In this document: one piece after another, positions 1 to 10,301 of the stretch | Layout: every line of letters starts with the position of its first letter | Numbering within the stretch: position 1 is the first letter of the stretch | IMG/VR virus record: IMGVR_UViG_2531839668_000006 | From: a virus | Lineage: Duplodnaviria > Heunggongvirae > Uroviricota > Caudoviricetes | Length of the DNA stretch: 10,301 nucleotides | Strand: one strand, 5' to 3' | Notes under the pieces: generated by a model | Told to the model about the DNA's origin: nothing | Databases searched by the model: none | The model's input: the letters and a program-made list of their open reading frames with translations, nothing else | Made by a program: the position numbers and the translations under genes

Positions 1-213
1 TTTTTTTTTACCAGAAAGTATACTCTCTGCATACTCTGGCTTAATCGATAATAAAACTTTCATCAACACCTCCCTGTAAGACAATCTGCTTAAATGCTGA
101 ATCAGTTAGTGGTAAAAAACCCCAATAATCACTATTGGTATAACCTGTAATATTCATGATTTCATCACGAATAACTCTTTTTTCCAAAGGGAAATTATAA
201 GTAAACCGTATAA

Positions 214-621
214 TTATCGGATAATTTTTTTCATATATAGAAGCTGTAACTCATCTTCATCAAAAACGCTATAAGGTTCACAGTAATTCTTAAATTCCTC
301 ATAAGTTAAGAAATCGTGAATATCTTTAATTTCCTGAACCACACACACTGAAGTTGCAACAGATCTAAACCGAGCTGGACCTTGTCCATCTGAAGTACGA
401 TAAATAAGCAAATTATCTCCAGGCTTTAGGCTGGCTACCCCATGCATTTTTGTTAAGTATACTTTTTCAATACTGTTGGTATGTGATATATCAGCGATGA
501 TACCAGCACTCTCATTGTGGAGTTTTGACTCAGGGAAAAGACGTGTATGCCATGCAGGATAAATACTTAATAGATAATTTCTCCCCTGCAATTTGACTAA
601 GGGATAATTAGCATAGCTCAT
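214..621 (-). CDS. Hypothetical protein (135 aa), second gene of AT-rich cargo cassette; fold unassigned, weak PUA-like/ASCH-like beta-barrel impression
   Basis: ATG at 621..619 preceded by AAGGAG with about 7 nt spacing (reverse complement of 628..633). Visibly AT-rich compared with the phage core. Fold suggestion rests only on loose motifs (LQGR near N-terminus, LKPGDNLL loop). Confidence 0.5.
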   Translation of the reverse strand: MSYANYPLVKLQGRNYLLSIYPAWHTRLFPESKLHNESAGIIADISHTNSIEKVYLTKMHGVASLKPGDNLLIYRTSDGQGPARFRSVATSVCVVQEIKDIHDFLTYEEFKNYCEPYSVFDEDELQLLYMKKIIR

Positions 622-624
622 TTT

Positions 625-1095
625 TTACTCCTTCCATACCAAGTTTTTAAAGTATACACCTTCTTGCCCATTAATCGTAGAAAGATTTTTCCTCGCCTTT
701 AAAACAAAACCATATTTAGTTAATAAGCGAATTAATCCTGAATGCTTATCAAATATAGTAACATATACTTCTTTTAGTTTGTTTCTCATAGCAAATTGAA
801 ACATAATTCTAATAAAACGCTCTCCAAGTTTGGTTCCATGAGCATCGATTTTAAATGTGCCAAGCTTTACTCGCTTCATCTTTGGAAACGTTGGAGTCAT
901 ATCACTCAACTCTTCATCTTCTATTTTCAAATAGAGAAAACCATCGATTTCACCTAATTCATTACGTGATACAAACGCCTTATTTTTACCTTTTGAGAGA
1001 AACCAAACATCAAATCCTTCATAATCAGCTCTTAGGCTGTTAAAAAACGGATCTTTTAAATCGATATCACTAAAAAATTTTTCCTCGATAGACAT
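625..1095 (-). CDS. GNAT-fold (acetyltransferase-like) protein, 156 aa, first gene of AT-rich cargo cassette
   Basis: ATG at 1095..1093 with an upstream AGAGGAA Shine-Dalgarno-like sequence. C-terminal half has GNAT-like topology: VKLGTFKID, an HGTKLGER loop, then EVYVTIFDKHSGLIRLLTKYGF resembling GNAT motif B. Called from motif memory only. Confidence 0.5.
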   Translation of the reverse strand: MSIEEKFFSDIDLKDPFFNSLRADYEGFDVWFLSKGKNKAFVSRNELGEIDGFLYLKIEDEELSDMTPTFPKMKRVKLGTFKIDAHGTKLGERFIRIMFQFAMRNKLKEVYVTIFDKHSGLIRLLTKYGFVLKARKNLSTINGQEGVYFKNLVWKE

Positions 1096-1143
1096 CCAGT
1101 TCCTCTTCTAATGGCAGCGAGCAAGTGACCTTATCCTTACATG

Positions 1144-1170
1144 TTAATAGATAACCACAGCTGTAGGCAA
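1144..1170 (-). promoter_or_regulatory. Candidate sigma70 promoter for the cargo cassette (-35 TTGCCT, -10 TATTAA on - strand) with an 8-bp palindrome ACAGCTGT in the spacer
   Basis: Reverse complement of 1165..1170 is TTGCCT and of 1144..1149 is TATTAA, 15 bp apart, about 45 nt upstream of the ATG at 1095. Palindrome ACAGCTGT lies at 1157..1164. Confidence 0.25.
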
Positions 1171-1271
1171 TTACATACATTAAGCTCTATCAAACAACGA
1201 GCAAACTTAAGCACCGCTACAACTCAACCTAGCTGATGCCTGTTTTGACGATTACCCTATCAGCGCGCGCT

Positions 1272-1290
1272 CGTATCCCCGCCACGCCTG
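1272..1290. other. cos-like GC-rich core resembling the P2/186 cohesive-end sequence
   Basis: Reverse complement of 1272..1290 is GGCGTGGCGGGGATACGAG. As I recall them, the 19-nt cohesive ends are GGCGAGGCGGGGAAAGCAC (P2) and GGCGTGGCGGGGAAAGCAT (186), so the first 13 nt match the 186 form. Position (after the SOS operon and cargo) fits a P2-like prophage map. Recalled sequences are unverified. Confidence 0.4.
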
Positions 1291-1333
1291 CCCGCTTTAT
1301 GTAGTGGTTTTCATGCACCTGCATGATCTACGC

Positions 1334-1357
1334 AAAAGCCCGCCAGAACTGGCGGGC
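1334..1357 (-). terminator. Rho-independent terminator on the - strand, downstream of the lipoprotein gene
   Basis: GC-rich inverted repeat GCCCGCCAG (1338..1346) / CTGGCGGGC (1349..1357); the - strand transcript then reads UUUU (plus-strand AAAA at 1334..1337). Confidence 0.5.
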
Positions 1358-1461
1358 CTTAACACAAAAGATCCTCAAACGATCATGCGATCTCATGCAG
1401 CATAGACATGCGCGTTTATGCAGAATGTGCAAAATCGTAACATACTCAGCAAGCGTGAAAC

Positions 1462-2139
1462 CTAGAACGTGACAGCCTTGTCAAAGCCAGAAATAATTGT
1501 ATAAGAAATAGACGAGTTATCAGCCTTGTTCACTTTGAACTTGGCACCTTTGTAAGCGATAACGTCACTTCCCTTAGAATCTACAGAAAAATCTGTTGTA
1601 AATGCTGCACGAGCCATATCGTTTGCAAATTCACGATAGGTGAACTTCATTACACCGCCTGCATTTCCATTGTATTCGATAGTCTTAACCAATGAGTTAC
1701 TAACTCGACACAGCCCATCAGGAACACGTTTGATAGAAATTTCTGATGCAGTATAAGAAGTACCATTTGGCGGTGATATCTCATTTTTTGCAGCATCGTA
1801 ACTAACATAATCAACATAGTTACCGATTTGCCCATAGAGATTTTTTAACGCAACAGCTTGAGGGTTATGATAATTGCGGTAAATTCCATTCCCCTCACTG
1901 CAATATGTACCAGCAGCGATAGAAGACAATGCACCATTAGCCGCACCAAGTTCTAGTACGTCCGTTTTAAATCCAGTAGCAGATGTGATAATGGGATCGC
2001 CCATGTAGGCGGTAGCACTTTGCCCAATAGCAGGCTTCACCACTTCAATAGCAGTGATATTTCGGTTAGAAGCATGTGGCACGCAACCAGTTAGGATTAC
2101 AGCAAGAGATATTGGTAACGCTACATTATTAATTTTCAT
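1462..2139 (-). CDS. Predicted lipoprotein, 225 aa, unknown function (cargo between SOS operon and cos-like site)
   Basis: Internal ATG at 2139..2137 gives MKINNVALPISLAVILTGC, a typical lipoprotein signal peptide with lipobox LTGC. Mature part is Ser/Thr/Asn/Gly-rich. The longer ORF from 2193 would bury the signal peptide. Confidence 0.7.
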   Translation of the reverse strand: MKINNVALPISLAVILTGCVPHASNRNITAIEVVKPAIGQSATAYMGDPIITSATGFKTDVLELGAANGALSSIAAGTYCSEGNGIYRNYHNPQAVALKNLYGQIGNYVDYVSYDAAKNEISPPNGTSYTASEISIKRVPDGLCRVSNSLVKTIEYNGNAGGVMKFTYREFANDMARAAFTTDFSVDSKGSDVIAYKGAKFKVNKADNSSISYTIISGFDKAVTF

Positions 2140-2162
2140 TTTTAGCCTATTATTCTTTTCTT

Positions 2163-2197
2163 GACAAAAAACAAGGCGATATCTGATTGACATCGCC
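2163..2197 (-). terminator. Candidate Rho-independent terminator of the SOS operon (- strand)
   Basis: Stem GGCGAT (2175..2180) / ATCGCC (2192..2197), extendable by a wobble pair; the - strand RNA continues UUGUUUUUUGU (plus-strand A-run 2165..2173). Stem is short, loop about 11 nt. Confidence 0.4.
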
Positions 2198-2252
2198 TCT
2201 CACTCATATGTAACCCTTTTTGATTAGTAAAAACAAGCGTCTATTGACAAAA

Positions 2253-2486
2253 TCAATGCAGCCAGCTGTCGTCTTCCCACACCTTCTGCATAATTTTCAT
2301 CACTTGTTTTCTTTCTTCGTCCAGTTGCAGTCCGGTCAGTTCCACACCGTTAGAGCTACCTTTACGGATACGGATTACCGTTTTGGGATACAGGGGGCGC
2401 AGATTGCGGTAAAGCTCGGATTCAAGGGCGTCCAGGGTAGACTGGCTAATCTTCTGCTCTTTATCGATCATTATTTCAATGCGCAT
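2253..2486 (-). CDS. dinI: DinI-family protein (77 aa)
   Basis: From the internal ATG at 2486..2484 the product MRIEIMIDK...LDALESEL...ERKQVMKIMQKVWEDDSWLH aligns along its length with E. coli DinI as recalled (MRIEVTIAK...IDALAGEL...QETWESADDW). GAGGTG lies 6 nt upstream of the ATG. Confidence 0.85.
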   Translation of the reverse strand: MRIEIMIDKEQKISQSTLDALESELYRNLRPLYPKTVIRIRKGSSNGVELTGLQLDEERKQVMKIMQKVWEDDSWLH

Positions 2487-2496
2487 AAAAGTCACC

Positions 2497-2685
2497 TCAG
2501 TTGATGACATCCATTGAGCGGTTGTATTCGTGGCTTCTGATTTTTGCCATGAGTTCATCAGTCAATTCAGAAACCCACTGCAGAGCCAGCCCCTTCTCTT
2601 CATCACTACACTCACTAGCCGCTACAAGCTTAAGAAAAAAATCAATGCGCTGGAGCTTCAAAGACTCCAAAAAATAGTCCTGCAT
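2497..2685 (-). CDS. Small protein (62 aa), first gene of the LexA-controlled operon; positional analogue of the 186 Tum antirepressor
   Basis: ATG at 2685..2683 with a strong AGGAGG about 6 nt upstream (reverse complement of 2692..2697). Sits directly downstream of a LexA-box promoter and 10 nt upstream of the DinI-like gene. No family recognised from the sequence. Confidence 0.55.
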   Translation of the reverse strand: MQDYFLESLKLQRIDFFLKLVAASECSDEEKGLALQWVSELTDELMAKIRSHEYNRSMDVIN

Positions 2686-2726
2686 CTTTCCTCCTATGAC
2701 ACCACACGCAATACTGTATGCATAAC

Positions 2727-2769
2727 CACTGTTTATATTTACAGTATATAATAATCTTACTGATGTAAA
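2727..2769 (-). promoter_or_regulatory. SOS promoter with LexA operator (CTGT-N8-ACAG) overlapping the -10 element
   Basis: 2727..2746 reads caCTGTttatatttACAGta, matching the LexA box consensus TACTGT(AT)4ACAGTA. On the - strand a -35 TTTACA (2769..2764) and -10 TATACT (2748..2743) put the operator across the -10 and start site. A CTGT half-site also lies at 2714..2717. Confidence 0.7.
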
Positions 2770-2838
2770 ACGTTTTTTTACGCTTATCAGCCTGATATGC
2801 CTGGTATTATTAAGAGCACGAATTGTTAACCAGCGTAA

Positions 2839-5253
2839 TTAATACAGGTTCCGCCACTTATCATCTTCCTGCAAACGCTGGTTCCGATAGAAGATACGCA
2901 GGCCTGCTCCTGACGGAATACTGCCGCCGCGAAGGAGTAAATCGACCTCTTTCTCGCTGCCATCAAATCCTCTGGATTTCAGTTCATAGACGAGCTGCTG
3001 TCGTTGATGGTCTGTAATTCGCTGTTTGTAGTCTCTACGCCGTTTCGGTTTCACCAGACGTAACCTTGCAGCCAATTCCCGGCGCTCCTTTTTGTTCATA
3101 CTGTGCAGGTAATCGTGCAACACCTTGTCATCCATGCGGGTAATGTCCGTTCTGGGGTCCCCATCAGCTGATTTATCTTTCTCCTGTTGGTTCAAATTTT
3201 CAGCAAGGGGACAGTTATTGCCACGAGTCCAAGGGGCGCAAGCGCCCTGGTCGGCTGCCGCCTCCTGAACGTCAACGGCCTTACGAACCATTTTCCACTT
3301 CACGGCATGAGTGCAGATCTTGCCCTCTGCAATAGGTGACCAGATGCCATAAATACGAATGCCGTGATCGCCATAGGCGGTCGGCTCTTCGTTGATTTCA
3401 TAAGCAGTTCTGATGAGGTGATATTTGCGGGGAACCAGTACGCCACCCTGCTTCATGATGTAGGTGGCAAAACAACCAGCATCAGCAGCAGCCAGAATGG
3501 CATCAAGGCGCGGGTTATCCAGTACCGGCGCACCTGCTTTTTTGTCCCCCTGTTGCCTTGCCGCCTGACCAGCCAGCAATCGCAGTTCACGGTAAGCCTG
3601 ACGCCCCGGAATGCCAAAGAAGCGGAATTGCTGAACACGATGCAGAGACGCCCAGGCATTAACGTATTCAGCATTATCACGCAGGGATTTCCCCGTTTCC
3701 TTGCTGATCTCGCCAGCCAGACCACGCCCGTCAATGTTCTTACTGATGTATTTCGCGATGTAGCTTGTTGGCGTACCTTTGCGCGGGTTAATCAACTCAG
3801 ACTTAAAGCGCGGCCCAGTGTTATTGCCCAGCTCCTCGCGGTCTTCACGGATGGCAAACTTACGCAGTAATGCAGTGATGGTGCGGCGGTCTTTTTTGCG
3901 CATAAAACACAACAGGTGCCAGTGAACTGTACCGTCATGATGCGGCTCAGCCACCCGCACGCCATACCACCGCAATCCGGCTTTGTGCATCGCCTTACGA
4001 AATGCAGCAAACATGCCGACCAGATAATCACTGCTTTGTCTTACCGTCGCATTTGTCCAGGTTGGGTTGGGCCTGCCGTTATTTAGCGTGGAATGGAAAC
4101 GTGACGGACAGGTGATGGTGTAGAAAACGGCGCAGTCACCGCGCATTTCCGCGATAAGCTCCAGACCTTTAACACAGGCCATCATCTCATTGCGGCGATG
4201 CGCTGGGTTGCTGCTGCTGGCGTTTACCACATCCTCCATGTCCAGCGTGTCGCCGTCTTCGTTCACCAGTTCATGAGAACGGAAAAACTCCAGCGACTTA
4301 CGGCGCTGCTCACGTTTATGCATCACGGCTTCATAGCTGACATAAGGAGATGCTTTTTTGCTGACAAGGCAGACTGCACGCAACTGCTCTTCCCGCCATT
4401 CGCAACGCATCTTCCATAATTTCCGATACCACCAGTCGGCGCACAACATACGCGCCAGCGAACCCGGAATGAGTTCATAGGGCACGGGTTTACGGCGGTT
4501 TCTTTTCCGACGGAGTTGCTCAAACGCAGGCGGGATGACATCCAGACGCAGGGTTTCCGCTGCCACCCTTTCCCATGTATTGCGGATTTCTTCTGGCTTA
4601 ACGTCATCGGTGGCATACAAATCGCCACAAGCGGCATCAAGGCACATACTCATATGCGCAGCTACCAGGGTGGACAGGCGTTTCACCTGATCCTGACTCA
4701 TTTCAGGCAGGATCAGCAGGCCGTCCAGCCCTTCATGGCTTGCCATAAAGCGAAAAGATGCAGATAGCTGACTGTCGCGTACATGCTCCAGTCGTTCCAG
4801 ACATGGCTTAATCGTCTCACGTAAATAGCGGGAATAAGCCTTTGGCCTGCCCAGGCTGCTGAAGTATTCAATACGTTGCATCAGCGGCTTGCTGATATGG
4901 GAAGGCTGGGCGTTGACGTCCGCCAGAATGACCATATCCGGATTAAAACGCTGCTGCTCATGCGCCAGCTTTGCCCGACTAATGAGCTTATCCTGTTCCA
5001 TTTCGCGCTGGACAGGATCACGGGATTCATTAAAGAAATAACGCTCCCAGACCTGATCACTCAGCGCCTCACGGCGCAGCTGTTCCTGCTCGTTATCGGC
5101 AGCGTACAGAGTGATCAGGTTTGAAAGCGTAGAAACCGGCGCAACTTCCACCGGGTCCAGATAAGGGTTAATGGCCTTTTTCGGGCTGTTCCATGAGAAC
5201 GATGCGGCAGCTTCGTTAAAGCCGCAGCAGTTGTTCATATCGGCATGACTCAT
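2839..5253 (-). CDS. A: P2 gpA-type rolling-circle replication initiator (804 aa)
   Basis: Contains an HUH-type motif VHWHLL (codons at about 3916..3924) and paired active-site tyrosines SYIAKYISK (Tyr codons 3762..3760 and 3750..3748), as in phiX174/P2 gpA. Start ATG at 5253..5251 overlaps the Dam stop codon (ATGA). Confidence 0.9.
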
Positions 5254-6107
5254 GCACGTACTCCGTACACGGCAGAACTATCCACGCCACGCGAATAATC
5301 AAATCCCACCCAGCAGCGCGGCCCGGAAACAGCAATGATTTCTGTTGCTGATTTACCCTCGCCAGCTGCCACACCGATGCTGCGTTTTGCCTTGATGTAG
5401 TGGTGAGTAAAATTGCGATACAGCGAACGGATCAGGGATGTGTCACTGTTAGAAACAATGACCGGATGTCCTTCTGATGACCGATGTTCAAGAACAGATG
5501 CCAGGTGATACTGGTCATCTTCAGTGAAGCCGTCAGTGTGATAGCCGGAAAACGTACCGTCATACGGCGGATCGCAATACACCACATCCCCCGCCTTCAA
5601 CATCGCCAGCGTTTCATCAAAGCTGGCGCAGATAAACGTTGCTCGCTGGGCCTTTTCTGCAAATGCGCGAATTTCTTTTTCAGGGAAATACGGATTTTTA
5701 TAATTACCGTAGGGAATGTTGAAATGCCCGCTCTTGTTATAGCGACATAAACCACGGTAACCGTGACGATTGAGATACAGGAAATATACCGCTTTCATGA
5801 AATCAGTAATTTCAGTTGAGTAATTAAACTCCTGCCTTATGTTGTAATAAGCCACCTCCCTGTTTGCGATCTCAAATAAAACTCTGGCGCGAGATATAAA
5901 CGATTCACAATCAGCGGCAACCTTTTTATAGAGGTTGATTAAATCAGGATTAATATCCGCAACCAGATAGCTGGGATAATCCGTCTCCATCATCACAGCA
6001 CAGGAACCCGCGAAAGGTTCAACCAGTCGCGGGCCAGCAGGAAGATGTTTTTTCAGTTCGGACATTATGGCAGTTTTATTTCCCGCCCATTTCAGGATGG
6101 TGCTCAT
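5250..6107 (-). CDS. dam: DNA adenine methyltransferase, Dam/D12 class (285 aa from internal start)
   Basis: Motifs [18 protein letters not shown] (AdoMet binding) and DPPY (catalytic). Preferred start is the ATG at 6107..6105, preceded by GGAGGTG and overlapping the TraR-like stop (ATGA); the longer ORF from 6167 overlaps the upstream gene. Confidence 0.9.
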
Positions 6108-6331
6108 ACAGCACCTCCGTTGTAATGTTTGCCTTTCAGCTCTGCGATTTCCTGACAGGTAATGCAAAGCTGCACACCCGGAATGGCACGGCGGCGTGCT
6201 GGCGGAATTGGCGCTTCACACTCAATGCAAAGCACGCGGGACACGCCCGGCGTTTTGGCACGGGCAGCACGGATATGGCGTTGGCGTTCTTCTTCAACGC
6301 GCTGCTGTACGAGATCCATTGCATCAGCCAT
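6104..6331 (-). CDS. TraR/DksA-family C4 zinc-finger protein (75 aa)
   Basis: CIEC...(16 residues)...CITC zinc-finger spacing typical of phage TraR/DksA-like proteins. Start ATG at 6331..6329 overlaps the upstream stop (TAATG). Confidence 0.8.
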   Translation of the reverse strand: MADAMDLVQQRVEEERQRHIRAARAKTPGVSRVLCIECEAPIPPARRRAIPGVQLCITCQEIAELKGKHYNGGAV

Positions 6332-6564
6332 TAGTGGATCTCCTGCGCTTCGTTCTGGATTGCTTCAGCAGTCACACGAAGCAGTTCTGCCGCTTCGACG
6401 TGGGTTAGCTGGCGGGATGTGATATGACACGCCAGGCTATCAAGGCGAGCTGCCATTGCTTCAGCCCTTGCCCGGCGTTCTTCCAGACGAGCCTCTGTCA
6501 GTAAAATATTAAGCCCTGCGTCATCCGGTCCGGTTTTGGTCGAGAGGGTTTCAATATTACGCAT
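6331..6564 (-). CDS. Hypothetical early-operon protein (77 aa)
   Basis: ATG at 6564..6562 preceded by AGGAGA with 7 nt spacing; the ORF-track start at 6570 is a TTG. Acidic, Ala/Arg-rich and probably helical. Position matches the small orf80-83 block of P2-like phages. Confidence 0.55.
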   Translation of the reverse strand: MRNIETLSTKTGPDDAGLNILLTEARLEERRARAEAMAARLDSLACHITSRQLTHVEAAELLRVTAEAIQNEAQEIH

Positions 6565-6631
6565 AATCAATTCTCCTGAATTTAGATAAAGGGATGCCCG
6601 GCGGGTTTACGCCATTAATTTCATTGGTTGG

Positions 6632-6973
6632 TTAATTCGGCATGGTTAGCCGTCTGGGAAATAAGCTCACCACTGCACGAAAATGATTCATTGCTTTAAT
6701 CAACTCCCGCTTTTCGTCAGTGGTCAGCTCATTAATGCTGATGCTATGACGTTCAGCTGGAATTTTTGCCATAAAGAATATGGCAGCCAGTGCCCGTTTA
6801 TTTTGTTCGTTATTGATATCCCGTGGATCACGCATATCTTTAATAAACCGCTCAAGCTCTGACTCAATATTCAGGCCAAATACTTTCGCCCTTAATTCCG
6901 CAATGTGATTAAGTCCATTCAGGCGTTCTCCGGGGCTTAATGGAACAGTCGCCGCAGCGCCATTAATTGCCAT
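6632..6973 (-). CDS. Hypothetical early-operon protein (113 aa)
   Basis: ATG at 6973..6971 with a GGGGGA Shine-Dalgarno-like sequence 8 nt upstream; same orientation and tight spacing as neighbours. No family recognised. Confidence 0.6.
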   Translation of the reverse strand: MAINGAAATVPLSPGERLNGLNHIAELRAKVFGLNIESELERFIKDMRDPRDINNEQNKRALAAIFFMAKIPAERHSISINELTTDEKRELIKAMNHFRAVVSLFPRRLTMPN

Positions 6974-6995
6974 ACTTCATATCCCCCAAACGCAC

Positions 6996-7220
6996 CTATC
7001 GTTCTTTGTTCTTACGGTAACGCTCAAGGGGAGATACATTTTTTCGTACCGTCTCTTTAACCTGCTCTCCCCGTAAAAACGTCCCATCCTTTAGCGTGAA
7101 AAAGTAACTGCCATCGCCCGACAACGACGGATAACAACAGAGCAAATCATCTTCAGGTACTGAATAACTCTCCCCTCTGTAACAAAACTGATAAACCACT
7201 TCACTTTCCGCTGCATACAT
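6996..7220 (-). CDS. Hypothetical small protein (74 aa)
   Basis: ATG at 7220..7218 with an upstream GGAGA. Protein-like composition (MYAAESEVVYQFCYRGESYSVPEDD...). Overlaps the 3' part of the Fil-like frame. Confidence 0.45.
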   Translation of the reverse strand: MYAAESEVVYQFCYRGESYSVPEDDLLCCYPSLSGDGSYFFTLKDGTFLRGEQVKETVRKNVSPLERYRKNKER

Positions 7221-7387
7221 TTTGACTTTCTCCGTTTCCTCGTGGTCAATTCAGACAGCAATTCATCTTGTGAATGACATGGATGCCAGCGTTTTCCATC
7301 CTCACCCATGATCCAGCCGTGACCGTAGTGCATTGCCGGGCTTTGCTTTACCAGCAGCGATGCAAATGATGGTTCTTTCGTCAGCAT
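7091..7387 (-). CDS. Possible Fil-like early protein (frame open for 98 aa; 3' portion doubtful, possibly frameshifted)
   Basis: ATG at 7387..7385 lies 8 nt after the CII stop with GAGGTG upstream. N-terminal part (MLTKEPSFASLLVKQSPAMHYGHGWIMGEDGKRWHPC...) looks protein-like; the C-terminal 40 residues are Arg/Cys-rich and overlap the 74-aa ORF. Fil assignment is by position and vague recall. Confidence 0.3.
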   Translation of the reverse strand: MLTKEPSFASLLVKQSPAMHYGHGWIMGEDGKRWHPCHSQDELLSELTTRKRRKSKCMQRKVKWFISFVTEGRVIQYLKMICSVVIRRCRAMAVTFSR

Positions 7388-7394
7388 AAGCACC

Positions 7395-7904
7395 TCACAG
7401 CAAACCGAATGAAGCACCGAGTCCGGTCACGGTATCAACTGCACTCGCCATCGCAGGGTTAGCCTGTAAACGGGCCTGCAATGAAACAGCAGCCAACGCC
7501 ATCAGTCGTGTTACAGAGTTAATGCTGCTGATAGCATCACGACGACCTGCACTGGTTTTTACATCGCCAGATACCGCACCTGCAGCAACACGCCCGATCT
7601 CTGCGGTTGCACTCATGACGTAATGTGGCAGTTTCTCTTTTGCCACCTCATTAATCGGTACACATGGCAGACAATGAATCTGTGCCAGAAAACCATCTAC
7701 CAGCGTTGAATCTTCAGTCAGATCGGTAAGCAGCCAGATTTCTGGTGCGGTTAATAGATGAGGCTGAGCTGGGTTCAGCTTGTTCCGCAGAATCTGCACA
7801 TTCATGCCTGCACGTTCTGCCAGTTGCACCAGATTGTGGCGCAGTGCAAATGCACGACAGGCTTCATCAAAATGTGGATGTTTGGAAACTTGGTAATCAA
7901 ACAT
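7395..7904 (-). CDS. cII: 186 CII-like early regulator (169 aa)
   Basis: Second gene of the early operon, immediately after the Apl-like gene. Length from the ATG at 7904 matches the 169 aa of 186 CII as I recall it. The ORF-track start at 7910 is a TTG; AGAGG lies 8 nt upstream of the ATG. Confidence 0.7.
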
Positions 7905-7936
7905 GGTCAATGCCTCTGATGTATTTCAGAATCGAA

Positions 7937-8158
7937 CTAATTAAGGTTTAGATTGCATTCTGAAAGCGCATCAACGGTCATGGCTGCTATGTTGATCATC
8001 ACTTTTTCGCGTTTTTTATCTTTGCGCAAACGGTGACGGATAAGGCGTCCGTCAGCCAACATGTCATTGATGGTATCGATGGACAGCCCTGTCAGCTCGC
8101 TATAGCGCTCAATAGTCACATGAGGCGTGGTAAGAGTGATTGAAATGTTAGGTCTCAT
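7937..8158 (-). CDS. apl: Apl/Cox-like small HTH regulator/excisionase (73 aa)
   Basis: First gene of the leftward operon, divergent from cI. HTH-like segment [25 protein letters not shown] followed by a basic tail. Size and position match Apl (186) / Cox (P2). Confidence 0.65.
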
Positions 8159-8283
8159 GATGCAACATTCCTCGTTTAATGATGATTAATCAGGACGAAT
8201 ACGGATCGTTTGTACTTTGTGAACACCATAAACATACGATCGCAAAATGAAATCGTCAAGATAAAAGTTCACTTGGAGTGACC
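8159..8283. promoter_or_regulatory. Lysis-lysogeny switch region between apl and cI with candidate pR and operator-like inverted repeats
   Basis: Candidate - strand promoter: -35 TTGACG (reverse complement of 8254..8259), 17 bp, -10 TATGTT (reverse complement of 8231..8236). Inverted repeat GATCGTTTGT (8204..8213) / ACATACGATC (8232..8241), one mismatch, overlaps that -10. A second repeat TTAAT-N4-ATTAA lies at 8176..8189. No convincing rightward promoter for cI found. Confidence 0.45.
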
Positions 8284-8853
8284 ATGAATTTGGAGAAAGG
8301 CGGACGAGGCGCTATAGAGCGCATGGTAGAAGCTTATGGATTCAAAACTCGACAGGCGTTGTGCGATCATTTAGGAATCTCTAAAAGTACACTCGCCACA
8401 CGCTACATGCGTGACTCATTCCCAGCAGAATGGGTAATCCAGTGCGCCCTTGAAACGGGCACCTCGCTTAATTGGCTCACAACCGGACATGGTTCAAAGC
8501 AAACTTCAGGTAATACAAATACTATGGAAGTTGCTAAATATGTATTATCTGATGGTGCCTTGCGTGAAGACGGTTTTTATATTTTTGATAAGGGATTTCT
8601 ACCCTCTACGTTTAAAAAACCTTTTGTCATCACAGATAACAATTCTGAATTTATTTGTGATAAAGAATTTGATGATATACGTGATGGTAAATGGGTAATA
8701 AGTATTGATGGCGAAGTAACGATCCGTGACATTACTCGTTTACCCGGTGGAAGAATCTTCGTCGAGGGTGGAAACAGAGCCTTCGAATGTAAGATAGAAG
8801 ACATTGAAATAATTGGTAAAATTATAAGTTTAACAGTCAAGTATGTTAAATAG
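8284..8853 (+). CDS. cI: 186-type CI repressor (189 aa)
   Basis: N-terminal HTH region (AYGFKTRQALCDHLGISKSTLATRYMRDSFPAEWVIQCALETGTSLNWLTTG) matches the 186 CI-type repressor pattern as recalled. Length matches 186 CI (about 192 aa). GGAG lies 5 nt upstream of the ATG at 8284; the ORF-track start at 8278 is a GTG. Confidence 0.8.
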   Translation: MNLEKGGRGAIERMVEAYGFKTRQALCDHLGISKSTLATRYMRDSFPAEWVIQCALETGTSLNWLTTGHGSKQTSGNTNTMEVAKYVLSDGALREDGFYIFDKGFLPSTFKKPFVITDNNSEFICDKEFDDIRDGKWVISIDGEVTIRDITRLPGGRIFVEGGNRAFECKIEDIEIIGKIISLTVKYVK

Positions 8854-8868
8854 CACCGGGAGGAAACT

Positions 8869-9060
8869 ATGCTTGGTAAGGTATTTTTTGTGGTTTTGTC
8901 ATGTTCTTTGTTATTAAACCCACTAACTACCTATGCTAGAAATTATCCCTGCTCAGGGAAAAAGGGAGGTGTTTCTCACTGTACCTCAGATGGCAAATTC
9001 GTTTGCAATGATGGAACTATTAGTAAATCCAAAAAAATCTGTACTAAAAACTCACGATAA
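8869..9060 (+). CDS. Small secreted Cys-rich protein (63 aa) between cI and int
   Basis: Strong GGGAGG with 5 nt spacing before the ATG at 8869. N-terminal hydrophobic signal-like segment ([22 protein letters not shown]), then a Lys/Gly/Ser-rich region with four cysteines. AT-rich. Confidence 0.55.
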
Positions 9061-9195
9061 CTTTTGCTTTTATATCTGCGTCTAAAATAAAAATGAGCCG
9101 CAGGTTAACCGCAAAAGTTACATGCTCACATAGCAAAAAGAATAGCCAACTTCATTATGGCTTCAGTGAGATGTATGGTCGTAGGATTTCATACA

Positions 9196-9224
9196 TTGAC
9201 ACTGGTTATACATACAGTAAAAAT
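9196..9224 (+). promoter_or_regulatory. Candidate int-proximal sigma70 promoter (-35 TTGACA, -10 TAAAAA)
   Basis: Perfect TTGACA at 9196..9201, 16-17 bp spacer, then TAAAAA/AAAAAT at 9218..9224, about 25 nt upstream of the int ATG and its GGAGGG at 9235..9240. Confidence 0.3.
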
Positions 9225-9248
9225 GCTCTCTACTGGAGGGCATTTTTT

Positions 9249-10301
9249 ATGGCAGTACGAAAACTCACCACAGGGAAATGGCTTTGCGAATGTTACCCCG
9301 CCGGACGAAGTGGGCGTCGTGTGCGTAAACAATTCGCCACCAAAGGCGAAGCTCTGGCTTTTGAGCGTCACACTATGGAAGAAACCGAATCAAAGCCATG
9401 GCTGGGCGAATCAGTGGATCGTCGAACCCTGAAAGACGTGGTTGAGCTATGGTTCAAACTACATGGTAAATCTCTGACTGCTGGGCAGCATGTCTATGAC
9501 AAATTGCTGCTGATGGTTGACGCTCTGGGCAATCCTCTTGCAACCGATCTCACCTCTAAAATGTTTGCCCACTATCGAGATAAACGCCTGACAGGCGAGA
9601 TCTACTTCAGCGAGAAATGGAAGAAAGGAGCAAGCCCGGTCACCATTAACCTGGAGCAAAGCTATCTAAGTAGTGTTTTTAGCGAACTATCCCGTCTGGG
9701 CGAATGGTCGTATCCGAACCCACTGGAGAACATGCGAAAATTCACCATCGCAGAAAAAGAGATGGCATGGCTTACCCATGAGCAGATTGTTGAATTACTG
9801 GCTGATTGCAAACGTCAGGACCCAATTCTAGCACTGGTAGTTAAGATATGCTTAAGCACAGGCGCACGCTGGCGAGAAGCCGTAAATCTTACTCGTTCAC
9901 AGGTGACCAAATACCGAATTACCTTTGTAAGAACGAAGGGGAAGAAAAACAGAAGTATCCCTATCAGTAAAGAGCTTTACGAAGAGATCATGGCGCTTGA
10001 TGGGTTCAATTTCTTCACAGACTGCTATTTTCAATTTTTATCCGTGATGGAAAAAACGTCTATCGTGCTCCCTCGCGGTCAACTCACACACGTTCTGCGC
10101 CATACGTTTGCGGCGCACTTCATGATGTCGGGTGGAAACATTCTGGCCTTACAAAAAATTCTCGGACACCACGATATAAAAATGACTATGCGTTACGCAC
10201 ATCTGGCACCGGATCATCTGGAAACGGCGCTCCGTTTCAATCCTCTGGCAACGCTGCCAAGTGGCGACAAAGTGGCGGCAGCGGTTGGCATTACCCCGTA
10301 A
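9249..10301 (+). CDS. int: P2-family tyrosine integrase (350 aa from internal start)
   Basis: C-terminal catalytic region (CLSTGARWREA, RITFVRTKGKKNRSIPIS, HVLRHTFAAHFMMSGGNILALQKILGHHDIKMTMRYAHLAP) closely resembles P2 Int as recalled. The ATG at 9249 has GGAGGG 8 nt upstream and begins MAVRKLTTGKW, like P2 Int MAIKKLDDGRY. The ORF from 9093 is a probable over-extension. The TAA stop is the last codon of the window. Confidence 0.9.
   Translation: MAVRKLTTGKWLCECYPAGRSGRRVRKQFATKGEALAFERHTMEETESKPWLGESVDRRTLKDVVELWFKLHGKSLTAGQHVYDKLLLMVDALGNPLATDLTSKMFAHYRDKRLTGEIYFSEKWKKGASPVTINLEQSYLSSVFSELSRLGEWSYPNPLENMRKFTIAEKEMAWLTHEQIVELLADCKRQDPILALVVKICLSTGARWREAVNLTRSQVTKYRITFVRTKGKKNRSIPISKELYEEIMALDGFNFFTDCYFQFLSVMEKTSIVLPRGQLTHVLRHTFAAHFMMSGGNILALQKILGHHDIKMTMRYAHLAPDHLETALRFNPLATLPSGDKVAAAVGITP

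Follow-up and report, generated by a model that had tools for sequence, protein, structure and literature searches.

Positions 1..1095 of the window, read on the minus strand, hold the promoter-proximal part of the GNAT-EVE/ASCH module PDC-M11, carried as low-GC cargo by a P2/186-like prophage (the window being the whole 10,301-nt stretch of DNA analysed, IMG/VR record IMGVR_UViG_2531839668_000006). As an overall explanation of the locus, we judge it slightly better than even that this identity goes together with a mechanism in which one enzyme writes an acetyl mark and another erases it, in a copy that is here frameshifted. A preliminary description of the same DNA had proposed an undescribed two-gene cassette at 214-1095, encoding a GNAT-like protein and a partner without clear family. 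Its two co-oriented minus-strand ORFs (ORF1 and ORF2) are indeed present, and the GNAT-like topology of the first is borne out by a confident GNAT fold. The unit, however, comprises at least three genes, runs over the window edge and has a frameshift in its second gene; the partner belongs in fact to a recognisable class, the PUA-superfamily EVE/ASCH-like domains; and both ORFs match the PADLOC candidate PDC-M11A, of an operon type published in 2020. One known system had thus passed for a novel two-gene cassette through a frameshifted homopolymer and the edge of the window. The coordinates are collected in Table 1.

Table 1. Features of the module and its cos-side surroundings in the window.
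Feature	Position	Strand	Remarks
ORF1, GNAT acetyltransferase subunit	625..1095	-	156 aa; equivalent to the N-terminal half of GNAT-EVE, normally a single fused protein (PDC-M11A positions 11-160)
ORF2	214..621	-	135 aa; frameshifted front part of the reader gene
Intact reader gene span	41..621	-	193 aa; PUA-superfamily EVE/ASCH-like; PDC-M11A positions 166-357
Third ORF	41..187	-	out-of-frame tail of the reader gene
ASCH partner gene (PDC-M11B), first 21 codons	1..63	-	23-nt overlap with the reader-gene end; remainder beyond the window
Shine-Dalgarno AAGGAG for second gene	628..633	-	within the last GNAT-gene codons; followed by TAA (625-627), AAA and ATG (619-621)
Homopolymer, -1 frameshift site	224..230	-	A7 on the coding strand; A8 in intact alleles
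cos cohesive-end sequence, P2/186 type	1270..1288	-	marks the boundary between conserved phage backbone and cargo island
Terminator-like GC-rich hairpin plus TTTT	1334..1357	-	found by eye; position of 186 terminator t95b; closes the tum-side operon just before cos

The assignment follows from the way in which ORF1, ORF2 and the small ORF at 41..187 match successive stretches of one and the same family, PADLOC PDC-M11A (phrog_6345). Against its profile, PDLC04419, ORF1 aligns to positions 11-160 (E = 1.1e-58), ORF2 to positions 166-296 (E = 1.4e-48) and the 41..187 frame to positions 310-357 (E = 4.8e-9), while the intact 193-aa protein of a relative matches PDC-M11A with E = 5.9e-69. In the relatives the next gene downstream matches PDC-M11B, giving the same A-then-B order as in the catalogued system; the differences are that here A is split into two genes, that the second part is frameshifted, and that B lies nearly all outside the window. 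A Pfam search of ORF1 and ORF2 returned no significant match, and we regard a Swi3 match (E = 0.042) as noise.

Operons of the form (PIN)-GNAT-EVE plus ASCH, with or without AAA_17, were described by Bell, Wolf & Koonin in 2020 (PMC7641849), extending an earlier description by Iyer et al., which they cite. The PIN-less GNAT-EVE form is common in prophages and typical of beta- and gamma-proteobacterial ones, and the PIN-GNAT-EVE forms adjoin type I RM systems (PMC7641849). The order they give, with a GNAT-fold domain followed directly by a PUA-superfamily EVE-like domain, then ASCH and often AAA_17, is found here or in direct relatives, and so is the prophage setting, P2/186-like in this case and lambdoid-type in Aeromonas. 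The same protein accessions are also present in the P2-hotspot locus table of Rousset et al. 2022. With the operon described computationally in 2020, the system listed in PADLOC as PDC-M11 and the locus included in the 2022 hotspot table, the present identification adds little as a discovery. PDC-M11 is itself a prediction by guilt-by-embedding rather than a validated system; the PDC systems are untested candidates, single-gene and multi-gene, selected for their embedding in RM, BREX or DISARM systems (Payne et al. 2024, bioRxiv 10.1101/2024.01.29.577857). Literature searches for PDC-M11, for GNAT-EVE and for ASCH with acetyltransferase and anti-phage returned no experimental study.

The usual form of PDC-M11A is one fused protein of about 350 aa, a GNAT acetyltransferase followed by a PUA-like (EVE/ASCH-like) domain, and 78 of 80 species-level loci have GNAT and reader fused. 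On the sequence evidence, one clade of prophages in Enterobacterales and Aeromonas encodes the protein in two parts, by translationally coupled genes for 156 and 193 aa, and in our survey of 80 species the split form is peculiar to these groups. The spacer between ORF1 and ORF2 consists of TAA and AAA alone, no promoter or terminator was predicted between them, and the same junction (a stop, a close start and a purine-rich, Shine-Dalgarno-like stretch) recurs in Klebsiella, Kosakonia, Providencia and Aeromonas. Good ribosome-binding sites had been noted for both ORFs, and we read the same from the sequence: a Shine-Dalgarno-like GAGGA stands before ORF1 and AAGGAG before ORF2. A scan of the minus strand upstream of ORF1 gave no sigma-70-like promoter.

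In addition to this conserved TAA split with ATG re-initiation, the window copy departs from one intact polypeptide by an A8-to-A7 frameshift. The preliminary boundary at 214 reflects this lesion, since a one-base deletion in the homopolymer brings the 214-216 stop into frame and the intact gene runs on to 41. The plus strand reads T7 in the window and in strain LD91-1, compared with T8 in two aligned intact relatives, and in all seven other cassette-bearing genomes the match is one base longer than the query. Strain MLI104K1 is an example with the A8 tract and an intact operon. A second frameshift allele, with an A6 tract, occurs in P0115. We considered whether the A8 tract might be a conserved phase-variation switch and rejected this: other genera do not conserve the tract, and Klebsiella, Aeromonas, Kosakonia and Providencia use interrupted runs for the same residues.

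The intact 193-aa reader is predicted to fold as a PUA-superfamily EVE/ASCH-like domain, resembling the DNA modified-base readers THYN1 and VcaM4I and the N-terminal domain of McrB. It is collinear in alignment with its own ASCH partner, and the aligned consensus is without the GKER motif. In appearance, the reader domain is related to this partner but motif-less.

The partner itself can be followed beyond the window edge in the relatives. Window positions 63..1 translate to MKVLLSIKPEYAESILSGKKK, identical to the start of a relative's ASCH gene. The full gene in relatives L001-L003 matches PDC-M11B (E = 1.7e-49), and in a relative it also matches Pfam ASCH (E = 5e-9). An ASCH gene lies directly downstream in 74 of the 80 species-level loci, and its overlap with the reader gene is exactly 23 nt in 66 of these 74, being kept across phyla. 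Within the ASCH octapeptide GxKxxExR, residues K20, E23 and R25 are present in 87/87 partners and G18 in 82/87; the window shows only G18 and K20. The partner is also homologous to ZmASCH (E = 6e-12), which in turn matches PDC-M11B with E = 3e-29. All 19 ASCH proteins assayed, including ZmASCH, deacetylate tRNA ac4C in vitro, and the Lys and Glu of the ASCH motif are catalytic (bioRxiv 10.64898/2026.02.27.708502). Judged by its sequence, then, the PDC-M11B partner keeps the invariant catalytic motif of a family reported to deacetylate ac4C, and shares with these erasers both homology and the invariant K, E and R of the octapeptide. ZmASCH differs in having no adjoining GNAT-EVE gene. We had entertained it as a GNAT-EVE partner in Zymomonas, and rejected the idea on finding that its upstream neighbour encodes an unrelated secreted protein of 375 aa. 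Since ZmASCH (PDB 5GUQ) is such an orphan and was originally described as an ssRNA ribonuclease (PMC5615036), the partner could be a nuclease or a regulator instead of an eraser.

The setting of the module is that of mobile cargo. The suggestion of a cos-like site was well founded, as 1276-1288 on the minus strand is the single place where GGCGTGGCGGGGA, the initial 13 nt of the 186 cohesive-end sequence, is found, with 13/13 identities (0.01 occurrences expected by chance). From cos towards the portal gene, where the cassette is placed, phage 186 has only ~196 bp, and more than 1,200 E. coli records share similarity with the window from ~1250-1263 onwards. With the replication gene at 2839..5253 and the portal gene 2.1 kb to the left of the window start in relatives, the locus sits beside cos between gpA (replication endonuclease) and gpQ (portal); the P2-like defence hotspot invoked in the preliminary description is this cos-adjacent gpA-gpQ position, which is documented (PMC9122126). 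AT-richness had also been remarked upon, and 214-1095 has a GC content of 0.336, where the window overall has 0.457 and the replication gene 0.53; the GC3 of the cassette is 0.27-0.28 against 0.57. Because of this low GC, and because only 8 of 5,426 complete E. coli genomes have the region, we agree with its original reading as foreign cargo.

Downstream of ASCH, the island of the relatives encodes an AAA_17 P-loop protein (Pfam E = 8e-19 in a relative), a second ASCH-like protein, of weak similarity, and the membrane protein putAbiC. AAA_17 is found nearby in 22 of the 80 species-level loci. A P2-like remnant in Klebsiella and a lambdoid-type prophage in Aeromonas both contain the same five-gene block, from which we conclude that the block moves as a unit. 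The family is small, with 337 clusters among 1.84 billion representatives, and many phyla have the module at sites with no recognisable prophage.

With a putAbiC gene in the same island of the relatives, an anti-phage role for the module is a reasonable candidate. The mechanism that we put forward, tentatively and as a possibility that falls well short of even, is a toxin-antitoxin-like defence in which the GNAT and the reader acetylate a base and ASCH reverses the modification. The GNAT, positioned by the reader subunit, would transfer an acetyl group from acetyl-CoA to an RNA or DNA base, the most parsimonious guess at the acceptor being N4 of cytosine. The ASCH partner, supplied at a fixed ratio through the gene overlap, would remove the mark by means of its invariant Lys/Glu 'GKER' motif, and the GNAT-reader/ASCH pair would then behave as an enzymatic toxin-antitoxin. 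Infection might upset the balance or supply the modified nucleic acid that the reader prefers, and the resulting acetylation would block translation or replication, such that the infection is aborted. DarT/DarG, an anti-phage toxin-antitoxin whose enzymes add and remove a DNA base modification, offers a parallel for the proposed logic alone, in that a writer and a mark-removing hydrolase are encoded together; it is an analogy we infer, and it differs in using ADP-ribosylation where acetylation is proposed here, and in its unrelated folds.

Another way to view the module is as a dedicated system of reversible nucleobase-acetylation immunity, consisting of a GNAT writer, a catalytically diverged ASCH/EVE-like reader that guides it, and a paralogous, catalytically competent ASCH eraser that restrains it. 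In this fully specified form we consider the proposal rather unlikely. If it were true, nucleobase acetylation would be a new anti-phage effector chemistry, applying DarTG-like logic to acetyl-CoA, and the natural split between writer and reader in enterobacterial prophages would be ready-made for genetic dissection. The invariant ASCH motif, the motif-less reader and the fixed 23-nt overlap make the writer/reader/eraser idea directly testable, and the naturally split E. coli version, together with the spontaneous reader-frameshift alleles, provides convenient experimental material.

PUA and ASCH domains typically bind RNA, as would suit a classical aminoacyl-tRNA toxin of the TacT/AtaT/ItaT/KacT kind, in which the tRNA would be gripped by the PUA-like domain, and ASCH would be an antitoxin or partner that either cleaves RNA or has no enzymatic activity. 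GNAT toxins acetylate charged tRNAs (cited in PMC7641849), ZmASCH binds and cleaves ssRNA (PMC5615036), and toxin-antitoxin pairs typically have tightly overlapping genes. The module likewise resembles the GNAT/RHH systems TacAT, AtaRT, KacAT and ItaRT in combining a small GNAT with a tightly coupled operon on mobile DNA and a plausible toxin role. It differs, however, in gene order, with the GNAT first, and in its PUA-like and ASCH partners. No RHH ORF is present between cos and ORF1 or after, consistent with the earlier view that this is not a GNAT/RHH pair, and ORF1 and ORF2 matched none of the GNAT-toxin models in Pfam, NCBIfam and PADLOC. Similarity of ORF1 to the tRNA-acetylating GNAT toxins, in sequence or in structure, was not found; its nearest solved structures are N-alpha protein acetyltransferases and not nucleic-acid acetyltransferases, so the fold gives no clue to the substrate. 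Invariant residues of the GNAT include H86, T88 and G91, which form the putative acetyl-CoA loop, and Y111 and H118. We therefore reject the GNAT/RHH reading, for want of both an RHH gene and toxin-family similarity, and regard an aminoacyl-tRNA toxin with these other partners as distinctly improbable.

The reader's likeness to THYN1, VcaM4I and the McrB N-terminal domain, and the position of the module beside cos, where the packaged genome has one of its ends, could also be seen as pointing to counter-defence or self-protection. The prophage GNAT-EVE would in that case, for example, acetylate the phage's own DNA bases, or host nucleic acids, against restriction, with ASCH regulating expression. 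Bell et al. favour counter-defence or aa-tRNA acetylation for the prophage form, suggesting that GNAT-EVE may shield phages from host RM and that ASCH may be a DNA-binding regulator, as HTH-ASCH fusions exist (PMC7641849). Yet the gpA-gpQ hotspot holds mainly lysogen-expressed defence systems (PMC9122126), an Abi-type membrane protein is encoded in the same island, and the module's occurrence in many phyla outside recognisable prophages also tells against a phage-protective role. Invariance of the Lys, Glu and Arg in every partner examined goes beyond the needs of a pure DNA-binding regulator, and we think counter-defence a poor bet. A housekeeping or neutral hitch-hiking pair, tuning host or phage tRNA by ac4C-type writing and erasing with no role in conflict, would be in line with the activity of ASCH proteins as tRNA ac4C erasers and with the writer and eraser genes TmcA and YqfB that E. 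coli owns. Against it stand the patchy distribution and small size of the family, the low GC, the movement of the block between prophage types and its association with RM and BREX. YqfB-type enzymes moreover have a GK[T/S]R motif and did not match the partner profile, although this is a weak control. We consider a housekeeping role very improbable indeed.

Irrespective of the function of the intact module, the window allele, with its reader truncated at residue 132 of 193, may be non-functional cargo decaying on its way to loss, a reading that we consider evenly balanced. The frameshift removes the last ~60 reader residues, among them high-confidence strands and helices (residues 136-183, pLDDT 87-97), and the lost segment reaches past the limit of the alignment with the ASCH barrel. 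The A7 allele appears to be inherited, as its exact 135-aa product (WP_248698633.1) is found on 10 contigs and LD91-1 shares both the tract length and a linked SNP at 573. The A6 allele is an independent second frameshift, and a few other survey loci (L019, L085 and L057) are also broken. On the other hand, neither the GNAT gene nor, in LD91-1, any gene downstream is broken, and all match their counterparts in the intact relatives at 99-100% identity, so that any decay of the reader must be very recent. By eye, a GGGAGG sequence looks like a separate ribosome-binding site for the ASCH gene, slippage during transcription of A7 could, at a low level, yield some full-length reader, and a homopolymer miscall common to the assemblies might account for the shorter tract. 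The window copy, with its truncated reader, is probably inactive. As the module here is both frameshifted and cut by the window edge, we draw no functional conclusion for this genome.

On the backbone side of cos, the ORF at 1462..2193 has the same position and length (243 aa) as phage 186 orf97, but the BLASTP E value is 4.5 and we do not accept it as a homologue, the correspondence being positional only. Our terminator scan needs at least five Ts and therefore did not call the hairpin that precedes cos. Strain differences at 1347/1348 lie in the loop of this hairpin.

The preliminary description placed a two-gene, AT-rich GNAT cassette at 214-1095. Its ORFs, base composition and location are confirmed; the boundaries and the number of genes are wrong. 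Both ORFs are present, separated only by TAA-AAA and each preceded by a good Shine-Dalgarno sequence, and the GC content is 0.336 vs 0.53 for the replication gene (GC3 0.27-0.28 vs 0.57). The end at 214, however, is an artefact: the GNAT ORF, the 135-aa ORF and the ORF at 41..187 align successively along a single profile, covering positions 11-160, 166-296 and 310-357 of PADLOC PDC-M11A (357 positions) and 3-153, 161-291 and 305-352 of phrog_6345 (352 positions). The intact second gene, which we call the reader, would encode 193 aa. An ASCH-domain gene (PADLOC PDC-M11B, E 1.7e-49; Pfam ASCH, E 5e-9) shares its first 23 nt with the end of the reader gene in relatives; here all but its start lies beyond the window edge. 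The module is thus larger than described, and its copy in the window is both truncated and frameshifted.

Features of the window, from the integrase to the cargo end
Feature	Position	Strand	Remarks
Integrase	9093..end	+	
63-aa ORF	8869..9060	+	between CI and integrase
CI	8278..8853	+	
Cox/Apl-like and CII genes		-	
Dam methylase	5250..6167	-	
Replication endonuclease	2839..5253	-	
DinI/Tum-like gene	2253..2558	-	
Lipoprotein-like ORF	1462..2193	-	243 aa
GC-rich hairpin + TTTT	1357..1334	-	just upstream of cos; position of 186 terminator t95b
Phage 186 cohesive-end sequence, first 13 nt GGCGTGGCGGGGA	1288..1276	-	single occurrence; chance expectation 0.01
GNAT ORF	625..1095	-	156 aa
Frameshifted reader ORF	214..621	-	135 aa
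Reader tail, out of frame	41..187	-	
ASCH partner, first 21 codons MKVLLSIKPEYAESILSGKKK	63..1	-	remainder beyond window edge

One genome per species was scanned and 80 loci from many phyla were kept, whose features were counted with profiles built for the analysis. GNAT and reader are fused in one protein of ~350 aa (GNAT-EVE) at 78 of these and split at two (Kosakonia and Providencia, the window's clade), the ASCH partner lies directly downstream on the same strand at 74, and an AAA_17 gene lies within 4 kb at 22. In 66 of the 74 adjacent pairs the overlap between GNAT-EVE stop and ASCH start is exactly 23 nt, in the others 26 or 29 nt, and translational coupling is tight across phyla. This unusually rigid overlap, at 41..63 in the window, occurs in Proteobacteria, Firmicutes, Bacteroidota, Spirochaetes and others (loci L010-L089). 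Protein searches found the 156-aa and 193-aa pair throughout Enterobacterales and Aeromonas, to about 55-60% identity, and in each genus the junction consists of a stop with a start close behind it, preceded by a purine-rich, Shine-Dalgarno-like stretch. The split is therefore a derived and stable architecture rather than the mark of a pseudogene. With 337 clusters (50% identity) in 1.84 billion representatives, the reader family is a small one, and some members are N-terminally extended to 500-630 aa.

In all seven other cassette-bearing genomes the match is one base longer than the query. The second gene is annotated as 582 bp (193 aa) in two of three relatives examined, the third, strain LD91-1, having a 408-bp frameshifted ORF; a T7 tract (224-230) is present in the window and LD91-1, and T8 in both intact relatives aligned. 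On the coding strand, intact ATG AAA AAA AAT TAT CCG becomes ATG AAA AAA ATT ATC CGA TAA in the window. Because the exact 135-aa product is recorded on 10 contigs under several accessions, and an A6 allele is also on record (P0115), the frameshift is an allele that has been inherited, in a tract that is locally unstable, and no one-off error. We set aside a designed switch, since the A-tract is not conserved in other genera. The window's reader lacks residues 133-193, which form high-confidence core strands and helices of the model, and so this copy of the module is probably inactive, whatever its mechanism. Many Salmonella, E. coli and Klebsiella reader copies in databases are 'partial': they stop at residues ~119-133, where the contig ends. 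Breaks near the A-tract or AT-rich stretch are therefore frequent in short-read assemblies, and could come from low coverage or from a repeat shared by co-resident prophages.

Between the ASCH partner and the portal gene, relatives carry an AAA_17 P-loop protein (opposite strand), a weak second ASCH-like protein and a membrane protein, identified as putAbiC in E. coli, Kosakonia and Providencia; Aeromonas has SLATT_5 in its place. These genes could belong to the same system, or make up a second module of sensor and membrane effector. They lie at 6906..8697 of locus L001, left of the window in relatives, and at 7425..9021 of locus L007, the second ASCH-like protein being 125-131 aa long. The block of 156-aa, 193-aa, ASCH, AAA_17 (opposite strand) and ASCH-like genes also occurs in a Klebsiella P2-like remnant and, in Aeromonas, in another type of prophage (NinB, Rha); it is mobile between prophage types.

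The module lies in a defence-hotspot context, the cos-adjacent gpA-gpQ hotspot having been established by Rousset et al. 2022 (PMC9122126), whose locus table holds the same arrangement under the same accessions with GNAT and reader labelled 'hypothetical'. Bell, Wolf & Koonin 2020 (PMC7641849) described (PIN)-GNAT-EVE operons, almost always with an ASCH protein and often with an AAA_17 ATPase, the PIN-less form being common in beta- and gamma-proteobacterial prophages, and noted that no module had by then been characterised. Payne et al. 2024 (bioRxiv 10.1101/2024.01.29.577857) brought 145 predicted 'phage defence candidates' into PADLOC on the basis of embedding in RM/BREX/DISARM loci; the name PDC-M11 bears that prefix (PDC) and does not appear in the paper's main text. 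The system is already catalogued as a predicted candidate, and literature searches found no experimental work on the GNAT-EVE/ASCH family. The GNAT, cargo, hotspot and candidate-defence elements of the preliminary description hold, but the module is not undescribed and the partner does have a family.

The first protein has a GNAT fold and the second a reader fold. The reader aligns collinearly with its own ASCH partner in a profile-profile comparison of weak statistics (E 0.0027; LLSIyP.. vs LLSIKP.., IYRT vs IYAT), in which the GxKxxExR octapeptide is not in the reader consensus; K20, E23 and R25 occur in every one of the 87 ASCH partners. The best-conserved reader motifs, WHTRLFP and D[VI]SHTNSIxK, fall in the least confident model loop (pLDDT 60-69); these residues look less like a linker than like an active or binding site. 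Within residues 22-55 (460..560, minus strand), H25, E37, D44, N49, S50 and K53 are invariant.

ZmASCH (5GUQ; ZMO0922 of Zymomonas mobilis, locus L090, 5001..5447) falls in the PDC-M11B family (sequence comparison, E 6e-12; PADLOC model, E 3e-29). It was first reported as a metal-dependent ssRNA ribonuclease (PMC5615036); according to a 2026 preprint, 19 of 19 ASCH proteins, ZmASCH included, deacetylate tRNA ac4C in vitro, the catalytic residues being Lys and Glu of the octapeptide (bioRxiv 10.64898/2026.02.27.708502). ZmASCH is an orphan: its neighbours are argJ and the gene for a secreted 375-aa protein that is unrelated, with no GNAT-EVE gene beside it at this locus. The favoured reading, though on balance less likely than not, is that GNAT and reader would write an acetyl mark onto a nucleic-acid base and the ASCH partner would remove it, the pair forming an enzymatic toxin-antitoxin or abortive-infection device like DarTG in logic only. 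The same genes might instead acetylate aa-tRNA, act in counter-defence on the phage's behalf or be neutral hitch-hikers. We regard the interest as modest, lying in the question of function and in a writer/reader/eraser hypothesis that is now testable.

The window comes from a P2/186-like prophage, of which it is the early/lysogeny arm. Left of ~1250 it is low-GC cargo, and in phage 186 the cos-to-portal gap is only about 196 bp; 1250-1460 is common to >1,280 E. coli records, and 1-1250 is found in only 8 of 5,426 genomes. On the coding strand of the ~175 bp between cos and the GNAT ORF (1096..1269, minus strand), a promoter scan found no sigma-70-like match; in a lysogen the cassette may have a weak or regulated promoter of its own, or be transcribed by read-through from the tum-side operon, which in phage 186 is LexA-repressed. 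The hairpin before cos, having four T only, is absent from a consensus terminator scan; differences between strains at 1347/1348 fall inside its loop. The lipoprotein-like ORF (N-terminus …LAVILTGC; phrog_1353, E 4e-105) occupies the exact position of phage 186 orf97, also 243 aa and annotated 'blocks 186 infection'; homology to orf97 was ruled out (BLASTP E 4.5). It is missing from all eight complete E. coli genomes with the GNAT cassette, and the two sides of cos therefore vary independently. The 63-aa ORF has a signal-peptide-like N-terminus and several cysteines, and is 'hypothetical' in relatives.

What the first reader, a model, noticed from the sequence alone, without database searches (positions are those of the whole stretch)
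619..630. The two cargo ORFs share a reading frame and are separated by a single TAA plus one codon
On the - strand the junction reads ...WKE-TAA-AAA-ATG(SYANYP...), and 1095 minus 621 is a multiple of 3. Either these are two coupled genes whose AAGGAG ribosome-binding site overlaps the end of the first, or one ancestral GNAT fusion protein of about 290 aa was split by a nonsense mutation or is subject to stop-codon readthrough.
Basis: seen in the sequence. Interest (0 to 1): 0.5.

Follow-up and report, generated by a model that had tools for sequence, protein, structure and literature searches.

The report
Conserved split of a defence-candidate gene
The two in-frame ORFs are the acetyltransferase half and the modified-base-reader half of a prophage-borne candidate anti-phage protein that is usually one ~350-residue chain, and in enterobacteria it has long been kept as two tightly coupled genes, not as a broken gene or a read-through.

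Summary
The junction is exactly as described: on the minus strand, ...TGG AAG GAG TAA AAA ATG..., in frame.

Both ORFs hit one PADLOC profile, PDC-M11A (357 positions). ORF1 covers positions 11-160 and ORF2 covers 166-357. Most relatives are single proteins of 347-365 aa, so an ancestral fusion is real.

The split is old and maintained:
- 18 lineages (Enterobacterales, Aeromonas) at 57-99% identity keep a 154-156 aa ORF1 and a 192-194 aa ORF2.
- dN/dS is 0.02-0.10 in both halves, with near-saturated synonymous sites.
- All three stop codons occur. Spacers are 0, 2, 3, 10 or 15 nt, and six lineages are out of frame.
- A GGAG/AGGA Shine-Dalgarno sequence always lies 6-12 nt before the ORF2 start.

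The shared frame is therefore incidental and read-through is not needed. The best reading is two translationally coupled genes.

Structure models place the stop in the coil between a GNAT domain and a PUA-like (ASCH/EVE-type) domain. An ASCH gene (PDC-M11B) follows.

Separately, ORF2 in this window is frameshifted. An A8 run is A7 here, giving 135 aa instead of 193.

This is an ordinary gene fission of modest interest.

The parts
625..1095 (-). ORF1, 156 aa. This is the GNAT-fold N-terminal half of PDC-M11A. Its stop codon TAA is at 625-627.
628..633 (-). Shine-Dalgarno sequence AAGGAG for ORF2. It is formed by the last two sense codons of ORF1 (Lys-Glu) and lies 6 nt upstream of the ATG.
   Evidence: A core of at least 4 nt (GGAG, AGGA, AGGAG or GGAGG) lies 6-12 nt upstream of the ORF2 start in all 18 split lineages.
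619..627 (-). The junction itself: stop TAA (625-627), one-codon spacer AAA (622-624), start ATG (619-621).
   Evidence: In relatives the spacer is 0, 2, 3, 10 or 15 nt and the stop is TAA, TGA or TAG.
214..621 (-). ORF2 as it reads in this window, 135 aa. This is the PUA-like (ASCH/EVE-type) C-terminal half of PDC-M11A, cut short by a frameshift.
225..231 (-). A7 homopolymer. It is A8 in 7 of 8 related complete E. coli genomes. The missing base shifts ORF2 out of frame.
   Evidence: Alignment of the window with L001 and L002. Codon view. E. coli LD91-1 also has A7.
41..224 (-). Out-of-frame remnant of the ORF2 3' part. It encodes ...NYPIIIRFTYNFPLEKRV...GGVDESFIID, with stop TAA at 41-43.
   Evidence: The translation of the intact relative L001:4778-5359 is identical apart from the one-base difference.
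1..63 (-). First 21 codons of the ASCH-domain gene (PDC-M11B), which runs off the window edge. Its ATG (61-63) lies inside the intact ORF2 reading frame, preceded by GGAGG at 69-73.
   Evidence: The RefSeq annotation of L001 gives WP_001555843.1 as ASCH, overlapping ORF2 by 23 nt. Pfam ASCH E 5e-9 and PADLOC PDC-M11B E 2e-49.
1096..1250 (-). Cargo-specific upstream region of the cassette, presumably holding its promoter. The widely conserved P2-type flank begins at about 1245-1250.
   Evidence: In the megablast search only query bases 1 to about 150 (window about 1250-1400) match in 1282 records, while the cassette matches in 8. No consensus minus-strand promoter was detected. GC is 34% in the cassette against 51% in gpA/Dam.

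Best explanation
The pair is a conserved gene fission, not a broken gene. In most bacteria one protein of about 350 aa (PADLOC candidate PDC-M11A) carries an N-terminal GNAT acetyltransferase domain and a C-terminal PUA-like (ASCH/EVE-type) domain. In a clade carried by mobile elements of Enterobacterales and Aeromonas, that gene has been cut in the variable interdomain linker into two genes. ORF1 ends at a genuine stop codon. ORF2 is translated separately from its own start, 0-15 nt downstream, using a Shine-Dalgarno sequence built from the last codons of ORF1 (Trp-Lys/Arg-Glu/Asp = TGG-AAG/AGA-GAx). Ribosomes finishing ORF1 therefore most likely hand over to ORF2 by translational coupling (inferred). 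ORF2 in turn carries the Shine-Dalgarno sequence and start of the next gene, ASCH (PDC-M11B). The two polypeptides presumably reassemble non-covalently into the same two-domain unit (inferred). The shared reading frame in this window is a by-product of a 3-nt spacer. What is shown: both halves match one PDC-M11A profile and align end to end with the fused proteins; the split is conserved; both halves are under selection; stop, spacer and frame vary; the split lies at the domain boundary. What is inferred: the coupling, the heterodimer and any biochemical role. The cassette lies in the P2 gpA-portal defence hotspot. It is plausibly an acetyl-mark writer (GNAT), reader (PUA-like) and eraser (ASCH) module acting on nucleic acid in phage defence, but it is untested. 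In this particular window a one-base contraction (A8 to A7) truncates ORF2, so the local copy is probably impaired.
Against: No experiment shows that ORF2 is translated, that coupling occurs or that the halves associate. All of the closest relatives (78-100% identity) are in frame with a 3-nt spacer, so a minor read-through product in this sub-lineage cannot be excluded. Fused proteins nest inside the split clade (split-only monophyly 0 of 100 bootstraps). The history therefore involves at least two fission or fusion events and is not resolved by a neighbour-joining tree. Pfam finds no GNAT or ASCH domain in either half. A profile-profile comparison of the C half with ASCH_B is not significant. 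Domain identities therefore rest on predicted structures. PDC-M11 itself is an untested candidate.
Confidence: 0.85

Rival explanations
1. A recent nonsense mutation split a fused GNAT gene. ORF2 is then an untranslated, decaying remnant, that is, a pseudogene.
For: Fused relatives are the norm. The stop is in frame with a 1-codon spacer in this lineage. In this window ORF2 also carries a frameshift. Sporadic, irregular disruptions do occur elsewhere in the family: L033, L035, L043 and L060.
Against: The split has the same gene lengths (154-156 and 192-194 aa) in 18 lineages down to 57% identity. ORF2 has dN/dS 0.02-0.10 with near-saturated synonymous change. It keeps all family-invariant residues. 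The ORF2 start codon and Shine-Dalgarno sequence are present in every lineage.
Confidence: 0.03
2. Programmed stop-codon read-through makes a fused protein of about 350 aa from the in-frame pair, alongside or instead of the two separate proteins.
For: The arrangement is in frame in the window and in 12 of 18 lineages, including all relatives at 78% identity or more. Some of these use TGA, the leakiest stop.
Against: Six lineages are out of frame, with spacers of 2 or 10 nt, and still keep both genes under selection. The stop identity and the following base are not conserved. The window uses TAA, the tightest stop in E. coli (established knowledge). No significant RNA structure surrounds the junction (z = 0.17). 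A strong Shine-Dalgarno sequence and an ATG are always present, which read-through would not require.
Confidence: 0.05
3. ORF1 and ORF2 are two unrelated neighbouring cargo genes, and both the shared frame and the apparent fusion are coincidental.
For: Pfam finds nothing in either ORF. RefSeq annotates both simply as hypothetical proteins.
Against: Both hit consecutive parts of the same PADLOC profiles, with E values of 1e-58 and 6e-69. Together they align end to end with hundreds of single proteins.
Confidence: 0.01

Closest known systems
PDC-M11 (PADLOC phage defence candidate, genes A and B; the PDC set is described in Payne et al., bioRxiv 10.1101/2024.01.29.577857)
   Same: ORF1 and ORF2 match the PDC-M11A profiles, and the following ASCH gene matches PDC-M11B. 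The A-then-B gene order, with overlapping ends, is the same. The location is a defence hotspot.
   Different: Here gene A is two genes instead of one. The enterobacterial cassette also carries an AAA_17 kinase-like gene, a second ASCH-like gene and a putAbiC gene. The PDC systems were released as untested candidates.
Fused GNAT-PUA-like proteins annotated 'GNAT family N-acetyltransferase' (for example E. coli P0004, Cedecea lapagei P0006, Burkholderia P0019 and P0045)
   Same: They are 49-65% identical over the full length of ORF1 plus ORF2, with the same invariant residues and the same downstream ASCH partner.
   Different: They are single polypeptides of 347-365 aa with a variable 6-14 residue linker where the window has stop, spacer and start.
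Translationally coupled gene pairs and gene fission-fusion ('Rosetta stone') pairs in bacterial operons. One example is PARIS AriA/AriB, which also exists as a single-gene fusion (PMC9122126).
   Same: The stop and start lie within a few nucleotides. The Shine-Dalgarno sequence sits inside the upstream ORF. The same two domains are found fused in other genomes.
   Different: Coupling here is inferred from sequence only. Fused forms nest within the split clade, so the direction of change is not settled.
ASCH, EVE and YTH PUA-like domains: YqfB N4-acetylcytidine amidohydrolase (PMC6972931), ASCH tRNA ac4C erasers (bioRxiv 10.64898/2026.02.27.708502) and EVE-HNH enzymes such as VcaM4I (PDB 6yex)
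   Different: There is no sequence-level match to Pfam ASCH and none to the neighbouring ASCH_B. ORF2 has about 50 extra C-terminal residues. No activity is known.

Membership tests
PDC-M11 (PADLOC candidate system) | A protein matching the PDC-M11A profile | tested here: met
   ORF1 E 1e-58 (profile positions 11-160 of 357). Intact ORF2 E 6e-69 (positions 166-357).
PDC-M11 (PADLOC candidate system) | An adjacent PDC-M11B (ASCH) gene | tested here: met
   The window holds only its first 21 codons (1-63, minus strand). In L001 the full gene hits PDC-M11B at E 2e-49 and Pfam ASCH at E 5e-9.
PDC-M11 (PADLOC candidate system) | Gene A is a single polypeptide of about 350-500 aa, as in the profiles | tested here: not met
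   A stop codon sits between the halves in the window and in 18 lineages. This is a split variant.
PDC-M11 (PADLOC candidate system) | Anti-phage activity | not testable with these tools
   The PDC systems were released as untested candidates. No paper in the library characterises PDC-M11.
GNAT acetyltransferase superfamily (ORF1) | GNAT fold | tested here: met
GNAT acetyltransferase superfamily (ORF1) | Sequence match to the Pfam Acetyltransf_1 model or the canonical Q/R-x-x-G-x-G/A acetyl-CoA loop | tested here: inconclusive
   There is no Pfam hit at E<=1. An invariant HGTKLGERF segment sits at the strand-helix junction where the loop is expected, but it deviates from the canonical motif. 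PF00583 is recorded for only a few distant relatives.
PUA-like superfamily (ASCH/EVE) (ORF2) | PUA-like beta-barrel fold | tested here: met
PUA-like superfamily (ASCH/EVE) (ORF2) | Sequence-level membership of Pfam ASCH | tested here: not met
   There is no Pfam ASCH hit. hhalign against ASCH_B gives probability 3%. The PDB sequence search found nothing.
Translationally coupled gene pair | Stop and start within a few nucleotides, with a Shine-Dalgarno sequence inside the upstream ORF, conserved in relatives | tested here: met
   The spacer is 0-3 nt in 16 of 18 lineages. A Shine-Dalgarno core lies 6-12 nt upstream in all 18.
Translationally coupled gene pair | Downstream translation depends on upstream translation | not testable with these tools
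   This needs reporter or ribosome-profiling experiments. The predicted pairing that would sequester the Shine-Dalgarno sequence is not significant.
Programmed stop-codon read-through | In-frame downstream ORF, with a conserved leaky stop context or stimulatory structure | tested here: not met
   The frame is not conserved (6 of 18 lineages out of frame). All three stops and variable contexts occur. There is no significant structure.

The most novel reading that the evidence does not exclude
The cassette is a nucleic-acid acetylation conflict system made of a GNAT writer, a PUA-like reader and an ASCH eraser.
Probability: 0.12. Interest if true: 0.6.

Novelty: new variant of a known kind. Interest (0 to 1): 0.3.

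Why it matters
For annotation, the two 'hypothetical' or 'GNAT' genes should be treated as one functional unit, a split PDC-M11A, and not flagged as a pseudogene or a read-through candidate. For mechanism, nature has shown that the GNAT module and the PUA-like module of this untested defence candidate tolerate separation at the linker. That gives a ready-made way to express, purify and mutate the two halves separately. It also points to a writer/reader/eraser logic with the adjacent ASCH gene. For this window specifically, the A7 frameshift means the local copy may be inactive or only leaky, which matters if the strain is used to test the system.

Tried and rejected
- Pfam scans of both ORFs gave no GNAT or ASCH hit, only a sub-threshold Swi3 match.
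- A profile-profile comparison of the C half with the neighbouring ASCH_B was not significant. Only the LLSI-P motif aligned, at probability 3%.
- A profile search of PDB sequences with the C half found nothing meaningful.
- Folding the RNA around the junction gave z = 0.17. The Shine-Dalgarno sequence is paired in the minimum-energy fold, but no better than in shuffled sequences.
- The promoter scan found no minus-strand consensus promoter upstream of ORF1.
- I suspected that the several 135-aa ORF2 clusters (P0252, P0255, P0310, P0313, P0315) were the same frameshift recurring. They are 5'-shortened gene calls or contig-edge fragments instead.
- I tried to map the stop to a single point mutation relative to the closest fused relatives (P0001, P0002, L010). 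The linker is too diverged in length and sequence, at 6-14 residues.
- Arg after the conserved Trp is always AGA or AGG, which creates GGAG. However, AGR makes up 56% of Arg codons in these AT-rich genes, so codon choice alone is weak evidence.
- Literature searches found no characterisation of PDC-M11 or of a GNAT-ASCH defence system.

Full report
**Observation**

On the minus strand the window reads ...GTA TGG AAG GAG TAA AAA ATG AGC TAT GCT AAT TAT CCC.
- ORF1 is 625-1095(-), 156 aa.
- ORF2 is 214-621(-), 135 aa.
- The two are in frame and separated by TAA plus one codon.
- AAGGAG ends 6 nt before the ATG.

The same junction occurs in eight complete E. coli genomes at 98.6-99.5% identity. 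The exact ORF1 protein is on at least 1000 contigs. The sequence is therefore real. A shared frame alone is a one-in-three event.

**Setting**

The window is a P2-like prophage. It carries the gpA replication endonuclease at 2839-5253(-), Dam, a DinI-like gene and an integrase at 9093-10301.

In relatives the AT-rich cassette (34% GC against 51% in gpA/Dam) lies between gpA and the portal gene. That is the P2 defence hotspot described in PMC9122126.

The full cassette, in order:
- ORF1
- ORF2
- an ASCH gene
- an AAA_17 kinase-like gene on the opposite strand
- a second ASCH-like gene
- putAbiC

The window ends 21 codons into the first ASCH gene.

**Is there an ancestral fusion? Yes.**
- PADLOC profile PDC-M11A (PDLC04419, 357 positions) is matched by ORF1 at positions 11-160 (E 1e-58) and by the intact ORF2 at positions 166-357 (E 6e-69). 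The ASCH gene matches PDC-M11B.
- A query joining the two halves finds 1953 relatives. Nearly all of the best 120 are single proteins of 347-365 aa that cover 100% of the query at 49-65% identity.
- In alignment A1 the stop falls in a variable linker between two conserved blocks. The window proteins keep all 80 invariant columns.
- Among 80 loci from species-representative genomes, 65 encode one fused ORF, 7 are cleanly split, 4 are irregularly disrupted and 4 are incomplete. All 7 cleanly split loci are in Enterobacterales.

**Is it a fresh nonsense mutation? No.**

ORF1 alone retrieves about 50 clusters of stand-alone proteins of 153-157 aa, nearly all exactly 156 aa, at 57-99% identity. They come from Salmonella, Yersinia, Serratia, Providencia, Morganella, Enterobacter, Erwinia, Dickeya, Rahnella, Klebsiella, Kosakonia and Aeromonas. 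ORF2 retrieves about 45 clusters of 193-aa proteins.

I fetched DNA for 18 distinct split lineages and tabulated the junctions:

| Feature | Values seen |
|---|---|
| Stop codon | TAA in 6 lineages, TGA in 10-11, TAG in 1-2 |
| Spacer 0 nt | Providencia, Morganella, Erwinia |
| Spacer 2 nt | Serratia silvae, Citrobacter, Dickeya, an ICE-borne copy, Klebsiella oxytoca |
| Spacer 3 nt | E. coli, Salmonella, Yersinia, Serratia plymuthica, Kosakonia, Pantoea, strain LSJC7, metagenomic L089 |
| Spacer 10 nt | Aeromonas |
| Spacer 15 nt | Providencia stuartii (21 nt in the L095 copy read) |
| Frame | 12 lineages in frame, 6 out of frame |

Pairwise Nei-Gojobori estimates give dN/dS of 0.02-0.10 for both ORF1 and ORF2. 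Synonymous differences are 0.35-0.93 per site, many of them saturated. ORF2 has therefore been translated and selected for a long time since the split.

**Is read-through needed? No.**

The frame, the stop codon and its context are not conserved. What is conserved is a Shine-Dalgarno core (GGAG, AGGA, AGGAG or GGAGG) 6-12 nt upstream of the ORF2 start in all 18 lineages. It usually comes from the terminal Trp-Arg/Lys-Glu/Asp codons (TGG AGA GAx or TGG AAG GAG). In Aeromonas and Providencia stuartii it comes from the spacer itself. The RNA around the junction shows no significant structure (z = 0.17).

Two translationally coupled genes is the best reading. A minor read-through product in the in-frame sub-lineage cannot be excluded computationally.

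**Where the cut lies**

An AlphaFold2 model of the closest fused relative, P0001 (65% identical), has pLDDT 90.3 and pTM 0.87. The split maps to the coil at residues 152-164, between the last strand of the N domain (143-151) and the first strand of the C domain (165-167).

ORF2 therefore has the PUA-like fold of modified-base readers. Sequence methods do not see this: Pfam is negative, hhalign against ASCH_B gives probability 3%, and the PDB sequence search is negative.

**History**

I built a neighbour-joining tree with 100 bootstraps.
- All split sequences plus six fused ones (P0001, P0002, P0003, P0004, P0006, L010) form one clade in 100 of 100 replicates.
- Split-only monophyly is never recovered (0 of 100).
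- The fused E. coli/Cedecea group is sister to the split LSJC7 sequence in 100 of 100 replicates.

At least two fission or fusion events are therefore needed. Because all split ORF1s end at the same Trp-Arg/Lys-Glu/Asp position, one fission followed by re-fusions is plausible, but this is not established. The linkers of fused relatives differ in length (6-14 residues) and in sequence, so no single causal mutation can be named.

**Function (inferred)**

An ASCH_B gene overlaps the 3' end of gene A in about 85 of 95 loci, whether A is fused or split. An AAA_17 kinase-like gene is often present.

ASCH proteins include YqfB, an N4-acetylcytidine amidohydrolase (PMC6972931), and proposed tRNA ac4C erasers (bioRxiv 10.64898/2026.02.27.708502). 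A GNAT writer, a PUA-like reader and an ASCH eraser acting on nucleic acid is therefore an attractive hypothesis.

The PDC systems in PADLOC were released as untested candidates found by 'guilt by embedding' (bioRxiv 10.1101/2024.01.29.577857). I found no characterisation of PDC-M11.

**A second lesion in this window**

The run of A at 225-231 is A7 here and in E. coli LD91-1. It is A8 in seven other complete genomes.
- A7 truncates ORF2 at 135 aa (WP_248698633.1, on 10 contigs).
- The truncation removes 58 residues that include invariant positions.
- It ends translation about 150 nt before the ASCH_B start, which normally lies inside ORF2 behind a GGAGG.

The real total is about 350 aa. A -1 slip on A AAA AAA would restore exactly the wild-type ...MKKNYP... 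sequence, and a Logan-assembly variant (P0234) has A6 at this run. Whether this is decay, a sequencing artefact or slippage-based switching is open.

**Verdict**

The pair is a conserved two-gene, translationally coupled version of a normally fused GNAT-PUA-like protein of the defence candidate PDC-M11. It is not a fresh nonsense mutation or a read-through site. It is a new variant of a known, though uncharacterised, kind and of modest interest.

Noticed in passing
window 225-231 (minus strand A-run), affecting ORF2 214-621 and its remnant 41-224: The window has A7, as does E. coli LD91-1, where seven other complete E. coli genomes have A8. This truncates the PUA-like ORF2 to 135 aa (WP_248698633.1, on 10 contigs). 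A -1 slip on the run would restore the exact wild-type sequence. A Logan variant (P0234) has A6 here and A5 at the junction. Most other lineages encode the same Lys-Lys-Asn with AAG AAA AAT, which has no long run.
   Followed up: partly
window 1-73 (minus strand); L001:5337-5708: The ASCH gene (PDC-M11B) starts 23 nt inside the intact ORF2 and is preceded by GGAGG, which is made of the conserved Gly-Gly codons of ORF2. ORF1, ORF2 and ASCH therefore form a chain of overlapping or abutting, probably coupled, genes. The window frameshift breaks this chain.
   Followed up: partly
L001:4304-7494; L083, L084, L085, L089, L090, L091, L092, L094, L087: A larger cassette travels as a unit: split A, ASCH_B, an AAA_17 kinase-like gene on the opposite strand, a second ASCH-like gene, and often putAbiC. 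It is found in P2-like prophages, in a lambdoid prophage of Yersinia (after NinG and antiterminator Q), in an ICE (next to TraG and DtrJ) and in Aeromonas. The kinase-like gene also accompanies many fused loci in Firmicutes, where it lies upstream on the same strand.
   Followed up: partly
protein clusters of ORF1 and ORF2: Many NCBI members of both clusters are 'partial' proteins that end inside these genes at contig edges, in Salmonella, E. coli and Klebsiella. This suggests the cassette is repeated or otherwise breaks short-read assemblies.
   Followed up: no
window 1462-2193 (minus strand): A 243-aa ORF with a lipoprotein-like N-terminus and no Pfam hit lies between the DinI-like gene and the cassette. 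It is absent from L001, and L002 has a different 204-aa ORF at that position. The hotspot therefore holds a second variable slot.
   Followed up: no
L033, L035, L043, L060 (distant family members): These are irregular disruptions of otherwise fused genes: frameshifts, stops inside conserved domains, or halves separated by kilobases. They look like true pseudogenes and contrast with the regular enterobacterial split.
   Followed up: no
window 1335-1362 (minus strand): A GC-rich inverted repeat, GGCCCGCCAGTTCTGGCGGGCTTTTGCG, follows the upstream genes and looks like an intrinsic terminator. Its loop differs between the window (TTC) and L001 (AAC). The simple scan did not report it.
   Followed up: no

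Follow-up and report, generated by a model that had tools for sequence, protein, structure and literature searches.

Where in this DNA does the packaged genome of the phage begin and end, and is it out of the ordinary for cargo genes to lie on both sides of that boundary? The window, by which we mean the whole stretch of 10,301 nucleotides that was analyzed, is a 186/Fels-2-like prophage sequence. It carries an integrase, a 186-type CI repressor, CII, Dam, and the replication initiator gpA, and it shares 96.5% identity with Klebsiella phage 4LV2017 (Peduoviridae) from position 1260 on. All backbone genes visible in the window are full length. The features discussed below are collected in Table 1.

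Table 1. Features of the window, ordered from its left edge; positions are those of the window.
Feature	Position	Strand	Basis or remark
ASCH-domain gene (PDC-M11B), first 21 codons	1..63	−	translation MKVLLSIKPEYAESILSGKKK; runs past the left window edge
PDC-M11A C-terminal half, 135 aa	214..621	−	PADLOC PDC-M11A, E = 1e-48; same frame as the GNAT ORF
First portal-side cargo gene, GNAT-fold, 156 aa	625..1095	−	PADLOC PDC-M11A, E = 1e-58; phrog_13728 'acetyltransferase'
Whole conserved cos block	1263..1413		19-nt core flanked by ~125 nt (gpA side) and 6–8 nt (CGCGCGC; portal side); ~145–150 bp
Putative cosN-equivalent 19-nt core GGCGTGGCGGGGATACGAG	1270..1288	−	match to SEN8, 186, and P2/P4; 13-mer unique
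Core-proximal conserved flank GGTGCATGAAAACCACTACATAAAGCGGGCA	1289..1320	−	part of the ~55-bp region of P2, P4, and 186
Intrinsic terminator hairpin AAGGCCCGCCA-GUUC-UGGCGGGCUUUU	1334..1360	−	inside the cos block; fold energy
Distal (T/C)GCAT repeats, GCGCATG…CTGCATGAGATCGCATG	1379..1413	−	G.TGCAT....T.GCAT invariant in five junctions
gpA-side cargo gene, 243-aa ORF, predicted lipoprotein	1462..2193	−	lipobox in translation
SOS-operon-like region reading toward cos	2253..2838	−	LexA-box-like palindrome, 62-aa ORF, DinI/Tum-like ORF
DinI/Tum-like ORF	2253–2558	−	Pfam DinI, E = 1e-22
62-aa ORF	2497–2685	−	
LexA-box-like palindrome CTGTTTATATTTACAG	2729–2744		perfect match; follows the gpA stop and precedes the 62-aa and DinI/Tum-like ORFs
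Replication initiator gpA, 804 aa	2839..5253	−	Pfam Phage_GPA, E = 7e-128; backbone gene bounding the hotspot
Dam methylase	5250–6167	−	
DUF5347 protein	6632–6973	−	
CII (CP76)	7395–7910	−	
186-type CI repressor	8278–8853	+	
Tyrosine integrase	9093–10301	+	

Three details of the backbone deserve mention. The integrase ORF is 402 aa long from its first ATG, its Int_N domain begins only at residue 109, and the integrases of relatives measure 339 to 351 aa, so that the true start is probably internal. Between CI and int lies a 63-aa ORF (8869–9060); some relatives have a 63-aa YdcA-family gene there. On the gpA side, the LexA-box motif with one mismatch allowed occurs four times in the window versus 3.4 expected, which is the chance level, and only the perfect match at 2729–2744 is noteworthy, on grounds of position alone. 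The LexA-controlled p95 promoter of 186 occupies the same position, upstream of tum. By analogy with 186, the palindrome and the DinI/Tum-like ORF together suggest SOS-inducible derepression.

The preliminary description placed a cos-like cohesive-end core on the − strand at 1272–1290 and stated that its first 13 nt match the ends of 186 and P2. Those coordinates read CAGGCGTGGCGGGGATACG on the − strand, a 2-nt shift from the exact span of the 19-mer GGCGTGGCGGGGATACGAG, which runs from 1288 to 1270; the strand was thus read correctly and only the coordinates were displaced. The 13-nt match is exact for 186 (13/13) and nearly so for P2 (12/13). Over the full 19 positions, the window is identical to the annotated cohesive end of 186 (GGCGTGGCGGGGAAAGCAT, NC_001317 positions 1–19) at 15, to that of P2 (GGCGAGGCGGGGAAAGCAC, NC_001895 positions 1–19) at 14, and to that of P4 at 14. 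Identity is complete (19/19) with the feature called 'putative cos site' at positions 1–19 of Salmonella phage SEN8. The same 19-mer is printed as the cos site in the SEN8 genome announcement, where it was assigned during annotation and not via end sequencing (PMC5427200). In the accessible literature, we found no phage carrying exactly this 19-mer whose ends have been mapped experimentally. The core has the form of P2-family cos sites, a G+C-rich 19-nt stretch that reads GGCG(A/T)GGCGGGGA……. At four of its last six positions the window differs from 186, which makes the exact nick positions an extrapolation. The 13-mer GGCGWGGCGGGGA occurs a single time in the window, also when one mismatch is permitted.

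Does the similarity extend beyond the core? For P2, 186, SEN8, and P4, we joined the right end to the left to restore the circular junction and aligned the results, ungapped and anchored on the core, to the − strand of the window. In this five-way alignment, invariant blocks recur at constant distances from the core between about −112 and +26, in the satellite P4 as well. The motif G.TGCAT....T.GCAT is invariant at about −112 to −96, TGCAT.AAAACC at −31 to −20, AAG.GGGC at −9 to −2, and GCGCGC at +21 to +26. From −30 to +26, identity to the window is 55/56 for SEN8, 44/56 for 186, and 43/56 for both P2 and P4. Similarity to the P2 and 186 cos regions is thus found in the core and in both flanks, and the window has the flanking region common to P2, P4, and 186, a cos region of ~55 bp as cited in PMC9594776 and PMC3931495 (both secondary citations). 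According to the accessible text of PMC9122126, the cos signal is the sole region that P4 has in common with P2.

On these grounds, we put the probability at roughly 90% that window 1270–1288 is the cos cleavage core of a 186/Fels-2-type P2-family (Peduoviridae) prophage, a reading based on sequence comparison. The proposal that a packaging boundary lies here is upheld by the homology of core and flanks to the annotated P2, 186, and P4 ends. It is extremely unlikely that the similarity arises from a G+C-rich string matching by chance, or from a conserved regulatory or terminator region with no part in packaging. The core is short and a strong intrinsic terminator lies within the block, as such an explanation would have it, but the 13-mer appears in 0 of 200 dinucleotide-preserving shuffles of the window, ~140 nt of flanks align ungapped to annotated P2, 186, and P4 ends, the position between gpA-side genes and portal is syntenic, and the identical 19-mer has been published as a cos site (PMC5427200).

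We then asked how far the conserved cos block extends. A scan of IMG/VR with RAAGYGGGCRGGCGWGGCGGGGA gave 120 loci, 41 of them with exactly the 19-mer of the window. Among 38 unique segments with the same core, identity to the window is ~0.85 to 1.0 from −125 to +26 (window ~1413 to ~1263) and drops on both sides to ~0.3, the background level. Other comparisons place the limits similarly: megablast/blastn matches to P2-like phages of Klebsiella, Salmonella, and E. coli end at window 1252–1264; eight loci that have the gpA-side gene of the window all diverge 6 to 8 nt past the core; and in four loci where the cargo in common is that of the portal side only, divergence begins on the gpA side, 118 nt from the core (window 1406). 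The block has a GC content of 52%. Both cargo stretches are AT-rich, at 30 to 40% GC versus 48 to 56% in the backbone. The cos assignment accounts for the abrupt end, at window ~1262, of homology to related phages, and it would fix the packaging boundary of the prophage and orient its map.

What might the long gpA-side flank be for? In −130..−1, the density of TGCAT/ATGCA is ~10-fold that of neighboring DNA, in every cos-core type among 120 IMG/VR contigs. The distal (T/C)GCAT repeats are a candidate recognition element for the small terminase subunit; they are likely to serve in recognition because they are the only other sequence in common with P4. The same flank contains the terminator hairpin, with a ΔG of −21.8 kcal/mol and a z score of −4.2; 0 of 200 shuffles fold equally well. 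In 186, the corresponding position carries the annotated terminator t95b. Such a hairpin would end a transcript running from the gpA side toward cos. Conservation of the 125 nt on the gpA side could in part reflect this embedded terminator and recent common ancestry, not terminase binding.

The presence of the block in P4 raises another explanation, namely, that the cos belongs to a P4-like satellite integrated beside or fused with phage DNA, and not to a P2-like prophage. P4-like satellites do share the cos block, with a cargo hotspot directly adjoining it, in the accessible text of PMC9122126. However, the block is bordered on one side by 186-type int, CI, CII, Dam, and gpA in the window and on the other by portal and terminase in the relatives; genes of the P4 type (psu, delta, sid, alpha) were not seen, and the synteny is that of complete Peduoviridae genomes. 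We regard a satellite origin as very improbable and retain the assignment to a P2-family prophage.

The preliminary description presumed that a portal gene lies beyond the left edge, with a GNAT cassette between it and cos. Both expectations agree with what is seen in relatives. In E. coli prophages that are 99.5% identical to the window over 1–1411, the order is terminase, portal, putAbiC, ASCH-like, AAA_17/18, ASCH, 193-aa, GNAT, cos, DinI, and gpA. Four contigs encoding the exact 135-aa allele of the window have the same order; in them, as in the E. coli prophages, the portal and then the terminase come ~2.3 kb further on. After the portal and the large terminase subunit, these contigs encode scaffold, capsid, and the small terminase subunit. 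One IMG/VR locus with the same cassette (L061) has 3,365 nt from the core to the portal stop (~3.4 kb of cargo). A portal gene to the left was found in every relative examined, and contigs encoding identical cargo proteins have the GNAT cassette between cos and portal. Every relative examined also has a terminase (Terminase_6N/6C, Phage_term_smal), encoded outside the window coordinates. Taking the window and its relatives together, the core lies where a P2-family cos is expected, with the genes that follow A on one side and the portal/terminase genes (Q, P) on the other. The portal and terminase of the window's own element are presumably intact, judging from these close relatives.

On the gpA side of cos, the predicted lipoprotein gene sits between the DinI/Tum-like gene and cos, in the tin/old-equivalent position that had been proposed for it; this is the tin/old slot of P2 and the orf97 slot of 186. 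The lipobox of the 243-aa ORF follows an internal Met at 2139 (MKINNVALPISLAVILTG|C), the likely start, and the ORF matches phrog_1353 from residue 19. Since the signal peptide begins at this internal Met, the real lipoprotein gene is probably one of 225 aa, transcribed from a separate promoter that follows a t95a-like terminator. The 243-aa ORF overlaps in its first codons with a terminator-like hairpin (2199–2173). Orf97 of 186 is equal in length and occupies the same slot, and homology to it was considered and rejected (BLASTP E = 4.5, 19% identity over 68 residues), which leaves a purely positional resemblance. The exact 243-aa protein is indexed in 1,563 blocks of an assembly collection, from which we read 25 contigs. 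In these, the identical gene faces eight different cargo sets across cos, each followed by portal and terminase; the sets include AIPR, ThsB-TIR, HIRAN, STM3845 with RVT_1, and DUF4325.

On the portal side, the 156-aa and 135-aa ORFs span positions 11–160 and 166–296 of the 357 positions of the PADLOC profile PDC-M11A, and their ASCH neighbor matches PDC-M11B (E = 2e-49) and Pfam ASCH, with an annotated ASCH CDS in the same place in E. coli. Neither the 156-aa nor the 135-aa ORF has a Pfam match, even at E ≤ 5, and the homologue in SopEΦ scores 14.7 bits versus a cutoff of 20.7 bits for Pfam Acetyltransf. For the 156-aa ORF, AlphaFold2 gave a model with a pLDDT of 94.5 and a pTM of 0.87 (53 homologues), and the top 50 Foldseek matches of that model in the PDB are all GNAT acetyltransferases (E ~1e-6, TM 0.55 to 0.72). 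The label GNAT is therefore justified at the level of the predicted fold, on which membership rests here, and not on a sequence profile.

A single in-frame stop (627–625; …VWKE*KMSYANYP…, window 619–630) splits the PDC-M11A-like gene into its two halves. The stand-alone 156-aa form keeps its length down to ~57% identity, and the split therefore looks, from sequence comparison, old and stable and not like a fresh nonsense mutation. A 1-nt deletion near 224 shortens the C-terminal half from 193 to 135 aa relative to the form in E. coli MLI104K1. The 135-aa form is either a circulating allele or a recurrent homopolymer error, and it is not unique to the window. PDC-M11 is listed in PADLOC as a candidate only, and our literature search found no functional paper on its defense activity. 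A consensus scan of the − strand from 1096 to 1262 found no convincing −35/−10 pair that could serve as a promoter for the portal-side cassette; the overall counts of −35/−10 consensus matches are at shuffle level. Where contigs encode the same proteins, the PDC-M11 cassette is followed by genes for a kinase-like protein, another ASCH-like protein, and putAbiC.

A truncated gene next to the block invites the question of whether the cos is still in use. It could be a dead relic in a defective, noninducible prophage, an inherited sequence that no longer serves as a packaging boundary. The window covers only part of the element, the 1-nt deletion truncates the adjacent cargo gene, and the lipoprotein gene and GNAT cassette were not found together in the places shown by look-ups of the exact 135-aa and 243-aa proteins, so that the exact cargo combination is absent from the contigs found that would show the morphogenetic genes. 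Against decay stand a core and flanks essentially identical to those of many prophages and phage records, the full length of every visible backbone gene, a full portal, terminase, and capsid module in every relative examined, and the occurrence of the 135-aa allele on 19 public contigs, in otherwise complete prophages. A relic is improbable, if less so than the alternatives above.

Set beside what is observed directly (sequence homology, block boundaries, synteny, cargo diversity, and the GNAT fold of the 156-aa model), a packaging mechanism can be proposed by analogy with P2, 186, and P4. The terminase would consist of homologues of gpM and gpP, whose genes lie left of the window, just past the portal gene. 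It would recognize the cos block of ~145 to 150 bp (window ~1263–1413) and make a staggered cut across the 19-mer, nicking the − strand 5′ of 1288 and the + strand 5′ of 1270, and a unit genome with 19-nt 5′ cohesive ends would then be packaged. These nick positions are taken from the annotation of P2 and 186, and they and the role of the TGCAT repeats are put forward on that analogy. Most of the recognition sequence would lie on the gpA side of the cut, in the (T/C)GCAT repeats and TGCAT.AAAACC…AAG.GGGC, and only ~7 nt (CGCGCGC) would be constrained on the portal side. With so short a constraint, foreign DNA could abut cos directly on the portal side. The cos block separates two cargo slots, one from DinI/Tum to cos with the lipoprotein gene and one from cos to portal with the GNAT gene, the C-terminal half, and ASCH; together they make up the published gpA–gpQ hotspot of P2-like phages. 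Under this scheme, the GNAT cassette would come first at the left end of the virion DNA, and the right end would lie just past the lipoprotein gene and the cos-block terminator. We found nothing on packaging direction in the accessible literature.

Is a cassette between cos and portal an unusual insertion, as the preliminary description had supposed? The comparison of core-to-portal-stop distances across IMG/VR loci, with the portal stop located by a tblastn estimate, indicates that it is not. The median distance is 169 nt for P2-type cores, with 4 of 31 loci above 400 nt, and 180 nt for 186-type cores (4 of 13 above 400 nt). For the core type of the window, GGCGTGGCGGGGATACGAG, the median is 1,796 nt, and 23 of the 27 loci exceed 400 nt; for core type GGCGTGGCGGGGATAGCAT, it is 1,483 nt, with 13/18 above 400 nt. 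A gene-free gap between cos and portal is true of P2 and 186 and untrue of the Fels-2/SEN8-type lineage to which the window belongs. Median gpA-to-cos distances among IMG/VR loci L012–L131 are 2,648 nt for P2-type cores and 928 nt for the core type of the window.

What fills this interval is highly diverse. The 46 viral contigs in which cos and portal lie more than 400 nt apart contain 79 ORFs in that interval, which form 63 clusters. A PADLOC scan of the 63 cargo representatives revealed known defense families, including retron/DRT reverse transcriptases and PDC-M03A; the output gives presence and not the fraction of members that match. Named phages carry other genes at the same place: a hypothetical gene and a reverse transcriptase in 4LV2017, an AIPR gene in ST11-VIM1phi8.4, a hypothetical gene and an HNH gene in SEN8, and orf14 and orf15 in SopEΦ. 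The GNAT cassette is itself found with three states of the gpA side across the E. coli prophages and the window: no gene, a 203-aa hypothetical protein, or the lipoprotein.

These observations place the locus in a known hotspot. In the accessible text of Rousset et al. 2022 (PMC9122126), the interval from gpA to gpQ is described as the cargo and defense hotspot of P2-like phages, with 1,650 arrangements in 18,150 E. coli loci, and the definition is repeated in the accessible text of a 2026 paper (PMC13586616). Table S5A of Rousset et al., in the accessible part of that source, lists WP_000020981, WP_001369944, and WP_001555843, with AAA_17/18 and putAbiC (PMC9122126). These are the proteins annotated in the near-identical E. 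coli prophages, and the table lists them as hypothetical. The window likewise has accessory genes between gpA and gpQ beside cos, with content that is hypervariable among syntenic phages. Location and cassette are already cataloged, and the locus is a typical example of a familiar feature at an established hotspot. Annotators would do best to treat the lipoprotein gene and the GNAT/ASCH cassette as interchangeable cargo and not as a peculiar insertion; the cargo may have an anti-phage function.

Could the hotspot be two loci and not one? Nothing else in the interval is conserved besides the cos block, and for that reason the block may act as an anchor for homologous recombination. We give about even odds to the idea that the gpA–gpQ hotspot consists of two independently assorting slots, split by a ~145-bp cos block that would permit either one to be swapped. 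Slot use appears to be lineage specific, with P2-type cores carrying cargo almost only on the gpA side and Fels-2/SEN8-type cores mostly on the portal side. If the idea is correct, the two slots would lie at opposite termini of the virion chromosome after packaging. Neither a two-slot description nor lineage-dependent slot use was found in the accessible text of the literature. The sharp limits of the block (~−125 to +26) and the lineage-dependent side of the cargo are only mildly new points. Block limits and choice of side could guide the design of cosmids or transducing particles and studies of defense-gene swaps among P2-like phages.

How does the window compare with the closest known systems? 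Fels-2 (NC_010463) is 100% identical over window 1263–1420, and SEN8 (KT630647.2; Felsduovirus, Fels-2-type) has the identical 19-mer and also carries cargo between cos and portal. The cargo of SEN8 and Fels-2 differs from that of the window on both sides of cos. The more distant 186, P2, and P4 (NC_001317, NC_001895, NC_001609) have in common with the window the core GGCG(A/T)GGCGGGGA, the flanks TGCAT.AAAACC…AAG.GGGC and GCGCGC, and the distal TGCAT repeats, and all four cos sites adjoin genes downstream of gpA. They differ in the last six core bases, where the window reads ATACGAG and P2/186/P4 read AAAGCAT or AAAGCAC. In P2 and 186, the portal stop lies 168 to 176 nt from the core (169 to 180 nt by the tblastn estimate) with no gene between, whereas the element of the window would have ~3.4 kb of cargo there. 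SopEΦ has the PDC-M11 A and B pair in its orf12 and orf13 region (L011:3358-4822), with 66.6% DNA identity to the corresponding region of the window. Its orf12 encodes a fused A protein of 369 aa (L011:3358-4467), whereas the A gene of the window is split by the stop and its C-terminal half is frameshifted. The fused pair of SopEΦ lies on the gpA side of cos and the cassette of the window on the portal side, and the same cassette can thus occupy either slot. Finally, the accessible texts of Rousset et al. 2022 and PMC13586616 treat the interval as one locus, whereas the present comparison resolves two slots around cos.

Follow-up and report, generated by a model that had tools for sequence, protein, structure and literature searches.

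The window, by which we mean the whole 10,301-nucleotide stretch of phage DNA that was analysed, is the early and cargo end of a Fels-2/P2-like prophage, reversed relative to the P2 map. This assignment follows from DNA identity together with the gene content recognized by Pfam. In DNA searches, positions 1260..10301 are 96-99% identical to Fels-2, to Salmonella RE2010 and to many P2-like phages of the Klebsiella 4LV2017 type, and positions 1..1259 are not common to these phages. The genes relevant to the present analysis are the following.

214..621, minus strand: cargo ORF of 135 aa, left of cos
625..1095, minus strand: cargo ORF of 156 aa, left of cos
1462..2193, minus strand: cargo ORF of 243 aa, taken from the list of open reading frames, reading towards cos
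2253..2558, minus strand: DinI/Tum-like protein (Pfam)
2839..5253, minus strand: replication protein A, gpA (Pfam)
5250..6167, minus strand: D12-class N6-adenine (Dam-type) methyltransferase (PF02086, E=1.2e-76), directly upstream of gene A and overlapping its start
9093 onwards, plus strand: integrase (Pfam)

The methyltransferase bears out the statement, made in a first-pass annotation of this DNA, that the element encodes its own Dam-type methylase. Its true start is likely an ATG near position 6107, and its ORF ends 4 nt inside the start of gene A, wherein both genes are on the minus strand and overlap at 5250..5253. This overlap suggests that translation of Dam and A is coupled in the early operon. 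The two cargo ORFs located left of cos match consecutive halves of the PADLOC candidate-defence profile PDC-M11A, covering profile positions 11-160 (E=1e-58) and 166-296 (E=1e-48) of 357. They look like one defence-candidate gene that has been split by a stop codon or a frameshift, or like a natural two-part version of it. The 243-aa cargo ORF has no match in Pfam or PADLOC. It includes a lipoprotein-like signal (MKINNVALPISLAVILTGC) after an internal methionine, and it is 99-100% identical in four IMG/VR loci.

The sequence that drew attention at first, positions 1313-1430, adjoins a cos site. Offsets are counted here from the nick, with +1 at position 1289, and the flagged segment thus spans +25..+142 on the gene A side. 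The features of this region are listed below.

1263..1269 (-26..-20): conserved GCGCGCG flank outside the cohesive end, left boundary of the conserved cos block
1270..1288, minus strand: cohesive end (cosN) of 19 nt, for which the minus strand reads GGCGTGGCGGGGATACGAG
1289..1326 (+1..+38), plus strand: proximal arm, TGCCCGCTTTATG....GGTTTTCATGCA..TGCATGA, with ATGCA at 1313..1317 (+25) and an inverted TGCAT at 1320..1324 (+32)
1325..1328 (+37): GATC abutting the inverted TGCAT
1335..1360, minus strand: GC-rich hairpin (AAAGCCCGCCAG/CTGGCGGGCCTT), an inverted repeat with 12-nt arms at 1335-1346 and 1349-1360, after which the minus strand continues with TTTTGCGT
1370..1375 (+82..+87): GATCCT, holding the first GATC of a conserved pair
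1381..1384 (+93..+96): the other GATC of the pair, spaced 11 bp from that at 1370 and followed immediately by the first distal ATGCG (GATCATGCG)
1385..1412, plus strand: distal array of three (C)ATGCR elements in the same orientation, at 1385 (+97), 1395 (+107) and 1408 (+120), right boundary of the conserved cos block
1389..1392 (+101): GATC overlapping the last base of the first distal repeat
1418..1422 (+130), plus strand: fifth ATGCA, outside the conserved block

The cohesive end, read as the reverse complement of 1270..1288, is identical to that of P2 (GGCGAGGCGGGGAAAGCAC) at 14 of 19 positions. It belongs to the same family of GC-rich, 19-nt 5' cohesive ends as those of P2, P4 and 186, although it is a different variant (the CTCGTAT... 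type, as in Fels-2). Written in window orientation (CTCGTATCCCCGCCACGCC), this variant is identical to the one that recurs in related IMG/VR loci. The nick is placed at 1288|1289 by the deposited linear genome ends of relatives, and not of this element, wherein the end of the SEN8 record aligns to 1289 and the starts of the SEN5 and Smp131 records align to 1288. The cos-like core that had been proposed here is therefore real. BLAST homology to relatives starts at 1260-1263, and the core conserved from -26 to +30 in P2, P4 and 186 is present.

In the Peduoviridae, cos is located between gene A with its cargo and the portal gene Q, and both flanks read towards it. The same genome place is found in this prophage as in P2, P4 and 186, with A and Dam to the right of the nick on the minus strand. 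Gene Q is outside this window, and its placement rests on 173 oriented related loci, in which Q and the terminase gene P are always left of the nick and A and Dam are right of it.

There are five plus-strand copies of the pentamer ATGCR, at 1313, 1385, 1395, 1408 and 1418 (+25, +97, +107, +120 and +130), exactly where they had been reported. The accompanying description of a recurrence at roughly 10-13 bp intervals holds for the distal copies, whose spacings are 10, 13 and 10 bp. However, the copies do not form one phased run, since the one at +25 is followed by a gap of 72 bp. A cluster of four ATGCR in 33 nt is found somewhere in the window in ~0.5% of random placements.

The stronger evidence for these repeats comes from related cos sites, which were collected by scanning IMG/VR twice and a species-representative genome set once with a cos-core pattern and orienting each match on the nick. 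Among 150 distinct right arms, a count that takes in arms of shared ancestry without correction for kinship, ATGCR is present at +25 in 149, at +95-98 in 138, at +105-109 in 136 and at +114-121 in 135, and 121 arms have all four. The exact offsets +97, +107 and +120 account for 128, 125 and 112 of these arms in a position histogram, and the inverted YGCAT is found at +32 in 107. The reference genomes exhibit offsets of 25/97/107/119 (P2) and 25/97/107/120 (186 and the satellite P4), compared with 25/97/107/120 plus the extra copy at +130 in the window. In several GC-rich or distant P2-like lineages (four loci), GTGCG, TTGCG or GTGCA is located at the equivalent offsets instead of ATGCA, and one of these loci (L108) has a spacer that is ~20 bp shorter.

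Between the proximal and distal elements, from +38 to +94, the sequence is largely unrelated between lineages, and in the distal arm P2 and P4 share essentially the ATGCA cores and their positions. This comparison carries particular weight because cos has been described as the only region common to P4 and P2 (PMC9122126). The inverted TGCAT and the palindrome in the centre of the spacer are absent from P2, and therefore neither is essential across the family.

The conservation profile of 141 representatives is high at -26..+38, which comprises the conserved core of ~55 bp around the cohesive end, and again at +95..+124, and it falls to zero left of -27 and after +124. Homology to phages that carry different cargo stops at ~1411. 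Because of these limits, 1263..1412 (-26..+124) is predicted to be the functional cos unit, which would be ~150 bp long with the flagged stretch as its right arm, on the replication-gene side. The conserved block ends a few bases past the third distal repeat (1411..1413, +123..+125). Since homology to phages with other cargo breaks there, the cargo/defence hotspot beside cos has its right junction directly at the last packaging repeat. The fifth ATGCA is found only in the four loci that have the same downstream 243-aa cargo gene, and it is probably not part of the core array.

The repeats are most likely a position-locked recognition array for terminase, because their offsets are locked to the nick across P2, 186 and P4, in most of the 150 arms and in about 200 relatives overall. 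A terminase-binding array was one of several functions offered in the first-pass annotation, and for ATGCR this comparison supports it well. It had also been accepted at the outset that repeats unconserved in related phages would count against the proposal. That objection fails for both kinds of element, since the ATGCR repeats recur at the same offsets in P2 and 186 and the GATCs at 1370 and 1381 are conserved in related phages. There is thus good reason to think that the ATGCR elements constitute the terminase recognition code of the P2 family, and their fixed spacing would reflect a defined protein-DNA architecture over ~125 bp.

The P2/P4 cos is cited in the literature as a '55-bp core' after Ziermann & Calendar 1990 (PMC3931495, PMC5694545, PMC9594776). 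The distal array lies outside this core, which corresponds to about -26..+30, and it is not described in the available text of the papers that cite the core. ATGCA elements are present in the P2, P4 and 186 sites at +25, +97, +107 and ~+120, as they are here. Ziermann and Calendar are said to have mapped a minimal cos of roughly 125 bp. P2/P4 cosmids with longer cos flanks transduce >1000-fold better (PMC9594776), and this gain fits a need for the distal array.

A second known arrangement is the cosB site of lambda. It comprises the small-terminase sites R3-I1-R2-R1 with a bend introduced by IHF. Both systems have short repeats beside the nicking site that are split by a spacer and that presumably position terminase on cosN, and in the window the repeated elements that adjoin cosN are position-locked and putatively bound by the small subunit. 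There is no sequence relation between the two, however, and no match to the IHF consensus WATCAANNNNTTR with up to one mismatch was found in 1289..1412. Moreover, the array in the window is on the A/Dam side, away from terminase gene P and portal gene Q, whereas lambda cosB is located between cosN and the terminase genes, at the end that is packaged first. The absence of an IHF site and the opposite side relative to the terminase genes argue that the array is not a homologue of lambda cosB. P2-type terminase packages monomeric circles.

The spacer of the window differs from those of P2, 186 and P4 in having a strong hairpin and a conserved GATC pair, the latter of which these three lack. The RNA of the minus strand is predicted to fold into a stable hairpin (z=-3.3) with an 11-bp GC-rich stem followed by UUUUGCGU, and this arrangement of hairpin and A-run is conserved in Fels-2-type phage arms. 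A consensus terminator scanner did not call the hairpin at 1335..1360. Rfam yields no family at threshold in the segment, and the sub-threshold match is a chance one. Nevertheless, the hairpin is probably the intrinsic terminator of a cargo or early transcript from 1462..2193, because the 243-aa ORF reads towards it. The transcript of this ORF would cross the distal array and then stop at the hairpin. The same gene orientation speaks against the suggestion that the segment controls the promoter of adjacent cargo, since transcription of the closest cargo gene is directed at the hairpin and the remaining cargo is on the far side of cos. The 8-bp inverted repeat GCATGATC/GATCATGC that had been noted at 1321..1328 and 1381..1388 is present and brackets the hairpin.

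We also considered whether the 243-aa ORF is a homologue of Orf97 of phage 186, and there is no homology despite their equal length and position. The hairpin therefore cannot be equated with the 186 terminator t95b by gene context, and t95b is farther from cos than the hairpin of the window.

The hexamer CGCCAG (partner CTGGCG) is the most enriched hexamer of the spacers, being present in 19 of 59 diverse representatives versus 1.9 expected. A CGCCAG-nn-CTGGCG palindrome occupies a fixed offset in the middle of the spacer (~1339..1354, +51..+66) in Fels-2-, 186- and P4-type arms. It is accompanied by a U-run in some cases and not in others, and both strands are represented. In 186 and P4 the palindrome is found at the same offset as the hairpin without a matching U-run, and P2 has none. 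Beyond any role in termination, the palindrome may bind a protein or have a structural function.

There are four GATC sites in the flagged segment, and the positions given for them (1325, 1370, 1381 and 1389) are correct. The claim that this cluster is far above chance was overstated. The window holds 35 GATCs versus 36.7 expected, which amounts to no overall enrichment, and four sites this close together arise somewhere in it in ~4% of random placements. By the window alone the cluster is only modestly unusual, and the strong evidence is comparative.

This comparison separates the four sites into two kinds. The GATC at 1325 is present in 16 of 96 distinct Fels-2-type arms, with most relatives reading GCATGACA, and the GATC at 1389 is present in 14 of the 96, wherein a change from ATGCGATTTC to ATGCGATCTC creates it. 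Both are recent single-base gains in this sub-lineage. In contrast, the pair at 1370 and 1381 is conserved to the same extent as the ATGC cores. Each base of GATCCT at +82..+87 is found in 89-98% of 45 species-level helper arms, and the second GATC is conserved at 96-100%. In the surrounding spacer of these 45 distinct in-register arms, the five nucleotides between the GATCs are conserved at ~50% and the five before the first at 40-64%.

Both GATCs of the pair are present in 44 of 48 phage loci when one genome is taken per species (Pantoea, Erwinia, Serratia, Citrobacter, Enterobacter, Klebsiella, Tatumella and others). The sequence context of the pair varies, being either direct (CGATC...CGATC, GAGATC...GAGATC) or inverted (GATCC...GGATC). 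What does not change is the 11-bp distance of the two GATCs, the CT that follows the first and the repeat that follows the second. Such constraint in helper phages argues for a function of the pair. The possibility that the two GATCs pair within an RNA hairpin was discarded, because there are no compensatory variants and the tetramers are simply invariant.

Outside the Fels-2 type, six loci of the 186-type/ATCGTA-type group, which lack Dam, have a different set of sites, with GATC(C) at +37 and again 10 bp on at +47, and a third at +90 that immediately precedes the distal array. For one 186-type group a DnaA-box reading of GTGATCCAC was considered, and by eye it does not extend to the Fels-2 type.

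Satellites of the same cos type provide a second comparison. P4-like satellites share the cohesive-end type and have a nearly identical distal array (TCATGCGTTTTCATGCAGCATAGACATGCAC). The GATC pair is present in 0 of 17 such satellites in the genome set, and in IMG/VR it is found in 83 of 87 phages versus 0 of 6 satellites, where satellites were recognized by an alpha-primase or Psu-like gene and are drawn from a small number of lineages. Since the pair is missing from satellites of this cos type, it must be dispensable for recognition by the helper terminase. In the right arms of 14 satellites (+78..+96), the array is near-identical to that of their presumed helpers. At the place of GATCCT-N5-GATC in the phages, these satellites tend to show a GGTGC(A/C)-like element, located ~13 bp ahead of the first repeat. 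This element may be a fourth repeat that strengthens terminase capture.

Taken together, these features suggest how the site might operate. The proximal element is a palindromic pair, TCATGCA..TGCATGA (+23..+38), and some seven turns of the helix separate it from the three direct repeats of the distal array (+97, +107 and +120). The ATGCR repeats would be bound by an oligomer of the small terminase subunit of P2 type (the gpM homologue), and the variable spacer of ~60 bp would be bent or looped. Through this bend or loop the large subunit would come to sit at the 19-bp nicking site, 1270..1288. The spacer would then be free to carry other signals, which here could be the hairpin that ends cargo or early transcription and the two GATCs 11 bp apart. 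The GATC pair would be a regulatory overlay on the array and not part of the recognition code. We assign a probability of about 80% to the main reading, namely that 1263..1412 is the complete cos of a Fels-2-type P2-like prophage, with an ATGCR recognition array and a regulatory overlay.

What the GATC pair does is a separate question. One possibility, which we regard as tentative and somewhat short of even odds, is that packaging is gated by methylation, as in the pac site of P1. Perhaps Dam methylation at 1370 and 1381 (and at 1325 and 1389 in the sub-lineage) alters the affinity of terminase, or perhaps hemimethylated sites recruit SeqA, and cos would be used only in a particular replication or methylation state. 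Such a gate would add to the explanation as a terminase array and would not replace it. It would account for the fact that only the palindromic GATC tetramers and their 11-bp, same-face spacing are invariant in a context that may be direct or inverted. In addition, an extended repeat (TCATGCG) shares bases with the second GATC, and ATGCR or TGCAT elements directly adjoin three of the four sites. The satellites keep the array and drop the GATCs, as would be expected if the sites restrain packaging instead of enabling it.

A Dam gene in the same lineage also favours a gate of this kind. Among the 29 Fels-2-type phages with enough flanking sequence, 24 have a Dam homologue, located next to gene A. 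The link between the two is not a discriminating one, however, because the GATC pair is present in 22 of the 24 Dam-positive phages and in 4 of the 5 Dam-negative ones. Four loci span cos to integrase without a methylase gene, yet keep the pair, which therefore is independent of phage Dam. Host Dam of Enterobacterales would methylate the pair anyway. Dam is absent from the P2-, 186- and P4-type arms, which for the most part also lack GATC at the pair positions, and their cos sites work without the pair in hosts that are equally Dam-positive, which counts against a gate.

The precedent for such regulation is P1 pac, which comprises seven TGATCA/G hexamers and an IHF site and is cleaved under the control of Dam (PMC10028697). 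The two sites are alike in having GATCs within or abutting the repeats of a packaging-recognition site and in being accompanied by a phage-encoded Dam. However, P1 packages by a headful pac mechanism and the window holds a cos system. Its GATC contexts (TGATCT, AGATCC, CGATCA and CGATCT) are all found to the same side of the nick and differ from the P1 hexamer, whereas P1 hexamers are present on both sides of the cut. Only two of these GATCs are conserved, their hexamers (AGATCC and CGATCA) differ from those of P1, and the ATGCR repeats themselves lack GATC. Because the hexamers differ, all sites are on one side and the system is a cos, the window site does not belong to the P1 pac class.

The involvement of SeqA had also been suggested. 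Clusters of GATC bound by SeqA are known at oriC, the dnaA promoter and P1 oriR, and binding by SeqA generally calls for two or more GATCs that face the same way on the helix and are no more than about three turns apart. The sites at 1370 and 1381 agree with this rule, being 11 bp apart, and those at 1381 and 1389 are 8 bp apart. The resemblance lies in same-face GATCs (11 bp) within DNA that becomes hemimethylated after replication, although the cluster in the window is much smaller. By analogy, the 11-bp spacing would be compatible with SeqA binding.

Another explanation, which is doubtful in our view, is that GATCCT and GATC(ATGC) are ordinary sequence-specific contacts of a helper or host protein, such as the large terminase subunit or a bending protein, and that methylation is irrelevant. 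The bases C and T at +86/+87 are as conserved as the GATC that precedes them, and the retention of the first site as GATCCT points to a longer, sequence-specific motif and away from a gate based on methylation. The same is suggested by GATCs in diverse arms, 31 of 40 of which are GGATC or GATCC. In 59 diverse spacers GATCC is enriched (17 versus 5.4 expected), and so is CGATCC (11 versus 1.6 expected). These motifs have different offsets in different lineages, as with those at +37/+47/+90 in the Dam-less 186-type group. On the other hand, the arm lacks an IHF consensus, the second site shares only GATC with the first, and satellites are packaged by the same machinery without both sites.

It is very unlikely that the GATC cluster as a whole is functionless and reflects only chance and shared ancestry in a closely related lineage. 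The probability of ~0.04 in the window, the lack of overall enrichment and the relatedness of the sampled arms are all in keeping with chance. So are the sites at 1325 and 1389, which are confined to a sub-lineage and have single-base origins, and for these two alone chance is the most likely reading. The pair at 1370 and 1381 is different, since it stands at 96-100% in sampling of one genome per species versus 40-64% for the adjacent spacer, as high as the ATGC cores.

Finally, the notion that the segment is mainly transcriptional (a terminator with a 3'-UTR, or a promoter for cargo) and that its repeats are unrelated to packaging can draw on the stable hairpin, which has a short U-run and is on the same strand as the upstream ORF, and on a weak promoter-like match at 1359-1386, but it is exceedingly improbable given that the distances between repeats and nick are fixed despite entirely different neighbouring genes, P4 satellites included, that the promoter candidate (TTAACA-16-GATCAT) is not conserved across arm types, that no Rfam family reaches threshold and that the left-hand cargo gene is on the other side of cos.

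The flagged element is real and of a known kind. Among the functions first proposed for it, the terminase-binding array is the best supported, and for two of the four GATCs a link to Dam still stands as a hypothesis. What is new is a more detailed anatomy of the P2-family cos, together with a GATC pair that is conserved in helpers only and was not found described in the literature searched.

The map that emerges for the cos of this family covers ~150 bp. It runs from the core through a spacer of variable sequence to three position-locked repeats, the last of which directly borders the cargo hotspot. It predicts which bases are important for efficient packaging and accounts for the gain in transduction with longer flanks. 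This is of practical interest, as P2/P4 cos sites are used for cosmids and transducing particles. The map also marks the right-hand recombination boundary of the defence-gene hotspot beside cos.

The GATC pair, being confined to helpers, offers a starting point for asking whether Dam methylation and packaging are linked in a cos phage, and how satellites compete for the helper terminase. A more elaborate proposal, which is unlikely as it stands, is that the cos of Fels-2-type helpers holds a methylation-sensing module made of two same-face GATCs fused to the first distal repeat, through which Dam and/or SeqA limit packaging to a particular replication state. P4-like satellites would have lost this module and would carry a GTGCA-like extra repeat in its place, and thus would escape control and compete for the helper terminase. 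If this proposal is true, the site would be the first Dam-gated cos and would reveal a new axis of helper-satellite conflict.

Follow-up and report, generated by a model that had tools for sequence, protein, structure and literature searches.

A predicted lipoprotein gene between the SOS operon and the cos site of a Fels-2/186-like prophage: a probable envelope factor with a possible role in phage exclusion

What might a temperate phage do with a predicted lipoprotein encoded between its SOS operon and its cos site? The question is raised by a 10,301-nt stretch of a caudovirus genome (IMG/VR record IMGVR_UViG_2531839668_000006; hereafter, the window), in which positions 1462–2139 on the minus strand code for a protein whose relatives are annotated everywhere solely as hypothetical proteins. 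The initial annotation likened the position of this gene to that of tin and old in P2 and proposed an exclusion or lysogenic-conversion factor. The positional claim is borne out: the gene occupies the cos-proximal part of the gpA-to-gpQ region, namely the P2 hotspot that holds old and tin, a region rich in anti-phage genes (Rousset et al. 2022; PMC9122126). The papers on this hotspot, PMC9122126 included, never use the word lipoprotein. We found window 1462–2139 to be a real, functional gene that a prophage of the Fels-2/186-like type (Peduoviridae) carries as an accessory. Our comparisons suggest that its product probably alters the cell envelope at prophage induction, possibly in the service of phage exclusion.

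An accessory gene between tum and cos

The coding sequence (1462–2139, minus strand) specifies 225 aa plus a stop codon, with the protein beginning MKINNVALPISLAVILTGC followed by VPH. A mechanically called ORF is longer (243 aa), reaching up to an ATG at 2193; we rejected this start because its ATG falls within a hairpin upstream of the gene and is not conserved. The MK start position, on the other hand, is common to all 22 aligned homologs, and RefSeq calls the 678-nt version of the gene in E. coli HS; hence, we place the start at 2139. Rfam and tRNA scans of the window returned no matches.

Comparison with a relative lacking the gene delimits an 843-nt accessory, moron-like module (1412–2254, minus strand). 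In Escherichia phage vB_EcoM-813R9, just 83 nt stand in place of window 1412–2254, and the flanks on either side (1263–1411 and 2255–2998) are 96–98% identical between the two. The GC content of the module is 39.7%, lower than the 53% of gene A and the 55% of the cos region. Being present or absent between conserved flanking genes and deviant in composition, the module resembles a Hendrix-type accessory insertion (moron). It is found in at least 50 of the 1281 E. coli genomes with this backbone, always in the same slot and with 79–100% identity, and is absent from most close relatives, in agreement with its earlier description as non-essential cargo. Within this one lineage the slot is fixed: all P2-like loci of sufficient extent keep the gene order A–orf62–DinI–lipoprotein–cos, and the cargo between cos and Q is variable across the same loci.

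Across the variants of 79–100% identity, dN/dS is 0.04–0.08 with dS > 1. The gene is therefore under strong purifying selection and is not a chance ORF. This bears directly on the suspicion, prompted by its uniform annotation as a hypothetical protein, that we are dealing with a hitch-hiking or decaying ORF devoid of function, in which the lipobox is fortuitous. Selection and conservation already contradict such a reading: in addition to the low dN/dS, the lipobox cysteine and two further cysteines are invariant, the domain is common to more than 2400 clusters at 50% identity, and its fold is predicted with confidence. Accordingly, we consider it hardly credible.

The gene was originally described as lying between an SOS operon and a cos-like site, and both neighbors are indeed in place, with a LexA box and a DinI-family gene on one side and cos at 1270–1288 on the other. 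The latter is the 19-nt cohesive-end sequence GGCGTGGCGGGGATACGAG (minus strand) within a conserved cos region (1263–1411), and its first 13 bases are all identical to those of the 19-nt cos annotated in phage 186. Every P2-like locus conserves the cos, at about 175 nt past the lipoprotein stop codon, and similarity between relatives ends a few bases beyond it. The stretch from there to the portal gene (1–1262, minus strand), which is outside the lipoprotein module, is occupied by hypervariable cargo, with Q ending about 0.2–2.5 kb from cos in different loci. In the window, this cargo includes a split PDC-M11A-like candidate defense gene: the ORFs at 214–1095 match PADLOC PDC-M11A (1e-58 and 1e-48) and phrog_6345.

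Hairpins, promoters and the timing of expression

On the other side of the gene, the LexA (SOS) box CTGTTTATATTTACAG (2729–2744), the sole perfect CTGT-N8-ACAG match in the window, lies in an AT-rich promoter region (TTTACA at 2769–2764) upstream of orf62 and tum. The first gene of this SOS operon, orf62 (2497–2685, minus strand), is the ortholog of STM2728, matches phrog_698 (1e-37) and has an annotated counterpart in both Fels-2 and E. coli HS. It is followed by tum (2253–2486, minus strand), coding for a 77-aa form of the DinI-family antirepressor (STM2727 ortholog; Pfam DinI, 1.2e-22; phrog_189), which is annotated as a 234-nt CDS in Fels-2 and HS and has the ribosome-binding site GAGGTGA before its ATG at 2486. 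The lipoprotein of the DuoHS prophage is identical to that of the window, and in this near-identical prophage tum is LexA-controlled (PMC12055606).

The initial annotation further noted hairpin terminators on both sides of the gene and surmised that it may be expressed independently. Both hairpins are present. The upstream one (2166–2199, minus strand), between tum and the lipoprotein gene, is a terminator-like structure and probable attenuator with 11 pairs at 2199–2173 and a U6 tract (−16.6 kcal/mol, z −4.1). It belongs to the inserted module and is kept in the variants with 88–100% identity, among which one pair shows a compensatory switch from C-G to U-A as well as U-G intermediates; it is absent from the relatives lacking the gene and from the 79% variants. 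The downstream one (1336–1358, minus strand) is a strong GC-rich hairpin followed by UUUUG, a terminator of rightward transcription (−23.6 kcal/mol, z −5.3), which is conserved in relatives regardless of whether they carry the lipoprotein gene and is thus part of the cos-region backbone. The surmise of independent expression is not supported, given this origin of the downstream hairpin, the lack of a usable promoter, and the co-induction of the corresponding operon in Salmonella. In the 113-nt gap upstream of the gene, the promoter scan recovered a single promoter-like site, overlapping the start codon, and site counts in the scanned region were at chance level; this site, TTGTCA-18-AAAAAT, was rejected as a promoter since its −10 element overlaps the ATG.

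The published array evidence comes from the Fels-2-bearing Salmonella strain TA100, where STM2726, the Fels-2 ortholog of the window gene, belongs to the predicted operon STM2726–STM2727–STM2728. The mutagen MX induced all three genes of this operon (p < 0.05, 2.6- to 14.8-fold), which is the sole Fels-2 operon among the 54 listed; STM2727 (tum) appears in the LexA-regulon table as up 14.8-fold, and for STM2726 the value is the three-gene range of 2.6- to 14.8-fold rather than a per-gene figure (PMC2225428). Together with the want of a convincing promoter of its own, these data lead us to infer that the gene would be transcribed mainly by read-through from the LexA-repressed orf62–tum promoter, damped by the hairpin at 2199–2173. 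Given that this hairpin stands between tum and the gene, the SOS coupling may be weak. Under such read-through, the protein would appear at prophage induction and be made at most at low levels in a quiet lysogen. This timing may not be a trait of the family as a whole, since the 79% variants and the copies on phage-plasmids look like independent transcription units; the 79% variants feature TTGATG-17-TATGAT, likewise at chance level.

The protein and the phrog_1353 family

The clear lipobox that had been pointed out from the start is confirmed. The signal peptide MKINNVALPISLAVILTG directly precedes the lipobox cysteine (residues 1–18, then Cys19), and the lipobox itself, L16-T17-G18-C19 (LTGC; 2094–2083, minus strand), conforms to [LVI][ASTVI][GAS]C. 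Among 23 aligned sequences, G18 and C19 are invariant and L16 nearly so, and 233 of the 256 full-length family members have a lipobox within their first 40 residues. Thus, the product is predicted to be exported and to be lipidated at Cys19 as an Lgt/LspA substrate, on which account we rejected a virion or structural role. The +2 residue is Val in the window protein and mostly Ala, Val, Ser or Thr among the 233 members, with Asp in none, which predicts sorting to the outer membrane by the enterobacterial Lol rule. In the AF2 model (pLDDT 80.7, core > 90, 17 strands), a flexible tether of ~10 residues, extending to about residue 27, is followed by a two-part all-β body with the conserved Cys80 and Cys144, which are invariant in the alignment like the lipobox cysteine. 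The C-terminal domain of ~80 residues is conserved across the family, whereas the N-terminal half is variable.

The protein matches the PHROGs family phrog_1353 essentially from end to end (E 3.1e-105; residues 1–223 against profile positions 1–230 of 230), with one further, marginal match in PHROGs, to an unannotated family; the phrog_1353 entry itself carries no annotation there. Searches with the window protein recovered no Pfam family at E ≤ 0.1 and nothing relevant in NCBIfam, and Pfam searches with 56 diverse relatives and nine longer ones revealed neither a relevant family nor an informative domain fusion, the longer versions being mis-called starts that contain the lipobox or SPase-I variants. 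A Foldseek comparison with BFVD and PDB returned nothing at E ≤ 0.001, and PDB sequence searches with two profiles gave no useful match. Hence, homology to a structural or housekeeping lipoprotein, set beforehand as the refuting condition for the proposed role, was found in none of the Pfam, NCBIfam, PDB and BFVD searches. We found no functional study of STM2726, whether under that name or its accession, or of the phrog_1353 family. The 90% cluster of the protein is headed by an unrelated aminotransferase, which is a database artifact, and a scan of the genome contigs with a close alignment led to one locus.

The phrog_1353 family, whose domain is shared by more than 2400 clusters (50% identity), is recurrent cargo of unrelated temperate phages and elements. 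In siphoviruses of Acinetobacter, Moraxella and Klebsiella, the genes lie directly upstream of the tape-measure gene, on the same strand and inside the late tail operon. We compared 27 distinct variants from viral contigs in which the DNA continues for at least 3 kb downstream; in 22 of them, the nearest following ORF that reaches 600 aa begins within 750 nt and on the same strand. When seven of these large ORFs were compared with Pfam, four matched the tape-measure model TMP_3 and a fifth had only an SLT domain, this transglycosylase domain being found in two of the seven overall. Other copies are present on SSU5-like phage-plasmids or at the edges of integrative islands, adjoining genes for AbiC, an OLD-type nuclease and AAA_13/HNH proteins, and one homolog was found in an ordinary chromosomal context. 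The prophage carriers include clinical Klebsiella, Salmonella and E. coli, in which the gene is widespread. The occurrence of homologs in Geobacter, Gallionella, Halomonas and a planctomycete argues that the protein is not a mammal-specific factor. What is new here is that sequence comparisons identify phrog_1353 members as predicted lipoproteins, show their C-terminal domain to be conserved and place them repeatedly at moron positions in phages of several types.

Three further readings of the gene deserve mention. First, it could serve host fitness through lysogenic conversion, as an outer-membrane lipoprotein that is made by the prophage during normal growth and alters the surface (serum or complement resistance, adhesion, or membrane robustness) in the manner of lambda Bor, Iss and TraT. 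Its character as a moron of the outer-membrane type, the prevalence in clinical prophages, and the 79% variants and phage-plasmid copies that resemble stand-alone units expressible in the carrier state are all compatible with this. However, the lack of a Pfam match at E ≤ 0.1 means that it matches none of the lipoprotein families modeled there, serum resistance would be meaningless for Geobacter, Halomonas and Gallionella, and the wiring to the SOS operon here means that the product would be made as the cell nears lysis; we therefore regard this reading as unlikely.

Second, the periplasm-facing lipidated protein with a compact β body and a conserved Cys pair might confer immunity against envelope-targeting enzymes or toxins, either as an inhibitor of lysozymes or lytic transglycosylases (MliC/PliC/Ivy-like, or like T4 Spackle against incoming tail lysozymes) or as an orphan immunity protein directed at effectors of a T6SS or at bacteriocins. 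Mobile elements commonly carry orphan immunity genes, and the location of the siphovirus gene immediately before tape-measure genes, together with the SLT domains downstream, points in the same direction. Even so, we judge this quite improbable.

Third, the protein might be a helper of the lytic cycle, i.e., an SOS-timed or late outer-membrane factor that prepares release (by weakening of the outer membrane, vesiculation or lysis timing) or aids the burst in some hosts. Co-induction with the antirepressor as soon as induction begins, the siphovirus copies on the same strand in the late tail operon, and the stable retention of one slot across 79–100% divergence would fit such a function. Against it, the gene is dispensable, as most close relatives lack it; the phages already possess a complete holin–endolysin–LysB/LysC spanin cassette; the protein is much larger than o-spanins and unpaired with an i-spanin; and the island and phage-plasmid copies are found outside any lysis or late context. 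We deem this reading about as improbable as the preceding one.

Proposed exclusion role and comparison with known systems

An exclusion or anti-readsorption role is our best guess, which we put forward tentatively. Consistent with an envelope or exclusion function are the status of the family as recurrent cargo, its tape-measure, phage-plasmid and island-edge settings, and the slot inside the P2 defense hotspot, although the vicinity of defense genes is circumstantial evidence and the one homolog in an ordinary chromosomal setting speaks against it. The lipoprotein itself had no match in PADLOC (PADLOC-DB v2) at E ≤ 0.1, and no sequence or fold similarity to known exclusion proteins emerged in the Pfam, PHROGs, NCBIfam, PDB and BFVD searches. 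We propose that the protein, in the outer membrane or periplasm, would bind an envelope component conserved across Enterobacteriaceae, as opposed to the phage's own variable receptor, and would leave the induced cell, along with its debris, closed to phage adsorption or DNA entry. The effect would be like that of T5 Llp, Cor and the recently named "anti-Kronos" exclusion factors, to which the protein is unrelated.

The case for a conserved target comes from three genera: the lipoprotein is 99–100% identical in Fels-2, Klebsiella phage 4LV2017 and DuoHS of E. coli HS, whereas the similarity of gpH among these phages is confined to the N-terminal 158–400 residues and the distal tail-fiber parts are unrelated. 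A near-identical protein alongside unrelated fiber tips argues against masking of the phage's own receptor in the manner of Llp and Cor, and we rejected a self-receptor mask on these grounds; from the same comparison, we infer a conserved target. Counting against the exclusion proposal itself, strong purifying selection without diversification is not usual for a receptor mask engaged in an arms race. A more elaborate version of the exclusion proposal would have phrog_1353 constitute a new, fold-unrelated class of exclusion lipoproteins, in which the C-terminal domain docks a universal envelope component and the N-terminal domain blocks entry independently of the phage's own receptor, with SOS timing via the tum operon in Fels-2/DuoHS-like phages and an "anti-Kronos" function whereby debris no longer captures phage; taken together, this is distinctly unlikely.

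Envelope-acting prophage genes decide which other phages enter a lysogen, a matter of relevance to phage therapy against Klebsiella, Salmonella and E. coli, in which this exact protein is found on more than 1000 contigs. With the family present in at least four unrelated types of temperate phage, its function, once found, would annotate thousands of "hypothetical" phage genes. If true, tying an outer-membrane protein to the SOS/tum switch would time envelope remodeling to prophage induction by an unusual route. E. coli HS with DuoHS offers a ready genetic system, as the protein is identical and lexA(Ind−) and tum mutants as well as lysogen-forming-unit assays are already published.

Among known systems, the closest functional parallels are T5 Llp and the Cor proteins of phi80, N15 and HK022, which block FhuA and are likewise phage-encoded, lipobox-bearing and presumably located in the outer membrane. 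Llp is made in lytic development, and the benefit that the window protein is proposed to share with Llp and Cor is superinfection exclusion, with progeny kept off debris. However, Llp and Cor are about 60–80 aa long and belong to other sequence families, to which the 225-aa window protein had no match in PHROGs, Pfam or NCBIfam, its PHROGs matches being phrog_1353 and, marginally, an unannotated family. Further, Llp and Cor mask the receptor that the carrier phage itself uses, and their genes are linked to the one for receptor binding, whereas the window gene sits beside cos, far from the tail-fiber gene.

P2 old and tin share with the window gene the neighborhood between the replication gene and cos, and they too are dispensable and differ between relatives. 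Both act within the cell, Old as an ATPase/TOPRIM nuclease of the cytoplasm and Tin on the replication of T-even phages; in contrast, the window protein is predicted to be exported and lipidated and lacks a PADLOC match. Moreover, the truly hypervariable slot of the window lineage lies across cos from the lipoprotein gene.

Lambda Bor, Iss and plasmid TraT are outer-membrane lipoproteins of mobile elements that are likewise carried as morons, with TraT being of similar size. They differ in having their own lysogenic promoter, whereas the window gene is wired to the SOS operon, and the window protein has no Pfam match (E ≤ 0.1) and no PDB match by sequence or fold; Bor/Iss and TraT are presumably covered in Pfam by the models Lambda_Bor and TraT, respectively. 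We also considered and rejected an o-spanin (Rz1/LysC), as the LysB/LysC pair of Fels-2 and DuoHS resides in the lysis cassette about 9–10 kb away; unlike the small o-spanin genes, which lie within or overlap the i-spanin gene, the window gene codes for 225 aa and stands alone beside cos.

Finally, the tum operon of phage 186 (p95, LexA-controlled antirepressor) has the same upstream plan, with a LexA box, a small orf and a DinI-like Tum at the right end before cos. In most relatives, tum is the last gene before the operon closes at the cos-region terminator, whereas at the window locus the 843-nt module with its hairpin and lipoprotein gene is appended after tum.

The lipoprotein gene and its place in the prophage

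The window is the early and regulatory end of a 186/Fels-2-like prophage of the P2 family. Its early operon is on the - strand, and it has Pfam matches to an integrase, a 186-type CI repressor, CII (CP76), DUF5347, DUF2732, a DksA/TraR zinc finger and the replication protein GPA. Downstream of gene A, a perfect LexA box (2729-2744) is followed by a 62-codon ORF (orf62; 2497-2685, -) and a DinI-family gene (2253-2486, -; Pfam 1.2e-22), which together form the tum antirepressor operon of 186-like phages. The E. coli HS prophage DuoHS is >99% identical to the window in this region, and its tum is under LexA control and needed for induction (PMC12055606).

The initial annotation had placed a lipobox-bearing gene at 1462-2139. 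This holds: on the - strand, it codes for a 225-aa protein with the N-terminus MKINNVALPISLAVILTGC, in which G18 and the lipobox C19 are invariant across aligned homologues, as are C80 and C144. A longer, mechanically called ORF of 243 aa was rejected: its ATG (2193) lies within a hairpin, all 22 aligned homologues start at the MK position, and the RefSeq annotation of E. coli HS has the 678-nt form. A 63-aa ORF (8869-9060, + strand) flanked by the CI repressor and integrase genes, with six cysteines, a signal peptide that looks cleavable and no Pfam match, may be another small exported moron; E. coli HS has an annotated ORF of equal size at this place.

The accessory status and position claimed for the lipoprotein gene were likewise borne out. 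Escherichia phage vB_EcoM-813R9 shares the tum gene and the cos region, with 83 nt where the window has the module (1412-2254). Among 5426 complete E. coli genomes, 1281 match segment 1263-2700 in part, and at least 50 of these contain the module, which has a GC content of 40%, lower than that of gene A (53%) and of the cos region (55%). We compared the P2-like IMG/VR loci that extend far enough and carry variants of 100, 96, 88 and 79% identity: every one shows the order A, orf62, DinI/Tum, lipoprotein and, about 175 nt on, cos, beyond which cargo of variable length precedes the portal gene Q. The gene is therefore a long-standing resident of one sub-lineage, placed immediately within the right cos end, and it is across cos that the hypervariable slot lies. 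The variants have pairwise dN/dS values of 0.04-0.08, with dS reaching >1, which is strong purifying selection. Thus, the gene is dispensable for the phage, yet selected. That selection contradicts the reading of it as a non-functional ORF, which we regard as hardly credible.

The cohesive-end sequence lies at 1270-1288 (- strand reads GGCGTGGCGGGGATACGAG); over its first 13 bases it agrees with the 19-nt cos annotated in phage 186, and all similarity to relatives stops a few bases past it. The 149 nt between the module and the cohesive-end sequence (1263-1411) are conserved across all relatives, hold a strong terminator hairpin and repeated CATGA/ATGCAT-type motifs, and presumably include the terminase recognition part of cos. 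Left of the cohesive-end sequence is unrelated cargo (1-1262, 34% GC) with a split PDC-M11A-like candidate defence gene. Its two in-frame ORFs (156 and 135 aa; 214-621 and 625-1095, -), within the cos-to-portal slot, have a stop codon and a single further codon between them. Jointly they match PDC-M11A, a PADLOC candidate made of a single protein, and phrog_6345 (GNAT-like N-terminal part). The same split occurs in viral contig L118. Next to the identical lipoprotein gene, the cos-to-Q slot holds different cargo in three relatives: a hypothetical protein and a gene annotated 'RNA-directed DNA polymerase', possibly a retron, in Klebsiella phage 4LV2017 (L168 10905-12888); a 565-aa hypothetical protein in Salmonella Fels-2 (L001 2235-3932); and a 463-aa hypothetical protein in DuoHS (L020 2523-3914, E. 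coli HS). These illustrate hotspot turnover beside a stable lipoprotein gene.

The phrog_1353 family and its genomic contexts

The lipoprotein is a member of phrog_1353, a family of unknown function (full-length match, 3e-105); Pfam, NCBIfam and PADLOC searches with it gave no match, and 56 diverse members showed no Pfam domains. A profile search of 1.84 billion representatives recovered 2430 clusters at 50% identity with E<=1e-3 (1245 with E<=1e-10), most of 210-240 aa. Named members, without exception annotated 'hypothetical protein' or 'lipoprotein', come from Enterobacterales, Acinetobacter, Halomonas, Rheinheimera, Geobacter, Desulfuromusa, Gallionella and one planctomycete. The lipoprotein's own 90%-identity cluster (1023 members; window 1465-2139, -) is represented by a 308-aa branched-chain amino-acid aminotransferase, a clustering artefact.

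The C-terminal ~80 residues (SFQQTLIYNGK..YREFS..ARPAF..YDLSES..IGYKGA..EV..ATN..I.YKV..NF) have a mean pairwise identity of 42%, and the N-terminal half 20%. AlphaFold2 gave a confident all-beta model with 17 strands (mean pLDDT 80.7, core >90) and disordered residues 1-27. A lipobox lies within the first 40 residues in 233 of the 256 full-length members retrieved; none of these has Asp at +2, from which, under the sorting rule of enterobacteria, a lipoprotein of the outer membrane is predicted.

Temperate elements carry the family repeatedly as cargo. The gene lies in the tail module on the tail-gene strand in Acinetobacter Vieuvirus phages, Moraxella phage Mcat28, a K. aerogenes siphovirus prophage and others, and in most of these loci it is immediately 5' of the tape-measure gene. 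Of the distinct viral-contig variants, 27 have at least 3 kb of DNA downstream of the gene; in 22 of these, an 848-1749-aa ORF starts ~40-730 nt downstream on the same strand. Seven such ORFs were checked with Pfam: four match the tape-measure model TMP_3, one of these with an SLT domain as well, and another matches an SLT domain only. Small membrane or secreted ORFs often come next with an ATGA overlap. The overlapping gene of Acinetobacter-type siphovirus prophages codes for an 87-88-aa protein in which two transmembrane segments are predicted; in other phages, a 106-166-aa signal-peptide protein follows. At these loci (L012 5644-5907, L027, L072, L083, L088, L090 and L101, with the ORF starting 2 nt after the family gene), the genes all sit right ahead of the tape-measure gene and make up a small group of envelope-directed morons.

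SSU5-like IncFIB phage-plasmids of Shigella and E. coli carry homologues of ~37% identity as stand-alone genes oriented opposite to their flanking genes (L165 4956-5633; L166 4926-5603). On one side are a hypothetical gene and then DnaB helicase and primase genes; on the other, a small hypothetical gene (an IS3 transposase in L166) and then an AAA ATPase gene. A DUF1778/GNAT toxin-antitoxin pair lies ~1.4 kb from the L165 homologue. Homologues of 54-57% identity sit at island edges beside serine recombinases/integrases and AbiC-like, OLD-type TOPRIM, HNH and AAA_13 genes, and one in Kluyvera has an ordinary chromosomal neighbourhood. The individual gene is an ordinary-looking moron; its family is large, spans several phage types, is structurally without assignment and is directly testable in the DuoHS system.

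Expression of the lipoprotein gene

Both hairpins described as flanking the gene are real: the upstream one (2199-2173, U6 tail) has -16.6 kcal/mol and z -4.1, and the downstream one (1358-1336, UUUUG) -23.6 kcal/mol and z -5.3. The independent expression proposed on their account found no support. The downstream hairpin belongs to the conserved cos backbone and also occurs in phages without the gene. The upstream hairpin is within the inserted module and persists in the variants of 88-100% identity, where one C-G pair has changed to U-A in a compensatory manner and U-G intermediates occur. Only 33 nt separate it from the ATG; the single promoter-like match overlaps the start codon, and in the scanned region such matches occur at chance level. 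Further, in a microarray of Fels-2-bearing Salmonella TA100, the predicted operon STM2726-STM2727-STM2728 was induced as a whole by the mutagen MX, with 3/3 genes significant in the same direction (2.6- to 14.8-fold), and no other Fels-2 operon was among the 54 listed (PMC2225428). STM2727 (tum), the 14.8-fold gene, appears in the LexA-regulon table (PMC2225428). STM2726 is the orthologue of the lipoprotein gene (99.1% identity), and we infer that the 2.6-fold value is its own. The gene would thus be transcribed by SOS-driven read-through, attenuated by the upstream hairpin.

In the 79% variants (L144 5927-5955; L146), the tum-lipoprotein hairpin is absent and a different ~150-nt spacer provides TTGATG-17-TATGAT and a better Shine-Dalgarno (AGGGA), so the gene may be independently transcribed in this sub-lineage. 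Together with the stand-alone, divergently oriented phage-plasmid genes, this suggests that the mode of expression differs across the family.

Possible functions and known systems

The lipoprotein is expected to act at the outer membrane or within the periplasm. Its sequence is 99-100% identical among Fels-2, 4LV2017 and DuoHS, the tail-fibre proteins of which have only the N-terminal 158-400 residues in common and unrelated tips. An identical lipoprotein with unrelated fibre tips does not fit the T5 Llp/Cor model, in which the phage's own receptor is masked; that version appears unlikely, and the target should rather be something conserved in the enterobacterial envelope. The gene also falls inside the P2 defence hotspot, which lies between gpA and gpQ (PMC9122126). 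An anti-phage function is plausible, and the presumed conserved target, SOS timing and this location together make an exclusion or anti-readsorption role our tentative first choice among the readings considered. The induced cell and its debris would then resist adsorption of phages or entry of their DNA, which is the 'anti-Kronos' idea that PMC13622650 cites.

A host-fitness surface factor would also suit an envelope location, and we consider it unlikely; carriage by phages of hosts as unlike as Klebsiella and Geobacter argues against an animal-host-specific virulence role. The same location would accommodate an inhibitor of, or immunity protein against, envelope-targeting enzymes, to which we give less weight. 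Lower again in our estimate is a helper of the phage's own release, which SOS timing would suit; a spanin was rejected, LysB/LysC being encoded elsewhere.

The exclusion reading invites comparison with Llp and Cor: the protein may work alike but belongs to neither family and lacks the coupling to the receptor of the carrier phage by which these are defined. Nor is it Bor, Iss or TraT, given the absence of any kind of Pfam match. With Old and Tin it has the genomic neighbourhood in common, but the proteins are unrelated. We regard it as a prophage-encoded envelope lipoprotein moron with an uncharacterised fold and an unusual link to the SOS/tum operon.

Follow-up and report, generated by a model that had tools for sequence, protein, structure and literature searches.

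The question raised by this locus is whether two short neighbouring open reading frames (ORFs), one of 62 aa and one of 77 aa with likeness to DinI, are the halves of a single broken tum gene of the type carried by phage 186, or two genes that work separately. Both lie in a stretch of 10,301 nucleotides, referred to here as the window, which is a segment of a Fels-2-type (Felsduovirus) P2-like prophage. A first-pass annotation made from the sequence had suggested that the pair might be a split or frameshifted antirepressor of the Tum type. One part of this suggestion stands, as both ORFs are colinear with 186 Tum. The other part does not, and neither a frameshift nor a sequencing error nor a pseudogene is needed, the region being very probably the SOS-induction operon of the prophage in a natural two-cistron form.

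A two-gene Tum operon is as such already known from the annotation of tumA and tumB in phage PsP3 and from the account of Lemire et al. 2011 (PMC3121763), in which Tum is said to resemble an antirepressor fused to DinI and, citing Bunny et al. 2002, tum is said to be split in two in Fels-2 and PSP3. In this paper, we report the layout and predicted control of the operon, the relationship of its two products to 186 Tum, the state of the junction between the two genes among relatives and the mechanism that these features suggest.

Layout and predicted control of the operon

The coordinates of the two ORFs, their different frames and the 10-nt gap between them were all confirmed in the sequence (Table 1), the tumB-type ORF being in the +1 frame relative to the tumA-type ORF. 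The other observations behind the idea of a broken gene were likewise correct. For 25 codons 5' of the ATG at 2486, the DinI frame contains no stop; this stretch overlaps the end of the 62-aa ORF and gives a 101-aa ORF when read from an ATG at 2558. The summed lengths of the two products (62 + 77 = 139 aa) are near the 146 aa of 186 Tum and, on paper, one 1-nt deletion or 2-nt insertion within 2497..2558 joins both ORFs.

Table 1. Features of the tum-type locus and of related genes in the window
Feature	Position	Strand	Remarks
gpA-type replication endonuclease, 804 aa	2839..5253	-	conserved neighbour upstream of tum-type genes
-35 hexamer TTTACA of putative p95-type SOS promoter	2764..2769	-	read from the sequence, by analogy with 186 p95
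-10 hexamer TACTGT of putative p95-type SOS promoter	2746..2741	-	17 nt after TTTACA; the first six bases of the LexA box
LexA (SOS) box TACTGTAAATATAAACAGTG	2727..2746	-	only CTGT-N8-ACAG in the window
Shine-Dalgarno AGGAGG of the 62-aa gene	2690..2695	-	4 nt ahead of ATG 2685; by sequence inspection
tumA-type gene, 62 aa	2497..2685	-	ATG 2685; TGA stop 2499..2497 included
Intercistronic spacer, 10 nt, GGTGACTTTT	2487..2496	-	holds Shine-Dalgarno-like GGTGA of the DinI-like gene
tumB-type gene, 77-aa DinI-family protein	2253..2486	-	ATG 2486; stop codon included
Intrinsic terminator, 11-bp stem and T-run	2163..2199 (stem region 2199..2173)	-	3' of the two-gene operon
CI-type repressor	8278..8853	+	191 aa

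Between the CI-type repressor and gpA, the window carries Cox/Apl-like and CII-like genes, several small genes and a Dam methylase. The 62-aa ORF lies directly 3' of the A replication gene and behind a LexA-box promoter, which is the position of a TumA gene, and the gene order A, SOS promoter, tum is common to the window, 186, PsP3, Fels-2 and DuoHS, a prophage of E. coli HS. A region of 631 bases around the two genes is 97-98% identical to Fels-2 and to many P2-like phages of Klebsiella, Salmonella and E. coli, and 99.8% identical to one E. coli chromosome (complete genome).

The LexA box of E. coli has the consensus TACTGTATATATATACAGTA. The box in the window agrees with this consensus at 17 of 20 positions and is identical in Fels-2 and E. 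coli HS. Within a sample of 33 species (Enterobacterales loci, one genome per species, collected with a single-protein query at an identity of at least 69% and hence close relatives), a CTGT-N8-ACAG motif was present no more than 150 nt upstream of the 62-aa gene in 25. The hexamers TTTACA and TACTGT would form a promoter of the p95 type; the -35/-10 pair at 2769..2741 was not listed by a consensus promoter scanner. In 186, p95 consists of TTCACA and TACTGT separated by 18 nt, against 17 nt in the window, with the LexA site annotated from the first base of the -10 hexamer. The box stands upstream of both cistrons and a terminator is absent between them, while the terminator 3' of the operon, a strong one (-18.3 kcal/mol on folding; z -3.6; equalled by 0 of 200 shuffled sequences), occupies the same position as t95a of 186. 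Judged from its sequence, the operon is predicted to be under LexA control. An Rfam scan of the whole window returned zero RNA families and a PADLOC scan of both tum proteins gave no match.

Relationship of the two products to 186 Tum

The 77-aa ORF had been called DinI-like in the first-pass annotation, and this is borne out by a match to the Pfam family DinI (PF06183) that spans profile positions 1-63 of 63 and reaches 81.3 bits (E 6.6e-23), the gathering cut-off being 24.2. With this full-length profile match the ORF is a member of the DinI family, and it also matches phrog_189, 'RecA filament binding protein DinI', with an E value of 1.5e-29. Aligned to 186 Tum, the ORF covers residues 71-145 without a gap (41% identity, E 3e-24), its M1 falling on Tum V71, which is the annotated GTG start of the truncated product 186 Tum95.5 and has a perfect AAGGAGG ahead of it in the 186 DNA. 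The DinI homology associated with the 186 tum operon is a domain of Tum itself, its C-terminal half. The DinI-like protein most likely modulates RecA filaments, a role drawn from E. coli DinI and a GenBank note ('modulates SOS induction') that accompanies the truncated forms of 186 Tum.

The homology of the 62-aa ORF to the N-terminal half of 186 Tum rests on profiles, a pairwise BLASTP comparison of the ORF with 186 Tum having given no match. The ORF belongs to phrog_698 (E 9.7e-38). A profile of its family, built from 27 diverse members, was aligned by hhalign to 186 Tum from residues 5-45 to residues 5-45 with a probability of 94.7% (E 5.9e-8), and 186 Tum in turn matches phrog_698 over its residues 7-44 at equal profile positions (E 2.7e-5). 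A further family, phrog_8554, is matched by both 186 Tum and the 62-aa ORF (E 1.1e-8 and 1.4e-11). The core common to the 62-aa family and Tum is approximately L-x-R-I/V-E/D-x-x-x-R/K-L-x-A-x-x-x-C-x-x-x-D/E-K/R-E-x-A-L-x-W/L-I/V-A/S-E-L/I. When 186 Tum was searched by tblastn against phage MLG42, in which the two genes share a frame, one alignment ran through both genes and covered residues 5-145.

In an AlphaFold2 model, the 62-aa protein is predicted to fold as a two-helix hairpin (helices 2-23 and 28-61, pLDDT 88) with the conserved Cys26 and Trp37 at and just past the turn. Pfam has no family for the ORF, and the family profile matched no sequence in the PDB; Foldseek of the model against the PDB returned generic helical hairpins only (best E 0.93), which are functionally uninformative. 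The CI of the window is 32% identical to 186 CI over 175 residues (E 8e-38) and matches phrog_4 and phrog_34054, both transcriptional repressor families. By analogy with 186, this CI would be the target of the 62-aa antirepressor, and the 62-aa protein may bind it directly; binding of CI was shown for 186 Tum by Shearwin et al. 1998, as cited in PMC3121763.

It is very unlikely, in our estimate, that the DinI-like protein triggers induction, with the 62-aa ORF encoding a peptide of accessory or regulatory function. Among 186, PsP3 and Fels-2, conservation is higher in the DinI-like half (~41% identity as opposed to similarity at profile level), and this half is the only gene labelled in many automatic annotations, e.g. 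as 'SOS induction modulator'. However, the 62-aa gene has stayed intact both in 13 of the 33 species, which lack a DinI gene behind it, and in 4 others, whose DinI gene is truncated. The 'tum' of DuoHS was deleted in frame from start to stop by Ortiz de Ora et al. 2025 (PMC12055606), who report that induction by mitomycin C was lost. The deleted gene has the locus tag ECHS_RS04495 in the supplementary file of that paper, and this tag is given in RefSeq as a 189-nt gene directly upstream of the DinI-like ECHS_RS04500. The two products of the window are identical to these at 61 of 62 residues and at 100%, respectively. Given the start-to-stop fusion design, a polar effect of the deletion on the DinI-like gene is unlikely. 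A requirement of the 62-aa gene for induction of the present prophage would thus be carried over from a literature result on a near-identical gene. The antirepressor activity of PSP3 was also assigned to the upstream gene (PMC3121763, where a personal communication is cited second-hand), and according to the same source the dinI homologue and the antirepressor of the Gifsy prophages are separate genes as well. The reading in which the first gene encodes the antirepressor is hence retained here.

State of the junction among relatives

The same pair of genes recurs in 55 phage records. Of 5426 complete E. coli genomes, 1125 have it, a BL21 derivative among them, and two genes are annotated in every E. 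coli row among the matches listed for these 1125 genomes. The two-gene layout also occurs in 20 of the 33 species, with frame offsets of 0 in 6, +1 in 5 and +2 in 9. Among the phages and prophages compared individually, tumB is in the +1 frame relative to tumA after a spacer of 10 nt in the window, Fels-2 and DuoHS and of 13 nt in ST13-OXA48phi12.1, and in the +2 frame after 11 nt in SopEPhi, SEN8 and ST437-OXA245phi4.1. The two genes share a frame, after a TAG stop, in MLG42 (12 nt) and PsP3 (3 nt). While the spacer (3-13 nt) and the frame vary in this way, the lengths of the ORFs are constant in the relatives at 62 and 77 aa. A G-rich Shine-Dalgarno sequence lies right behind the stop codon in nearly all of the spacers, and the downstream DinI start, where recognisable, is always ATG.

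Purifying selection on both genes is strong, pairwise dN/dS being 0.03-0.08 in the first gene and 0.02-0.09 in the DinI gene (dS ~0.8-2.1). The end of the 62-aa protein is fixed, with 120 of 120 close homologues among the matches listed sharing one stop position; longer homologues have N-terminal extensions only, which come from miscalled starts reading through the promoter. In a search of 1.84 billion cluster representatives, a C-terminal DinI extension was seen in 0 of 67 representatives of the family. Distant phages (ESSI-2 relatives and Yersinia vB_YenM_06.16-2) carry the small gene only, in one case annotated as 'tum protein'.

The 25 open codons upstream of the DinI start are uninformative, since a random frame stays open for that length with a chance of ~30% ((61/64)^25) and the corresponding stretch in relatives is 25, 25, 22, 21, 14, 6, 4, 3, 2 or 1 codons long. 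A hairpin at the junction (2508..2491, covering the TGA and the DinI Shine-Dalgarno) was considered as a stimulator of coupling or frameshifting and was rejected, with a z of -1.24 and no counterpart in three relatives.

Programmed recoding, either a +1 (or -2) ribosomal frameshift or a bypass of the stop codon, could yield a minor fused TumA-TumB product besides the separate ones. Ribosomes slipping by +1 at any of the last 24 codons, the AAC-TGA stop included, would enter the DinI frame in the window, Fels-2 and DuoHS. In PsP3, MLG42 and six other species, where the genes share a frame, only a stop codon (TAG except for one TAA) stands between them, so that its read-through might in principle yield a fusion. 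We nevertheless hold recoding to be extremely unlikely. The offset that would have to be overcome varies by lineage (0, +1 or +2), so that no single conserved mechanism could serve them all, and in many relatives the open stretch upstream of the DinI start is just 1-6 codons. There is no recognisable slippery or prfB-like motif, and an Asn-tRNA on AAC cannot re-pair on ACU. The ATG of the DinI gene is kept wherever its start is recognisable and a Shine-Dalgarno sequence is kept in nearly all spacers. Neither a conserved frame nor a slippery motif nor a stimulatory structure, the marks of a programmed frameshift, was found at this junction.

The rival reading, that the locus is a pseudogene or an assembly artefact, one 186-type tum having been interrupted through a frameshift mutation or an error in sequencing, has practically no chance of being right even though the summed length, the open codons and the single indel that would suffice all speak for it, and even though indel-type breaks are seen in these two genes in CP025900 (phage 500465-1): it fails because the pair is widespread, the offsets vary at constant ORF lengths, the dN/dS values are far from the 1 toward which a pseudogene would drift, a fused form is absent from the family, the 62-aa gene occurs alone and the near-identical DuoHS prophage is inducible and needs its 62-aa gene (PMC12055606). 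Besides, the linker of 186 Tum bears no resemblance to the tail of the 62-aa protein, the profile alignment ending at residue 45. The relatives uniformly encode two separate genes that work independently.

Proposed mechanism, evolution and known counterparts

For the natural two-cistron operon favoured here, the following course of events may be proposed. In the lysogen, LexA bound to the box that overlaps the -10 hexamer would keep the operon off, and following DNA damage the cleavage of LexA would allow one mRNA to be made. The first cistron would be translated into the helical-hairpin antirepressor of the TumA type, which would sequester the 186-type CI and thereby free the lytic promoter for lytic growth. 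From its own Shine-Dalgarno sequence and ATG, 10 nt downstream, the second cistron would yield a free DinI-family protein of the TumB type that most likely acts on RecA filaments and so adjusts how strong or how lasting the SOS signal is, with no action on CI. The Tum of 186 consists of the same two modules in one frame, with an internal Shine-Dalgarno and GTG at the junction releasing the DinI-like half. We infer CI sequestration and the action on RecA filaments in this family from 186 Tum and E. coli DinI, respectively.

The fused form is limited to the 186 clade (~28 phage records at an identity of at least 90%), while stand-alone antirepressor modules, some beside a DinI gene and some not, are found in several PHROG subfamilies. 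As the stand-alone modules are widespread, the fused form is confined to 186 and an internal ribosome-binding site and start are retained there, the two cistrons more probably fused in the 186 lineage than came apart elsewhere. Most proteins recovered with residues 1-70 of 186 Tum as query are short or partial, which makes this search unfit for counting fused against split forms. It also returned many stand-alone 'Tum protein' forms of 63-78 aa within the subfamily of the 186 N-terminal module, and because of these the junction has probably changed its state more than once. We attach very little probability to the further idea that fused and split forms are functionally distinct designs rather than neutral variants, with a minor fused TumA-TumB made in the lineages that share a frame (usually across a TAG) or are capable of a +1 shift; in its weaker form, this idea holds that an ancestral two-cistron operon was recently fused to give 186 Tum, the internal AAGGAGG-GTG start being the relic. 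If true, fusion to TumB would anchor the antirepressor on RecA filaments, and the threshold of induction would be tuned in this way.

The consequence of the present reading is mainly one of annotation. Most of the matches listed, including all of the listed E. coli rows, call the 62-aa gene a 'hypothetical protein', and an occasional one calls it 'levan regulatory protein'; a proper label would be TumA-type, LexA-controlled antirepressor. About one in five complete E. coli genomes has a Fels-2-type prophage, as do many strains of Klebsiella and Salmonella. The 62-aa gene is very probably the switch through which DNA damage, including that caused by antibiotics such as fluoroquinolones, induces P2-like prophages of this type. 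Autonomy of the antirepressor module accounts for its three states, namely next to a DinI gene, on its own, and joined to DinI in one protein.

Among known systems, there is a likeness to the dinI-gfoA/gftA operons of the Salmonella prophages Gifsy-1 and Gifsy-2, which are described in PMC3121763 as LexA-repressed and as pairing a small antirepressor with a DinI homologue. These operons differ from that of the window in having dinI first, in the families of their antirepressors and repressors, and in belonging to lambdoid rather than P2-like phages.

Phage 186 (Tum AAC34187, 146 aa; operon U32222) shares with the window the genomic position, the promoter architecture, the order of the modules and the type of CI. 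It differs in having both modules in one reading frame, joined by a linker of ~25 residues, whereas the window has two cistrons, in which the TGA at 2499..2497, the 10-nt spacer and the +1 change of frame separate the modules. The N-terminal modules are similar at profile level only. Besides the full-length protein, 186 also yields the free DinI-like Tum95.5 from an internal AAGGAGG and GTG, a start that aligns with the ATG of the DinI gene in the window. The gene 3' of the operon is orf97 in 186 and an unrelated putative lipoprotein (phrog_1353) in the window; a 243-aa ORF of the window was compared with orf97 because of its equal length and was rejected as a homologue (E 4.5).

The locus of PsP3 (NC_005340, PSP3p39 and PSP3p40) has the same plan as the window, i.e. 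a LexA-box promoter after the A gene, an antirepressor gene of ~60 aa and, immediately behind it, a 77-aa DinI-family gene. Its tumA is annotated as 'similar to 5' end 186 tum; UV induction of prophage' and its tumB as 'similar to dinI and 3' end of 186 tum'. The DinI ORF of the window closely resembles TumB, whereas TumA belongs to another subfamily, phrog_1993, linked to the family of the window at E 0.002. Its match to the 62-aa family profile is weak (hhalign probability 8%, E 0.004) and the two are connected mainly via common PHROG matches. The PsP3 pair shares a frame with a TAG plus one codon between the genes, in contrast to the 10 nt and +1 offset of the window.

The loci of Fels-2 (STM2728/STM2726.1) and DuoHS (ECHS_RS04495/ECHS_RS04500) are essentially that of the window, at 97-99% DNA identity. 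Their spacer and frame offset are identical to those of the window, as are the DinI protein (100%) and 61 of the 62 residues of the first protein, Fels-2 differing by S51T and DuoHS by N62S, and the cargo genes 3' of the operon differ. The promoter of DuoHS is also identical to that of the window, and the Fels-2 record already cross-references TumB.

Possible interrupted defence gene in the cargo region

In the P2-like prophage, the variable cargo region contains two ORFs of 156 and 135 aa that lie in the same frame, with one in-frame stop codon and one further codon between them. The two were found to match successive segments of one longer family. Against phrog_6345 (352 positions), the 156-aa ORF covers positions 3-153 and the 135-aa ORF covers 161-291, and against PDC-M11A (PDLC04419; 357 positions), a candidate defence gene from PADLOC, the corresponding matches are to positions 11-160 (E 1e-58) and 166-296 (E 1e-48), respectively. 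From its sequence, the arrangement resembles a candidate gene for anti-phage defence that is broken by a nonsense codon, or else a natural two-cistron variant. Close to the left end of the window, a further ORF starts (MKVLLSIKPEYAESILSGKKK...) and continues beyond it.

Coordinates of ORFs outside the two-gene operon
Feature	Window position	Strand
Left-edge ORF	1..~110	minus
135-aa ORF	621..214	minus
156-aa ORF	1095..625	minus
156-aa and 135-aa ORFs together	214..1095	minus
243-aa ORF after the operon	1462..2193	minus

Start of the 243-aa ORF downstream of the operon

The true start of the 243-aa ORF is probably its 19th codon, the ATG at 2139. The sequence at this ATG, MKINNVALPISLAVILTGC, shows a lipoprotein signal and a lipobox, and residue 19 is also the first residue of the phrog_1353 match, while the upstream ATG is contained within the intrinsic terminator hairpin that follows the operon. 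No match to the 243-aa ORF was obtained in Pfam or PADLOC. The 186 gene orf97 is of equal length and occupies the equivalent position, but has no homology to it.

State of the operon in related records

In four loci (L020, L029, L032 and L046, from Serratia, Enterobacteriaceae, Enterobacter and Leclercia, respectively), the DinI-like gene is cut to 8-60 codons beside an intact upstream 62-aa gene, which suggests that the DinI partner is dispensable and decaying whereas the antirepressor gene is retained. Among the records seen, the locus is genuinely frameshifted only in CP025900 (L007; Escherichia phage 500465-1), where several indels at about 700..1150 of the locus disrupt the 62-aa gene as well as the DinI gene in comparison with all other relatives; these indels are most likely assembly errors.

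Internal start within 186 tum

The fused tum gene of phage 186 contains a perfect Shine-Dalgarno sequence, AAGGAGG, 5 nt upstream of the GTG start of Tum95.5, the free DinI-like product (L001 5278..5295; record positions 29277..29294). To judge from the sequence, this motif resembles an intercistronic ribosome-binding site that the fused gene has kept. The Tum95.5 GTG start is the exact counterpart of the start of the separate DinI-like gene in the window.

Follow-up and report, generated by a model that had tools for sequence, protein, structure and literature searches.

The window, which here means the whole stretch of 10,301 nucleotides that was analyzed, covers the early genes of a 186/Fels-2-type prophage of the P2 family; it encodes an integrase, the immunity repressor CI, a Cox/Apl-like protein, a CP76-type CII, a Dam methylase, and the replication protein gpA. 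Gene A is followed on the same strand by a short operon of two small genes, for a presumed antirepressor and a DinI-like protein, whose predicted promoter overlaps a LexA box. The features of this locus, together with the CI gene, are as follows:

2839..5253, minus strand: gene A (gpA), replication; Pfam Phage_GPA, E = 6.6e-128; directly 5' of the operon.
2773..2779, minus strand: A-tract AAAAAAA just 5' of the -35 hexamer; kept across 32 loci, with conservation digits of 7-9 on a 0-9 scale.
2764..2769, minus strand: -35 hexamer TTTACA of the putative tum (p95-like) promoter; found in most of 33 loci; counterpart of the annotated -35 of 186 p95.
2741..2746, minus strand: putative -10 hexamer TACTGT; hexamer and LexA site overlap as annotated for 186 p95.
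2727..2746, no strand assigned: LexA box 1.
2712..2731, no strand assigned: LexA box 2, a candidate from the sequence, with a 15-nt offset and conserved columns.
2690..2695, minus strand: ribosome-binding site AGGAGG of the 62-aa ORF, read from the sequence; conserved in Fels-2 and DuoHS.
2497..2685, minus strand: tum/tumA, presumed antirepressor of 62 aa; phrog_698; identical to DuoHS ECHS_RS04495 at 61 of 62 residues and 98% identical to Fels-2 STM2728.
2253..2486, minus strand: tumB, DinI-like protein of 77 aa; Pfam DinI, E = 6.6e-23; 41% identity to residues 71-145 of 186 Tum, 78% to PsP3 TumB.
2163..2199, minus strand: intrinsic terminator at the end of the SOS operon, corresponding to t95a in 186; the scan gave a stem of 11 bp, a loop of 5 nt, and a T-run.
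8278..8853, plus strand: CI, 186-type immunity repressor and presumed target of Tum; Phage_CI_repr, E = 2.8e-33; Phage_CI_C, E = 5.4e-29.

LexA (SOS) box 1 occupies positions 2727-2746 and reads CACTGTTTATATTTACAGTA, or TACTGTAAATATAAACAGTG on the minus strand. It is the sole match to CTGT-N8-ACAG in the 10.3-kb window, where 0.12 matches are expected by chance and 23 of 200 shuffled versions contained at least one; its agreement with the 20-nt LexA consensus TACTGTATATATATACAGTA at 17 of 20 positions (three mismatches) was reached by none of 200 shuffles. Read along the minus strand from 2769 to 2727, the promoter consists of the -35 hexamer TTTACA (2769-2764), a 17-nt spacer, and TACTGT (2746-2741), which doubles as the -10 hexamer and as the first six bases of box 1, in the geometry of 186 p95. 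The earlier note, made from the letters alone, had proposed a near-consensus LexA box lying over the -10 of a leftward promoter for a 62-aa ORF and a DinI homologue; all of these elements were recovered, the two ORFs being located downstream of the promoter, the 62-aa ORF behind an AGGAGG ribosome-binding site. The two hexamers were assigned by analogy with the annotated 186 p95 promoter and by their conservation; a generic sigma-70 promoter scan did not call the tum promoter, because TACTGT fits TATAAT at only three of six positions. A MAFFT alignment of the window promoter with 186 p95 misplaced the boxes and was not used. The A-tract next to the -35 hexamer is conserved across genera, unlike its neighboring sequence; from its position, it is possibly a proximal UP-element subsite.

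From the end of box 1 to the start of the 62-aa ORF, the gap measures 41 nt. At the other end of the operon, the terminator hairpin (2163-2199) appears in both the minimum-free-energy and the centroid folds. Further downstream, a 243-aa ORF on the minus strand (1462-2193; phrog_1353) is the counterpart of Fels-2 STM2726 and has the position and length of 186 orf97; as a homolog of 186 Orf97 it was rejected, since BLASTP (E = 4.5) indicates unrelated proteins despite equal length and position. The true start of this ORF is likely the one at 2142 (MKINN...), because the part upstream of it overlaps the terminator; the stretch LAVILTGC in its translation resembles a lipoprotein signal, and searches against PADLOC and Pfam returned no match. 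Two adjacent minus-strand ORFs, 625-1095 (156 aa) and 214-621 (135 aa), match the two halves of the 357-aa PADLOC profile PDC-M11A, a candidate defense protein (E = 1e-58 and 1e-48), and likewise the two halves of phrog_6345; they share one reading frame with a single stop between them (...NLVWKE*KMSYANY...). The pair is either one gene split by a nonsense codon or a form that naturally consists of two genes. The pair falls into the gpA-gpQ defense hotspot of P2-like phages.

Conservation was examined in 33 loci that encode the 62-aa protein, sampled with one genome per species from approximately 15 genera of Enterobacterales. A LexA box occupied the same position in 31 of them, with a perfect core in 25, CTGT-N8-CCAG in five, and CTGC-N8-ACAG in one; of the remaining two loci, one is on a contig that ends inside the box and the other, in Siccibacter turicensis (L034), has decayed. 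When the loci are anchored on the box, the resulting footprint reaches 1.58-1.66 bits per column in the box (1.9 in its core) and 1.51 in the -35 hexamer, against 0.45-0.78 in the flanks. The Siccibacter locus (ca. 7280-7680) has the sole degraded box, in which the left half is kept, and its 62-aa ORF is truncated; operator and gene appear to decay together.

The DinI-like gene follows a different pattern: in 13 of the 33 loci, no tumB follows the 62-aa gene (L008, L010, L017, L022, L027-L034, and L036), and two others (L018 and L035) retain only a tumB fragment. The DinI gene is dispensable, and the conserved unit therefore consists of the promoter, the box, and the 62-aa gene. In database records, homologs of tum are nearly always annotated as "hypothetical protein" and in a few cases as "levan regulatory (domain) protein", and several phage records lack an annotation; "levan regulatory protein" is a wrong label for a gene that is experimentally defined as tum.

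The earlier note had described a single operator; this holds for box 1 and fails for the single-site layout, since a second box is evident by sequence at 2712-2731. This imperfect LexA box 2 (CAGTGGTTATGCATACAGTA on the minus strand) begins 15 nt after the start of box 1 and overlaps it by 5 nt, the shared bases being CAGTG; the whole operator reads TACTGTAAATATAAACAGTGGTTATGCATACAGTA on the minus strand. With six mismatches to the LexA consensus and a poor left half-site (GTGG in place of CTGT), box 2 raises the question of whether only box 1 is a LexA operator, and whether positions 2712-2731 are kept for another reason, as the start region, as the site of a second regulator such as has been reported at some colicin promoters, or as an mRNA leader element. 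The fact that 186, PsP3, and the relatives in Pantoea and Erwinia function with one box is compatible with this explanation; the conservation pattern speaks against it. Across 24 related Enterobacteriaceae loci with the 15-nt spacing, the offset between the boxes never varies while leader length ranges from 19 to 34 nt; ACAG is found at +29..+32 in 22 of the 24, and the columns belonging to box 2 only carry 1.55 bits, compared to 0.45 bits for the leader that follows. The same ACAG is present in none of eight single-box loci; the single-box condition was found in 186, PsP3, and loci of Tatumella, Pantoea, and Erwinia.

A search of a plasmid collection with the operator adds a second argument for two LexA sites. 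Matches of 37-43 nt with 84-89% identity were found on small Col-type plasmids and on the Yersinia pestis plasmid pPCP1, directly 5' of the genes for colicin Y, pesticin, and klebicin; in these operators, box 2 also starts at +15 and shares CAGTG with box 1. The window thus has the structure of a colicin-type double SOS operator, two 20-nt boxes that start 15 nt apart and overlap by 5 nt, and its 37 nt are near-identical to the colicin Y, pesticin, and klebicin counterparts. The likeness ends at the operator: the controlled genes are unrelated, since a prophage antirepressor operon takes the place of a bacteriocin activity gene on a Col-type plasmid, and the -35/-10 context of the bacteriocin operators differs from that of the window, where box 1 overlaps the -10 hexamer. 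Double boxes of colicin genes are reported to bind two LexA dimers, which makes repression tight and induction late and prevents untimely expression of a lethal product (PMC2994835). Given these observations, a single functional LexA site is an unlikely explanation, and box 2 is regarded as a site that LexA would occupy together with box 1. The literature searched, which extended to Fels-2 without its primary paper, contained no description of a double SOS box at tum promoters.

The relationship of the 62-aa protein to known Tum proteins is distant. BLASTP found no match of the 62-aa ORF to 186 Tum or to PsP3 TumA, and no family was assigned to it by Pfam or PADLOC. Profile searches place it in phrog_698 (its own family, E = 9.7e-38), followed by phrog_8554 (1.1e-8) and phrog_1993 (0.002), the family of PsP3 TumA; the N-terminal 70 residues of 186 Tum match the same three families in a different order of strength, phrog_1993 (1.5e-23), phrog_8554 (3.4e-12), and phrog_698 (5.9e-6). 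Comparison of the two family alignments by hhalign yielded E = 3.6e-4 with a probability of only 37%, and a co-linear match over residues 2-43 in which E7, R13, C26, and A34 are aligned. Many of the 186-type Tum N-terminal domains also exist on their own, as proteins of 62-78 aa. The AlphaFold2 model of the 62-aa protein is a confidently predicted two-helix hairpin (pLDDT 89.5); a Foldseek search of this model against the PDB returned nothing significant (all E > 1), and the fold is generic. Cys26 (codon 2608-2610), a single cysteine in the predicted hairpin turn, is invariant in a sample of 17 sequences of this Tum family and conserved at 90% or above in a larger one of 39; it aligns with the near-invariant Cys26 of the 186 Tum N-terminal family. 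The 62-aa ORF is read as a remote, functionally equivalent member of the TumA family whose homology is suggested, and not proven, by these profile matches. The kinship with 186 p95 that the earlier note had assumed consequently has two sides: layout and DinI-like part agree with 186, and the 62-aa ORF is only a remote, profile-level relative of the N-terminal part of 186 Tum.

In 186, as in the window, the p95-tum promoter lies just 3' of gene A, its LexA box starts at the -10 hexamer TACTGT, and the operon ends with a DinI-like moiety followed by a terminator; the 186 repressor CI is inactivated by Tum and is not cleaved. The two differ in gene structure, Tum of 186 being a fusion protein of 146 aa with internal starts where the window has two genes, and in the operator, which in 186 is one box at 18 nt from the start codon and in the window a double box with a 41-nt gap. 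The split layout is found in PsP3 tumA/tumB, which also has a LexA box upstream, in this case a single one; PsP3 tumA encodes 60 aa, is annotated as "UV induction of prophage", and belongs to phrog_1993 and not to phrog_698. The order of gpA and operon in the same orientation is common to 186, PsP3, Fels-2, and DuoHS. Of the defining parts of the 186 module, the following were found in the window: a LexA box lies over the operon's core promoter; the operon is located directly 3' of gene A in the same orientation and is closed by a terminator; a DinI-like moiety follows the antirepressor part, as a separate gene in the manner of PsP3 and Fels-2; and the repressor belongs to the 186-type CI family, with an N-terminal helix-turn-helix domain and an oligomerizing C-terminal domain. 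This CI is 32% identical to 186 CI and matches the 186 CI structures 2fjr and 2fkd in the PDB; translation probably begins at the ATG at 8284, the start given in the DuoHS annotation.

The closest relatives of the module are found in Fels-2 and DuoHS. The Salmonella phage Fels-2 is 97% identical to the window over positions 2200-2900 and shares the double box; its STM2728, the counterpart of the 62-aa protein, is annotated only as "hypothetical", and STM2726.1, 100% identical to the DinI-like protein of the window, as a DinI-family protein "similar to TumB of PsP3". The same stretch is approximately 98% identical to many Klebsiella P2-like prophages. Fels-2 and PSP3 are described as having a tum that is divided between two genes, of which, for PSP3, the upstream one is given as the antirepressor and the downstream one as a DinI homolog (Lemire et al., 2011, PMC3121763, citing Bunny et al., 2002 for Fels-2). 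According to a summary (PMC12626290), Fels-2 was lost in all survivors of lexA-null Salmonella LT2. The lambdoid prophages Gifsy-1, -2, and -3 resemble the window in having a LexA box over an operon that combines a DinI homolog with a small antirepressor directed against a non-cleavable repressor; they have the opposite gene order, with dinI first, and neither their repressors nor their antirepressors belong to families related to those of the window.

DuoHS, a prophage of E. coli HS, is essentially the same element: between positions 2200 and 2900, the window is 99.1% identical to E. coli HS, and of 5426 complete E. coli genomes, 1125 carry this stretch. No promoter difference is seen between the -35 hexamer and the end of box 1, the gene order gpA-tum-dinI-like is shared, and the CI proteins are 96% identical; the differences are that the box 2 spacer is altered at two bases and that the 3' cargo genes differ in part. 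In DuoHS, an in-frame deletion of tum (ECHS_RS04495) abolished lysis by mitomycin C and the formation of viral foci, as did the lexA(Ind-) allele G85D, which encodes a non-cleavable LexA (Ortiz de Ora et al., Nat Microbiol 2025, PMC12055606). The locus tag ECHS_RS04495 denotes the 62-aa ORF flanked by gpA and the DinI-like gene. At 2683-2705 and 2477-2499, the window contains perfect matches to the primers published for the deletion, which therefore spares the DinI gene and takes out nothing but the 62-aa ORF. The deletion check suggested by the earlier note has, in effect, already been done in this near-identical prophage, with loss of mitomycin C induction (PMC12055606), and the antirepressor logic of 186 type that the note had suspected is supported by these phenotypes, by the 186-type CI, and by the position of the operon after gene A. 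The requirement for tum and for a cleavable LexA derives from the literature on DuoHS, a prophage 98-99% identical to the window; the sequence anatomy and its conservation come from the window analysis itself.

The DuoHS phenotypes also bear on a lambda-like mechanism, in which RecA-stimulated self-cleavage of CI drives induction, and the operon, by way of its DinI-like protein, does no more than modulate the SOS response. Proteins of the DinI family are known modulators of RecA, and the C-terminal domain of CI has a weak, sub-threshold match to Peptidase_S24 (E = 0.0053; 16.9 bits against a cutoff of 23.3). Yet deletion of the 62-aa gene alone abolishes the induction of DuoHS, with its nearly identical CI; this CI belongs to the 186 family that is induced through Tum; and the DinI gene is the part of the operon that can be missing while box and 62-aa ORF persist. 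The self-cleavage mechanism is effectively refuted by the deletion phenotype and is assigned a very small residual probability; by analogy, the same phenotype implies that the CI of the window would not be cleaved during SOS. The interpretation that is preferred here, with high confidence, is that of the SOS-induction module of a Fels-2/DuoHS-type P2-family prophage, in which a LexA-repressed Tum inactivates CI.

How Tum would act on CI is less straightforward. The 62-aa protein is strongly conserved, with a median pairwise identity of 0.82 across 25 loci and almost invariant residues 1-52; the co-resident 186-type CIs of these 25 loci form 16 clusters at 80% identity, with a median identity of 0.62 in the N-terminal DNA-binding domain and 0.33 in the C-terminal domain. 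The two proteins do not covary (Spearman -0.03). All assessable loci retain a 186-type CI; some loci seemed to have no CI, and in the two that were checked (L013 and L025) CI lies outside the fetched flank. The absence of covariation sits uneasily with a specific antirepressor-repressor pair, unless Tum contacts the better-conserved N-terminal domain of CI.

A module that is controlled by LexA and essential for induction could also act through another conserved partner of the 62-aa protein (Apl/Cox, CII, a host factor, or RNA polymerase) and thereby tip the switch indirectly. The near-invariant residues 1-52 in the face of so many CI clusters would suit such a partner, as would the far better conservation of CII than of CI in the same loci; the protein is no more than a distant homolog of the CI-binding half of 186 Tum, and the wording in the DuoHS paper is that Tum "inhibits pro-lysogenic regulators" (PMC12055606). 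On the other hand, the Tum N-terminal profile matches are co-linear and of equal length with the same four residues aligned, genomic position and regulation equal those of 186 tum, and the 186-type CI that accompanies the gene in every assessable locus offers its N-terminal domain as a possible common docking surface. The TumA of PSP3 is reported as the antirepressor (PMC3121763). An indirect route is considered improbable. By analogy with 186, CI would be the direct target of the 62-aa protein. If the protein docks on a conserved N-terminal surface of CI, its uniformity and the diversity of CI are reconciled, and cross-induction among heteroimmune relatives is predicted, as for the antirepressors of Gifsy prophages. 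Shearwin et al. are reported to have found in 1998 that 186 Tum binds CI and prevents operator binding. Later papers describe that 186 Tum inhibits or sequesters CI (PMC7708051), and that one Gifsy antirepressor can act on several repressors (Lemire et al., 2011, PMC3121763).

Taken together, the following course of events is proposed for the preferred model of a LexA-repressed Tum acting on CI. In the lysogen, host LexA would sit on the double operator, with box 1 over the -10 hexamer and box 2 over the start site and early leader; LexA binding and the exact transcription start are predictions from the DNA sequence. LexA would thereby shut a promoter that otherwise looks strong, with its TTTACA hexamer, 17-nt spacer, and upstream A-tract. 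After DNA damage, activated RecA would lead to self-cleavage of LexA and to the synthesis of a short transcript that ends at the terminator (2163-2199) and encodes the 62-aa Tum/TumA and the DinI-like TumB. Tum, a predicted small helical hairpin, would inactivate the 186-type CI without cleavage, probably by sequestration; the early lytic promoter would then be released from CI and the prophage induced. The probable role of TumB is to modulate RecA and the SOS response; the switch would not need it.

This module is already known, from descriptions of Fels-2 and PsP3 and from the genetic tests made in DuoHS. The logic is textbook knowledge for 186, and since it is confirmed genetically in DuoHS, its confirmation here adds nothing new. 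The additions are modest and consist of the colicin-type double operator specific to the Fels-2/DuoHS clade, the dispensability of the DinI gene, and the contrast of a conserved Tum with diverse CI alleles. As a tentative proposal that should be viewed with considerable doubt, a colicin-type double operator may, in the Fels-2/DuoHS clade, have taken the place of the single box that 186 and PsP3 have, for an induction that is tightly locked, late, dependent on a threshold, and limited to a subpopulation, like colicin release; its near-invariant 62-aa Tum may at the same time be universal and counter many heteroimmune CI alleles of the 186 type as their antirepressor, probably via their conserved N-terminal domain. 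A double SOS operator points to an induction threshold that is tightly repressed and reached with delay. If the combined proposal is true, one SOS-induced prophage could cross-induce its co-resident relatives; the existence of one conserved Tum for many CI alleles predicts that P2-like prophages in the same host induce one another in this way. The time at which a very common prophage family kills its host after DNA damage, including the damage caused by antibiotics such as fluoroquinolones and mitomycin C, is set by this module.

What the first reader, a model, noticed from the sequence alone, without database searches (positions are those of the whole stretch)
5250..6107. Phage-encoded Dam-class methyltransferase translationally coupled between the TraR-like gene and replication gene A
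Motifs for a D12-class N6-adenine methylase are clear, and both its start and stop overlap neighbouring genes in ATGA junctions, so it is expressed with the replication initiator. Dam is not part of the canonical P2/186 early operon as I recall it, so this looks like an inserted gene. It could act in anti-restriction or in methylation-dependent control of replication or packaging; the GATC-rich tract near cos may be related.
Basis: partly seen in the sequence, partly recalled or inferred. Interest (0 to 1): 0.45.

Follow-up and report, generated by a model that had tools for sequence, protein, structure and literature searches.

The report
Known prophage Dam methylase gene
This is an intact, ordinary copy of the DNA adenine (Dam) methylase gene that Fels-2/186-like P2-family prophages carry just upstream of their replication gene; it is already annotated in about a quarter of complete E. 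coli genomes and is not new.

Summary
A 285-codon gene on the minus strand (ATG 6107, TGA 5252-5250) encodes a full-length D12/Dam-family N6-adenine methyltransferase. It is 47% identical to E. coli Dam, and the catalytic DPPY motif and the residues recalled as the GATC contacts are kept. Its start overlaps the stop of the TraR-like gene in ATGA, and its stop overlaps the start of replication gene A in ATGA.

However, the gene is the normal occupant of this slot in the Fels-2/RE-2010 lineage:
- 68 of 78 related viral contigs carry it.
- dN/dS is about 0.15, so it is under purifying selection.
- Its divergence tracks that of gene A.

[quoted passage not shown] Its 90%-identity cluster includes a protein named after the retron-Ec67 Dam described in 1990.

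The most likely role is full GATC methylation of replicating phage DNA during lytic growth, for anti-restriction or host mimicry. This role is inferred, not shown.

The GATC cluster beside cos is real, but its core pair persists in relatives that lack Dam, so no specific link is shown.

Verdict: already known, low interest.

The parts
5250..6107 (-). dam: 285-aa orphan Dam-family (D12 class, alpha group) N6-adenine DNA methyltransferase, predicted GATC-specific
   Evidence: Translation. PF02086 at E=1e-76, full length. TIGR00571 at 322 bits. 47% identity to E. coli Dam with DPPY and the recalled GATC-contact residues kept. Best PADLOC match is 'orphan methyltransferase'. dN/dS about 0.15.
6104..6107 (-). 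ATGA junction: the stop of the TraR-like gene overlaps the dam start
   Evidence: Read directly from the sequence. The same junction is found in most related loci.
5250..5253 (-). ATGA junction: the dam stop overlaps the start of replication gene A
   Evidence: Read directly. ATGA or GTGA at this junction recurs in relatives. The phage 186 record notes that translation to the end of the gene upstream of A appears necessary for translation of A.
6114..6118 (-). Shine-Dalgarno GGAGG, 6 nt upstream of the dam ATG, inside the end of the TraR-like gene
   Evidence: Sequence context printed.
5261..5264 (-). Shine-Dalgarno GGAG, 7 nt upstream of the gpA ATG, inside the end of dam
   Evidence: Sequence context printed.
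6104..6331 (-). TraR/DksA-type C4 zinc-finger gene (75 aa), immediately upstream. Its ATG overlaps the stop of the DUF2732 gene (TAATG).
   Evidence: PF01258 at E=3e-11. TIGR02419 at 65.8 bits. Junction read.
2839..5253 (-). Replication gene A (804 aa, rolling-circle initiator/nickase), immediately downstream
   Evidence: PF05840 Phage_GPA at E=7e-128. 30-34% identity to P2 and 186 A proteins.
8231..8259 (-). pR-like early lytic promoter (TTGACG, 17 nt, TATGTT) between the CI repressor gene and the apl/cox-like gene. It is the presumed source of the transcript that carries dam.
   Evidence: Consensus scan. Position is analogous to pR of 186. Function is inferred.

Best explanation
The gene encodes an active orphan Dam-family methyltransferase that methylates adenine in GATC. 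It is an accessory cassette of the replication module of Fels-2/RE-2010-type (186-like) P2-family prophages.

It sits in a chain of four genes with overlapping stop/start codons: DUF2732, TraR-like, dam and A. The chain lies downstream of the CI-repressed early lytic promoter. The enzyme should therefore be silent in the lysogen and made, together with the replication initiator gpA, once lytic growth starts.

Its most likely job is to keep the rapidly replicating phage DNA fully GATC-methylated when host Dam is limiting. Progeny DNA would then look like properly modified enterobacterial DNA. That would protect it from GATC-directed, methylation-sensitive restriction in the next host, and from MutH nicking and SeqA binding of hemimethylated DNA.

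What is shown: gene identity, intact motifs, the junctions, conservation, and distribution.
What is inferred: GATC specificity (by homology), lytic-only expression (by operon position), and the physiological role (by analogy and by the kind of genes that share the slot).
For: Identity:
- Full-length PF02086 and TIGR00571 matches.
- 47% identity to E. coli Dam.
- These E. coli Dam positions are kept: K9, W10, K14, D54, R95, Y119, L122, R124, N126, N132, P134, Y138 and DPPY. Their roles as contact residues are recalled from the Dam-DNA structure paper, not checked here.
- These motifs are invariant in 67 distinct relatives, and median dN/dS is 0.15.

Orphan status: the neighbours are TraR-like and gpA, with no endonuclease. 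The best PADLOC model is 'orphan methyltransferase'.

Expression:
- Stop/start overlaps are TAATG, ATGA and ATGA.
- Both dam and gpA have a Shine-Dalgarno sequence.
- No minus-strand promoter-like site lies between pR (8259-8231) and dam.
- The 186 record documents coupling of A translation to the upstream gene.

Role: in relatives the same slot also holds other DNA-modification or DNA-processing genes. These are a C5 cytosine methylase, queuine-tRNA-ribosyltransferase-like proteins, PAPS-reductase-domain proteins and an RNase_T exonuclease. A cytosine methylase is also annotated next to A in Salmonella phage SI7.

Prior knowledge: the same gene order and sizes (228/858/2415 bp) are tabulated for a K. 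pneumoniae Fels-2-like prophage in PMC7826664. That paper cites Hsu et al. 1990 for a Dam methylase in the retron-Ec67 prophage. A member of this protein's 90% cluster carries that name.
Against: - No experiment on this exact protein was found in the papers searched. Specificity and activity rest on homology.
- Motif I reads F-A-G-S-C rather than FxGxG. E. coli N120 and R137 are R and N here. Five residues after DPPY are missing. These changes are invariant in the family, so they are probably tolerated, but altered kinetics or specificity cannot be excluded.
- The usual hosts already have Dam, so the benefit of a second Dam is not obvious.
- GATC is neither enriched nor depleted in the window (35 observed, about 37 expected).
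- Ten of 78 close relatives do without the gene, so it is dispensable.
- Weak terminator-like hairpins lie upstream on the minus strand (7130-7111 and 6246-6234), so read-through from pR is assumed, not shown.
Confidence: 0.85

Rival explanations
1. Methylation-gated packaging, as at the phage P1 pac site. The phage Dam would methylate the GATC cluster next to cos, and terminase would cut or bind efficiently only when these sites are methylated.
For: Four GATC sites lie 37-120 bp inside the right cohesive end (1325-1392 versus cos 1270-1288). They are embedded in repeated GCATGA motifs. The pair GCATGATC...GGATCG, spaced 11 nt start to start, is nearly invariant across about 75 related loci while the spacer varies. 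P2 and 186, which lack Dam, have no GATC there. The cluster is denser than in 96.5% of shuffles.
Against: The conserved pair is also present in 8 relatives of the same clade that have an empty slot (L065, L067, L069, L072, L075, L076 and L078 with 2 sites; L077 with 1), and in L068, L071 and L079, which also lack Dam. The sites therefore do not depend on a phage Dam. The two additional sites are variable among Dam-positive loci. The GATCs may simply be part of the clade's version of the terminase-binding repeats. No data on methylation dependence exist.
Confidence: 0.06
2. Regulatory role. Phage Dam would change the methylation state of GATC sites in phage or host control regions to time replication, the lysis-lysogeny switch or host gene expression.
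For: One GATC sits in the spacer just upstream of the -10 of the pR-like promoter (8238) and another lies about 30 nt downstream (8204). Two GATCs (3316, 3366) lie about 85-150 bp from the ori nick region predicted inside gene A (about 3210-3230).
Against: These counts are what chance gives at about 1 GATC per 290 bp. The immunity region is mosaic and is not linked to Dam. Host Dam would already methylate these sites in the lysogen. There is no GATC at the predicted nick site itself.
Confidence: 0.07
3. A decaying or selfish passenger with no function for the phage.
For: The gene is dispensable: 10 of 78 relatives lack it. One relative has a truncated copy (L038) and one has the ATG changed to TTG (L046). 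GC content (0.47) is lower than in the flanking TraR-like (0.57) and A (0.53) genes.
Against: Median dN/dS is 0.15 over 1959 pairs. All catalytic and DNA-contact motifs are invariant in 67 distinct sequences. Divergence tracks that of gene A (rho 0.91). The reading frame is intact in this window.
Confidence: 0.02

Closest known systems
Dam of Fels-2 / RE-2010 (ELPhiS) / Klebsiella phage 4LV2017 / Escherichia phage Cartapus (Peduoviridae, Felsduovirus and relatives). The retron-Ec67 prophage Dam (Hsu, Inouye & Inouye 1990) belongs to the same group.
   Same: The gene is 97-99% identical in nucleotide sequence. The order TraR-like, dam, A and the 858-bp length are the same. It is annotated 'DNA adenine methylase' or 'DNA methyltransferase'. 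The exact protein is in a 4038-member cluster that includes a protein named 'retron EC67 DNA adenine methylase'.
   Different: Nothing of substance. This copy differs by a few substitutions. Direct comparison with the original Ec67 sequence could not be made; the link rests on a transferred name and on my recollection that the Ec67 Dam is 285 residues long and about 44% identical to E. coli Dam.
E. coli chromosomal Dam (PDB 2g1p, 4gol)
   Same: Same fold family and same motif order. Identity is 47% over 258 aligned positions. DPPY and the residues I recall as contacting GATC (K9, Y119, L122, R124, P134) are kept.
   Different: It scores below the cut-off of the host-Dam equivalog model NF008152 (288 versus 441 bits). 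Residue changes are G39C, N120R and R137N, plus a 5-residue deletion after DPPY. There is a 22-residue C-terminal tail that evolves faster than the core (dN/dS 0.33 versus 0.13). It is phage-borne and sits in a repressed lytic operon rather than being a housekeeping gene.
Phage P1 Dam (Dmt) and the P1 pac site (from established knowledge)
   Same: A temperate-phage Dam together with a cluster of GATC sites beside the packaging site.
   Different: P1 uses headful packaging from pac, and cleavage there is known to need methylation. Here the site is a P2-type cos and no dependence is known. The core GATC pair persists in relatives without a phage Dam.
Phage 186 genes CP82-CP84 and P2 orf83, the occupants of the same slot
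   Same: Same position between the TraR-like gene and A. The junctions overlap. The 186 record notes translational coupling into A.
   Different: The proteins are unrelated: an RNase_T exonuclease, DUF5405 and a PAPS-reductase-domain protein. No methylase is present.

Membership tests
D12-class / Dam family N6-adenine DNA methyltransferase (PF02086, TIGR00571) | Full-length match to the family profiles above the curated cut-offs | tested here: met
   PF02086 scores 258.5 bits (cut-off 22) over profile positions 1-253 of 253. TIGR00571 scores 321.9 bits (cut-off 114.85).
D12-class / Dam family N6-adenine DNA methyltransferase (PF02086, TIGR00571) | Catalytic motif IV, DPPY | tested here: met
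   D179-P-P-Y182 aligns with E. coli D181-Y184. It is invariant in 67 relatives.
D12-class / Dam family N6-adenine DNA methyltransferase (PF02086, TIGR00571) | AdoMet-binding motif I, FxGxG | tested here: inconclusive
   The motif reads F32-A-G34-S-C36, so the last Gly is Cys. EPFAGSC is invariant in all 67 relatives under purifying selection, so it is probably a tolerated family variant. AdoMet binding was not tested.
D12-class / Dam family N6-adenine DNA methyltransferase (PF02086, TIGR00571) | GATC-recognition residues of E. coli Dam (K9, Y119, L122, R124, P134; residue roles recalled from the Dam-DNA crystal structure literature) | tested here: met
   All five are conserved by alignment, as are R95, N126, N132 and Y138. 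N120 is R and R137 is N.
D12-class / Dam family N6-adenine DNA methyltransferase (PF02086, TIGR00571) | Methylation of adenine in GATC | not testable with these tools
   This needs expression in a dam-negative host followed by DpnI/MboI digestion or methylome sequencing.
Host-type chromosomal Dam (NCBIfam equivalog NF008152) | Score at or above the equivalog cut-off | tested here: not met
   288.1 bits against a cut-off of 441. It is a Dam-family paralogue of phage origin, not the housekeeping orthologue.
Orphan (solitary) methyltransferase | No cognate restriction endonuclease gene adjacent | tested here: met
   The neighbours are the TraR-like gene and gpA. No nuclease family was found among the window ORFs scanned. 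The best PADLOC model is oMTase PDLC03729 at E=3e-111.
Fels-2/RE-2010-type early lytic operon of 186-like Peduoviridae | Gene order CI / apl, cII, fil, DUF5347, DUF2732, TraR-like, dam, A, DinI/Tum-like | tested here: met
   Pfam assignments. The same order is annotated in RE-2010. The region is 95-98% identical in nucleotide sequence to Fels-2-like phages over window 1260-10301.
P1-type methylation-dependent packaging site | Cluster of GATC sites in the packaging site whose methylation is required for cleavage | tested here: inconclusive
   A cluster is present next to cos. Its core is kept in relatives without a phage Dam. Whether methylation is required cannot be tested here.

The most novel reading that the evidence does not exclude
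In Fels-2-type P2-family phages, the conserved pair of GATC sites one helical turn apart in the right arm of cos could act as a methylation checkpoint for terminase, as at P1 pac. The phage Dam, made together with the replication initiator, would ensure that freshly replicated genomes become competent for packaging. More broadly, the slot just upstream of gene A would be a dedicated place for DNA-modification genes whose dose is tied to replication.
Probability: 0.06. Interest if true: 0.4.

Novelty: already known. Interest (0 to 1): 0.08.

Why it matters
It matters little as a discovery. The gene is a common, already annotated accessory gene of a well-known prophage lineage. It is useful as a correct annotation: a second Dam gene that should be silent in lysogens and switched on at induction. 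It is also a reminder that methylome or dam-mutant studies in E. coli, Salmonella and Klebsiella may be confounded by prophage-borne Dam copies. The one observation that goes slightly beyond the record is that the slot between the TraR-like gene and gene A collects DNA-modification genes in relatives (Dam, a C5 methylase, TGT-like and PAPS-reductase-like proteins). That fits an anti-restriction role and could guide mining for phage DNA-modification genes.

Tried and rejected
1. Link between the phage Dam and the GATC cluster at cos. I extracted the 150 bp inside the cohesive end from P2, 186, RE-2010 and 80 viral contigs. The core GATC pair is present whether or not Dam is present, so no specific association can be claimed.

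2. GATC enrichment or avoidance in the window. None was found: 35 observed against about 37 in shuffles.

3. GATC at the replication origin. The P2 and 186 nick sites were mapped onto the window's gene A at about 3210-3230. There is no GATC at the nick, and the nearest sites are 85-150 bp away.

4. Degenerate or inactive enzyme. Rejected on motif conservation and dN/dS.

5. Literature on experimental work on this Dam. Searches for STM2730, ELPhiS, Fels-2 plus Dam, retron Ec67, and orphan phage methyltransferases found only annotations and secondary citations. The 1990 PNAS paper is not held. A search for the Dam-DNA structure paper by residue names returned nothing relevant.

6. Rfam scan of the whole window for structured RNAs. 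No match at gathering thresholds.

7. Structure prediction was not run. With 47% identity to a solved Dam it would add nothing.
Full report
**What is in the sequence.** The finding's coordinates delimit a minus-strand gene. ATG is at 6107-6105 and TGA at 5252-5250, giving 285 codons plus the stop. The mechanical ORF list extends it to a TTG at 6167, but the ATG at 6107 is preceded by GGAGG with a 6-nt spacer.

The upstream 75-codon gene (6104-6331) is a TraR/DksA-type zinc finger (PF01258, TIGR02419). Its TGA lies inside the dam ATGA. The downstream 804-codon gene (2839-5253) is replication gene A (PF05840, E=7e-128). Its ATG overlaps the dam TGA in a second ATGA and is preceded by GGAG.

One gene further up, the DUF2732 gene ends in TAATG with the TraR-like start. 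Four genes are therefore chained by overlapping stop/start codons.

**Identity of the protein.** It matches the D12-class model PF02086 end to end (E=1e-76) and TIGR00571 'dam' at 322 bits against a cut-off of 115. It aligns with the solved E. coli Dam at E=2e-73 over residues 4-263. A pairwise alignment gives 47% identity.

- Kept: DPPY and E. coli positions K9, W10, K14, D54, R95, Y119, L122, R124, N126, N132, P134 and Y138. Their roles in AdoMet and GATC contacts are taken from my knowledge of the Dam-DNA structure, not from a tool.
- Different: G39C in motif I (F-A-G-S-C), N120R, R137N, a five-residue deletion after DPPY, and a 22-residue C-terminal tail.
- It falls below the cut-off of the host-Dam equivalog model (288 versus 441 bits). 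It is therefore a phage-type paralogue, not the housekeeping gene.
- No endonuclease gene is nearby, and the best PADLOC model is 'orphan methyltransferase'.

**Context.** The window is a 186-like member of the P2 family (Peduoviridae) in prophage order. The features, right to left, are:
- integrase (9093 onward, plus strand);
- 186-type CI repressor (8278-8853, plus strand);
- a pR-like promoter (8259-8231);
- on the minus strand: an apl/cox-like gene, cII (PF06892), fil (PF10893), DUF5347, DUF2732, TraR-like, dam and A;
- a perfect LexA box (2729-2744);
- a DinI/Tum-like gene (2253-2558);
- a 243-codon ORF;
- the cohesive-end site.

Window 1260-10301 is 95-98% identical to Klebsiella phages 4LV2017 and KP12, Salmonella phage RE-2010, Fels-2 and Escherichia phage Cartapus. 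In these, the dam homologue is annotated as a DNA adenine methylase between a zinc-finger gene and the replication gene.

**Is it foreign to the P2/186 operon?** Yes. P2 has TraR-like orf82, then orf83 (DUF5405), then A. 186 has the TraR-like gene, then an RNase_T exonuclease, DUF5405 and a PAPS-reductase-domain gene, then A. A paper on P2-like Burkholderia phages also states that P2 encodes no methylase (PMC3091744).

To measure how variable the slot is, I fetched 80 viral contigs whose gene A product is 78-99% identical to this one. I then classified what lies between the TraR-like gene and A. Among 78 complete slots:

| Slot content | Number |
|---|---|
| Dam alone | 41 |
| DUF3850/ASCH + Dam | 11 |
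| Dam + queuine-tRNA-ribosyltransferase-like protein (phrog_887) | 7 |
| DUF3850 + Dam + phrog_887 protein | 1 |
| Dam + PAPS-reductase-domain protein | 5 |
| Exonuclease + Dam | 1 |
| Dam + C5 cytosine methylase | 1 |
| Dam with an IS1 insertion upstream | 1 |
| Empty (19-35 nt between TraR-like gene and A) | 8 |
| DUF3850 only | 1 |
| PAPS-reductase-domain protein only | 1 |

Dam is therefore present in 68 of 78 slots. The slot is a hot spot for accessory genes that act on DNA.

In the Dam-less loci the first 10-20 codons of A also differ. The mosaic boundary therefore lies just inside A.

Dam has lower GC (0.47) than the TraR-like gene (0.57) and A (0.53). Even so, its divergence tracks that of A (Spearman 0.91, n=67; the sequences are not independent). 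It is an old resident of this lineage's replication module, not a recent arrival in this prophage.

**Is it functional?** Across 67 distinct homologous genes, median pairwise dN/dS is 0.15 (maximum 0.35). The segments KWAG-K, EPFAGSC, RGLCRYN, YG-YK and DPPY are invariant. The C-terminal tail is less constrained (0.33 versus 0.13 for the core). One relative has a truncated copy and one has ATG changed to TTG, so occasional decay occurs. The 4-nt overlaps (ATGA or GTGA) are kept at both junctions in most loci.

**How it most likely works.** Between pR and dam the scan finds no minus-strand promoter-like site, only two weak hairpins. The gene is therefore most simply read as part of the CI-repressed early lytic transcript.

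The enzyme would then appear exactly when rolling-circle replication produces large amounts of new DNA. It would keep that DNA fully GATC-methylated. The benefit is inferred, and could be any of:
- protection from GATC-directed, methylation-sensitive restriction;
- avoidance of MutH nicking;
- avoidance of SeqA binding.

The company the gene keeps in the slot fits a DNA-protection role: a cytosine methylase, TGT-like proteins of the kind linked (from my knowledge) to deazaguanine DNA modification, and PAPS-reductase-like proteins. This is association only.

**The GATC tract near cos.** By alignment with the P2 cosR feature and the right end of the 186 record, the cohesive-end core is window 1288-1270 on the minus strand (GGCGTGGCGGGGATACGAG). 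Records of related phages also end there.

GATC sites at 1325, 1370, 1381 and 1389 lie 37-120 bp inside the right end. They flank a terminator-like hairpin and are embedded in GCATGA repeats. The cluster is moderately unusual: 70 of 2000 shuffles reach it.

Across the related loci the pair GCATGATC...GGATCG is almost invariant, including most Dam-less loci. P2 and 186 have no GATC there. The sites therefore belong to this clade's cos arm, whether or not a phage Dam is present. A P1-like methylation requirement is possible but unsupported. Overall GATC frequency in the window is as expected.

**What is already known.** The exact protein is in the public collection as 'DNA adenine methylase [Escherichia coli]'. 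It represents a 90%-identity cluster of 4038 sequences, one of them named 'retron EC67 DNA adenine methylase'.

The gene is found at 90% identity or more in 1239 of 5426 complete E. coli genomes. In the records listed it is flanked by 'TraR/DksA family transcriptional regulator' and 'replication endonuclease'.

PMC7826664 tabulates the same 228/858/2415-bp trio in a Fels-2-like prophage of K. pneumoniae. It cites Hsu, Inouye and Inouye (PNAS 1990) for a Dam methylase in the 34-kb element that carries retron Ec67. It also cites Dodd and Egan (1996), who showed that element to be a 186-related prophage. I could not read the 1990 paper. My recollection that it reports a 285-residue ORF about 44% identical to E. 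coli Dam is unverified, although it agrees with the numbers here.

About 57 of the 383 phage records with a gene A homologue belong to this gene A clade (80% identity or more), and 56 phage records hold this dam gene at DNA level.

**Verdict.** The feature is a known, widely annotated accessory gene. Its physiological role remains formally untested, which is true of most phage orphan Dam genes. Interest is low.

Noticed in passing
window 1270-1392: A P2-type cos site: the cohesive-end core GGCGTGGCGGGGATACGAG is at 1288-1270 on the minus strand. Four GATC sites (1325, 1370, 1381, 1389) and a terminator-like hairpin (about 1338-1360) lie in its right arm. The pair GCATGATC...GGATCG, 11 nt apart, is nearly invariant in about 75 related loci, including ones without Dam. 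It is absent from P2 and 186.
   Followed up: yes
window 214-1095 (minus strand): Two adjacent low-GC (33-34%) ORFs lie left of cos and are absent from the related phages. Both match the PADLOC candidate defence protein PDC-M11A: 625-1095 matches profile positions 11-160 and 214-621 matches positions 166-296 of 357. They are in the same frame, separated by one in-frame stop (625-627) and one codon. This looks like a single gene that is split or carries a nonsense mutation. It sits in the cos-proximal spot where retrons Ec67 and Ec86 are inserted in 186-related prophages (PMC6868368).
   Followed up: partly
window 2729-2744 and 2253-2558: A perfect LexA-box consensus (CTGTTTATATTTACAG) lies in the gap between gene A and a DinI-family gene (PF06183, 101 codons). 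This is the arrangement of the SOS-controlled tum antirepressor operon of phage 186.
   Followed up: partly
window 1462-2193 (minus strand): A 243-codon ORF between the DinI-like gene and cos has a lipoprotein-like N-terminus (LTGC). It has no Pfam or PADLOC match and only a sub-threshold NCBIfam hit. It is conserved in related phages as 'hypothetical protein'.
   Followed up: no
loci L010, L024, L031, L043, L062, L074, L082, L051 (slot between the TraR-like gene and gene A): In relatives the same slot additionally or alternatively carries DUF3850/ASCH, PAPS-reductase-domain proteins, 250-276-aa proteins matching phrog_887 (queuine tRNA-ribosyltransferase-like), an RNase_T exonuclease, a C5 cytosine methylase, and an IS1 insertion. 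The slot is a hot spot for genes that act on DNA.
   Followed up: partly
loci L046 (5327) and L038 (6536-7003): There are signs of occasional decay of the dam gene in relatives. L046 has the start codon changed from ATG to TTG. L038 retains only residues 129-284.
   Followed up: no
window 8204 and 8238: Two GATC sites lie in the immunity switch region. One is in the spacer immediately upstream of the -10 hexamer of the pR-like promoter (gcGATCgTATGTT). No evidence of methylation control was found.
   Followed up: no
window 6996-7417 (minus strand): The fil homologue (PF10893, ORF 7091-7417 as listed, with a GTG start) overlaps a 74-codon ORF (6996-7220) in another frame. The real starts and the coding status of the second ORF were not resolved.
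   Followed up: no

Follow-up and report, generated by a model that had tools for sequence, protein, structure and literature searches.

The apl-cI intergenic region of a 186-family, P2-like prophage as a probable lysis-lysogeny switch with a fixed GATC in its lytic promoter

The stretch of DNA analyzed here (the window; 10,301 nucleotides of the viral sequence IMGVR_UViG_2531839668_000006) carries a P2-like early region, which was identified by listing open reading frames (ORFs) and by family searches and whose orientation is opposite to that of the customary 186 map. From position 2255 to 10301 the window is 99.5% identical to a complete 33-kb prophage that lies between rcdA and ybjL in E. 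coli GPEC709. The segment 7900-8900 had a match in 657 of 5426 complete E. coli genomes, and at least 80% of it was covered in 530 of the 5426. B-lineage laboratory strains are among the matching genomes, with ~95.5% identity. The genes of the early region and of the leftward and rightward transcription units are the following.

2839-5253, minus strand: replication gene A
5250-6107, minus strand: phage dam, a D12-class N6-adenine methyltransferase gene in the pR operon (Pfam MethyltransfD12, E 1e-76)
6104-6331, minus strand: traR-like gene
6331-6570, minus strand: DUF2732 gene
6632-6973, minus strand: DUF5347 gene
7395-7904, minus strand: cII (Phage_CP76)
7937-8158, minus strand: apl/cox-like gene, 73 aa, first gene of the lytic operon (phrog_575, Cox-like excisionase/repressor, E 6e-31)
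8284-8853, plus strand: cI, immunity repressor of the 186 CI family, 189 aa (Pfam and PDB 2FJR)
8869-9060, plus strand: small ydcA-like ORF between cI and int
9249-10301, plus strand: int

ORFs, family matches and the RefSeq annotation of the GPEC709 prophage agree that cI and apl/cox are divergent, that cII comes next in the lytic operon and that int lies downstream of cI. The gene order int, cI, apl, cII, fil, DUF2732, traR-like gene and A is common to the window and 186. The CI protein matches the Pfam families Phage_CI_repr (E 2.7e-33) and Phage_CI_C (E 5.2e-29), and over residues 10-183, which is nearly its full length, it matches the crystal structure of 186 CI (PDB 2FJR; E 3.3e-31); its match to Peptidase_S24 was below threshold. 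The apl product shows a weak match to 186 Apl, and the counterpart of dam in relatives is annotated as DNA adenine methylase. The apl-cI intergenic region is exactly 8159-8283, bounded by the apl ATG at 8158-8156 and the cI ATG at 8284, in agreement with the RefSeq annotation of the 99.5% identical prophage.

Two regions outside the switch deserve mention. The ORF at 8869-9060 encodes 63 aa of the YdcA family (phrog_6000) with a signal-peptide-like N-terminus, and it would be expressed in lysogens from the lysogenic promoter, as is typical of a lysogenic-conversion gene. Positions 1-2254 hold cargo that differs from the GPEC709 prophage, with ORFs at 214-621, 625-1095 and 1462-2193; one PHROG match was found among them (phrog_1353, ORF 1462-2193).

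We consider it probable (about 0.8) that the lysis-lysogeny switch of a P2-like prophage of the 186 family is made up of the apl-cI intergenic region and the first ~20 bp of apl. This reading is built on gene identities, motifs, conservation and positional homology to 186, all of which are direct observations. The switch has its own immunity type. It is that of a heteroimmune member of the well-studied 186 family and therefore adds little in itself. Its one unusual feature, in what is otherwise an ordinary switch, is a fixed GATC in the lytic promoter of an operon that also encodes a Dam methylase. The two promoters on which this reading depends have the following elements.

8254-8259, minus strand: -35 hexamer TTGACG of pR, the putative lytic promoter for apl-cII-fil-...-dam-A (promoter scan)
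8231-8236, minus strand: -10 hexamer TATGTT of pR, spacer 17 bp, predicted start ~8224 (promoter scan)
8140-8145, plus strand: -35 hexamer TTGAAA of pL, the putative lysogenic promoter for cI, the ydcA-like ORF and int, inside apl codons 5-7
8163-8168, plus strand: -10 hexamer CAACAT of pL, 4 nt beyond the apl start codon, predicted start ~8175

For comparison we used loci with this CI (19 in bacterial genomes and 80 in IMG/VR), 80 loci with 186 CI, 80 with a 42%-identical CI and several annotated phages. Bit scores were calculated on 10 representative loci that are less than 75% identical to one another over 79 nt. The leftward promoter TTGACG-17-TATGTT, which the initial annotation had seen close to the cI start and had taken for the equivalent of lytic pR, was found on the minus strand at 8259-8231, and its assignment is upheld by hexamers that are kept in the 10 diverged variants and by a position homologous to that in 186. 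It agrees with the consensus at 9/12 positions and is the sole site of at least 9/12 in 7800-8500, a yield that is not above chance alone, given a mean of 1.5 such sites in shuffles of this 700-bp region. The TTGAC of the -35 hexamer is invariant across the 10 switch variants at 2.0 bits per position. The -10 pattern TAnnnT is kept in all switch variants, and its T, A and T likewise reach 2.0 bits in the 10 representatives. Neither the promoter nor the inverted repeat that overlaps it (see below) is significant alone; they carry weight because they are conserved and positionally homologous to 186. A literature search found no mapped start site, footprint or reporter result for this phage.

The plus strand of the apl-cI intergenic region contains no promoter site of at least 9/12, the best being 8/12, as had been suspected when no convincing rightward promoter could be found there. 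The missing rightward promoter can be named as the putative positional homologue of 186 pL, straddling the apl start codon. Its TTGAAA and CAACAT hexamers, separated by a 17-bp spacer, agree with the consensus at 8/12 positions, a score equal to that of 186 pL, and their offsets from the apl ATG are identical to those of the annotated 186 pL (TTGCGA, CATGAT). The pattern 'TTGAAA, 10 nt, CAT, 4 nt, CA[AGT][CT]AT', in which CAT is the complement of the apl start codon, occurs in 177/184 loci of the clade of the window, and the pattern 'TTGCGA, 10 nt, CAT, 4 nt, CATGAT' in 76/80 186-type loci. Constraints on apl as a coding sequence and on its ribosome-binding site could account for part of this conservation. 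The placement at 8140-8145 and 8163-8168 bears out the earlier expectation of a lysogenic promoter inside or left of the apl start. Furthermore, offsets equal to those of the mapped 186 pL support the face-to-face promoter arrangement of 186 and P2 that had been proposed for the locus.

The distance from -10 to -10 is 62 bp in the window and 76 bp in 186, where the annotated start sites are 62 bp apart. Applying the 186 offsets to the -10 hexamers of the window, we predict facing start sites at ~8224 and ~8175, some 48-50 bp apart. Start sites in P2-like phages are separated by 40-60 bp, a range that includes the predicted ~48 bp (PMC7498355).

The spacer of pR contains a short stretch that bears on where cI is transcribed from.

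8242-8248: variable patch of the pR spacer, GCAAAAT in the window and GCACAGT, GCACGGT, GCATCAT or others elsewhere

This patch is the sole variable island of the intergenic region; 80 near-identical loci carry 12 or more alleles of it. Nucleotide diversity reaches 0.17 at 8242-8247, compared with 0.012 for the whole intergenic region and 0.08 at third codon positions of cI; the intergenic region is thus more conserved than synonymous sites in these 80 relatives. We read the patch as the one stretch that would be constrained by neither polymerase nor regulators. The idea that it is a hypermutable or diversifying site was discarded, its values of 0.32-0.42 at 8246-8247 being no higher than those of common synonymous sites. 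The allele of the window creates a CAAAAT hexamer, similar to a -10, on the plus strand.

That hexamer raises the alternative that cI is maintained, in lambda-like fashion, from a promoter back to back with pR in the intergenic region itself, TGAACA (8220-8225)-17-CAAAAT (8243-8248), which at 8/12 consensus positions equals the pL candidate. However, its -10 lies within the variable patch itself and is replaced by CACAGT or CACGGT in most relatives, it has no counterpart in 186, and the competing pL geometry at the apl start is kept across both clades. We give this promoter little weight because the CAAAAT hexamer is not conserved, and we hold such a source of cI transcripts to be very improbable.

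The remaining landmarks of the region around pR are an inverted repeat and the Dam sites that it contains.

8204-8213: distal arm GATCGTTTGT of the inverted repeat, with the second GATC at 8204-8207 (inverted-repeat search)
8232-8241: proximal arm ACATACGATC, over the pR -10 (inverted-repeat search)
8238-8241: promoter-proximal GATC, a Dam site that fills positions 13-16 of the pR spacer (-17 to -14) and is separated by 1 nt from the -10 downstream

The initial annotation had described an inverted repeat with two Dam sites overlapping the -10 and had proposed it as a CI operator. The repeat is there, with GATC at 8204-8207 and 8238-8241: the arms GATCGTTTGT and ACATACGATC are complementary at 9/10 positions, lie 18 nt apart, and the right arm shares 5 nt with the -10. 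The proposal that it is the operator fared less well. When the 125-bp region was shuffled with its dinucleotides preserved, 13% of the shuffles contained a 10-nt repeat with at least 9/10 complementary positions and a loop of 3-40 nt. The distal GATC and the distal arm are restricted to the immunity type of the window (the window and the loci L006 and L007), and three other loci, L002, L003 and L184, read CACGATTA at the position of the distal arm. The proximal GATC is invariant amid unrelated, presumably operator, flanks and is therefore not the source of the operator specificity of this CI. In the Klebsiella relative L006 the arms have changed without compensation, and they do not covary. 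Their centers are separated by 28 bp, more than a single helix-turn-helix dimer could span, and the sequence of the proximal arm is accounted for by the -10 hexamer and the conserved GATC. The repeat is probably not an immunity-specific CI operator. It would seem to be largely a coincidence, in which a clade-wide GATC linked to the promoter meets type-specific sequence at the promoter-distal edge of the Apl region and immunity module.

Some observations do speak for the arms as a CI operator, or as a pair of half-sites on a CI wheel, with Dam methylation of both GATCs tuning CI. Both arms are kept in the same-type Klebsiella and Enterobacter relatives L006 and L007, the proximal arm overlaps the -10, a suitable place for a repressor, and the 28 bp between arm centers may be set beside the paired sites 32 bp apart that 186 CI binds at pB (PMC3675496). 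These have to be weighed against a repeat that by itself has P ~0.13 in shuffles, a proximal GATC that is not immunity-specific and already explained together with the -10, changes in L006 that are not compensatory, and the lack in other variants of a second GATC at a consistent distance, and on balance we find an operator of this kind unlikely. The repeat could also act as RNA, forming a hairpin in the ~109-nt cI leader that would be transcribed from pL, and the minimum-free-energy fold of 8175-8300 indeed pairs both arms. Nevertheless, the z-score of that fold is -1.2 and 23/200 shuffles fold at least as well, relatives show no compensatory changes, and the window has no Rfam match, which makes a functional hairpin extremely improbable. 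Coincidence is the explanation of the repeat that we prefer, and it leaves the promoter-proximal GATC as the element to be explained.

This GATC behaves as part of the promoter. In the promoter-anchored alignment 22/22 loci read TT[GT]AC[AG], 12 nt, GATC, 1 nt and the -10 hexamer, and the sequence on either side of this promoter core is unrelated between variants. The GATC has 2.0 bits per position in 10/10 representatives, equal to TTGAC and to the T, A and T of the -10. Off the GATC the values are 0.3 bits for the adjacent base, between GATC and -10, a mean of 0.78 for the remainder of the spacer, and 0.3-0.8 (~0.45) for the flanks. The same element is found in 78/80 of the further IMG/VR loci in which CI is 42% identical, and in the phages RE-2010 and Cartapus. 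It is absent from the 186-type loci (0/80) and from Klebsiella phage 4LV2017. By locus, GATC at the equivalent promoter position was recorded in L002-L022, L186 and L268-L347.

Most relatives with the GATC resemble the window in having dam in the pR operon. Of the 74 loci that carry the GATC and have sufficient flanking sequence, 60 have dam there, as do annotated phages of the comparison set, and 14 show no dam within 4.5 kb. In 4LV2017 dam is present and the GATC absent. The 186 clade has neither, a contrast that is confounded by phylogeny. A strict link between dam and GATC was consequently rejected, as there are exceptions both ways (4LV2017, and the 14 GATC loci without nearby dam). The hosts are all enterobacteria, a group known to be Dam-positive. 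Host Dam would therefore suffice, and a missing phage dam does not remove methylation.

As the most likely role of the GATC we propose that, through it, Dam methylation would act on pR strength or on CI binding or rebinding, and the conservation of the element makes such an input into the switch more interesting, not less. A bolder version, tentative and rather doubtful, is that in a large clade of 186-like enterobacterial phages the GATC is an obligatory Dam site whose methylation state would set pR strength or CI rebinding and which, with dam in the pR operon, would close an epigenetic feedback loop. The site would be unmethylated under bound CI, hemimethylated after the passage of a replication fork and fully methylated once phage Dam has been made.

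The GATC might instead be kept for reasons independent of methylation, either as a base-specific contact of RNA polymerase or as a core contact for the near-identical helix-turn-helix of CI in the clade. The CI proteins of the clade share SKST[LM]A[TN]RY[ML]RD, whereas 186-type CI has a different helix and a pR without GATC. The spacer bases just upstream are semi-conserved (WWWWGY-GATC), and the GATC is retained in the 14 loci without nearby phage dam. On the other hand, the GATC is never a dyad center and has no fixed partner site in any variant, and the base between it and the -10 is free (0.3 bits). We know of no sigma-70 element that reads GATC at -17 to -14, and hosts are all Dam-positive, so that methylation persists without phage dam. 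A contact of this sort is a genuine possibility, if one that we put well below even odds. An input from Dam methylation is the reading that we carry forward. A search of the literature found no description of a role of GATC or Dam at 186-like pR and no methylome data covering such prophages, an absence that does not prove novelty.

If the repeat is set aside, binding sites for CI, Apl and CII have to be sought elsewhere, and the following candidates emerged.

8267-8283, minus strand: candidate CI operator GGTCAC-TCCAA-GTGAAC, resembling the 186 A-type sites and overlapping the cI ribosome-binding site
8208-8224, minus strand: candidate CI operator GTTCAC-AAAGT-ACAAAC, a half-dyad with 3 mismatches, over the predicted pR start
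8171-8200, minus strand: candidate Apl/Cox boxes, three 10-bp-phased ATTnn direct repeats ATTCGTCCTG, ATTAATCATC and ATTAAACGAG, read from the sequence, between the predicted start sites
7878-7904, minus strand: pE CII-binding repeat ATGTTTG-N13-CAAACAT at the cII start; pE reads rightward toward cI

Operators of the immunity repressors of P2-like phages lie over the lytic promoter (PMC7498355). By homology CI would act over pR as well, through operators for which we offer the listed candidates as a hypothesis. Candidate half-sites of the form G(T/A)GAA(C/T), as in the 186 A-type sites, are found on both sides of pR; they fit better than the repeat and are still hypothetical. The dyad at 8267-8283 is one mismatch away from GTTCAC-N5-GTGAAC, and 0.01 such sites are expected per window. 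At the position of 8208-8224 the variant L002 has a perfect palindrome, GTACCCAATTGGGTAC, and it reads GGGTAC where the window has GTGAAC. Dyads of the form 6-N5-6 and of any sequence are not more numerous in the intergenic region than expected by chance (P = 0.23). When the motif G[AT]GAA[CT] was scanned over the whole 33-kb GPEC709 prophage, the densest 100-bp window was the pB region, with 3 copies against a background of 0.215 per 100 bp. This cluster is an independent test because the motif was not derived from pB, and it would fit a late activator that is controlled by CI, as that of 186 is. The pB region (L103 34830-34919, GPEC709) has its three hexamers on the same strand around a TATCAT -10, upstream of an ogr/B-like gene.

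Several other routes to a CI site were followed and abandoned. The helix-turn-helix regions of CI are nearly identical among variants with unrelated switch DNA, so the rule that a recognition helix predicts its half-site fails, and half-sites could not be derived in this way. Similarity between GCAAAATGAAAT in the pR spacer and GCAAAATGGAAT at pB was dismissed as a shared CI site, pB staying constant while the patch varies (16 paired contigs). A perfect 9-nt inverted repeat, TTTCAGAAT/ATTCTGAAA (7924-7932 and 7957-7965), surrounds the apl stop codon, at the place of the FR CI site that in 186 overlies the pE -10, with a sequence unlike the candidate CI half-sites. As an FR-like site it was rejected, given that L002, L003 and L184, which represent three switch variants, share one different junction sequence; therefore no immunity-linked pattern is demonstrable.

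Three further observations concern CI and its sites in a wider sense. In the cargo, ATTCACGATAGGTGAAC (1629-1645) matches the 186 A-type consensus ATTCAC-N5-GTGAAT at 11/12 positions, with ~0.02 such sites expected per window; it lies inside ORF 1462-2193 (phrog_1353), which is absent from the otherwise 99.5% identical GPEC709 prophage. The CI of some relatives, 4LV2017 (L184, 5948-6889) and L003, has two N-terminal helix-turn-helix domains in tandem. The pR of 4LV2017 carries TGTGAAC and TGTGAAG as direct repeats and has no GATC.

Apl/Cox proteins have their operators over the lysogenic promoter or in the interval between start sites; in 186 the Apl operators, which lie between pR and pL, are direct repeats with a spacing of one helix turn (PMC7498355). 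The candidate boxes of the window have a comparable placement. The CII-binding repeat agrees with the annotated 186 CII site in its location and in the sequence of both arms, and its conservation implies a second, CII-dependent rightward route to cI, upstream of the first.

Beyond gene A, a LexA-box-like sequence, CTGTTTATATTTACAG (2729-2744), lies upstream of two ORFs.

2497-2685, minus strand: 62-aa ORF, phrog_698, function unassigned in PHROG
2253-2486, minus strand: DinI-like ORF, 41% identical to the C-terminal half of 186 Tum

This putative LexA-controlled operon (2253-2744) probably supplies SOS induction. The 62-aa ORF showed no match to the N-terminal half of Tum, and its product may be the antirepressor of the phage.

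Comparison with mapped systems places the locus within the family. In the 186 record, pR (TTTACT-17-TATATT) lies beside the cI start with three CI sites over it, seven Apl sites lie between the promoters, and pL (TTGCGA-17-CATGAT) is on the other strand, its -10 being 4 nt outside the apl ATG and its -35 starting from 13 nt inside apl. Also in 186, CI sites of the A-type (pB, FL and FR) read ATTCAC-N5-GTGAAT. The window shares with 186 the two-domain CI fold (2FJR), a lytic promoter adjoining the cI start, predicted convergent promoters, a putative pL that straddles the apl start, a CII site at the cII start and a putative LexA-controlled operon beyond gene A. Unlike 186, it has a pR that reads TTGACG-17-TATGTT with GATC in the spacer, where the 186 spacer contains a dyad operator and no GATC. 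The predicted start sites are ~48 bp apart instead of 62 bp, and the -35 lies 24 nt from the cI ATG instead of 14 nt. Further differences lie in an Apl of 73 aa with weak similarity to 186 Apl, in the dam gene of the early operon, which 186 does not have, in FL/FR-like flanking CI sites, none of which was found in the window, and in a Tum homologue that consists of the DinI-like half alone, after an unrelated 62-aa ORF. Across 186-type loci (L188-L267) the arms of the pR spacer operator change in compensatory fashion (ATCTC..GAGAT, CTTCTC..GGGAAG, AACTCC..GGGAGTT), and this natural covariation supports the known central pR operator.

P2 likewise has facing early and lysogenic promoters, a Cox-type gene first in the lytic operon, and a Pe (TTGACA-17-TAGTAT) that also contains GATC in its spacer. 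However, the GATC of P2 is 3 nt further upstream and overlaps operator O1, and Pc is wholly upstream of cox. P2 also uses a repressor from another family, the 99-aa protein C, whose binding sites are direct repeats (PMC2995052). P2 Hy dis, a hybrid of P2 and a defective E. coli B prophage, was considered as a source of this immunity and rejected, its repressor being of the P2 C type and not CI (PMC1904268).

The closest parallels for the GATC itself come from elsewhere. The promoters of IS10 pIN, Tn5 transposase and P1 cre are Dam-sensitive, with a GATC that overlaps the -10 or -35 and an effect that has been measured. As in these promoters, the GATC of the window is fixed in the polymerase footprint and could tie the promoter to the state of methylation or replication; unlike theirs, it lies at -17 to -14, and any effect on the promoter is predicted from sequence conservation.

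Taken together, these elements suggest how the switch would work, the start sites, all contacts of protein with DNA and any effect of methylation being those that we infer. A strong leftward pR, starting at ~8224, would transcribe apl, cII, fil, dam and replication gene A, and a weak rightward pL, starting at ~8175, would transcribe cI, the small ydcA-like ORF and int. The two would overlap head-on by ~48-50 bp, and pR activity should therefore suppress pL by transcriptional interference. CI, with its 186 CI fold, would sit over pR, shutting the lytic operon and freeing pL, and Apl would occupy phased repeats in the interval that separates the start sites. The first burst of cI would come from a CII-dependent promoter at the cII start. 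The LexA-controlled operon, with its 62-aa protein and the homologue of the DinI half of Tum, would be the probable source of SOS induction.

The prophage is very common in E. coli. Given its matches in 657 of the 5426 complete genomes, a right promoter map would help both the annotation of these prophages and the reading of prophage transcriptomes. If the epigenetic loop is true, the switch would be sensitive to replication or its induction irreversible, and if methylation acts at the GATC, a class of genetic switch familiar from textbooks would have a new epigenetic input.

Follow-up and report, generated by a model that had tools for sequence, protein, structure and literature searches.

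The repressor gene cI of the prophage described here very probably contains, within an otherwise ordinary 186-type gene, a border between two evolutionary modules, which coincides with a pronounced drop in GC content between the regions coding for its N-terminal and C-terminal domains (NTD and CTD). The analysed stretch of DNA, referred to as the window, spans 10,301 nucleotides and corresponds to the early and lysogeny region of an E. coli prophage that is 186-like and belongs to the P2 family. Its features are collected in Table 1, and its minus strand additionally holds dam and several small genes.

Table 1. Features of the window, with positions counted from its first nucleotide.
Feature	Position	Strand	Remarks
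DinI-like ORF	2253-2486	-	77 codons; ATG at 2486, end at 2253-2255
Tum N-half homologue	2497-2685	-	62 aa; downstream of LexA box
LexA box	2729-2744		CTGTTTATATTTACAG, perfect; upstream of Tum N-half
Replication gene A	2839-5253	-	
cII	7395-7910	-	PF06892 match
Immunity cassette	7908-8568		660 bp; apl-cII spacer, apl, pR/pL operator region, CI aa 1-95
apl	7937-8158	-	Cox-like excisionase/repressor homologue by position; inside cassette
Switch region	8159-8283		between apl and cI
pR-like promoter	TTGACG 8259-8254, TATGTT 8236-8231	-	from promoter scan; beside cI start as in 186
cI	8284-8853	+	189 aa; ATG at 8284, mechanical ORF begins with GTG at 8278
NTD-coding part	8284-8499	+	HTH, type A; backbone-like GC
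Recombination junction zone	8431-8568	+	NTD end, linker, first CTD residues (aa 50-95)
AT-rich tract	8493-~9200		linker, CTD, orf63, spacer before int
CTD-coding part	8536-8853	+	oligomerisation, wheel-forming by homology, type X; AT-rich
orf63	8869-9060	+	63 codons; between cI and int
int, tyrosine integrase	9249-10301	+	Pfam Int_N and Phage_integrase; right conserved flank

A 186-type repressor with separable domains

The assignment of CI to the 186-type repressors is reflected in its match to both characteristic Pfam families, with Phage_CI_repr (PF07022, HTH) covering residues 11-74 (E=2.8e-33, 114.5 bits, cut-off 22) and Phage_CI_C (PF16452) residues 85-183 (E=5.4e-29, 100.8 bits, cut-off 27), while the Peptidase_S24 profile scored below its threshold (16.9 vs 23.3 bits). 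The protein also matches solved structures directly, including that of 186 CI (2FJR chain A, E=3.3e-31, residues 10-183 aligned to residues 10-184 of the chain), that of the isolated 186 CI CTD, a 14-mer (2FKD, E=2.6e-14), and a chain of PDB entry 7JVT that aligns with the CTD alone. RefSeq records of hundreds of E. coli genomes label the gene 'phage repressor protein CI'.

The resemblance to coliphage 186 extends to the gene order, with cII and apl divergent from cI and followed by int as in the annotated 186 record, to the pR-like promoter abutting the start of cI and to a LexA-boxed tum homologue downstream of A. The counterparts of apl in related phages are annotated as 'Cox protein' or 'Cox-like excisionase and repressor'. 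The window differs from 186 in the sequence of its CI, which is only 37% (NTD) and 29% (CTD) identical to that of 186, in its operators, in the presence of a ydcA cargo gene between cI and int, which directly adjoin each other in 186, and in a much stronger GC step.

A subfamily of CI homologues of 292-326 residues contains two tandem N-terminal HTH domains followed by a single CTD (P0009, P0010, P0019-23, P0027, P0029, P0036, P0042, P0043, P0050 and others), with each HTH showing 50-60% identity to the NTD of the window. These proteins are found in E. coli, Salmonella, Klebsiella, Enterobacter and Edwardsiella and, to our knowledge, this architecture has not been known for 186-type repressors. 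The CTD of 186 CI builds a wheel of 14 subunits arranged as seven dimers and is thus the oligomerisation domain of the protein, as the earlier note had correctly stated (PMC3675496); the CTD of the window would by homology assemble in a similar manner. A hybrid repressor combining the NTD of the lambda protein with the CTD of 186 CI is active (PMC8053113), and the CTD of 186 CI, when over-produced in isolation, acts as a dominant negative and triggers induction of the prophage (PMC7708051). Together, the hybrid, the dominant-negative effect, the wheel-building CTD and the homologues with tandem NTDs support the view that both domains of CI are independent. They lend support to a division of roles in which the NTD and the operators set immunity and the CTD determines which subunits assemble with each other. 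Immunity specificity is expected to reside in the NTD and the operators and not in the CTD, and the proposal of the earlier note that exchange of the CTD could change immunity is unsupported.

An immunity cassette that ends within cI

The module border becomes apparent at the level of DNA in a comparison with the closest relatives of the phage backbone, a prophage of E. coli N2250 (L001/L045) and one of Escherichia sp. MOD1-EC7003 (L006). The window and the N2250 prophage are 95-100% identical over positions 6100-7907 and 8569-10301, and 68-89% identical within the cassette that separates both regions. Its left junction is located at 7907/7908, exactly at the start of cII, and its right junction at 8566/8569, with the last clustered difference found at 8566. 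Further to the right, merely 5 differences to L001/L006 are contained in the 692 nucleotides of 8569-9260 (99.3%), with 96-100% identity continuing to 10301. Within cI, the identity to the same prophages is 68.0% for 8284-8430 and 80.2% for 8478-8568, and both segments are separated by a run of 47 identical nucleotides (8431-8477), which encodes the invariant EWVIQCALETGTSLNW.

The encoded proteins show the same pattern, with identities to the N2250 prophage of 99% for CII, 98% for A, 97% for the Tum N-half and 100% for the DinI-like protein on the left side of the cassette and of 95% for the CTD and 100% for both the orf63 product and Int on its right side, compared to 84% for Apl and 81% for the NTD inside. 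The part that was exchanged between this pair is thus the DNA-binding side, whereas CTD, orf63 and int are shared. Apl is 90-92% identical in loci with an NTD of the window's type, termed type A, and 84-85% identical in loci with other NTD types. The crisp two-sided junction is confined to the N2250-type comparison, where, without an outgroup, the direction of exchange is not polarised. A third CI is found on the same backbone in phage vB_EcoM-813R9, with 76% identity in the NTD, 42% in the CTD and a different cargo gene.

Although the predicted recognition helices of the type-A NTD and of type B, its counterpart in the N2250-like prophages, differ at a single residue (L37M), their operator regions suggest that both would be heteroimmune, since the A-type switch region is unalignable with that of type B and the words shared between them are restricted to the region of the apl ribosome-binding site. 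Among type-A loci, the switch region is more than 90% conserved, which exceeds the conservation of synonymous sites in the NTD. According to its annotated record, phage 186 has two further, flanking CI sites, of which FR is situated in the apl-cII interval and FL in cI itself, around codons 90-95, and by analogy the cassette would cover every position at which CI sites are located in 186.

Neither the FL nor the FR position of the window carries the 186-type motif ATTCAC-N5-GTGAAT, and the 186 consensus TTCAC-N5-GTGAA has one site in the switch region, at 8268-8282, where it overlaps the ribosome-binding site of cI. An imperfect inverted repeat with arms of 24 nucleotides (8497-8561, 75% complementary, 17-nt spacer) straddles the linker near the position homologous to FL of 186 (cI codons 90-95), and it lacks sequence conservation across loci of type A. 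The word TGTATTNTCWGA, considered post hoc as an operator motif, was rejected, since it occurs only in both arms of this repeat and is not significant, two matches being reached in 13 of 200 shuffles; a generic repeat search around the switch recovered short two-copy families only, which are probably chance matches. Two sequences resembling sigma-70 promoters are found further to the right, one antisense to the 3' end of cI (8821-8849, minus strand, TTAACA-17-TATAAT, 11/12) and one just upstream of int (9196-9224, plus strand, TTGACA-17-AAAAAT), both of which may reflect AT-richness, as the number of such matches is no higher than expected from shuffling.

The antirepressor does not follow the C-terminal domain

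The segment 2253-2744 forms an SOS module, in which the LexA box and the tum homologue would, by their arrangement in the sequence, provide for induction by a LexA-controlled antirepressor instead of RecA-mediated self-cleavage of CI. In contrast to 186, where tum is fused, the gene of the window is split by a stop codon and a change of frame, which separate its antirepressor half from its DinI half. A split tum was described for Fels-2 and PSP3, and in PSP3 the antirepressor activity resides in the upstream half (PMC3121763).

Binding of Tum is reported to inactivate CI (Shearwin 1998, as cited in PMC3121763), and variability is much higher in the CTD than in the NTD. Both observations would be accounted for if the CTD were the target of Tum, as was presumed in the earlier note, and if its exchange altered the sensitivity to the antirepressor, which would then drive the variety of CTDs. 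We consider this explanation very unlikely in light of a comparison of eleven phages and prophages with an alignable Tum N-half, a small sample in which the pairs are assumed to be functional. In this sample, N-halves of a first Tum type, which are 97-100% identical, are found next to CTDs with 95, 56, 51 and 42% identity to that of the window and NTDs with 76-99% identity. N-halves of a second type, which are 84-95% identical among themselves and ~40% identical to those of the first, occur together with a type-A NTD and with CTDs that are 33-41% mutually identical. The identity of Tum instead follows that of the neighbouring A gene to which it is linked and not that of CI. The sample thus shows no sign of co-evolution between Tum and the CTD, and the proposed role of the CTD as antirepressor target is left without comparative support. 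A literature search found no paper that maps the domain of CI bound by Tum.

A composition step shared throughout the family

The GC content of the NTD-coding part of cI (0.495; 0.51, 0.50 and 0.47 at the three codon positions) resembles that of the core genes A (0.53), cII (0.50) and int (0.48), whereas it decreases to 0.336 in 8500-8853 (0.43, 0.34 and 0.24) and remains low in orf63 (0.354). The difference is significant at third positions, where G or C is found in 34 of 72 codons of the N-terminal and 27 of 117 codons of the C-terminal part (Fisher p=7.5e-4). The maximum-likelihood change point is located at 8493, with a likelihood ratio that was reached in 6 of 2000 codon shuffles. In a sliding profile, GC ranges between 0.32 and 0.40 from ~8450 to ~9200, and the break in composition and the extent of the AT-rich tract described in the earlier note are thus borne out.

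To what degree this drop results from the encoded protein is illustrated by 5000 simulations, in which the amino acids of the CTD were recoded with the codon usage of the core genes of the window. The simulations predict a GC content of 0.431 (sd 0.015), and none of them is as low as the observed value of 0.336, which is located about 6 standard deviations below. In the same recoding, orf63 is expected at 0.447 and observed at 0.360, whereas the NTD matches its expectation. Amino-acid content thus explains ~0.09 of the drop of 0.16, corresponding to about half, and AT-rich codon choice accounts for the rest, so that the possibility that amino-acid content alone underlies the shift does not apply.

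The step is not a particular property of this phage. We have compared 35 loci with a 186-type cI, which include 30 genomes, each representing a species and together covering at least 15 genera, four prophages obtained by other routes and the window itself. In all 35, the GC content of the NTD exceeds that of the CTD (means 0.477 and 0.360), in 33 this also holds for third positions, and in each locus the step is located at about codon 80. Aligned on the start of cI, mean GC amounts to 0.45-0.48 over nucleotides 1-240, falls to 0.37 at nucleotide 241 and stays between 0.30 and 0.40 for at least 700 nucleotides past the drop. All loci whose CTDs are unrelated and whose downstream genes differ likewise show the step, and in phage 186 it is weak (0.477 vs 0.434).

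These results bear on the idea that the phage has recently taken up CTD and orf63 from an AT-rich donor and that the break in composition is the scar of this single event, which would be compatible with the contiguity of the AT-rich tract from ~8493 to ~9200, with a choice of AT-rich codons that exceeds the demand of the amino-acid sequence and with the common history of distal CTD and orf63 in E. coli alleles described below. Such an island should be absent from relatives, yet the same codon marks the step in all 35 loci, which contain many unrelated CTDs and cargo genes, and the B-type E. coli prophages show it with a different NTD (0.476 to 0.333). Moreover, it is not the AT-rich island that distinguishes the window from its nearest backbone relative, since CTD, orf63 and int are shared with L001 and it is the NTD side that differs. 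A recent acquisition is thus largely refuted, and we consider it scarcely probable. Since the step is family-wide and located at the same codon, the break in GC does not testify to a recent exchange in this phage; the earlier note had taken it to suggest a domain swap.

Discordant histories within one gene

Evidence for exchange is instead provided by the relationships of both halves of the protein, which, when aligned separately to CI homologues, have different nearest relatives. The E. coli proteins P0004-8 are 81-83% identical to the window in the NTD and 94-96% in the CTD, whereas proteins from Citrobacter, Kosakonia and other genera (P0011-18) show the opposite relationship with 94-99% in the NTD and 54-58% in the CTD (for example, 81% vs 96% and 99% vs 56%), and in P0065, P0066 and P0089 identities of 94-97% in the NTD are combined with 31-37% in the CTD. 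Upon clustering of 96 homologues of canonical length, we obtained 14 NTD and 54 CTD clusters, with the NTD type of the window paired with 26 different CTD clusters and five CTD clusters each paired with two NTD clusters, as exemplified by P0076 and P0119, whose CTDs are 100% and whose NTDs are 77% identical. Across the 96 proteins, the pairwise identities of N- and C-terminal parts correlate with a coefficient of 0.18.

Close alleles from E. coli reveal an even finer patchwork. In L005, L049 and L047, residues 71-115 constitute a separate divergent patch with a dS of 0.39-0.45 compared to 0.065 in the NTD, and in L005 and L049 the distal CTD returns to a dS of 0.07. In L047 and L048, both residues 116-189 and orf63 show a dS of ~0.3, with values of 0.03-0.07 in the NTD. 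Neighbouring blocks thus differ between 0.02-0.07 and 0.3-0.45, and cI holds at least three exchangeable segments. The matching dS in L047 and L048 implies that the distal CTD and orf63 move as one block, which agrees with the linkage between CTD and downstream small ORF suggested in the earlier note. Positive selection on the CTD was considered and is unsupported at the time scale of these alleles, as dN/dS is ~0.1 in every block.

A slowly evolving NTD and a fast CTD, with composition following from amino-acid content, could in principle produce similar differences without any recombination, and the generally better conservation of the NTD, the share of amino-acid content in the GC drop (~0.09 of 0.16) and the uniform dN/dS of ~0.1 among close alleles, devoid of any sign of positive selection, would fit such a scenario; as a complete explanation it is nevertheless refuted and highly improbable, since differences in rate cannot account for pairs whose CTDs are closer than their NTDs (96% vs 81% in E. 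coli and 100% vs 77% in P0076/P0119), in addition to the abrupt DNA junctions adjoining regions of ~99% identity, the dS of 0.03 next to 0.4 in adjacent blocks and a GC content ~6 standard deviations below that expected from amino acids. Differences in rate are a valid component for the deep divergence between genera. In Citrobacter, Kosakonia, Salmonella, Enterobacter and Klebsiella, type-A NTDs share 93-99% of their amino acids with the window but only ~80% of their nucleotides and differ from it at third positions, which illustrates the strong purifying selection on this domain, whereas the CTD DNA of type-A loci from other genera is 56-68% identical where alignable (L041, L037, L038). Since synonymous sites are saturated across genera, these deep comparisons cannot separate fast divergence of the CTD in situ from swaps. 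In the flanks, to the left from cII and to the right from int, the window matches L041 and L038 with 93-99% identity, and in view of the deep divergence between both flanks the entire interval 7700-9200 has a far longer history than the backbone, which fits old immunity alleles that were moved between backbones.

The suggestion of a domain swap made in the earlier note is thus upheld with respect to a mosaic cI with discordant halves and a junction zone, but not with respect to the part affected, as the CTD is shared with the closest relative and the NTD side is what differs.

A cargo gene between cI and int

The product of orf63 belongs to the YdcA family (NCBIfam NF007463, 115.8 bits, curated cut-off 93), its homologues in L037 are labelled PF27300 YdcA and its hydrophobic N-terminus resembles a signal peptide. 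The gene is cargo of the lysogenic operon in the slot between cI and int and its relationships parallel those of the CTD, as it is 93-100% identical next to CTDs of the window's type X and 67% identical next to type Y (CTD 56%). Homologues adjoin cI exclusively in loci with either of both CTD types and are absent from other loci, where relatives contain a KAP NTPase, 8xMP, AAA ATPases or other proteins of no known kind.

Hotspots for accessory and defence genes were described in P2-like prophages (PMC9122126, PMC13586616), including a minor one between integrase and primase (PMC13586616). The slot between cI and int resembles such hotspots in its varied cargo, and it is as AT-rich as the cargo at 214-2193 of the window (GC 0.32-0.40). 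Unlike in those hotspots, the AT-rich variable zone here extends ~350 nucleotides into the essential gene cI and covers the whole oligomerisation domain.

Discussion

The properties of the window are best described by a module border inside cI. To the left of ~8493, apl, the operators and the HTH domain would constitute a module that is expected to set immunity specificity, is under purifying selection and shares the GC content of the backbone, whereas the module to the right would comprise the oligomerisation domain and the cargo slot before int, which is hypervariable and uniformly AT-rich throughout the family. Since both CI domains are likely to fold and work independently and since short conserved stretches such as the 47-nt run are retained at the end of the NTD, homologous recombination among 186-like phages that reside in the same cell or co-infect it would repeatedly join differing left and right modules. 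In case of the window, it would have placed an A-type cassette on a backbone whose CTD, orf63 and int are nearly base-identical to those of presumably heteroimmune B-type E. coli prophages. Swaps on the NTD side would be expected to alter operator specificity and those on the CTD side the partners in co-assembly, but not the sensitivity to Tum. The AT-richness presumably reflects the fast-turnover, accessory-like zone to which the CTD would belong in evolutionary terms. As a stable trait of the family that marks a module border, the step illustrates that a change of GC within a gene should not on its own be read as a recent swap.

The exchange of modules in the immunity region, with a junction at the border of repressor domains, is known and an ordinary form of phage mosaicism. 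Immunity regions are said to evolve in a modular fashion, in line with the modular theory that is attributed to Botstein. The immunity regions of lambdoid phages are mosaic and include intragenic junctions at the borders of repressor domains. As in these regions, a cassette containing the DNA-binding part, the operators and an antagonistic regulator has been swapped on a near-constant backbone, with one junction located at a domain border inside the repressor gene. In contrast to lambdoid repressors, the protein described here belongs to a 186/P2-like phage (Peduoviridae), whose CTD would form wheels in place of a RecA-cleavable S24 domain. Our literature search found no earlier description of a mosaic 186-type cI. 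The present analysis adds modestly to this picture, with an example from a 186-type phage, the presence of the GC step throughout the family and the extreme variety of CTDs.

The hypervariable AT-rich CTD might further define what could be termed co-assembly groups. Since the isolated CTD of 186 CI is dominant negative (PMC7708051), repressors sharing a CTD should form mixed wheels and thereby weaken each other. We regard this proposal as tentative and rather unlikely to hold. If true, it would imply selection for diversification of the CTD, which is reflected in 54 CTD compared to 14 NTD types and in a single NTD combined with 26 CTDs; E. coli phages of the A-X and B-X kind, which have CTD X in common and differ in their operators, would destabilise each other upon meeting, and swaps of the CTD would re-wire which prophages cross-induce, independently of classical immunity. 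The A-X and B-X phages have identical integrases and adjoin the same host gene, rcdA, and they thus compete for one attachment site, which confounds a test of CTD co-occurrence in A-X/B-X polylysogens.

Irrespective of such effects, the family offers natural hybrids of 186-type repressors, with one CTD joined to two sets of NTD and operators and one NTD joined to more than 20 CTDs, and the hybrid set described here resides in about 10% of complete E. coli genomes. These proteins could help to assign operator specificity, the assembly of wheels and sensitivity to the antirepressor to either domain, and they provide ready-made parts for the engineering of orthogonal repressors.

Distribution and further features of the window

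Of 5426 complete E. coli genomes, 513 contain the segment 7900-9300 with 95-99.9% identity, including those of BL21-derived laboratory strains, E. coli HS and ATCC 8739, where the annotation lists its genes as CI, integrase and, between them, a hypothetical or YdcA-family protein. The module of CTD and orf63 is found in 629 and the type-A operator-NTD segment in 539 of the same 5426 genomes, and about 115 genomes thus combine CTD X with a different left side. A megablast search of a phage collection found no close match to 8173-9170, and the close relatives of this segment are all prophages in bacterial genomes, whereas the DNA of int is 96-97% identical to that of Klebsiella and E. coli phages from 9171 onward. 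The mechanical ORF of int reaches 52 codons upstream of the annotated ATG at 9249 (9093-9248), and this extension is probably untranslated, since matches to phage integrases start at ~9171 and its upstream part is AT-rich.

Two contigs carrying related genes are labelled as metagenome-assembled genomes, one of Bacillota (L005, JAEWTL010000113.1) with a prophage cI that is 96% identical and one of Pseudopedobacter (L016, QFOI01000672.1) with one that is 56% identical, and the presence of an enterobacterial prophage cI in both probably reflects binning contamination.

The backbone itself contains further small mosaic differences. A gene encoding a DUF3850 protein is located between dam and the gene of a TraR/DksA-like protein in L045 (7846-8148) and L041 (7772-8074), which the window does not contain at the corresponding position (6118), and the fil region (~6975-7230) is replaced in some relatives. 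Downstream of the DinI-like gene, three AT-rich ORFs on the minus strand (214-2193, GC 0.32-0.40) encode proteins of 243 residues with a hydrophobic, lipoprotein-like N-terminus, 156 residues with a weak acetyltransferase-like match and 135 residues. They are located at the position of the known accessory and defence hotspot between GpA and GpQ of P2, and relatives contain wholly different genes at this position, including SIR2/AAA, a reverse transcriptase with an ATPase and a SecB-like protein.

Follow-up and report, generated by a model that had tools for sequence, protein, structure and literature searches.

The window, meaning the whole 10,301-nucleotide stretch that was analysed (IMG/VR record IMGVR_UViG_2531839668_000006), closes with three genes: a cI repressor gene, a short gene referred to here as ydcA-like, and an integrase gene (Table 1). 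A first-pass annotation had described the middle one as a 63-amino-acid ORF with a strong ribosome-binding site on the repressor strand, and this description was borne out; all three genes lie on the plus strand, and the GGAGG core of the ribosome-binding site and the ATG are both kept in three diverged E. coli alleles. The cI stop codon (8851-8853) and the ATG of the ydcA-like gene are separated by 15 nt. On the other side of cI, the layout of the control region is analogous to that annotated for phages 186 and K139. Within it, a consensus scan located a pR-like sequence, TTGACG-17-TATGTT, on the minus strand (8259..8231), and the same type of scan did not pick up pL. The apl/cox-like gene beyond it gave nothing above cut-off in a Pfam search. 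The window and the related loci hold prophage genes only, with no type IV secretion system (T4SS) genes near the phage copy.

Table 1. Features in and around the cI-int interval (window coordinates)
Feature	Position	Strand	Basis or remark
cII-like activator gene	7395..7904	-	PF06892 3.4e-42
apl/cox-like excisionase-repressor gene, first of lytic operon	7937..8158	-	matches 186, 813R9 and Fels-2 in position and size
Divergent control region, apl/cox vs cI	8159..8283		expected site of face-to-face pR and pL promoters
cI repressor gene (186 type), first of lysogenic operon	8284..8853	+	PF07022 2.8e-33, PF16452 5.4e-29; coordinates from PGAP annotation, transferred from matching record
Ribosome-binding site (Shine-Dalgarno) GGGAGG	8858..8863	+	read from sequence; 5 nt 5' of ATG
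ydcA-like gene	8869..9060	+	63 codons plus stop; YdcA-family protein
Predicted Sec-type signal peptide, codons 1-23	8869..8937	+	signal peptidase I cut predicted after A23
Predicted mature peptide, 40 residues	8938..9057	+	4.3 kDa, pI 9.7, net charge ~+7; core motif with four invariant Cys
Non-coding ydcA-int spacer, 188 nt	9061..9248	+	alignment: conserved in alleles possessing the spacer
Hairpin in spacer	9114..9098	-	consensus match only
Promoter-like site in spacer	9196..9224	+	consensus match only
Tyrosine integrase gene (P2/186 type), last of lysogenic operon	9249..10301	+	PF24624 3.2e-32, PF00589 1.4e-21

The most probable start of the integrase is 9249 (MAVRKL..., with a GGAGGG ribosome-binding site), to which the PGAP start is equivalent, and not 9093. 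Placing the start there leaves the 188-nt spacer, the last ~60-80 nt of which are part of an int module common to other phages; phage matches over the spacer begin at 9171 (KP12, 813R9) and 9191 (4LV2017). No terminator-like site was found on the plus strand between cI and int, and an Rfam scan of 7800-9400 returned no credible match, its sole hit being Phe_leader (E 0.79), far under the gathering score. In the records of both 186 and K139, the stretch from cI to int is annotated as a single lysogenic operon read from pL. As these genes of the window share a strand without such a terminator-like site, the ydcA-like gene should, by analogy, be transcribed with cI.

The signal peptide was called from a reading of n-, h- and c-regions in the sequence and from the alignment of homologues. 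An n-region of MLGK is followed by a hydrophobic core of 15 residues and by T-Y-A before the predicted cut, with a GRAVY of +1.46 for the signal peptide; the alanine at -1 (A23) is invariant in 32-35 homologues, the N-termini of which vary yet stay hydrophobic and end in A/S/T-x-A. The predicted architecture, with a Sec signal peptide at the N-terminus and one short mature domain after it, is that of the YdcA family (55-65 amino acids in total), and the mature product should be a strongly basic peptide of 40 residues. These features, together with the conserved cysteines, support the proposal in the first-pass annotation of a small, exported, Cys-rich product. Its count of four cysteines holds for the predicted mature peptide, in which C28, C38, C46 and C58 are invariant across the YdcA family, but the ORF has five, the additional C12 being located in the signal peptide and not conserved. 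A lipoprotein reading with a lipobox of the Cor/Llp type was rejected; the sole candidate, VLS-C12, follows a 7-residue hydrophobic stretch, and in homologues either I or F stands at -1 or the Cys is missing. In an AlphaFold2 model, residues 31-60 have pLDDT values of 85-92.

The YdcA family and its chromosomal members

The sequence is not a new one and places the protein in the YdcA family (NCBIfam NF007463, PRK10040; Pfam PF27300; PHROG 6000). It scored 115.8 bits against the NF007463 cut-off of 93, with residues 5-63 aligned to the whole 58-position profile, and 68.5 bits against NF007462, under the cut-off of 118 for that model, which places it in the former subfamily and not the latter. 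The match to phrog_6000 had an E value of 1.9e-34. Sixty-four close homologues were found, 58 of which carry a precomputed PF27300 assignment, and the name given by PGAP is YdcA family protein; clustering of homologues at 50% identity gave 312 clusters. The family motif PCSGxKGGxxxC...FxCxDGxxSxSKKxC is present at every position in the window protein, and 32 homologues show no variation at P27, C28, S29, K32, G33, G34, C38, F44, C46, G49, S52, S54, K55 and C58. The motif also holds in 147 representatives, and the 31-residue four-Cys core is almost unchanged from the Enterobacterales to the Pasteurellaceae, Moraxellaceae and Betaproteobacteria. The family was thus already catalogued, and both membership in it and the existence of a paralogue in E. 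coli K-12 had escaped the first-pass annotation. Among weaker hits, a match to the NCBIfam lpg1681 family (E 0.11) was far under its cut-off, and a GULLO2-like match in a Pfam scan (E 0.075) was sub-threshold and is considered spurious.

The K-12 paralogue is YdcA (b1419), the product of a core gene between cybB and hokB, and it likewise has a Sec signal peptide, a mature peptide of ~35-40 residues and the four-Cys motif. The window protein is 57% identical to an Escherichia/Shigella chromosomal match, taken as ydcA from the presence of a cybB-sized upstream ORF, and its DNA is 78% identical to chromosomal ydcA across an aligning stretch of 87 nt. The two genes differ in location, cybB-hokB as opposed to the cI-int slot of a prophage, and presumably in control, the window gene being driven from pL and the chromosomal ydcA from an RpoS/YdcI-linked promoter. 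YdcA of K-12 is described as carrying a signal sequence and as predicted to be periplasmic (bioRxiv 10.1101/2024.02.12.579971). An RpoS-type constitutive promoter peak was mapped upstream of ydcA (PMC5493296), and the gene was reported to be up-regulated as cells enter stationary phase (bioRxiv 10.1101/310961) and induced at pH 5 under YdcI (PMC7642389). Deletion of ydcA rendered E. coli W sensitive to 300 mM 3-hydroxypropionate, a phenotype overridden by deletion of yieP (PMC7642389). A full-text literature search found no paper on the phage-borne copy.

Most family members are stand-alone chromosomal genes without phage neighbours, and cI or int was adjacent at only ~5 of 75 species-level loci. 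A comparison of the nearest neighbours of these 75 loci with Pfam gave 72 families, none of them dominant as a conserved partner; SNase genes occur among the neighbours. Phages as well as small plasmids in the genera Haemophilus, Moraxella, Acinetobacter and Yersinia also carry homologues, and ydcA-like genes form cargo of mobilisable plasmids of 3.9-5.4 kb. On two small Moraxellaceae plasmids, a weakly similar membrane protein (E 3e-8) that is absent elsewhere is encoded downstream in both.

Among E. coli prophage alleles, dN/dS is 0.05-0.15, with synonymous to nonsynonymous ratios of 10:2 and 14.5:4.5. Since substitutions are mostly synonymous and neither the ribosome-binding site nor the ATG has been lost, the ORF is a real gene under strong purifying selection and not a chance ORF. 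It was found in 628-648 of 5,426 complete E. coli genomes, such that about one in eight has it on a prophage of the P2/186 type, and at least 1,000 contigs encode the exact protein. That the ORF is a non-functional passenger or a spurious, untranslated remnant of recombination at the cI-int junction might be argued from its shortness, from the AT-rich character of 8500-9200 (31-38% GC), where ORFs arise easily, and from one genome in which the gene is broken by an IS5 element. The selection on the alleles, the conserved ribosome-binding site, a family motif invariant across classes of Proteobacteria and a score above the curated NF007463 cut-off speak against this reading, which is highly improbable and, given the conservation data, effectively refuted; the degraded, unconserved remnant envisaged as a refutation in the first-pass annotation is not what was found.

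The cI-int slot in related phages

Phage 186 had been described in the first-pass annotation as having int directly downstream of cI, and this was correct: its cI (22433..23011) and int (21423..22433) share a single base (U32222). The slot is also empty in Fels-2, SEN8 and vB_YenM_06.16-2. The word "inserted" in the first-pass annotation expresses the contrast with 186 and implies no particular direction of change. Although cI and int have diverged in type, the order cI-ydcA-int is common to the E. coli alleles and to prophages of Yersinia alsatica, aldovae and nurmii, and the position next to cI/int is conserved in one Pasteurellaceae genome as well. HP2 and S2, two phages of Haemophilus, have a homologue directly after cI that their annotation lacks, and in HP2 its ATG overlaps the cI stop codon; orf1-4 of HP1 proved unrelated to YdcA. 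In phages of Moraxella and Acinetobacter, the ydcA-like gene belongs to the head-tail module instead of the lysogeny module, so that a lysogeny-linked role does not apply to the family at large.

Among the relatives compared, the slot is empty in some and holds variable cargo in others. Two close relatives, vB_EcoM-813R9 and a prophage of E. coli JA0072, have the defence systems PD-Lambda-1 (E 3e-120) and PDC-S20 (E 2e-171) there; in the latter, the ydcA-like gene is kept and is followed by a KAP NTPase (PDC-S20). Exported proteins are encoded in the slot of PSP3, Pmp6 and HP2, that of PSP3 being a host-like periplasmic protein (DUF2511). Defence hotspots in the P2 family were reportedly described by Rousset et al. 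(2022). A cI-int hotspot is on record for K139-like phages (PMC9122126), and ~8% of P2 defence systems sit between integrase and primase (PMC13586616). K139 itself has the gene order cI-orf2-glo-int with PL annotated, and its Glo is described as a "periplasmic protein; involved in phage exclusion" (GenBank). The claim that such a placement is typical of conversion or exclusion genes is thus upheld to the extent that, in relatives, the slot is a cargo site holding defence, exported and exclusion genes.

What the window protein has in common with K139 Glo is its small size, its predicted export and a gene that sits between cI and int, within the lysogenic (pL) operon of a phage of the P2 family (Peduoviridae). 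Glo differs in having 137 amino acids and in not being Cys-rich, and the K139 slot also holds orf2; BLASTP between the two proteins gave E 0.17 and no meaningful alignment. The two are alike in position and predicted compartment but do not form a family. Glo is said to block K139 reinfection at an early step. Other small phage proteins of the periplasm or outer membrane, namely T4 Sp, T5 Llp and Cor of phi80 and HK022, block superinfection at adsorption or DNA entry. No homology of the window protein to any of these was detected; Llp and Cor are lipoproteins, whereas the window protein is without a conserved lipobox, and Sp is made by a lytic phage. A search of PADLOC-DB 2.0 with the window protein gave no family match at E <= 0.01. 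PD-Lambda-1 and PDC-S20, in contrast to the predicted exported peptide of 4 kDa, are large cytoplasmic systems of NTPase or nuclease type.

Possible relation to Dis2 and possible roles of the prophage copy

The only structural relative found, a tentative one, was a lobe of Legionella pneumophila Dis2 (Lpg0823) of the Dot/Icm T4SS (PDB 7MUC/7MUD). Foldseek with the AlphaFold2 model placed Dis2 at the top (probability 0.97, 39% identity over 38 columns); the sequence similarity is marginal. A sequence-profile search of the PDB also had Dis2 at the top, and a diverse, domain-only profile put LDL-receptor class A (LDL-A) repeats level with it. These repeats were read as convergence of Cys pattern and set aside; they cover only the second half of the domain and are eukaryotic. 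Dis2 is Sec-exported and disulfide-pinned and has the motif CCSKMGGINYC..RLVCNNG, and family members with the variant CSGKMGGI..C..FLCNNG bridge the YdcA and Dis2 motifs. Dis2, however, has two lobes and five disulfides and is a subunit of the T4SS outer-membrane cap (PMC8486379), as opposed to a single domain with four mature cysteines in the window protein, and the window and related loci are without Dot/Icm-type secretion genes. In this machine, derived from DNA-transfer systems, Dis2 docks onto lipoproteins of the outer membrane and contacts DotK, DotC and DotD close to it (PMC8486379, PMC12716638); it has been treated as Legionella-specific and as dispensable for T4SS structure and function (PMC12716638).

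Taken overall, the best explanation is that the gene is probably, if by no means securely, a cargo ("moron") gene of a 186-like P2-family prophage of E. coli, with a lysogen-made, exported peptide that acts in the envelope. Sharing a transcript with cI and int from pL (and pE), it would be expressed in the lysogen; after Sec export and cleavage by signal peptidase I, the peptide would acquire two disulfides in the periplasm, where it may bind a conserved envelope component or nucleic acid. Such binding is favoured by the mean positive charge of the core domain, by its occurrence as tandem repeats and in fusions to secreted nucleases, and by the Dis2 lobe as top structural hit. Against this stand the failure of the consensus scan to detect pL, the marginal sequence similarity to Dis2 and the equal placing of LDL-A repeats. 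The prophage copy may be a conversion factor of very small size that acts at the envelope. It also offers a tractable entry to the orphan YdcA family, the K-12 core gene included, because it lies beside a repressor gene, relatives have proven exclusion or defence genes in the slot, and the 31-residue core is extremely conserved.

How such a peptide would act is less certain. The likeliest role, though tentative and short of even odds, is that of a periplasmic lysogenic-conversion factor acting on superinfecting phage at an early step, like Glo from the same slot. The negative PADLOC search counts against it, as do a paralogue whose only reported phenotype concerns 3-hydroxypropionate and acid tolerance and not phage (PMC7642389), the stand-alone chromosomal setting of most family members and the head-tail location of the Moraxella and Acinetobacter phage copies. 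The same paralogue, being a core gene between cybB and hokB, lends itself to a different reading, second in likelihood, in which the phage captured a host periplasmic YdcA as a fitness or stress factor, duplicating its envelope or stress role with altered dose or regulation. Constitutive expression from pL would then replace RpoS/YdcI control, and the lysogen might better tolerate acid, organic acids and envelope stress. The 3-hydroxypropionate sensitivity of the E. coli W deletion, the induction at pH 5, the RpoS-type promoter peak, the stationary-phase up-regulation and the second host-like periplasmic protein in the PSP3 slot are all consistent with this. Nevertheless, yieP deletion overrides the 3-hydroxypropionate phenotype, the host already owns a copy, and neither the sharing of the slot with cytoplasmic defence systems nor the nuclease fusions of the domain are explained; a stress role is somewhat unlikely. 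Were the function a mild stress or fitness effect, the finding would be an ordinary one.

Those fusions bear on a more specific version of exclusion, in which the small basic domain, by binding DNA or by docking on a complex of the outer membrane, would hinder the periplasmic passage of foreign DNA during phage injection, conjugation or transformation. Among the 147 representatives, the domain is fused, N-terminally, to Endonuclease_NS in four and to SNase in one, two unrelated families of secreted nuclease, and SNase genes recur as neighbours. Its positive charge is conserved (mean net charge +3.3 over 154 core domains), one member is fused to a VasL domain of type VI systems, and one gene is part of a type VI cluster. 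Dis2 as part of a DNA-transfer-derived machine and the carriage of the gene on mobilisable plasmids point the same way, as would the UniRef name "Conjugal transfer protein", the basis of which is unstated; this name was discounted, as no supporting context or traceable evidence for it was found. With nuclease fusions confined to five representatives, Dis2 dispensable in its own system and no T4SS genes near the phage copy, a block to DNA passage is distinctly improbable. The broadest proposal that can be drawn from these data, which we consider unlikely, is that the YdcA domain may be a widespread, hitherto unrecognised periplasmic binding module, related to Dis2 lobes and directed at DNA or at outer-membrane machinery, and the prophage copy a minimal 4-kDa superinfection or DNA-entry exclusion factor made from the repressor transcript. 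If this binding-module or exclusion reading were true, it would provide the first function for the orphan E. coli gene ydcA.

A conserved gene between repressor and integrase

The window contains the regulatory genes at one end of a 186-like prophage of the P2 family, among which a ydcA-like open reading frame (ORF) lies 15 nt beyond the stop codon of cI. As described in the first-pass annotation, this 63-aa ORF is on the cI strand and has a strong ribosome-binding site (RBS). The RBS reads GGGAGG and is placed 5 nt ahead of the ATG. The ORF called mechanically for the integrase begins at the first ATG of the open frame (9093) and encodes 402 aa, but its 52 additional N-terminal residues match no family. 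The integrase start is almost certainly 9249 instead, because MAVRKL is encoded there behind a GGAGGG RBS, PGAP chose this start, and the Pfam and PHROG integrase matches begin at about this point; the annotated RefSeq integrase has the equivalent start. The ydcA-like gene and int are thus separated by a 188-nt spacer. The region 8500-9200 is AT-rich (31-38% GC vs 45-52% in the surroundings), and similarity to other phages begins again at 9171-9191, within the spacer, which delimits a cargo cassette of approximately 8854-9170. Two elements were recognized in the spacer, solely as consensus matches: a hairpin with a T-run, able to form in minus-strand RNA only, and a promoter-like TTGACA-17-AAAAAT just before the int start. 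These could, respectively, stop antisense transcription that enters from the host flank and serve as a separate int promoter.

Features of the window, of the cI-int slot in relatives and of two plasmids
Source	Feature	Position	Strand	Remarks
Window	PDC-M11A-like ORF	214..621	-	
Window	PDC-M11A-like ORF	625..1095	-	
Window	cII	7395..7904	-	PF06892
Window	apl/cox-like gene	7937..8158	-	beside cII
Window	cI	8284..8853	+	PF07022 + PF16452
Window	63-codon ydcA-like ORF	8869..9060	+	between cI and tyrosine integrase gene
Window	ydcA-int spacer	9061..9248		kept among alleles
Window	hairpin plus T-run	9114..9098	-	
Window	promoter-like site	9196..9224	+	
Window	tyrosine integrase	start 9249	+	350 aa
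Escherichia phage vB_EcoM-813R9	slot			558-aa protein = PD-Lambda-1 (PADLOC, E 3e-120)
E. coli JA0072 prophage	slot			ydcA-like gene, then KAP-family NTPase = PDC-S20 (E 2e-171)
Klebsiella phage 4LV2017	slot			349-aa unknown protein
PSP3 (L180)	slot, orf28	3076..3414		DUF2511 protein, signal peptide
Pasteurella phage Pmp6 (L183)	slot, Pmp6_0002	3061..3513		150 aa, signal peptide
HP1	slot			orf1-4
HP2 and S2	slot			unannotated 60-aa YdcA homologue; ATG overlaps cI stop codon
HP2 (L002) and S2	orf1(S), after YdcA homologue	3612..4376 (HP2)		exported, OB-fold-like (HP2: tRNA_anti-like OB fold)
Vibrio phage K139	slot			orf2 + glo, within annotated PL lysogenic operon
Plasmid pApiMCR53a (L015, 3.9 kb)	YdcA-like gene, then membrane protein	728..1697		
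Plasmid pA40P1 (L016, 5.4 kb)	YdcA-like gene, then membrane protein	1281..2440		

The ydcA-like ORF is a real gene, conserved and under selection. Searched by itself, it was found in 648 of 5,426 complete E. coli genomes (628 at ≥80% coverage), with alleles falling into identity bands of ≥99%, 95-99% and 90-95%, and a megablast search recovered the cI-ORF-int junction at ≥80% coverage in 592 of the 5,426, its middle gene being named "YdcA family protein" or "hypothetical protein" by PGAP. Comparison with two diverged E. coli alleles (L011 and L012) gave dN/dS values of 0.05-0.15, with 10 synonymous to 2 non-synonymous changes for one and 14.5 to 4.5 for the other, and alignment of the alleles showed the RBS and ATG to be kept. 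The alternative that the ORF is a degraded remnant without conservation, which the first-pass annotation had named as one refuting case, is effectively excluded by this conservation. At least 1,000 contigs encode the identical protein, and an IS5-family element interrupts the gene in one genome. A 3-kb contig labeled "MAG: Bacillota bacterium" (JAEWTL010000113.1) contains a segment of E. coli prophage that is nearly identical (protein identities of 100% for YdcA, 99% for int and 96% for cI), its assignment to the Bacillota most likely being an artefact of binning or contamination.

The cI-int slot in related phages

The first-pass annotation had stated that int follows cI directly in phage 186, and the two genes do indeed overlap by 1 base in U32222. 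The survey of this junction in related Peduoviridae that it had proposed revealed a variable site, empty in 186, Fels-2, SEN8 and Yersinia phage vB_YenM_06.16-2 and occupied by cargo, defence or exclusion genes in others. Exported proteins seem to be over-represented in the slot, PSP3 orf28, Pmp6_0002 and HP2 orf1(S) having clear signal peptides. The cI-ydcA-int order was also found in combination with strongly diverged alleles of cI and int in Yersinia alsatica, Y. aldovae and Y. nurmii, where cI is approximately 38% identical to that of the window and int is 64% identical to that of HP2, and in one Pasteurellaceae genome. The corresponding junction of K139-like Vibrio phages is a known defence hotspot (PMC9122126), and approximately 8% of the defence systems of P2-like prophages are located between the integrase and primase genes (PMC13586616).

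The YdcA domain

The encoded protein scored 115.8 bits against NF007463 (PRK10040.1-2; curated cut-off, 93) and matched PHROG 6000 ("unknown function") with an E of 1.9e-34; homologues carry Pfam PF27300 and the NCBI name "YdcA family protein," and an exhaustive HMMER search recovered 312 clusters (50% identity) at E ≤ 1e-3. The type member, YdcA of E. coli K-12, is encoded at a chromosomal site between cybB and hokB; according to a published description it has 57 aa, a signal sequence, a predicted periplasmic location and no known function (bioRxiv 10.1101/2024.02.12.579971).

The N-terminal 20-25 residues of the homologues are variable yet hydrophobic and end in A/S/T-x-A with an invariant Ala, as would befit the signal-peptide-like N-terminus noted at first pass, and they precede a near-invariant core of approximately 31 residues, PCSGxKGGxxxC...FxCxDGxxSxSKKxC, kept across the Enterobacterales, Pasteurellaceae, Moraxellaceae, Neisseriaceae, Comamonadaceae and Rhizobiales. 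Such a pattern in an alignment is typical of an exported domain under tight constraint that is preceded by a Sec signal peptide, and the protein is therefore predicted to be exported. Its sequence would divide into a 23-residue signal peptide and a mature part of 40 residues (4.3 kDa, pI 9.7, net charge of about +7; the mean over 154 domains of the family is +3.3). The four cysteines claimed earlier are all in the mature part, but the whole protein has five, the fifth being in the signal peptide and unconserved. A lipoprotein was considered and rejected, this Cys being too early and unconserved.

An AlphaFold2 model built from 32 homologues had a mean pLDDT of 80.5 and was confident in the mature core (85-92 at residues 31-60). 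Sequence profiles and, separately, a Foldseek search with the model (probability 0.97, E 0.12, 39% identity across 38 columns) gave the same best PDB match, chain AN of 7MUC/7MUD, viz. [quoted passage not shown] The profile match had an E of 3.8e-5 with the signal peptide, 0.064 with the mature part only, and 0.0077 with a diverse domain-only profile, for which eukaryotic LDL-A repeats scored the same. Each of the two lobes of Dis2 resembles a YdcA domain, CCSKMGGINYC..RLVCNNG of Dis2 corresponding to an 18-residue stretch of YdcA, and tandem-domain members with CSGKMGGI..C..FLCNNG bridge the two motifs. Kinship between the YdcA domain and Dis2, for which profile and Foldseek searches give concordant but weak support, is probable but not established, because LDL-A repeats score equally in the domain-only search.

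In a set of 147 representatives, fusions recur only with secreted non-specific nucleases, which have two unrelated folds (Endonuclease_NS in four members, SNase in one), VasL and DUF4124 being single cases; in the nucleases (P0178, P0157 and P0123 among them), the YdcA domain directly follows the signal peptide. P0065, P0066, P0067 and P0091 have two or three tandem domains. The conserved positive charge, tandem repeats, nuclease fusions and Dis2 context together suggest that YdcA may be a small periplasmic binding or docking module, the ligand of which may be DNA or an envelope component.

Proposed function and wider distribution

By comparison with the operons annotated in 186 and K139, and with no plus-strand terminator-like sites found between cI and int, the ydcA-like gene would be transcribed from the lysogenic promoter pL with cI and int, and its product made in the lysogen. 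Judging from its sequence, the protein would use Sec for export, lose its signal peptide by cleavage after A23 and acquire two disulfides in the periplasm. The K139 protein Glo, encoded in the same slot, is annotated as a "periplasmic protein; involved in phage exclusion" and reportedly protects the lysogen from phage at an early step. By analogy, the ydcA-like product may tentatively be regarded as a conversion factor that, like Glo, acts in the periplasm and shields the lysogen early on against other phages. A stress or fitness role, which ranks next and is rather unlikely, is hinted at by chromosomal ydcA: E. coli W without the gene is more sensitive to 300 mM 3-hydroxypropionate (PMC7642389, in which induction at pH 5 under YdcI is also cited), upstream of it there is a promoter peak of a stationary-phase sigma factor (PMC5493296), and its transcript rises at entry into stationary phase (bioRxiv 10.1101/310961). 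Some other function, or no measurable one, accounts for the remaining probability.

Homologues also occur outside lysogeny modules: in the head and tail gene region of 20 Moraxella catarrhalis phages and of Acinetobacter Vieuvirus phages, as the principal cargo of mobilisable plasmids (3.9 kb and 5.4 kb) from Acinetobacter and Psychrobacter, and, in one case, within a type VI secretion cluster carried by a plasmid. The genes closest to it at 75 chromosomal loci, counted at species level, represent 72 different Pfam families, and cI or int adjoins it in only about five. The YdcA gene behaves as a single portable unit, self-sufficient and without a conserved partner. On two very small mobilisable Moraxellaceae plasmids, pApiMCR53a and pA40P1, it is followed by a multi-pass membrane protein gene (23% identity between the two products over 117 aa, E 3e-8), and each pair may constitute a two-gene cargo module.

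The sequence itself is not new, since a RefSeq family name and curated family models exist, and cargo genes of P2-family lysogenic operons, including those for periplasmic exclusion proteins, are already known. Full-text searches of the literature by family name, RefSeq protein accessions, PF27300 and PHROG number returned nothing on a phage-borne copy. As far as this literature extends, the novelty lies in the phage-borne copy, recurrent after cI in E. coli, Yersinia and Haemophilus phages, in the unannotated homologue of HP2 and S2, and in the nuclease fusions and possible link to Dis2. Present in approximately 12% of complete E. coli genomes, the phage copy makes an orphan family easily accessible to experiment.

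Elsewhere in the window, downstream of replication gene A and in the known P2 GpA-portal hotspot, two adjacent same-frame ORFs separated by one in-frame stop (...NLVWKE*KMSYANYP...) correspond to successive segments of the profile for PDC-M11A, a candidate defence protein in PADLOC (11-160, E 1e-58, and 166-296, E 1e-48, of 357 positions). The locus looks like a defence-candidate gene that either carries a nonsense codon or is naturally split.
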